Made by a program: the position numbers and the translations under genes
The notes under the pieces: generated by a model
The model's database searches: none
The model's input: only the letters and a program-made list of their open reading frames with translations
What the model was told of the DNA's origin: nothing
From: a virus
Reading direction: 5' to 3' (one strand)
DNA length: 18,619 nt
IMG/VR virus record: IMGVR_UViG_3300045988_026978
Part shown: piece after piece, positions 1-18,619 of the stretch
Layout: each line of letters starts with the position of its first letter
How positions within the stretch are numbered: position 1 is the stretch's first letter

Positions 1-19
1 GTGTCGCTTATTTTTTTTA

Positions 20-34
20 TTGACACTGTGTCAA
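20..34. promoter_or_regulatory. Inverted repeat TTGACAC-T-GTGTCAA within the ITR (mirror copy 18586..18600)
   Basis: 7-bp arms around one central base, read directly. It contains the terminal pentamer GTGTC (bases 1-5) in both orientations and lies just after a T8 tract (11..18). Confidence 0.6.
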
Positions 35-110
35 TGGTTGTATGTGCAACAGGTTTCGTTGTGGTATTGGTTAACTGGGTTAACTCTTGTTGTCTAATTA
101 TTGCTAAGTT

Positions 111-126
111 ACGGTTACGTAACCGT
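111..126. promoter_or_regulatory. 16-bp perfect palindrome ACGGTTACGTAACCGT within the ITR (mirror copy 18494..18509); operator-like site
   Basis: Self-complementary when reverse-complemented. The flanks extend it to a near-palindrome at 106..131. The related half-site GGTTAACT occurs twice at 69..76 and 78..85. Confidence 0.6.
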
Positions 127-207
127 AGCTTACCGACCGGTTGGCAACTGTCTTTTAGTGTTTTGCTTTGTTTTGTTTTTGGGTGTGTCGTCCGTTTGTT
201 TGTGTTA

Positions 208-216
208 TGATATAGT
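208..216 (+). promoter_or_regulatory. Extended -10 promoter TGATATAGT inside the left ITR, reading inward
   Basis: TGnTATAGT about 29 nt upstream of the ATG at 245, preceded by a T-tract-rich stretch (150..205). The same 9-mer occurs at 4030..4038 (-). I found no good -35. Confidence 0.55.
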
Positions 217-244
217 TATCAACTTCAAGGGAAGGAAAAATAAA

Positions 245-490
245 ATGAATATTTCAAACATGACTCCAAATGAAAAGAACGAACTTCTCACTACGCTGTG
301 GAATGACCCGTCCGTAACGCTTCTGGGCTTCAAGGTCGCCATCGTGACCAGTATTGACCGTGACCAAGCTGTTGACGATTATGGCGTGGCTCAGTATAAT
401 TCTTATCAGTTCCTTCTACCATATGAGACAGATGATGATTTGTACCTGTTTTCTGCTGAGGATATTGAAGCGTTCGCTCGTACTTGGTAA
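245..490 (+). CDS. Hypothetical acidic early protein, 81 aa (the only plus-strand gene)
   Basis: ATG at 245 preceded by GGGAAGGAAAAA (229..240). By my count it has 14 D/E versus 4 K/R. The longer 101.. start lies in the ITR without an RBS. A hairpin follows at 494..526. No recognisable domain. Confidence 0.75.
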   Translation: MNISNMTPNEKNELLTTLWNDPSVTLLGFKVAIVTSIDRDQAVDDYGVAQYNSYQFLLPYETDDDLYLFSAEDIEAFARTW

Positions 491-493
491 TAG

Positions 494-526
494 GAAAGCC
501 CTTAGGCTATTAACCTAGGGGCTTTC
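494..526. terminator. Stem-loop between convergent genes (possible bidirectional terminator)
   Basis: GAAAGCCCTTAGG (494..506) pairs with CCTAGGGGCTTTC (514..526): 13 bp including one G.U, with a 7-nt loop. It lies between the stop at 490 (+) and the stop at 539 (-). The U-tract is weak on both strands. Confidence 0.55.
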
Positions 527-538
527 TTATGCCGCTAA

Positions 539-1216
539 TCAGGCGAATACGAGATACCACGTTGATTTGTCTGCTGGGGCGAGTGCTACGTATCGTGTTG
601 CGCCTGAACCGCCGAGATAGTGTGCCCAAATGTATCCGTCTGCGATCACTCCGCCTTCTGCGAGGTTGACGGTTTGTCCGTAGTGGTATTGGGCTACGAC
701 TTGTGCTGAGGTTGAGGGGGCTGACCTCACGTTGAGTGTGTCCACGTTGACTTTGTAGGTGCGTGGAATGACGGTCACATTATTGTTTGCCGGCGCAGGT
801 GTGGGCGTGTTTGCTGTGCGCGGATGGAAGTAACCGATAATGCCGTTCTTGCTGATCGTGACGTATCCTGCCTTGTTCGGGTTTTGCGACATGGTGTCGA
901 GTGTCCCGTTGCCGTTGTCTCGTACCACAATCGCGACGTGGTTCATGCCTGCTCCGTCCCAAAATGCCACATCACCGTAGGTTGGCGCGTAGTTGGCTGA
1001 CTCTTTGGTGAAGGCGTTTTGCAATGCTTGGGAGCGGTCGTATCGTGCAGTGTAGACGCTTGCTGCGTATCCGTCTACTGTGTTGGTGTCGGCGGCTGGA
1101 ATGCCATACACGTTTCGAGCGTATGAACTCCATAAGTCCCAGCATTGCCCACCATATGCGCCGTCCATGTCCACTACCTGTCCGTTAACGTTGTTCATCC
1201 ATTCTTGAATGTTCAT
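539..1216 (-). CDS. Endolysin: N-terminal CHAP domain plus C-terminal SH3b-like wall-binding domain, 225 aa
   Basis: CHAP signature (GQCWDLW with catalytic Cys; NHVAIVV His). P/T/N-rich linker. SH3b-like pattern (YKVNVDTLNVRSAPS...DGYIWAHY). Sits directly downstream of the holin. RBS AAGGAAAA. Confidence 0.9.
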   Translation of the reverse strand: MNIQEWMNNVNGQVVDMDGAYGGQCWDLWSSYARNVYGIPAADTNTVDGYAASVYTARYDRSQALQNAFTKESANYAPTYGDVAFWDGAGMNHVAIVVRDNGNGTLDTMSQNPNKAGYVTISKNGIIGYFHPRTANTPTPAPANNNVTVIPRTYKVNVDTLNVRSAPSTSAQVVAQYHYGQTVNLAEGGVIADGYIWAHYLGGSGATRYVALAPADKSTWYLVFA

Positions 1217-1217
1217 G

Positions 1218-1589
1218 TTAGTTTTCCTTCTTGTGTTTGGGGGTGTTGGTGTTTGCGAATACGCTCATGAATGGCGCGTCCGCTAGTTCGGGGTTGATTG
1301 CGGTAATGTTTTCCAAAATGGAGGTGAGTTCGATGAGGCTGATACCGCCGACTGTGCATACGAATACGCTGACTGGAAGTCCCAAGTCTACGTGTAGATT
1401 AATCATGTCTACGAAATAGGCTACGAGGGTTAGCATGAGGTAGGCGAACTTGTGCCATAATCCTTGCCGCATTTTCTGGGAGCTGAGCGTGTCGTTGAGT
1501 ATGGCTTTTGCAATGCCGGTAACATAGTCTACAATGATAAAAAAGACTACCGCGAACACACACCACACGTCGGTTGCTGTCATTGTCAT
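1218..1589 (-). CDS. Holin (phage_holin_4-like), 123 aa
   Basis: Several hydrophobic segments. DYVTGI and ELTSILEN motifs typical of this holin family. Charged C-terminus KHKKEN. Stop codon abuts the endolysin start. RBS GAAAGGAAA. Confidence 0.85.
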   Translation of the reverse strand: MTMTATDVWCVFAVVFFIIVDYVTGIAKAILNDTLSSQKMRQGLWHKFAYLMLTLVAYFVDMINLHVDLGLPVSVFVCTVGGISLIELTSILENITAINPELADAPFMSVFANTNTPKHKKEN

Positions 1590-1601
1590 ATTGTTTCCTT
1601 T

Positions 1602-2669
1602 CTATTTTCCTAGCAATTCTCCAATGATTAGTCCAAAATCAGCTTTTACTTGTGAATCATCGAATCGTATTTTACCCAGCCGATAGCCGGTGGTGAGTCT
1701 CCGTATAATGTCATCCGATTTTTTGACGTACCATGTTTTTTCGTCAACATGGTTCGGGTCGAGCGTGTAGACGGGGCGATTATTGTCTTTTGGAATGCGC
1801 CGTGAAACATATTGTGAAACGTGTCCATCGCGTTCGGACACGGAAACCCAAATACCGAATCGCGCGTAGTCGGTAGTGTCCAAGATGTAGGATAGTTCGC
1901 CGTCACTAGGGATGGGCGCTAGCAACGTGTCCGATTCGTCTCGGAATTTGTTTCTGATCGCATAGTCGGCGTAATCGCCGTCGTACTGCTCAAGGAACCG
2001 TCCGAACTTTGATTGTGCGACTTTGGCTGAGAATCCGCCATAGTCGGCCAATTCGAGACATACGAATCCACTGCAATACAGCTTGTATTGTTGTTGATTG
2101 GTTTGCTGTGCGCCAATGTCAAGCCGGTATTTGGCGAAATATGGGTTAGCCTTTTGCACTGCGTTAGACAGAAACAGTACTTTTGTCCTATCCTGCCAAC
2201 GGTCTACCGTATTATAAAACTCAGAAAATGAGTTTACCTCATTACTTAAAAATCGTAGATTGTCGGGGAAAATTTCGTCGAAGATAATCAAGTGTACTTT
2301 CGGGTAGGCCACTGATTTCAATCCGCCCGCCTGTGACAATGCGACGAAATAACAGCATGTCCTCCAGTCCTTTTCGTCCCATGATGTCTTATGCACTTGC
2401 CCTTTTTCGCCATTCACGCGAAACTCGTATGAAGGGAAGAACTCTTGAATGTCTTTGAAGAAGGTTTCCTTGCGGTGTTGTTCCACGTCCGTACGCCTGA
2501 GATAGATGAACTCATGGCCGTGCTTAATGTACTCTTTTATGCCATATCTCTTTGCCGCAAATGTCTTGCCGAGTCCGCGTGCGCCGATCACGAAATTCCA
2601 TGGAGCGTTTCGGGTGAGCAGATTATGCAGATCATAATAGTCGTCTTCGGCCAATGTTTGCAATGCCAT
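1602..2669 (-). CDS. DNA encapsidation (packaging) ATPase, phi29 gp16-like, 355 aa
   Basis: Walker A GARGLGKT and Walker B HLIIFDE. The blocks NFVIGARG, FIYLRR and LSNAV..NPYF align by eye with phi29 gp16. RBS AGGAGGTGA. Confidence 0.95.
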   Translation of the reverse strand: MALQTLAEDDYYDLHNLLTRNAPWNFVIGARGLGKTFAAKRYGIKEYIKHGHEFIYLRRTDVEQHRKETFFKDIQEFFPSYEFRVNGEKGQVHKTSWDEKDWRTCCYFVALSQAGGLKSVAYPKVHLIIFDEIFPDNLRFLSNEVNSFSEFYNTVDRWQDRTKVLFLSNAVQKANPYFAKYRLDIGAQQTNQQQYKLYCSGFVCLELADYGGFSAKVAQSKFGRFLEQYDGDYADYAIRNKFRDESDTLLAPIPSDGELSYILDTTDYARFGIWVSVSERDGHVSQYVSRRIPKDNNRPVYTLDPNHVDEKTWYVKKSDDIIRRLTTGYRLGKIRFDDSQVKADFGLIIGELLGK

Positions 2670-2692
2670 GCGCTCACCTCCTAAAACAATGA

Positions 2693-2722
2693 GAGCGTAA
2701 CGTCATGACCACCGTTACGCTC
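2693..2722 (-). terminator. Stem-loop followed by ATTGTTTTAGGAGG (attenuator/terminator-RBS cassette)
   Basis: GAGCGTAACG (2693..2702) pairs with CGTTACGCTC (2713..2722): 10 bp with a 10-nt loop. On the minus strand it is followed by TCATTGTTTTAGGAGG and then the ATPase ATG. The same ATTGTTTTAGGAGG follows the hairpin at 10831..10863. Confidence 0.45.
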
Positions 2723-2772
2723 CCACTAGTTACGGTCGGCTCAAGGGAAGTCATCACATGCCGACATTCCTT

Positions 2773-2781
2773 ATTATATCA
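2773..2781 (-). promoter_or_regulatory. Extended -10 promoter TGATATAAT (minus strand)
   Basis: Reverse complement of attatatca. It lies immediately after the TAG stop (2784..2786) of the tail lysin gene and upstream of the ATPase-holin-endolysin block. Confidence 0.5.
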
Positions 2782-2783
2782 CA

Positions 2784-3995
2784 CTAGAATGCGGGTGGAT
2801 TCGATTTTCCATCCCACACACTCAACAATGAGTACGCCTGATTGTATCGATTCGCGTACGGCTGGAATGGGTACGTGCTCAGAATATTGTTTTTGAGCTG
2901 TGCGAGATTCGACGCCTTCGGCACCTTGAGCGCGTTCGCGGGTGATTGGTGGTATGCCGTAACCCATAGTATCTGCATTTTATCATCATCATACTGGTGC
3001 GGATATCCGACGTAGTCTTCGGCAAACTGCTTGCGCTGACCCTCATGGGATTCACTACGTGCCGCCCACGCTTGAAATGCCGCCGCCTCTGCCTGCGTGA
3101 GGCTCCGAGTAAACTCGCCCCCTGATTCCATGAGAGCCGCAATCTGCGGCGCGGCGGTTTTGAATGCCGTATAGCCGGTTGGGTCTGCCGTCTTCATGGC
3201 ATTCAACACTTGCAATCGGCGTCCGAAACTCCATTGTGCAATGCCGATACCCTGCAAGTTGGCCGCTTCTACCGCGTCCCAGCGCAAACCGGCTTCCACC
3301 GTGCCGACCACATAGAGGGCGTACGAGTTTTCCGTATTGAGTGAACTGGATGGGTGCCCTTGTCCTTGCGAGTCGGATGGTTGTCCTTGTGATGCTTTTT
3401 CCGAAAAATTGTTCGCCGTAGTCCTGTAGAAGATTCGGGTTCTTGCGCCGCTGTTGTCGGTTTCGTGAAGATAGAGATTATCTCCCTGCCAATGTATCCA
3501 CGCGCCCCCGCGTGCGGTGTCGGGGCGTCCCTGATTGTTATCGCCGGTCGGATTATCCACATCCGGCTTAGACATGGTACGGGGATGCAGATAACCCAAC
3601 AGTCCAGCGGTGGGGAACCATTTGAGGGCGCTGGCGTCCGGATTCTGGGTAATGATGTAAATACTGCCGTCTTTCACGCCATCTGCCGCGACTATCGCAA
3701 CATGCGTATAAGGGGTATATGTGCCGTATCCCCATATTGCCACGTCCCCAGCCACCGGCGAGTATCCATTGGCGGGAATGCGCTCGTATACTTGTTCGCA
3801 CCGTGCGGATACGGGGTATGCGGTATACAGTCCGCCCGCATAGCCGGTGGGGGTGATACAGTCCTGTATAGACATGCCGTACATATCCATACTGTATTTC
3901 GCCCACAAGTCCCAGCATTGCGCCCCGTACGCCCCGTCCATATCCCAGTATCGGTTTTTCGTCTGATCAATCCACTGCGAGAAAGTAATAGCCAT
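2784..3995 (-). CDS. Tail-associated peptidoglycan hydrolase: N-terminal CHAP plus C-terminal phage-tail-lysozyme-like domain (functional analogue of phi29 gp13), 403 aa
   Basis: The N-terminus is paralogous to the endolysin CHAP (DMDGAYGAQCWDLW; THVAIVA; GYLHPRT). The C-terminal part has TVEAG...GIGIAQWSFGRR, resembling lysozyme-like tail domains. Position is between the fibre gene and the ATPase, as for gp13. Confidence 0.75.
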   Translation of the reverse strand: MAITFSQWIDQTKNRYWDMDGAYGAQCWDLWAKYSMDMYGMSIQDCITPTGYAGGLYTAYPVSARCEQVYERIPANGYSPVAGDVAIWGYGTYTPYTHVAIVAADGVKDGSIYIITQNPDASALKWFPTAGLLGYLHPRTMSKPDVDNPTGDNNQGRPDTARGGAWIHWQGDNLYLHETDNSGARTRIFYRTTANNFSEKASQGQPSDSQGQGHPSSSLNTENSYALYVVGTVEAGLRWDAVEAANLQGIGIAQWSFGRRLQVLNAMKTADPTGYTAFKTAAPQIAALMESGGEFTRSLTQAEAAAFQAWAARSESHEGQRKQFAEDYVGYPHQYDDDKMQILWVTAYHQSPANALKVPKASNLAQLKNNILSTYPFQPYANRYNQAYSLLSVWDGKSNPPAF

Positions 3996-4029
3996 ACCAC
4001 CATTATAGCGATATGGCTATCATATGCCG

Positions 4030-4038
4030 ACTATATCA
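4030..4038 (-). promoter_or_regulatory. Extended -10 promoter TGATATAGT (minus strand) overlapping the fibre gene stop codon
   Basis: Reverse complement of actatatca. Its TGA is the stop codon of CDS 4036..5583. The 9-mer is identical to the ITR promoter. Confidence 0.45.
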
Positions 4039-5583
4039 CACTCCTGCGGGAATCATATAGGAGCCTACGAGAATGCCCGTATTGTCCAAATTTCCGGCGT
4101 TCTGGATGCTGAGCGTATTGTTGTCAATGGCTACGAATCCTTTGCCGTCGAAATTCGGGTAGAAATGGGGGTTGCCGATGGTTGCCCATTTCGGCAGTTT
4201 GAAGATACGGGCGGCATTGCTCGGCTTCGCGTTATAGTTGACTTTGAAGCCGATGGACAATATTCCATCATGCTCGTAGATGTTGACGTAATCCCATGTG
4301 CCGCTGATTTGGCTATCGCTTGGACCTCCGTAGTTCGTGGGCCATAGGTCGATACCTGCGGCGACGCAGTGGGCTATCCAATATCCGGCAAGCACGTATC
4401 CCCCACGGCTCAGGTGCGCACCGTCACCACCGTCACCACCGTCCGACGCTTGAGAAGCCACCACGCCGATACGGTATCCGCCCTCATGTACATGAATCCA
4501 GTCGAAACCTAAATCCTTCAAGTTGAGGGTCAATGCCTTCACGACTGCAAGACGGTGCGCCCTATCCGCGCCGTGGTTCTGAGTTTTTGTCAATGTTTGG
4601 CCGACTGCCAACACCATGGGGCAGACGTGGATTTCGGCGTTCGGCGCTTTCGCGTGGATGGTCTGCATGAGTTCGCGAGCCTTGGAGGTGATGACGGATT
4701 CACTGGTACGTTGCTGTTCGAGTCCAGTGGCGTCATTCTGTCCGCCGATGATAATCACGGCGGAAACCTTGCCCTTATCGGGTACGGTGTTCCAAATGTC
4801 GGCAAACGTCCCATCGTCACCGGATACGGCGAAACCTCCAGCCGAGGAACCCTTGTAGTAGAAGCGTTGTGGGCTGAGTTTTTCCTTGATGGCGACGGCG
4901 GGTGACTGGTCGATATGTTTCGCACCACCATAATATCCGTCCACCCAACTATCACCCAACACTACCACATAATCCTTGAGCTTGTCTGGGGTGTGGACGG
5001 CGTTGAGTGCGGCGGTGGCGTCCGTTGCGGCCTTGTCCCACTTGGATTTATTGGCGGTGGCGGTGCCGACTGTGTTGCTGCCAAGGGCGGTCAATGCCTG
5101 ATTATTGCTAGTAGCGGTGGTGGAAGCGGCATCCCACTTGGTTTTATTTGCGGTGGCGGTCGCGGTAGTATTGCTCCCGAGCGCGGTCAATGCCTGAGCG
5201 TTGCTATTGGCGGTGTCCACTGCCTTATTCCACTTGGTTTTTTGTGCGGCGGCATTGACGGTGGAATCAGCTCCGAGCGCGGTGAGCATTGCTGTGTTTG
5301 CATCGGCCTTGCTTGCGGCGGCTGCGGCGTCGATACCTGCTTTATCCCATTTGGTTTTCGACGCGGTTGCGTTGTCCACAGTGTTATCCACAAGCAGTGC
5401 CTTCATGACCGCTTCATCATGGGTTTCACGAGCTTCCACCGATTCGATACGATTCAAGTGCTGTCCCATTGTCGTGTCAATAGCGCGCATACTGCCGTTA
5501 TAGCCGTCGCGCAAGTCGGCGGGGTCGTTGTCGCCATACAGGTTCAATCCATAATTGTCGGTTTTCGTATATACTGTAGCCAT
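4036..5583 (-). CDS. Tail fibre/appendage protein with SGNH (GDSL) hydrolase domain, 515 aa
   Basis: N-terminal docking motif NYGLNLYGDNDPADLRDGYNGSMRAID. Four Ala/Thr-rich repeats containing K(T/S)KW. SGNH blocks LGDSW (I), IIIGGQNDA (III) and DGAHLS (V). Roughly 100-aa C-terminal domain. Confidence 0.8.
   Translation of the reverse strand: MATVYTKTDNYGLNLYGDNDPADLRDGYNGSMRAIDTTMGQHLNRIESVEARETHDEAVMKALLVDNTVDNATASKTKWDKAGIDAAAAASKADANTAMLTALGADSTVNAAAQKTKWNKAVDTANSNAQALTALGSNTTATATANKTKWDAASTTATSNNQALTALGSNTVGTATANKSKWDKAATDATAALNAVHTPDKLKDYVVVLGDSWVDGYYGGAKHIDQSPAVAIKEKLSPQRFYYKGSSAGGFAVSGDDGTFADIWNTVPDKGKVSAVIIIGGQNDATGLEQQRTSESVITSKARELMQTIHAKAPNAEIHVCPMVLAVGQTLTKTQNHGADRAHRLAVVKALTLNLKDLGFDWIHVHEGGYRIGVVASQASDGGDGGDGAHLSRGGYVLAGYWIAHCVAAGIDLWPTNYGGPSDSQISGTWDYVNIYEHDGILSIGFKVNYNAKPSNAARIFKLPKWATIGNPHFYPNFDGKGFVAIDNNTLSIQNAGNLDNTGILVGSYMIPAGV
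5014..5370 (-). repeat. Imperfect in-frame tandem repeats (about four units; spacings 96, 96 and 117 nt)
   Basis: CCCACTTGG-like cores at about 5037, 5133, 5229 and 5346 on the plus strand. They encode KTKWDKA / KTKWNKA / KTKWDAA / KSKWDKA with LTALG(A/S) segments. Confidence 0.85.
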
Positions 5584-5588
5584 TTACG

Positions 5589-5771
5589 TTAGTTCTTCTC
5601 TCGAATTTGAGTCTGCAATTGGGTGAGAATCTGGTCGATCATGCGCATGGCACGATTGTAACCATCTCTCAAGTCAATGGAGGTAGCGTCATTGTAGAGG
5701 GGTAGCCCCCAATGTCGTGTTACGTCGTACGCGACTACGTCGACGGGCGTAATCTGCTGATTGTCTGCCAT
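5589..5771 (-). CDS. Stand-alone tail-fibre N-terminal docking module, 60 aa
   Basis: HWGLPLYNDATSIDLRDGYNRAMRMIDQIL aligns with the N-termini of the 515-aa and 117-aa proteins. ATG with GGGAAG RBS. Tightly packed between neighbouring genes. Confidence 0.65.
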   Translation of the reverse strand: MADNQQITPVDVVAYDVTRHWGLPLYNDATSIDLRDGYNRAMRMIDQILTQLQTQIREKN

Positions 5772-5777
5772 AATACG

Positions 5778-6131
5778 TCACTTCCCTGACGCGGTGGTGG
5801 AAACGAACGGCAATCCTTCCGCCGTAACCTTCGTGTCGTTGAGATTCTTGACCGTGTACTGTCCACCACCAGCTGCTGGAACACGATTGAGGAGATGATT
5901 GAGCGCAGTTCCGAGCGCACCGGCGTTCGCGGCAGTCAATCCGAGCGCGGTGGTGAACGCCTTCAACCCTGTCGGTAATGATTCCGGTGTTGGGATTGCG
6001 TCGATTCTGTCCGACTGGGTTTTTAGCGTCGTGTCAAGAATGTCCATCGAACGGTTGTACGAACCTTCGAGGTTCGGCGCGTCGGTTGCGCTGTATTTTT
6101 CAAGATTGTAGTTCGGTGTCTTCTGTACCAT
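5778..6131 (-). CDS. Small fibre/appendage-like protein sharing the docking module, 117 aa
   Basis: NYNLEKYSATDAPNLEGSYNRSMDILDTTL matches the same N-terminal motif. It also contains TALG-type segments like the fibre repeats. Strong RBS AAGGAG. Confidence 0.7.
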   Translation of the reverse strand: MVQKTPNYNLEKYSATDAPNLEGSYNRSMDILDTTLKTQSDRIDAIPTPESLPTGLKAFTTALGLTAANAGALGTALNHLLNRVPAAGGGQYTVKNLNDTKVTAEGLPFVSTTASGK

Positions 6132-6143
6132 TGTTGCTACTCC

Positions 6144-6743
6144 TTACTTTGCGGTTTTTATGAAATTGTTGGCCACGACTGCGTTAGCGAGGTTTTCGAC
6201 CGTCAACGAGGTGATGGGTTCGCCATCATCCACATGCACGTCACGCGGGGTGATGCGCGGCTCGTTGTTGTGGAAAATGGTCTTGTTGCCAAGCACGGCG
6301 AACTCAAGGCACGTATGCGCTGCGGCCATAGGAGTGGAAAGTTGTGCCATCTGGTTGACTCGCGCCCCGAACACTGCCAACTCTCGGTACAGATCACGAT
6401 TTGTGTTTTTGGAGTCTTCATATTTGCCGCGAGTCGGGTTGTACGTGAGGTCTGAGTCTTCGTACTGTCCGACCTGCTTTTCCAAGTCATCCAACGTCTT
6501 GTTGATACGCTCGAACTGCGTGTTAAAATCGGCGATCAATTGTTTGATCGCTTCGATGTCCGCGTTTTCGTCTTTGGCGAGATTGTCAAGCTGTTCTCTG
6601 AGATGGTCAAGATGTTCGGCCACCTCCTGCACATATCCCAACACTGTCAAGGTATCGCGGTACGAAAACGGTTGTACTGTGGTGAAATACCGTTGTCGTG
6701 GGTCGATGTCCAAGGGTGCGGCGCACATGTTTAGTCCGTCCAT
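6144..6743 (-). CDS. Hypothetical virion protein with an acidic coiled-coil-like central region, 199 aa
   Basis: Lies in the late operon between the lower collar and the fibre genes. RBS GGAGAATT-ATG. Heptad-like LDHLREQLDNLAKDENADIEAIKQLIADFNTQFERINKTLDDLEKQV. Function unknown. Confidence 0.7.
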   Translation of the reverse strand: MDGLNMCAAPLDIDPRQRYFTTVQPFSYRDTLTVLGYVQEVAEHLDHLREQLDNLAKDENADIEAIKQLIADFNTQFERINKTLDDLEKQVGQYEDSDLTYNPTRGKYEDSKNTNRDLYRELAVFGARVNQMAQLSTPMAAAHTCLEFAVLGNKTIFHNNEPRITPRDVHVDDGEPITSLTVENLANAVVANNFIKTAK

Positions 6744-6774
6744 AATTCTCCAATCTGTCTGTATTAAGTATACT

Positions 6775-7590
6775 CTAATGGCCGAGATTATAGGCGAGGG
6801 GTGTGCTGTAAAGTTGGGGTACGTTGATCATGTTGTCGCCACTGCCCCACATGCCCATAAACAAGTCTTCCAACGAGTTAATCACCATCATATCAATGTT
6901 GAGCATGGTATTCCGCCAATCAAGCAAAAGCTGGGATTGCGAACCACTCGTGCCGAGCGTATGTGAGGTGGAATTGCCCTTGTCGGAAGAGTGCGCATAG
7001 TCGGTGTTGCTGGTACTGGATGCCGTGGCGCTGCTGTCCTGCTGTGTGCTTGTATGCGTGTTGCCGAGCGAGTCGGTCTGTGACGCACTGGTGGCAAACT
7101 TGCGAAAATCATCGATACGGGTCTGAGGGAATTCCGAGTTGAACGTCATGCTGGAATTATCGGCGGTAGTGTCGGACGTGCTGTTTGCCGTGGATTCGTT
7201 TGACTGCGTGCCCGTGGATTTGCCGCTGGATTCGTTGGTGCTGGTCGAATCCATTTCCTGCCTGATGTCTGAGGTAATGAAGGGGTCGAACTTGCGTTGT
7301 GCAGACAAATAGAGCTGATTGTAATAGTCCATCTGCTCCCGCATGGTACGCCCCAAGTAGAACACGAACATTTGCGGTGTTTCCGAACCAATCTCACGTA
7401 GTGCGTAGTGGGCTACGATTTTCTCGTTCAATTTCGTCCTATAATTTTCGTCGAAAATCGGATAATATTGGGAGCTTAAATGTAGTTTTTTGTCCGTATT
7501 GAATCCACGGTCTATCAGATTGCCGAGCGTCAAGGTGTAGTCGGCCATGCTGTCTTTGATGGCATACATGCTCAAGTCTTGCGTCATCAT
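6775..7590 (-). CDS. Lower collar protein (phi29 gp11 position), 271 aa
   Basis: Immediately downstream of the portal gene with an ATGATGA start/stop overlap. Strong RBS AAGGAGGA. The call rests mainly on synteny. Contains a long S/T/N-rich segment (residues ~113-220). Confidence 0.55.
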   Translation of the reverse strand: MMTQDLSMYAIKDSMADYTLTLGNLIDRGFNTDKKLHLSSQYYPIFDENYRTKLNEKIVAHYALREIGSETPQMFVFYLGRTMREQMDYYNQLYLSAQRKFDPFITSDIRQEMDSTSTNESSGKSTGTQSNESTANSTSDTTADNSSMTFNSEFPQTRIDDFRKFATSASQTDSLGNTHTSTQQDSSATASSTSNTDYAHSSDKGNSTSHTLGTSGSQSQLLLDWRNTMLNIDMMVINSLEDLFMGMWGSGDNMINVPQLYSTPLAYNLGH

Positions 7591-8525
7591 TCTTCCTCCT
7601 TGTTGCCTTCCACGTCCAATAGACCACCGGACGTGGTGTCATTCCATTCAATGCCAATGGGATATCCCGAGTCGGCCATTTGCGGCCACAGTCGGTTGAT
7701 CGTATCGCAAGCCTGTTGACGTGCCTTAAGATAGCTCAGTCGGAACACGTTCGTTCGACTGTTGCCCGCCGTGACTTCCGATTCAAGCAACCGCTCCTTT
7801 TTTTCTGTAGTTGAGTTGTCGATGCCGAGATAATTGACTAATTCGTTCCAAATCTGGGTTTTCGTCGTGATGATCTTATCCGCCAAAAACGGCGTGACGT
7901 TCGGAAATGTCTGGAACATGCCGGTGATGTCGGCACTGTCATATGTGTAAATGTACGGGTCGCCGTCTTCCCTCGCCTTCATAAGATTCTGGGCGGTCAA
8001 TTTGTTGGTTTCGGACGTGGCGATAATCAACGGCACACTAATATTATCCAAATTCACGTCCAAAGCGCGGTCTGCAATAGCAAGGCGCGTGGCATAATTC
8101 CACATCACGTCAATCATTGTGCAACGCAGTTGGTTGTCCCAAATCGGCACGCATTCTTTCGAGCCGATCTGCGGGTGCGAATAATGGGTTGCCACCGGTT
8201 GGAATGAGGTTGGATTGTTATAGTTGTTCACGTCACCGATGTTGCCGGACGTGACCATGAAACGGTTAACGCCCTTGCGTTTGTCGGGGAAGAAGAGGGC
8301 TAGACCATTCTCGAATAGGGTGAGTTCCAAATATCTTTCATCGATATAAGGTGGTAGATTAATCCACTTGAACCGACTTACCGCCAACATTTCAATCAGC
8401 TTCATATATTGATTAATTCGTAAGCTTTGCCGCATTTCAGGCAGATTCAGATTACCCCACATGGAGCCTAAAACGCTCTGGTTGTCCCAGTGCGCGGCCT
8501 TGCGTGCGTTATTACGTTTACCCAT
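7587..8525 (-). CDS. Portal/upper collar (connector) protein, phi29 gp10-like, 312 aa
   Basis: FKWINLPPYIDERYLE and IWNELVNYLGIDNSTTEKKERLLESEV align by eye with phi29 gp10 (FEWENLPP...; [27 protein letters not shown]). I moved the start to the ATG at 8525 (RBS AGGA). The track's 8630 start would overlap the tail-knob CDS and run through a hairpin. Confidence 0.9.
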   Translation of the reverse strand: MGKRNNARKAAHWDNQSVLGSMWGNLNLPEMRQSLRINQYMKLIEMLAVSRFKWINLPPYIDERYLELTLFENGLALFFPDKRKGVNRFMVTSGNIGDVNNYNNPTSFQPVATHYSHPQIGSKECVPIWDNQLRCTMIDVMWNYATRLAIADRALDVNLDNISVPLIIATSETNKLTAQNLMKAREDGDPYIYTYDSADITGMFQTFPNVTPFLADKIITTKTQIWNELVNYLGIDNSTTEKKERLLESEVTAGNSRTNVFRLSYLKARQQACDTINRLWPQMADSGYPIGIEWNDTTSGGLLDVEGNKEEE

Positions 8526-8543
8526 AATCACCGTCCTATATAA

Positions 8544-8578
8544 ATAATGGAGAGAGTTTTCTTGACTCTCTCCATTAT
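8544..8578 (-). terminator. Strong stem-loop after the tail-knob gene
   Basis: 14-bp perfect stem (8544..8557 with 8565..8578) and a 7-nt loop. On the minus strand it is followed by ATTTATATAGG. The stem also contains AGATATAAT (8573..8581), a near copy of the promoter motif. Confidence 0.5.
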
Positions 8579-8580
8579 AT

Positions 8581-10815
8581 CTAGTATGCGATACCGCTGA
8601 GCGGCGCATTGTCCGCATAATCGGTGACACCGATCTTGTCGGGGTCAGTCCACACGGTTACGCCGCTTTCAAAAATGCCCTTGACGGTCAGTCGGTATTC
8701 TTCGGGGCATGTCGAACTACGTACGTACAACTCGTGCAATTTCCAGTACGTGAAATTAGACATTGCCATGAGATTTGATGGAAGTTGCATGAAGCGTTGC
8801 ACATAGTACCCGTAGCGCAGCCACACCTCGCCAATGGCGTGCATGGCGGCTGGCGATATTTGCCTGAAACGTACCATGACACCGATCAGCCCGTTAGCGA
8901 GGTTGAATGCATCACCTCCCAGAGCGCCGGACGTGGTCGGCGGTACGGTCTGAGTCTGCTGAACCTGCGCGTTGATCCCAGCAATCGTGTTTTCATAATC
9001 GCCTTGCGCCGTGGCTTGAGCCAGTTGTTTGTTCATATCGGCAAGCTGCATGGTCTGCTGATTGGACAGATTCGTTTGCGCAAGGGAAAAAGCGTTGGCC
9101 TGTGAGGTTGAGGCATTGTTCGTGGTCTGCGTGTTCGCCAATTGCTGGTTCGCGGTTGACACGTTGTTGTTGTAGGTCTGCTGATTTGTCCATGCGCCAA
9201 TCGCCGTGCCCGCTATGGCACCGGCCACACCCCCCATATTGCCGGTTACAGCGGCACCGGCGGCGTTTGCAATGCCCGATCCGATGGTGTTCAATTGCGC
9301 CATCTGATTGTTGAATCCAAGATTCTTCAACGTCAAATCGGTGCCCATTTGCGCTGATTGATTGCTGATCGCGTTCATGGCGTTTCGGTTCGACGCGCCG
9401 AGCCGGTTTTGCGCACTTGCGTACTGGGTGCCGAGCTGGGCTTGCGCGTAGGCGTTGTTAATGCCCATTTGAGTTTTCTGATATCCCCAGTCCGCACTTT
9501 GCTGGGCGTACTGGCGCGTATAGGCACTGTTTGCCAATGCTAACGCCGAGCCGTTATTGACGGCCATGAAGGTTGGAAAATTGGTGATGCCGAAGGATGC
9601 GTTGAGCATTTCGCCCGTATCGATAGGCAACCCGAGTCCGTTCGGCAATGGTTGGCGGTCTCCTAGACTGCCCGCATGATAACCCCTTGCATAAAAGTTC
9701 AATCGGGGGGAAGGGGGCGCGTAATTCCATGATTCACGGATAATCAAGTCAGCACTCGGGATCTGCTCAGGCTCATACGTGATCACGGTACCGTTCAGGC
9801 AACTGCATTCGATATAAGCATAAGGGGCGGTGAGGAACTTCTTCAAATACCTGTACCGTGCTGGGAGTTGGAATGTGTCACGAAAATTCTTAATATCGAT
9901 AATATCTGCATATCTATCGGAAGAATTTGCAACATTGCCTGTTAAAAGCCAGCACGCGCCCGACCATCGCACATCCTGTCCGAACAGTTTTGGATTTTTG
10001 ACGGCATGGTTTTCAAGCATTTTCGTTGGAATGGTCGGCACCATGTAAATTCCACAAATTCCTTGCGTAGCCCATGGTTTCGTAGACCCCGCCCCGAAAA
10101 ACTTGAAAATGTCGGATGTGTTGTCTAGATAGTATAGTTCCGTGCCGTTCATCTGGTTTTCAAACGTGCTTCCGGTGGCACTTTGTACGGTTGGGTTGTC
10201 TTTATTTCCCGCGTCGGCTTCCAGTTTTACCGTGGTGGCAATGATGATGCCATACGAGTATTCCGAGTTTGACTTAGCCCCCATCAATGGGTGCCATGAC
10301 TCATTCGTGAGCACGGTGCATTTGCCGGTGTCGAGTCCTTCGGGCAGATCAAGGTACGTTTTGCCATAGTCTTTCCATGCGTTTTCGTTGGCTACTCCTA
10401 CATGTCCGCGCTCTACGTAGGCGTTGCCGAGCTGGATATCGTGCTGGAATGATTGCCACACGTCCAGTTGGATATTCAATTGTGTCGTGTTGGCGTTGAT
10501 GTAATCGCATGTCTGGATGAAATAATACCAGCTGCGGGGGGTGTCGAAGTCGTAGTCGTTCGTGGCGATCAGGTAATTGTATTGGCACGCTTGCGCAAAC
10601 GGCACGGGCAGTCTCACGGGCAGACCATACTTGCTCATGGTGCAATTCGTGAACTCGATACCATTCAACCGGTCGAAATACTCTTTCTGGGATTGTTTAT
10701 CCCATTTGACGATATCCCGGTAGCCCATATCCCACGGCACATTACACAGCTTGAAGCGCGTGTTGGGCGTCCATTTCGCATACGAAAAATTGATGGGCAA
10801 ATCGTTTGCGCTCAT
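8581..10815 (-). CDS. Tail knob/distal tube protein, phi29 gp9-like, 744 aa
   Basis: The N-terminal block (WYYFIQ...LDVWQSF...ERGHV) and C-terminal block (LRYGYYVQR...IFESGVTVWTDPDKIG) align by eye with phi29 gp9 (HKYGYKINR...IFDNGITLWHTDNIG). There is an internal Gly/Ala hydrophobic loop. RBS AGGAGGG. Confidence 0.88.
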   Translation of the reverse strand: MSANDLPINFSYAKWTPNTRFKLCNVPWDMGYRDIVKWDKQSQKEYFDRLNGIEFTNCTMSKYGLPVRLPVPFAQACQYNYLIATNDYDFDTPRSWYYFIQTCDYINANTTQLNIQLDVWQSFQHDIQLGNAYVERGHVGVANENAWKDYGKTYLDLPEGLDTGKCTVLTNESWHPLMGAKSNSEYSYGIIIATTVKLEADAGNKDNPTVQSATGSTFENQMNGTELYYLDNTSDIFKFFGAGSTKPWATQGICGIYMVPTIPTKMLENHAVKNPKLFGQDVRWSGACWLLTGNVANSSDRYADIIDIKNFRDTFQLPARYRYLKKFLTAPYAYIECSCLNGTVITYEPEQIPSADLIIRESWNYAPPSPRLNFYARGYHAGSLGDRQPLPNGLGLPIDTGEMLNASFGITNFPTFMAVNNGSALALANSAYTRQYAQQSADWGYQKTQMGINNAYAQAQLGTQYASAQNRLGASNRNAMNAISNQSAQMGTDLTLKNLGFNNQMAQLNTIGSGIANAAGAAVTGNMGGVAGAIAGTAIGAWTNQQTYNNNVSTANQQLANTQTTNNASTSQANAFSLAQTNLSNQQTMQLADMNKQLAQATAQGDYENTIAGINAQVQQTQTVPPTTSGALGGDAFNLANGLIGVMVRFRQISPAAMHAIGEVWLRYGYYVQRFMQLPSNLMAMSNFTYWKLHELYVRSSTCPEEYRLTVKGIFESGVTVWTDPDKIGVTDYADNAPLSGIAY

Positions 10816-10830
10816 GATCCCTCCTAAAAC

Positions 10831-10863
10831 AATAGGTGCGAGAATATAATTCTCGCACCTATT
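10831..10863 (-). terminator. Stem-loop after the major capsid gene, followed by GTTTTAGGAGG
   Basis: AATAGGTGCGAGAAT (10831..10845) pairs with ATTCTCGCACCTATT (10849..10863), a 15-bp perfect palindrome. On the minus strand GTTTTAGGAGGGATC-ATG follows. This is a plausible attenuator setting the capsid-to-tail stoichiometry. Confidence 0.55.
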
Positions 10864-10882
10864 TTACCAGTCGATACCTATG

Positions 10883-12601
10883 TCAGGCGGTGACGCTGAT
10901 ATCCCTATTGCCTGTCACGCCCGCGAACTTGGCTGAAACCCTGGCCGTACCAACACTCACACCAGTGACCTTGCCTGTCCTATCAACGGTGGCGTTCGCC
11001 GCATTCACAGCCCAATCGGCCATGTTGCTGATATCAACCTTATTGCCGTCATACAAGAAAACCGAGGCGGTCAGTTTGATACTCTCGCCTTGCTTGACAG
11101 TGCTTAACCCGTCAACATGGATTTCTTTCAGTGCCCCGGTGGCGAATCCGCCGACCCAAGTACCGACCACTGGCACGTCCAGTGCGGCGGAAACCGTTTG
11201 ATCGATTTCAGGCGTATTCGGGTCGATGTAGGTGGCCTGAGCCGTGACTTTGAGGCTTTCGGCGGTTTCGTCCAACCCGCAGCAGAGAATGCCGTCATTA
11301 TCGATGGTGGTGAACTGGGAGCTTGCGCCCTCAATCGCATACGTGATGCCGACTGGCTGAAACGAGGCTTTTTTGCTGTTTCCGCTTGTAATGGTGGACA
11401 CCACTTGTACCAGATCGCCACGGTTAACATTCTGCGGTTTGATGGCGGGCTGACCGTATTTCTGCACTTTCAGTTCGAACGCCGGCTTCGACGTAGTGAG
11501 CGTATCCGGCAACGTCACGGACTTTCTGGAACCTTCGCCAGTCCAAAACAGAATCGCGTTCGCAAACGGATTAGGGGTGATAGACCCCCTATGCTTGTAG
11601 AAGATATTGCGAGTGCCGTCAATCGGATTCACGGGAGAGTTCGTCGTTTCCAGCATTTCGTCCCAACAGAAGAAGAAGTCTTCGGTAGTGAGCACGGCCT
11701 GCACCTTACCGCCCTGTCCGCCGATACCGAACATGTCTTCCGGAATTGGGATGATACGATACGGCACATTCACCTTGTCAATATTGAAGGCGGCGGCGAG
11801 GGCTTCAACGTTGAGCGCGGCGATCACCTGCGGCGTAGCAAACAGGATCGCTTCCGAATCTCGCCATGGAGTCACCCACGACATGGCATTGTATCGCGGC
11901 ATAGCCGACATAGGCGACGCTTTCAGTTCGTTGGCAACCTGCTGGATAAGGCGCAACAGTCCCTTGGCGTCCGCTTCGGTGGAATTTTCCGCGCCCACGT
12001 CCGCCGTGTGGACACGGTAGAAGCCGCCCTTGCGTGCGTATTCCGCGAAACACTGGGTTTTCATGAGATACATATCGTTACGATCACTCAAGATCGGGGC
12101 GTTCATGATTTCACTGATATAGTCACTCATGCCGGACTCGCCGTCAAAAGCGGTCAGCAAGGCATCCTCGGGAATCGTGATGGGATAATAATGGTCGAAC
12201 GTGAGCGGGTGGAATACGCTTGCGGTCGGCAGACTGTAGCGTCCGTAGACGTCATCGCCGAGATATTCCTTGTTGAAATTACGGGTGCGTGCCTTGACCA
12301 AGCCTACTGCCGCCTGCTCATACGTGGAGCCGTAACGCTTGAGCGTGCGTGGGGAGCCAATCAGCTTGAGCGGGTCATCCCAGTCCGCGTGCTGGATATA
12401 CAGGCCGATAAGACGCTGAATCAAAACACCGGTGAACTCATCGCGTAAGTATGGGAAGTTACGCATGGCGTCCACCGCATTGCGGATATTGCCCTGCGTG
12501 GCAGACGGGATACGGACCTGGAACTGTGGGGATGTGGCGTTACGGACGGCGTTGAAAATCTCAACGTCACCCTTACCGGCCAATGGTCGAATATTGGACA
12601 T
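10883..12601 (-). CDS. Major capsid protein, phi29 gp8-like, with C-terminal Ig-like (BIG2-type) domain(s), 572 aa
   Basis: Several blocks align by eye with phi29 gp8: IFNAVRN; FTGVLIQRLIG; EDALLTAF...YISEIMNA; AALNVEALAAAFNID; NPFANAILF. The C-terminal beta-rich segment ends VSVGTARVSAKFAGVTGNRDISVTA. Confidence 0.93.
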   Translation of the reverse strand: MSNIRPLAGKGDVEIFNAVRNATSPQFQVRIPSATQGNIRNAVDAMRNFPYLRDEFTGVLIQRLIGLYIQHADWDDPLKLIGSPRTLKRYGSTYEQAAVGLVKARTRNFNKEYLGDDVYGRYSLPTASVFHPLTFDHYYPITIPEDALLTAFDGESGMSDYISEIMNAPILSDRNDMYLMKTQCFAEYARKGGFYRVHTADVGAENSTEADAKGLLRLIQQVANELKASPMSAMPRYNAMSWVTPWRDSEAILFATPQVIAALNVEALAAAFNIDKVNVPYRIIPIPEDMFGIGGQGGKVQAVLTTEDFFFCWDEMLETTNSPVNPIDGTRNIFYKHRGSITPNPFANAILFWTGEGSRKSVTLPDTLTTSKPAFELKVQKYGQPAIKPQNVNRGDLVQVVSTITSGNSKKASFQPVGITYAIEGASSQFTTIDNDGILCCGLDETAESLKVTAQATYIDPNTPEIDQTVSAALDVPVVGTWVGGFATGALKEIHVDGLSTVKQGESIKLTASVFLYDGNKVDISNMADWAVNAANATVDRTGKVTGVSVGTARVSAKFAGVTGNRDISVTA

Positions 12602-12617
12602 TGTTTATACCTTTCTG

Positions 12618-12902
12618 TTAGTCGAACAAATCTTCGATGGACTCTTGCGCCTTATCACCGTCGCCACCATTATCATTGTCGGATGGGGTGGGGTCGGTGT
12701 AGCCGAGCGTATCCATCATGGCCTTCAACGTAGCCAATTCTTTTTCAATGGAGTCGAGTCGTGCGGAAACGTCCGGTTCCTGTTTCGGTTCCGGTCCCGG
12801 CTCCTTCGGTTTGACTTCATCATCTACGGTTTCGGTCTGCTGTTCCTCTTCGGTCGGCGGTGGGGTAGTGTTTTCCTCGCCGTCATTGTTTGGGTCTGCC
12901 AT
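12618..12902 (-). CDS. Scaffolding protein candidate (phi29 gp7 position), 94 aa, highly acidic
   Basis: First gene of the late operon, directly upstream of the capsid gene. Its size is close to that of gp7. Acidic with a helical centre (LDSIEKELATLKAMMDTL), ending IEDLFD. RBS AAGGAG. Confidence 0.65.
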   Translation of the reverse strand: MADPNNDGEENTTPPPTEEEQQTETVDDEVKPKEPGPEPKQEPDVSARLDSIEKELATLKAMMDTLGYTDPTPSDNDNGGDGDKAQESIEDLFD

Positions 12903-12938
12903 GCAAAGCTCCTTACGATTGATAATGTTTCCATCAAA

Positions 12939-12947
12939 ATTATATCA
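12939..12947 (-). promoter_or_regulatory. Late-operon promoter, perfect extended -10 TGATATAAT (minus strand)
   Basis: Reverse complement of attatatca. It lies about 37 nt upstream of the scaffold ATG (12902) and immediately downstream of the terminator at 12955..12987. Confidence 0.65.
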
Positions 12948-12954
12948 TGCGGCG

Positions 12955-12987
12955 AGAAAATAAATGACCCCGCAATCACGCGGGGTC
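12955..12987 (-). terminator. Intrinsic terminator (minus strand)
   Basis: GACCCCGC (12966..12973) pairs with GCGGGGTC (12980..12987), a GC-rich 8-bp stem with a 6-nt loop. On the minus strand ATTTATTTTCT follows. Confidence 0.8.
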
Positions 12988-13127
12988 TAGACTGTCTTAT
13001 GTGAGCGCAAAGTGAAAATCGTAGGGCACTACCGCCACGATAGTGATGTTCACGGTCGGCGGCATTCTCAGCCGTGGCAGTCCGACCCACGTTATCCCCA
13101 GTCGAAAATCGACGCTCAGAAGACAAT
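12955..13127 (-). ncRNA. Candidate structured ncRNA of ~170 nt (pRNA-like packaging RNA hypothesis)
   Basis: Bounded by the extended -10 TGCTATAAT (13132..13140) and the terminator at 12955..12987. No credible ORF. Hand-paired end-to-end helices and complementary loops are detailed in the findings. Ends are approximate. Confidence 0.4.
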
Positions 13128-13131
13128 AGAC

Positions 13132-13140
13132 ATTATAGCA
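13132..13140 (-). promoter_or_regulatory. Extended -10 promoter TGCTATAAT (minus strand) overlapping the polymerase stop codon
   Basis: Reverse complement of attatagca. The TAA inside TATAAT is the stop codon of CDS 13133..14584. The identical 9-mer occurs at 15644..15652. Confidence 0.5.
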
Positions 13141-14584
13141 TGACCATTGTTCCGTAATCATCCACAACCTGCGCGCCATGCCGGAATTGCTCGTACGGAA
13201 TAGGGTGCGAAAACATATTTCCGGCCATACATACGTCAACCTCGCCATCATCCCGCCACCCCTGATACCGGTTCATGCCGAGTATGGTCAATTTTTCGTA
13301 CCGTGCGGCGATCTTCCATTTGCCAAGTTCGGTCGGGTGAATGTCACATGATTTCACCGGCTCCCAACCGCTCAAAATACACCCGTCCGTGTTCGCATAC
13401 AGTAGCCGATCTGAGTTTGCATGGCATACGGTCATAAGCTTGCGACGCGCGTAGGCGTTGACCCATACGGGTACGGGGAGAAAGTCGGTTTTCAAATTCG
13501 ATTCTTCACGTTGTGCCACATCCCAGTCCAATGTTATGCCGTCTTTGGAGGTAGGGAGCATGACGACACCCTTGGGTAGACTCGCCATTTTCCCCACGAG
13601 AGCATTCATGATCAGTTTCGCCATCTGCCGTTTTTCGCCCGTCGCCTTCTGTTTCAGTTCCCCCCATTCATCCACGAACGAGCGGAAAAAGCCTTTGGAG
13701 CGGCGGAATTTCCAGCCGCGCACATACTTGTATACGCTCACTTCATAATTGTCATACAGTAGTTGTTGGTCAATGTCGGTTAATACGCGCGTAATGTAGC
13801 CACGGGTGGAAGTGAGCCTATTCAGTCCGTAGATACTGCGATTGTCGAGCAGAAAAGGGTATCCGTCCGGTTTGAGTTCCGCTCGAAATGTGAGTTCGTC
13901 ACAATGCAACGGCATATCGTTATCCTCTTCGTATTTGCCTTCATATTGTTCGGGTTCACCCCATGGGAGCCATTCATCCCGTAGTATGGACGGATACATG
14001 GAATTGCAGTCAACGTCGATAGCTTTGCCGTACATGCCTTCTTTGGCGGTCATGAATCCGCCGATATAGGCATCATGCAGTGACTTTTTAGTTTCGGATT
14101 CTAATTGTGGGAATTTGTCGTAATACCATTTCCACTCGCCGGACGCGAACGCTTCCATGCTTGCCCCGCCCGCCGTAATCTTACATAAGCCGTGGGTTTC
14201 ATATTCGCGCAGAATGTTAAGCAATTGGGCGTCGGTCATGGTAAGACGGCAGTTTTCACGTAAAAGATTCGATATGTCGAAAAAGCGTGCGGAATTTTCG
14301 CGGTCAATCCGCACGGTGAAGCTGAAAAATTTTCCCTTTTTCGAGATGATGGCGTCCCAGCTCAGGGTTGCGTTGTGCTCGTTATGGGGAAGGAAGTGCA
14401 CGACGTGCGCCATAAACGGGTCTAAAATATCGGGGTCAGTCACGTAGACGGTGAGTTTGCCGCACGACATGATGGACGCCAAAAGGCGATTAGGGGCGGT
14501 AATATCACGCAGCGCGGTACCGTCCGTAAAGCGTATGACGTTATCCGCACACCATAATCCCACCCTATTGTCTTGCACTGTCAT
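13133..14584 (-). CDS. Protein-primed family-B DNA polymerase, phi29 gp2-like, 483 aa
   Basis: YIGGF (YxGG), VDCNSMYP (motif A), KLIMNALVGK (motif B-like) and YANTDG (motif C-like). LPWGEPEQYEGKY and MPLHCDELTFRAELKPDGYP align by eye with phi29 LPYGEPIVFEGKY and YPLHIQHIRCEFELKEGYIP. RBS AGGGAAG. Confidence 0.92.
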   Translation of the reverse strand: MTVQDNRVGLWCADNVIRFTDGTALRDITAPNRLLASIMSCGKLTVYVTDPDILDPFMAHVVHFLPHNEHNATLSWDAIISKKGKFFSFTVRIDRENSARFFDISNLLRENCRLTMTDAQLLNILREYETHGLCKITAGGASMEAFASGEWKWYYDKFPQLESETKKSLHDAYIGGFMTAKEGMYGKAIDVDCNSMYPSILRDEWLPWGEPEQYEGKYEEDNDMPLHCDELTFRAELKPDGYPFLLDNRSIYGLNRLTSTRGYITRVLTDIDQQLLYDNYEVSVYKYVRGWKFRRSKGFFRSFVDEWGELKQKATGEKRQMAKLIMNALVGKMASLPKGVVMLPTSKDGITLDWDVAQREESNLKTDFLPVPVWVNAYARRKLMTVCHANSDRLLYANTDGCILSGWEPVKSCDIHPTELGKWKIAARYEKLTILGMNRYQGWRDDGEVDVCMAGNMFSHPIPYEQFRHGAQVVDDYGTMVML

Positions 14585-14611
14585 AGTATAACTTCCCTTG
14601 TTTGCCGACCG

Positions 14612-15574
14612 CTACTTTTCCAGTGCGCCCACTTCCGCCAACCACCTGTCAAACTGCCGCCGTGAGCGCTGATACCCCTCGCTGTTATCTCGGAACACCG
14701 AAGTGAAACCGTGTCGGGCGGGGTCATATACCGTCCAATCGAACACGATACGTGGGGCGTCCGTCTGTTCGATAAACGCACGTTTTTGCGCGTCTGACAG
14801 TTGACGGAACCGCTTCAACCGTTTCGAGCCGAGCGTAGTTGCCAAAATTTTCTCAAACACTTCATAGCGTCCGCGACTCATATAGGACGGCCAATTATGA
14901 TCATCATACAAGTCTTGAGTCTGTTTACCTGTTCTCTGCTTTTTGGATGATTTGCGTTTCTGTTCCGTACGTAGCCCCAATATTTCGGCCACATCATGCA
15001 TCTGCTCACGCAGTTCGTTACGGTGTCCGCTCTCCAATTGACTTCGTATAAAAGCTTCATCACTCAGTACATTGATCATCTGCAAGAAATCCGTGAGTTT
15101 CGACGGGATGATTTGAGTGCGCCCAAAACCCTCGCCGGTAGTGCCTTCAATTTCTGCCACGCGCTGGTCATACACGCTTCGCTGGGGCATGGCCTGCACT
15201 TTGTTCCATTCATTGATCTTGCGTCGTGCCGCATTGATTTTCCGTTGCTGTTGCCTGAGCAGTTTGCGGCGTTTCGCCACGGGTTCCGCGTCTATTTGCG
15301 CGTTCGTGATGGGCGTGCGCTGGGCAAACATGTAGTCTTTTTTCGTCGGCTTTTCCACGGCGGTCGCATGATATGGGGTTGCCTTCGCTTCCGTAATGGC
15401 CTGTTTCTTCTGCCGCTCCCATTCCTTACCCAGCGTTTTTGCGATGTTGACTAATTGGCGGTCTGCGGTTTTGGCGAGATTCGAGCGGGAGTAGGAGCCG
15501 AGCTGTTTAATGTTACGGGCGGCACGGGCTTGCGCGGCCTGACGTGCCTTGACATGCTTTTGCTTCCGGGACAT
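14612..15574 (-). CDS. Terminal protein candidate (phi29 gp3 position), 320 aa, very basic
   Basis: Directly upstream of the polymerase gene in a genome with ITRs. K/R-rich, with helical-looking segments. I saw no direct similarity to phi29 TP, so the call rests on synteny and composition. Confidence 0.6.
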   Translation of the reverse strand: MSRKQKHVKARQAAQARAARNIKQLGSYSRSNLAKTADRQLVNIAKTLGKEWERQKKQAITEAKATPYHATAVEKPTKKDYMFAQRTPITNAQIDAEPVAKRRKLLRQQQRKINAARRKINEWNKVQAMPQRSVYDQRVAEIEGTTGEGFGRTQIIPSKLTDFLQMINVLSDEAFIRSQLESGHRNELREQMHDVAEILGLRTEQKRKSSKKQRTGKQTQDLYDDHNWPSYMSRGRYEVFEKILATTLGSKRLKRFRQLSDAQKRAFIEQTDAPRIVFDWTVYDPARHGFTSVFRDNSEGYQRSRRQFDRWLAEVGALEK

Positions 15575-15596
15575 ATGGCACAGTCCTTAAGATGGC

Positions 15597-15621
15597 GAGA
15601 GCACCCAAATTGGGTGCTCTC
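15597..15621 (-). other. Stem-loop in the SSB-TP intergenic region (5' UTR structure or weak terminator)
   Basis: GAGAGCACCCAAATTGGGTGCTCTC is a 25-nt palindrome with no U-tract on either strand. It lies downstream of the promoter-like TGCTATAAT and about 22 nt upstream of the TP start. Confidence 0.5.
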
Positions 15622-15643
15622 TATGAACGAACGCTACTTGAGT

Positions 15644-15652
15644 ATTATAGCA
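15644..15652 (-). promoter_or_regulatory. Extended -10 promoter TGCTATAAT (minus strand) upstream of the TP-polymerase genes
   Basis: Reverse complement of attatagca, 3 nt after the SSB TAA stop (15656..15658). Confidence 0.5.
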
Positions 15653-15655
15653 AGC

Positions 15656-16093
15656 TTACTTGGTTTCCTGATCATCCACCGGCTCGATGCTGAAAAACTT
15701 GAAGCCGCGACGGGAACGACGTTCCACCACCTTGATAGCCAGCGGTGCGTCCCAAGTGTTCGGGGTTCCGAAAATACCGAACATGGTGTTCAATCCTGCC
15801 GCCAAAGTGGGGGAGGTGGCCGCATACGCCTTATTATCGTCGGTCACGATAATGACGCGCACGGTATTGGAGATTTCACCGGTCTGATCATCCGTGACCT
15901 GTACGGCCTGTGCGACAGCGTTCACCATGTTCAGCGTTTCGTTGAGGTGTTCGTCGAGCTTTTCGGCGTTCTGCAATGCGCTGTAGAGCTTGATTTTACC
16001 CTCGCGGGTGGACGTGTCAATAAAGTGCTGGACAGTACCGAGTTCGGTGGATTCGGTATTGAATGCGACAAGTGCGGTGTTGGTGTTTTCCAT
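15656..16093 (-). CDS. Single-stranded DNA-binding protein, phi29 p5-like, 145 aa
   Basis: Starts MENTN like phi29 p5. AFNTESTELG, VIIVTDDNKAYAATS and IKVVERRSRRGFKFFSI align by eye with p5 (ATFDTETLEG, TIFAADGSLYSAIS, VKVVQGTSSKGNVFFSL). Same position relative to TP and polymerase as in phi29. Confidence 0.7.
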   Translation of the reverse strand: MENTNTALVAFNTESTELGTVQHFIDTSTREGKIKLYSALQNAEKLDEHLNETLNMVNAVAQAVQVTDDQTGEISNTVRVIIVTDDNKAYAATSPTLAAGLNTMFGIFGTPNTWDAPLAIKVVERRSRRGFKFFSIEPVDDQETK

Positions 16094-16150
16094 GATATTT
16101 ACCTTCCCTTATGGTTATTGTTTTTGTTTTCAGGCTTATGCCTAAAATCT

Positions 16151-16159
16151 TTTATATCA
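16151..16159 (-). promoter_or_regulatory. Extended -10-like TGATATAAA (minus strand) overlapping a stop codon
   Basis: Reverse complement of tttatatca. Its TGA is the stop codon of CDS 16157..16474. It lies upstream of the SSB gene and is followed by a small hairpin (TTTTAGGC/GCCTGAAAA). Confidence 0.4.
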
Positions 16160-16474
16160 CATGCCGTCATTATTTTCAATGTCGGCGTGTCGTTTGTTTG
16201 TATGTTCTTCGGGGTTCCATTCCTGAGGTTCTTCAAAAGTCGCATACTTGTAAAAAGTCTCCTCATTCATAGAAACTTTTTGTGAAAAAATGTTGATAGA
16301 ACGTGGAATGAAATTCGGAAACAGTTTTTTGGCACGAATCGAATACGCGCGTGTATCCTTCAAACGTCCGTCAATGACGTGCTCGGCTTCCATAAAATCG
16401 CCGTCAACCAATTCCATGCCTTTAAGGACGGCATAGACGCGGGTTCTGAAAATGTCGGTTTTGGTTCTAGCCAA
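16157..16474 (-). CDS. Possible p6-like double-stranded DNA-binding (histone-like) early protein, 105 aa, TTG start
   Basis: TTG start 5 nt after GGGAGG. Size, position just upstream of the SSB, basic N-terminus, VDGD block and acidic C-tail resemble phi29 p6 (104 aa). Sequence similarity is weak and judged from memory. Confidence 0.4.
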   Translation of the reverse strand: MARTKTDIFRTRVYAVLKGMELVDGDFMEAEHVIDGRLKDTRAYSIRAKKLFPNFIPRSINIFSQKVSMNEETFYKYATFEEPQEWNPEEHTNKRHADIENNDGM

Positions 16475-16476
16475 CT

Positions 16477-16995
16477 TTACCTCCCTTGTAGTAAGATTTT
16501 TTCTAATTCGGTATCATTATACCGTGTCGTGTCGAGTCTGTCAAAATTTTTAAACACGGCAATAATCAGATTTTGCGCTTGCGGATTATCGAAAATCGTA
16601 CAACAGTCATACGACGTAGCTCCCTTGACTGCACACACGGCACACCATGCAATAAGATTGGGCGGATTGATAGAACCGTCCAAATATTCCACATCATACG
16701 TGCGAGAGAGGGCGGCGGCGAGTCCGTCACCAATACACATGCTTCCGCAAATCTGAGACACCGTGATTACCGCTTGCGTAAACCACTCACTGGGCACTTC
16801 ACGCCACAATTCACACAACATGTTGACCGCCCTACAGCACGTTTCAAAATCGCCATAGCCCATGTCATAGCGTCTGAGATTCAATTCACGAGTATGCCCC
16901 CGCGTAGCCTTGACAATACGGGATGATTCCATAATCCCGTCATCAAAACGGCGCATACGATAAACCGGCGTACGGTCATCGCCACGGTTAAACAT
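16477..16995 (-). CDS. Hypothetical early protein, 172 aa, Cys-rich
   Basis: I place the start at the ATG at 16995 (MFNRGDDR...), preceded by AAGGTGGAAAGG. The track's longer 227-aa N-terminus (to 17160) looks non-protein-like, and that stretch is better explained by a 58-aa CDS in another frame. Confidence 0.7.
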   Translation of the reverse strand: MFNRGDDRTPVYRMRRFDDGIMESSRIVKATRGHTRELNLRRYDMGYGDFETCCRAVNMLCELWREVPSEWFTQAVITVSQICGSMCIGDGLAAALSRTYDVEYLDGSINPPNLIAWCAVCAVKGATSYDCCTIFDNPQAQNLIIAVFKNFDRLDTTRYNDTELEKILLQGR

Positions 16996-17164
16996 AGTAG
17001 CGCCTTTCCACCTTAAAATACGCGATATTGCGAGTATGCGAAGGCACTGCCGCCCACTTGCGCACCAACTCAGCCGCTTTATCATATGAGGTGGCATACC
17101 CCACTTCGATAGGCGGTTTATCGCCATGACGCAAGTACGCGAGTGCGACAAAAGTTTCATACAT
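16988..17164 (-). CDS. Small hypothetical early protein, 58 aa (below the ORF-track cutoff)
   Basis: My manual translation: MYETFVALAYLRHGDKPPIEVGYATSYDKAAELVRKWAAVPSHTRNIAYFKVERRYYV. GGAG lies 9 nt upstream of the ATG. Its TAA overlaps the next gene's start (ATGTTTAA). It fills an otherwise empty 170-nt stretch. Confidence 0.6.
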   Translation of the reverse strand: MYETFVALAYLRHGDKPPIEVGYATSYDKAAELVRKWAAVPSHTRNIAYFKVERRYYV

Positions 17165-17166
17165 GA

Positions 17167-17370
17167 CTAAAACTCCAATTCCTCAGTATCAGACTCGGCA
17201 CCATACCACCACATGTCAAACCACAGGTCGGTATTCGGGCATCGTTTCGGCGGCGTAAAAGCATCACCCTTACGTTTCACTCCCGCCCAAAACGCATGCA
17301 AACGCCAGTAACAATCAGCATAGGCACAGTCCTTGCAGACCCAAGAATGGAGCCAACCGACAAAATACAT
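17167..17370 (-). CDS. Hypothetical early protein, 67 aa, Trp/Cys-rich with acidic tail
   Basis: ATG start, tightly packed between neighbours. 7 Trp and 4 Cys (CxxC...C...C). RBS is weak. Confidence 0.6.
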   Translation of the reverse strand: MYFVGWLHSWVCKDCAYADCYWRLHAFWAGVKRKGDAFTPPKRCPNTDLWFDMWWYGAESDTEELEF

Positions 17371-17372
17371 AA

Positions 17373-17618
17373 CTAATCTCTATCCAACAGGGGAGTGCGG
17401 GCGATGTCGATAGCATCAACAAGCACATCCACCACTTGATCATAATCAGTAGCACCATAGGCCGCTAAGGCCACAGCCGAGCACAAACCGTCCGGCGAAT
17501 AAAACGCCACATCATACTTCAACCTATACGATTGACTATGAGAGCAATACCACAACTCCACATCACCACCCAAGTGCTGAGACGGAAACACAGCAACCTT
17601 CACATCACAGTAACGCAT
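17373..17618 (-). CDS. Hypothetical early protein, 81 aa
   Basis: I place the start at the ATG at 17618 (MRYCDVKV...), preceded by GAAAGG. The track's TTG start at 17687 overlaps the small membrane-protein CDS in another frame. Confidence 0.6.
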   Translation of the reverse strand: MRYCDVKVAVFPSQHLGGDVELWYCSHSQSYRLKYDVAFYSPDGLCSAVALAAYGATDYDQVVDVLVDAIDIARTPLLDRD

Positions 17619-17620
17619 AA

Positions 17621-17791
17621 TCAAAAACCTTTCACTATAAAAACCAATACAATAGCCACGCTCACAACAATCATAGCCAAAAAGCAAAGCACATCACGCG
17701 ACTCACGAGGTGCTTCACAAAACACCACCGCACATAATCCAATCAGCCATATAGCAAACGGGATAACAATAATACTCATACACACCATCAT
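17621..17791 (-). CDS. Small two-pass membrane protein, 56 aa (below the ORF-track cutoff)
   Basis: My manual translation: MMVCMSIIVIPFAIWLIGLCAVVFCEAPRESRDVLCFLAMIVVSVAIVLVFIVKGF. ATGA start/stop overlap with the upstream gene, and AAGGTGG lies upstream. Two hydrophobic helices flank a charged loop. Confidence 0.55.
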   Translation of the reverse strand: MMVCMSIIVIPFAIWLIGLCAVVFCEAPRESRDVLCFLAMIVVSVAIVLVFIVKGF

Positions 17792-18018
17792 ACCAACACC
17801 ACCTTCACCACGCCAACCATAGTGTTATCAAGGTCAAACGTAGCATTATCAATATCCACGTTTACATCCATACCAGCATACGCATGACGGATATGAGACA
17901 AAACGCCGTCCAACGAAGCCCTAAGAGTCGGTGCATAATACTTCCTACTCGGCTTCACATAGTCAGGCAAAATCTCAAACACCTGAAAAGTTTCATTAGT
18001 GATAATGAAATACCACAT
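17788..18018 (-). CDS. Hypothetical early protein, 76 aa
   Basis: I place the start at the ATG at 18018 (MWYFIITNE...), 8 nt after GAGGAG and 1 nt after the stop of the upstream gene. The longer 150-aa version overlaps the 118-aa gene by 220 nt. Confidence 0.6.
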   Translation of the reverse strand: MWYFIITNETFQVFEILPDYVKPSRKYYAPTLRASLDGVLSHIRHAYAGMDVNVDIDNATFDLDNTMVGVVKVVLV

Positions 18019-18019
18019 A

Positions 18020-18376
18020 TCAGTGCTCCTCACTAAGTTCAACCAACTCATACCTATCACCTTTGACCATATCAAACCGACCGAGCTTAAACCCATAGTC
18101 AGCGAGATAATCATTAGCGGAAGCCTCCCAATCAAGGCCACAGACAACCCCGCAAATACCAGTAACCCTCTCTGCATCAACATCATGATATAAATCGTAA
18201 TCATCGCCAACCCAAGGGTCAAAATACCAAGTATCATCACCAGTTTGTTGCCACATGCCTAAACCAGTAAGATTGTCAGCAAATATCAACGAAGTCCAGC
18301 CATCATCACCTCTAACAGCAACCAACTCGGCCGGTATTTCTTTATCGGTGTGAACGTCAACCCCTATTATGTTCAT
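18020..18376 (-). CDS. Hypothetical highly acidic immediate-early protein, 118 aa
   Basis: ATG at 18376 preceded by the ITR-borne GGGAAGGAAA RBS and promoter. By my count it has 26 D/E versus about 7 K/R. No recognisable domain. Confidence 0.75.
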   Translation of the reverse strand: MNIIGVDVHTDKEIPAELVAVRGDDGWTSLIFADNLTGLGMWQQTGDDTWYFDPWVGDDYDLYHDVDAERVTGICGVVCGLDWEASANDYLADYGFKLGRFDMVKGDRYELVELSEEH

Positions 18377-18381
18377 TTTTA

Positions 18382-18619
18382 TTTCCTTCCCTTGAAGTTG
18401 ATAACTATATCATAACACAAACAAACGGACGACACACCCAAAAACAAAACAAAGCAAAACACTAAAAGACAGTTGCCAACCGGTCGGTAAGCTACGGTTA
18501 CGTAACCGTAACTTAGCAATAATTAGACAACAAGAGTTAACCCAGTTAACCAATACCACAACGAAACCTGTTGCACATACAACCATTGACACAGTGTCAA
18601 TAAAAAAAATAAGCGACAC
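18382..18619. repeat. Right inverted terminal repeat (ITR), 238 bp
   Basis: Perfect reverse complement of 1..238 and ends at the last base of the window. The two 69-aa ORFs in the track (1..210 + and 18410..18619 -) are identical because of it. Confidence 0.97.
18404..18412 (-). promoter_or_regulatory. Extended -10 promoter TGATATAGT inside the right ITR, reading inward
   Basis: Mirror copy of 208..216, about 28 nt upstream of the ATG at 18376. Confidence 0.55.

Follow-up and report, generated by a model that had tools for sequence, protein, structure and literature searches.

A predicted prohead-RNA-like gene between the polymerase and capsid genes of a Bifidobacterium phage

Our analysis of the genome of a small phi29-like Bifidobacterium phage (IMG/VR record IMGVR_UViG_3300045988_026978; the 18,619-nt stretch analysed here is referred to as the window) revealed a conserved, unannotated structured RNA of ~170 nt, encoded on the minus strand between the DNA polymerase gene and the capsid genes. 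Its covariation-derived fold matches, element for element, domain I of the prohead RNA (pRNA) that phi29 uses to dock its DNA-packaging motor, an RNA so far demonstrated only in Bacillus phages. The unit at 12955-13140 is self-contained and non-coding, with a conserved extended -10 promoter overlapping the polymerase stop codon, a multi-helix RNA of ~131 nt and the strongest intrinsic terminator in the genome (Table 1). We propose that it represents a probable new pRNA family, with a role in packaging that is inferred from sequence and structure alone.

Table 1. Features of the RNA gene and its inferred partners (window coordinates)
Positions	Strand	Feature	Evidence
13132..13140	-	Extended -10 promoter TGCTATAAT of the RNA, overlapping the last codons and the TAA stop (13135-13133) of the DNA polymerase gene	-10 positions invariant in 84 relatives; same overlap kept in Bad-like phages; conserved G13124 lies 6-8 nt downstream of the hexamer in all relatives and is the inferred transcription start
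12994..13124	-	Domain I, ~131 nt, 5' GUCUU to AAGAC 3': A helix, three-way junction, C/E arm and D arm	Covariance model from 84 relatives scores 151 bits here and 94-154 bits in 90 loci
13097..13124	-	A helix, 5' strand: GUCUU (13124-20), GAGCGUCGA (13117-09), UCG (13105-03), GGG (13099-97)	Segments pair with 12998-94, with 13008-03 plus 13015-13, with 13021-19 and with 13026-24; compensatory G-C to A-U in 10-12 sequences at A3 columns 15/131; C.A <-> U.G at 17/123; UUU/UUU internal loop fully paired in the divergent locus L085
12994..13026	-	A helix, 3' strand: CCC (13026-24), CGA (13021-19), UCA (13015-13), GCGCUC (13008-03), AAGAC (12998-94); 4-nt bulge at 13012-09	As for the 5' strand
13082..13091	-	C helix, 5' strand: CGU (13091-89), bulged G13088, GGUCGG (13087-82)	Pairs with CCGACC (13059-54) and GUG (13053-51); changes on both sides at 4 of 6 inner and 2 of 3 outer pairs (e.g. 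40/79: UA 41, UG 20, CG 15)
13075..13081	-	CE-type bulge ACUGCCA, 7 nt, on the 5' side only; GCCA (13078-75) complementary to the D loop	Covariation of pair 53/99 (see text)
13060..13074	-	E hairpin CGGC-UGAGAAU-GCCG, 4-bp stem and 7-nt loop, no nucleotide between it and the 3' strand of the C helix	Nearly invariant in all relatives; geometry matches phi29/Nf CUGA-UUGAGU-UCAG and GA-1 UACU-GUAAAA-AGUA
13051..13059	-	C helix, 3' strand: CCGACC followed by GUG	Base-pair counts in the alignment
13027..13045	-	D hairpin CACUAUC-GUGGC-GGUAGUG (13045-13039 with 13033-27); loop UGGC (13037-34) complementary to the CE bulge; abuts the A-helix CCC with no spacer	Changes on both sides at 6 of 7 stem pairs; 99.8% of cells paired
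12955..12987	-	3' hairpin doubling as intrinsic terminator (GACCCCGC-GUGAUU-GCGGGGUC, 12987-12966) plus U-rich tail (12965-12955); positional analogue of pRNA domain II	Top-ranked terminator in the genome scan, 9 pairs, 7 of them G-C; stem covaries (e.g. CG 54, UA 20), loop CGUGAUUG invariant
12939..12947	-	Second extended -10 (TGATATAAT), late promoter for the 94-aa ORF, major capsid and downstream genes; context only, makes the RNA a separate transcription unit	Sequence, conservation in relatives and promoter counts
1602..2669	-	gp16-like packaging ATPase, inferred protein partner docking on the A helix	PHROG 2150, E = 8e-60; residues 11-341 align to residues 6-318 of phi29 gp16 (PDB 7JQQ), E = 1.2e-36
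7587..8525	-	gp10-like connector, inferred docking site on the prohead; likely start ATG at 8525, N terminus MGKRNNARK	PHROG 2038, E = 6e-54; phi29 gp10 (PDB 1H5W), E = 6e-28; basic N terminus aligns with phi29 MARKRSN

The unit was first pointed out in an earlier note made from the sequence alone, and the observation holds: every sequence feature listed there is present at the stated coordinates. Besides the promoter and terminator, these are the complementary segments AUUGUCUU/AAGACAGU, GAGCGU/GCGCUC, GGUCGG/CCGACC, CGGC/GCCG with loop UGAGAAU, and CUGCCACG/CGUGGCGG, as well as the octamer CGAUUUUC, duplicated at 13111-13104 and 13021-13014. These features exceed chance expectation. The promoter motif TGNTATAAT occurs four times, always on the coding strand, against 0.51 expected, and none of 200 shuffles reached four. 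The 176-nt transcript folds at -68.8 kcal/mol (z = -4.13), with none of 200 shuffles as good. Two features had been missed by the note, namely the D hairpin, which has the strongest covariation in the RNA, and the fact that the two CGAUUUUC copies pair with each other inside the terminal helix.

Several lines of evidence indicate a real, selected, non-coding RNA. More than 100 related gut-virome phages carry the unit, and its mean pairwise identity (0.80-0.84) is as high as that of the flanking coding DNA (0.74-0.86). No ORF is conserved: region lengths fall in all three classes modulo 3 (36/26/22), 1-2-nt indels are frequent, including between close relatives, and the median longest stop-free stretch is 30-37 codons. 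The alignment supports 52 base pairs, with 94.6% of cells paired against 35-46% when the partners are slid; 26 pairs show changes on both sides, and none of 500 shuffles reached the observed values. The element was not found in one representative genome of each of 185,579 bacterial and archaeal species (GTDB), where the two pattern hits are partial chance matches.

The consensus fold, supported by covariation in 84 sequences, has the same topology as domain I of the phi29, Nf and GA-1 pRNAs. The ends are closed by a bulged A helix leading to a three-way junction, the C helix is interrupted by a single bulged base (1 nt also in phi29 and GA-1, 2 nt in Nf), and the bulge preceding the E stem lies on the 5' side only, with 7 nt here and 6-9 nt in the Bacillus pRNAs. 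The E stem is 4 bp with a loop of 6-7 nt and no nucleotide on its 3' side, and the D hairpin abuts the A helix. A core descriptor written from these features recovers the pRNAs of phi29, Nf and B103 as well as this locus, and only 10 of 2000 composition-matched shuffles of the RNA match it, although the three-way-junction shape is common among RNAs and the descriptor yields about 1.65 chance hits per strand of a shuffled genome. The bulge (GCCA) and the D loop (UGGC) are complementary, with the pairing bases at the 3' end of the bulge as in phi29 (AACC/GGUU). Pair 53/99 (alignment columns) within this contact reads G-C 115, G.U 14 and A-U 10, with no mismatch among 139 alignment rows. Every A53 comes with U99, in the relatives' loci designated L003, L079, L083, L096/L128, L120/L121, L132, L141 and L176. 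The pair covaries in about eight sequences from several lineages; between the close relatives L085 and L096, the contact changes from GCCG/UGGC to ACCA/UGGU.

Deeper relatives keep the same plan. In Bad-like phages, whose polymerase is ~31% identical to that of this phage and 41-91% identical to that of BadAargau2, the promoter overlap, the closed ends, the 5'-only bulge, a fully covarying C helix and the bulge complementarity are retained. Their E hairpin has loop UUAAGU, UUAGGU or UUGAGU, the last being identical to the phi29/Nf E loop, whereas their D arm could not be defined with confidence from eight sequences. Among more distant phages, LE1-1 has no gap after its polymerase gene, and MT835826, MT835861 and MT835873 were retrieved but not resolved.

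The genomic context is that of a phi29-like phage, with a protein-primed B-family polymerase assigned to PHROG 1907, 244-bp inverted terminal repeats, a gp10-like connector, and an ATPase homologous to gp16 along its full length, including the C-terminal domain. Phi29 gp16 depends on the pRNA for attachment to the procapsid (PMC7672431). The RNA gene lies downstream of the polymerase gene on the same strand, at the 3' end of the early replication gene block and with its own promoter, as in phi29 (promoter A1) and GA-1 (promoter A1b).

In conjunction, these data lead us to propose, with reasonable though not full confidence, that this is the pRNA gene of a Bifidobacterium phi29-like phage. In this model, host RNA polymerase starts at G13124, from the promoter embedded in the end of the polymerase gene, and stops at the 12987-12966 terminator to give a ~170-nt RNA, the first ~131 nt of which fold with paired ends into a long, bulged A helix, a three-way junction, a C/E arm and a D hairpin. 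By analogy with phi29, copies would join head to tail through base pairs between the bulge of one molecule and the D loop of the next, building a ring on the connector end of the empty prohead, and the protruding A helices would then dock the gp16-like ATPase, which would pump the protein-capped genome into the head. Our analysis establishes the transcription signals, the fold, its conservation and the covariation of the bulge/loop pair, whereas ring formation in trans, binding to the prohead and the ATPase, and any role in packaging are inferred; binding and a packaging role have only indirect support, from the homology to gp16 along its full length and the basic connector N terminus, and there is no experimental evidence for a transcript, for prohead association or for a packaging role. 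The bulge/loop complementarity can extend to 8 bp, and hence an intramolecular pseudoknot is not excluded. The junction strands are also longer than in the Bacillus pRNAs (about 5 and 5 nt after the C-helix extension, against 0-3 nt).

Homology with the Bacillus pRNAs rests on architecture, synteny and a short loop motif rather than on a statistical sequence or structure match. The Rfam pRNA model (RF00044), which the note had suggested as a check, gives no match here at the gathering score or at E <= 10. This model is too narrow to exclude membership, as it scores 145 bits on phi29 but only 47-50 bits on Nf and B103, against a cut-off of 100, and does not find the GA-1 pRNA, annotated as required for DNA packaging, at E <= 1. 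Conversely, our covariance model of the relatives found nothing in phi29, Av-1 or Bad phages; with an effective sequence number of 1.23, it is too sequence-specific. A general Bacillus pRNA model from phi29, Nf, B103 and GA-1 was abandoned because MAFFT could not align GA-1. No other Rfam family and no tRNA or tmRNA was detected.

The note's interpretation as a candidate pRNA-like packaging RNA is thus supported in part: its central idea holds as far as computation can take it, but two specifics do not. The proposed contact between the loop hexamer GAGAAU and AUUUUC receives no support, since the loop change U to C in 26 of 84 sequences is never compensated, the 3' AUUUUC copy varies freely, and both copies are paired to each other in the A helix. 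Instead, the helix CUGCCACG/CGUGGCGG, which the note regarded as an alternative or pseudoknotted 8-bp helix, is the counterpart of the phi29 CE-loop/D-loop pairing. The note also held that the location differs from that in phi29, which, given the shared position downstream of the polymerase, is not really the case. Two elements of the single-sequence minimum free energy fold were likewise rejected. The local hairpin GUCGA-UUU-UCGAC is broken by G15 to A in 12 sequences, a change compensated in the long-range A helix. The helix CUGCCACGG/CCGUGGCGG, taken as an ordinary nested helix, would exclude the C and D helices, which carry the strongest covariation, and only its 4-6 central pairs are kept, as a tertiary or kissing contact.

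Could the RNA serve another purpose? A trans-acting function other than packaging is conceivable but unlikely, for instance a decoy or regulator binding a host or phage protein, or a base-pairing small RNA made at the switch from early to late expression. The separate promoter and terminator, the invariant loops UGAGAAU and CGUGAUUG, and the absence of a cross-match with either pRNA model would be compatible with such a role. However, this reading explains neither why the fold reproduces the pRNA blueprint nor why a bulge and a hairpin loop covary as a pair; moreover, a phage with a phi29-type ATPase is expected to need a docking RNA, and no other candidate was found in the genome.

We consider somewhat less likely still a cis-acting leader of the late operon, promoting terminator read-through in the manner of the lambda PR'-6S-tR' unit or the HK022 put RNAs, or stabilizing or regulating the late mRNA. 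The RNA sits immediately upstream of the scaffold-like and capsid genes, and in the Bad-like relatives it is followed by a GNRA-capped hairpin with no U tract and no second promoter, so that there it would be the 5' leader of the late mRNA, which fits a cis-acting role equally well. In this phage and about 100 relatives, in contrast, a strong terminator and a separate, conserved TGATATAAT promoter cut the RNA off from the late genes while the fold is nevertheless conserved and covaries, arguing for action in trans. That the region merely comprises the polymerase-operon terminator, spacer DNA and the late promoter, or a small protein gene, is very improbable. The terminator would also end polymerase transcripts and computed ORFs overlap the region, but this reading is contradicted by conservation as strong as that of coding DNA, by covarying pairs outside and inside the terminator, and by frame-breaking indels between close relatives, with no frame staying open.

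What would be the relevance of a pRNA-type molecule in these phages? A 2024 review states that pRNA-dependent packaging is a feature of phi29 and related Bacillus phages (PMC11476376), and covariance models have failed to find pRNAs in other genera (PMC6266182). A covariation-supported pRNA-type RNA in Bifidobacterium phages would extend the only known RNA-containing DNA-packaging motor to phages of another bacterial phylum and would bear on whether the RNA is ancestral or a late recruit, a question raised previously (PMC7672431). It would supply more than 100 natural variants for studying which parts of the RNA matter, including G+C-rich three-way junctions and kissing pairs of interest for RNA nanotechnology, and would fill an unannotated gap in BP1, BD811P1-3 and many gut-virome genomes; as BP1, on B. 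pseudocatenulatum U19, and the BD811P phages, on B. dentium DA811, are in culture, the hypothesis is directly testable. We further speculate, as a possibility about as likely as not, that pRNA is an ancestral component of the phi29-type packaging motor, vertically inherited in phages of Actinobacteria. The Bifidobacterium RNAs would then be true homologs of phi29 pRNA, as suggested by the gene position after the polymerase, the C/CE/E/D blueprint and the UUGAGU E loop retained in one lineage, and would form a large, G+C-rich, naturally diverse family with more than 100 members in human gut viromes and with culturable hosts.

The closest known system is the phi29 pRNA, likewise encoded by a small protein-primed podophage and made as a ~170-nt primary transcript consisting of a ~120-130-nt domain I and a 3' hairpin domain, with the 3'-terminal 4 nt of its CE bulge pairing with the D loop and a 4-bp E stem stacked on the C helix. 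The RNA described here has no detectable sequence similarity to it, is G+C-rich (54%), has a 7-nt (UGAGAAU) rather than a 6-nt (UUGAGU) E loop, and its gene lies next to the late operon because early and late genes are on one strand. The GA-1 pRNA gene is internal to the genome, downstream of the polymerase, with its own promoter and terminator, and the RNA has a 6-nt bulge, a 4-bp E stem, a 6-nt E loop and a D hairpin of 6-8 bp with a G-rich GUGG-type loop. In GA-1, however, three small ORFs (M-O) separate the polymerase and pRNA genes, which are contiguous here, and the kissing complementarity is weak (PMC4201828; no 4-bp match in our searches), whereas here it is strong. The lambda PR'-6S RNA-tR' unit and the HK022 put RNAs share a promoter, a short non-coding transcript and a terminator placed directly ahead of the late genes, but they act in cis on the transcribing polymerase and need read-through, and the closed A helix, three-way junction and covarying bulge/loop pair have no known counterpart in them. 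Putative pRNAs have also been claimed for phi29-like phages of non-Bacillus hosts, including Cp-1 (PMC6266182) and Actinomyces phage Av-1 (misc_RNA 16295-16402), which infects an actinobacterium. The Av-1 annotation overlaps ORFs on the other strand, folds no better than shuffled sequence (z = +0.5) and has no comparative support, while the RNA studied here is supported by covariation in more than 100 genomes.

The sequence is a complete phi29-like genome of 18,619 bp, bounded by inverted terminal repeats of 244 bp that are 99% complementary and far longer than the 6-bp repeats of phi29. All long genes lie on the minus strand, and PHROG matches identify a B-family polymerase, a major head protein, a gp9-like tail protein, an upper collar connector, a lower collar protein, an endolysin and a gp16-type 'terminase'. 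Residues 11-341 of this ATPase align with residues 6-318 of phi29 gp16 (PDB 7JQQ, E = 1.2e-36), and the connector aligns with phi29 gp10 (PDB 1H5W, E = 6e-28). The nearest database phages are Bifidobacterium phages BP1 and BD811P1-3 and a faecal scaffold, which are 73-86% identical across the region; in all of these records the ~230-bp gap after the polymerase gene carries no annotation.

An earlier note, made from the sequence alone, had described this gap as a promoter-to-terminator non-coding unit, and its observation holds: all motifs and coordinates that it gave are correct. The extended -10 motif TGNTATAAT occurs four times in the genome, always on the coding strand, against 0.51 expected, and 0 of 200 shuffles reach four. 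The four boxes lie ahead of the 320-aa gene upstream of the polymerase, the RNA, the late genes and the ATPase gene, and hence the ATPase appears to have its own promoter. The hairpin at the 3' end of the unit, with its U-rich tail, heads the terminator scan, and the 176-nt transcript folds at -68.8 kcal/mol (z = -4.13). The RNA is not a tRNA or tmRNA, and it matches no Rfam family at the gathering threshold or at E <= 10. The note's interpretation, a candidate pRNA-like packaging RNA with a specific loop contact, is partly supported, as the loop contact it proposed does not find support in the alignment.

The element is conserved and phage-specific. A polymerase-based scan of IMG/VR returned 93 relatives, of which 80 were retrieved, and all of them carry the element. 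A scan with a pattern derived from the RNA core found 94 viral contigs, and R1, a covariance model of the RNA, scores 94-154 bits once per locus in 90 loci. In contrast, only two partial chance matches occur in one representative genome from each of 185,579 bacterial and archaeal species. Mean pairwise identity in the RNA region (0.80-0.84) equals or exceeds that of the flanking coding DNA (0.74-0.86). Region lengths fall in all three classes modulo 3, indels of 1-2 nt separate close relatives, and no reading frame stays open, which excludes a conserved small protein. The -10 positions are invariant across 84 distinct sequences, and the first conserved base after the promoter, G13124, lies 6-8 nt downstream of the hexamer in every relative. 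This makes G13124 the inferred transcription start, which is exactly the first base of the terminal helix.

RNAalifold, a mutual-information scan and explicit pair counts on the 84-sequence alignment (A3) converge on one fold, whose elements are listed in the table together with the other features of the genome.

Features of the phage genome and elements of the consensus RNA fold
Feature	Position	Strand	Detail
Inverted terminal repeats	1-244 and 18376-18619		
gp16-type 'terminase' (ATPase)	1602-2669	-	
Extended -10 box	2773-2781	-	TGNTATAAT
Second match to the loose pRNA core descriptor	3988-4040	-	gap between the 515-aa ORF and the endolysin gene
Upper collar connector	7587-8630	-	as listed; likely start is the ATG at 8525
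Extended -10 box	12939-12947	-	TGNTATAAT
Terminator hairpin	12987-12966	-	followed by a U-rich tail; loop CGUGAUUG
A helix	13124-20/12998-94	-	
A helix	13117-09/13015-13 plus 13008-03	-	4-nt 3' bulge (13012-13009)
C.A or U.G pair in the A helix	13111 and 13013	-	next to the 4-nt 3' bulge
A helix	13105-03/13021-19	-	across a UUU/UUU internal loop
A helix	13099-97/13026-24	-	
C helix	13091-89/13053-51	-	
Bulged G	13088	-	between the two parts of the C helix
C helix	13087-82/13059-54	-	
7-nt bulge	13081-75	-	ACUGCCA, 5' side only; GCCA at 13078-75
E hairpin	13074-60	-	CGGC-UGAGAAU-GCCG; loop at 13064-13070
D hairpin	13045-39/13033-27	-	loop GUGGC; UGGC at 13037-34
Extended -10 box of the RNA	13132-13140	-	TGCTATAAT; contains the polymerase TAA stop
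B-family polymerase	13133-14584	-	
Extended -10 box	15644-15652	-	TGNTATAAT

Over the 52 pairs of this fold, 94.6% of cells form standard pairs, against 35-46% when the partners are slid by 1-3 columns. Twenty-six pairs show changes on both sides, against 13.4 in shuffles, and no shuffle out of 500 reaches any observed measure. Changes on both sides are seen in six of seven pairs of the D stem and in six of nine pairs of the C helix. The divergent locus L085, whose polymerase is 67% identical, rewrites the helices and keeps them paired: GAGCGU/GCGCUC becomes AAGUAU/AUACUU, GGUCGG/CCGACC becomes UAUCGG/CCGAUA, and the UUU/UUU internal loop becomes a paired stretch. Within the A helix, the alignment columns for bases 13111 and 13013 read C.A in 65 sequences and U.G in 15, the pattern expected for a wobble-geometry pair. 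The terminator stem also covaries (for example C-G 54, U-A 20), but its loop is invariant in 84 sequences, suggesting that the 3' hairpin does more than terminate transcription, perhaps as a protein or RNA contact, like the conserved but unexplained domain II of pRNA. The single-sequence MFE differs from the consensus for one reason, namely that the bulge and the D loop are so complementary that the folding program turns them into a nested helix.

GCCA in the bulge is complementary to UGGC in the D loop, and this pairing covaries. Across the two alignments (139 rows, with some loci counted twice), the outer pair reads G-C 115, G.U 14 and A-U 10, with no mismatch, and every A in the bulge is accompanied by U in the loop, in the relatives L003, L079, L083, L096/L128, L120/L121, L132, L141 and L176. 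The sister genomes L085 and L096 differ by GCCG/UGGC against ACCA/UGGU. The neighbouring pairs are invariant C-G, C-G/U.G, and A-U, the A-U pair being broken in about 13 of the 139 rows. In contrast, the contact between loop GAGAAU and AUUUUC that the earlier note had proposed is not supported: the loop U->C change occurs in 26 of 84 sequences and is never compensated, the 3' AUUUUC copy drifts (UCUUC, UCAUC, UUGUC), and both copies face each other in the A helix. The E loop exists as two alleles, UGAGAAU in most sequences and UGAAAAC in about 24 of 84. Two positions change together, and no covarying partner was found elsewhere in the RNA; the partner may be a protein.

More distant relatives carry a related RNA at the same position. 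The honeybee-gut Bifidobacterium phages BadAargau2 and BadAztec1 have polymerases about 31% identical to that of this phage, and six metagenomic relatives (L195-L200) were reached through their polymerase, which is 41-91% identical to that of BadAargau2. All keep a 170-180-nt gap at the same place, at 13051-13229 in L086 and 12680-12857 in L087 (the Bad-like phages, both minus strand) and just after the polymerase gene in L195-L200, although in L195 the called gap is longer and contains a run of N. The gap contains a GTGYTATRRT box overlapping the polymerase stop, an RNA that opens UGAGC and closes GCUC, and an invariant hairpin CGUA-UU(A/G)(A/G)GU-UACG preceded by a 5-6-nt bulge on the 5' side only. 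The C helix covaries fully and is completely rewritten between lineages (GGUG/CACC, AGCG/CGCU, GACG/CGUC, ACGUG/CGCGU, UGUGGUGG/CCAUCAUG and CUGCCG/CGGCAG), and the bulge is complementary to a segment 6-14 nt beyond the C helix (ACC/GGU, ACACC/GGUGU, CACGA/UUGUG, AUGU/ACAU and CACA/UGUG). In L199 the hairpin loop is UUGAGU, identical to the phi29/Nf E loop in the same structural position. The D arm of these RNAs could not be defined. In them an 11-12-bp GNRA-capped hairpin without a U tract, and no second promoter, precede the late genes, so that there the RNA would be the 5' leader of the late mRNA. In Eggerthella phage LE1-1, a more distant actinobacterial phi29-like phage, the polymerase gene overlaps the next gene and no gap exists (3900-5300); if it has such an RNA, the gene lies elsewhere.

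In conjunction, these analyses establish a conserved transcription unit, a covariation-supported fold with the pRNA blueprint, a covarying bulge/loop pair, and the presence of the two protein partners. Beyond this, we infer that the RNA multimerises in trans through GCCA/UGGC, that its C/E/D half binds the connector end of the prohead, and that its A helix docks the ATPase. The connector N terminus MGKRNNARK aligns with phi29 MARKRSN, a segment that binds pRNA in phi29. For the ATPase, PMC7672431 shows that the gp16 C-terminal domain binds the A helix and that the pRNA is the main link to the procapsid.

The main rival reading is a cis-acting leader of the late operon, as suggested by the arrangement in the Bad-like phages. 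In the clade studied here, however, a strong terminator and an independent conserved promoter separate the RNA from the late genes while the fold stays under selection, which points to action in trans.

Within the searchable literature, pRNA is described as specific to phi29 and related Bacillus phages (PMC11476376), covariance models failed on Cp-1 (PMC6266182), and the BP1 paper does not mention such an RNA. The GenBank 'packaging RNA' of Actinomyces phage Av-1 (16295-16402) overlaps ORFs on the opposite strand and folds no better than shuffled sequence (z = +0.5). The Av-1 gap between pol/ORF7 and the late genes (4471-4611) folds with z = -4.1 and ends in a strong terminator, and may be the better place to look for an Av-1 RNA. 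We therefore regard the Bifidobacterium phage RNA as a probable, previously undescribed pRNA, on comparative evidence alone.

How does this RNA compare with the known pRNAs? We retrieved the phi29, Nf, B103 and GA-1 sequences and folded their 120-nt pRNAs, with the Rfam alignment supplying the curated phi29 structure. Shared with the RNA described here are ends closed by a bulged A helix; a C helix with a bulged base (1 nt in phi29 and GA-1, 2 nt in Nf); a bulge on the 5' side only, of 9, 7 and 6 nt in phi29, Nf and GA-1 and 7 nt here; a 4-bp E stem with a 6-7-nt loop and no nucleotide on its 3' side; a D hairpin that abuts the 3' strand of the A helix; and, except in GA-1, a 4-bp complementarity between the 3' end of the bulge and the D loop (AACC/GGUU in phi29, UAUC/GAUA in Nf, GCCA/UGGC here). 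A descriptor written from these features recovers the pRNAs of phi29, Nf and B103 as well as this locus, and 10 of 2000 dinucleotide shuffles of the RNA satisfy it. Since it also gives about 1.65 chance hits per strand of a shuffled genome, it serves as a consistency check and not as a discovery statistic, and its second match in this genome is probably chance. Rfam RF00044 does not match the sequence, but the same model scores Nf and B103 at only 47-50 bits (cut-off 100) and misses the GA-1 pRNA altogether; likewise, our model R1 does not detect phi29 or Bad-phage RNAs. The junction strands are longer here than in the Bacillus pRNAs, while three-way junctions are reported to differ dramatically among bona fide pRNAs (PMC4201828). 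Synteny also agrees: in phi29 and GA-1 the pRNA gene lies downstream of the polymerase on the same strand with its own promoter, and in GA-1 it is internal to the genome and followed by a terminator.
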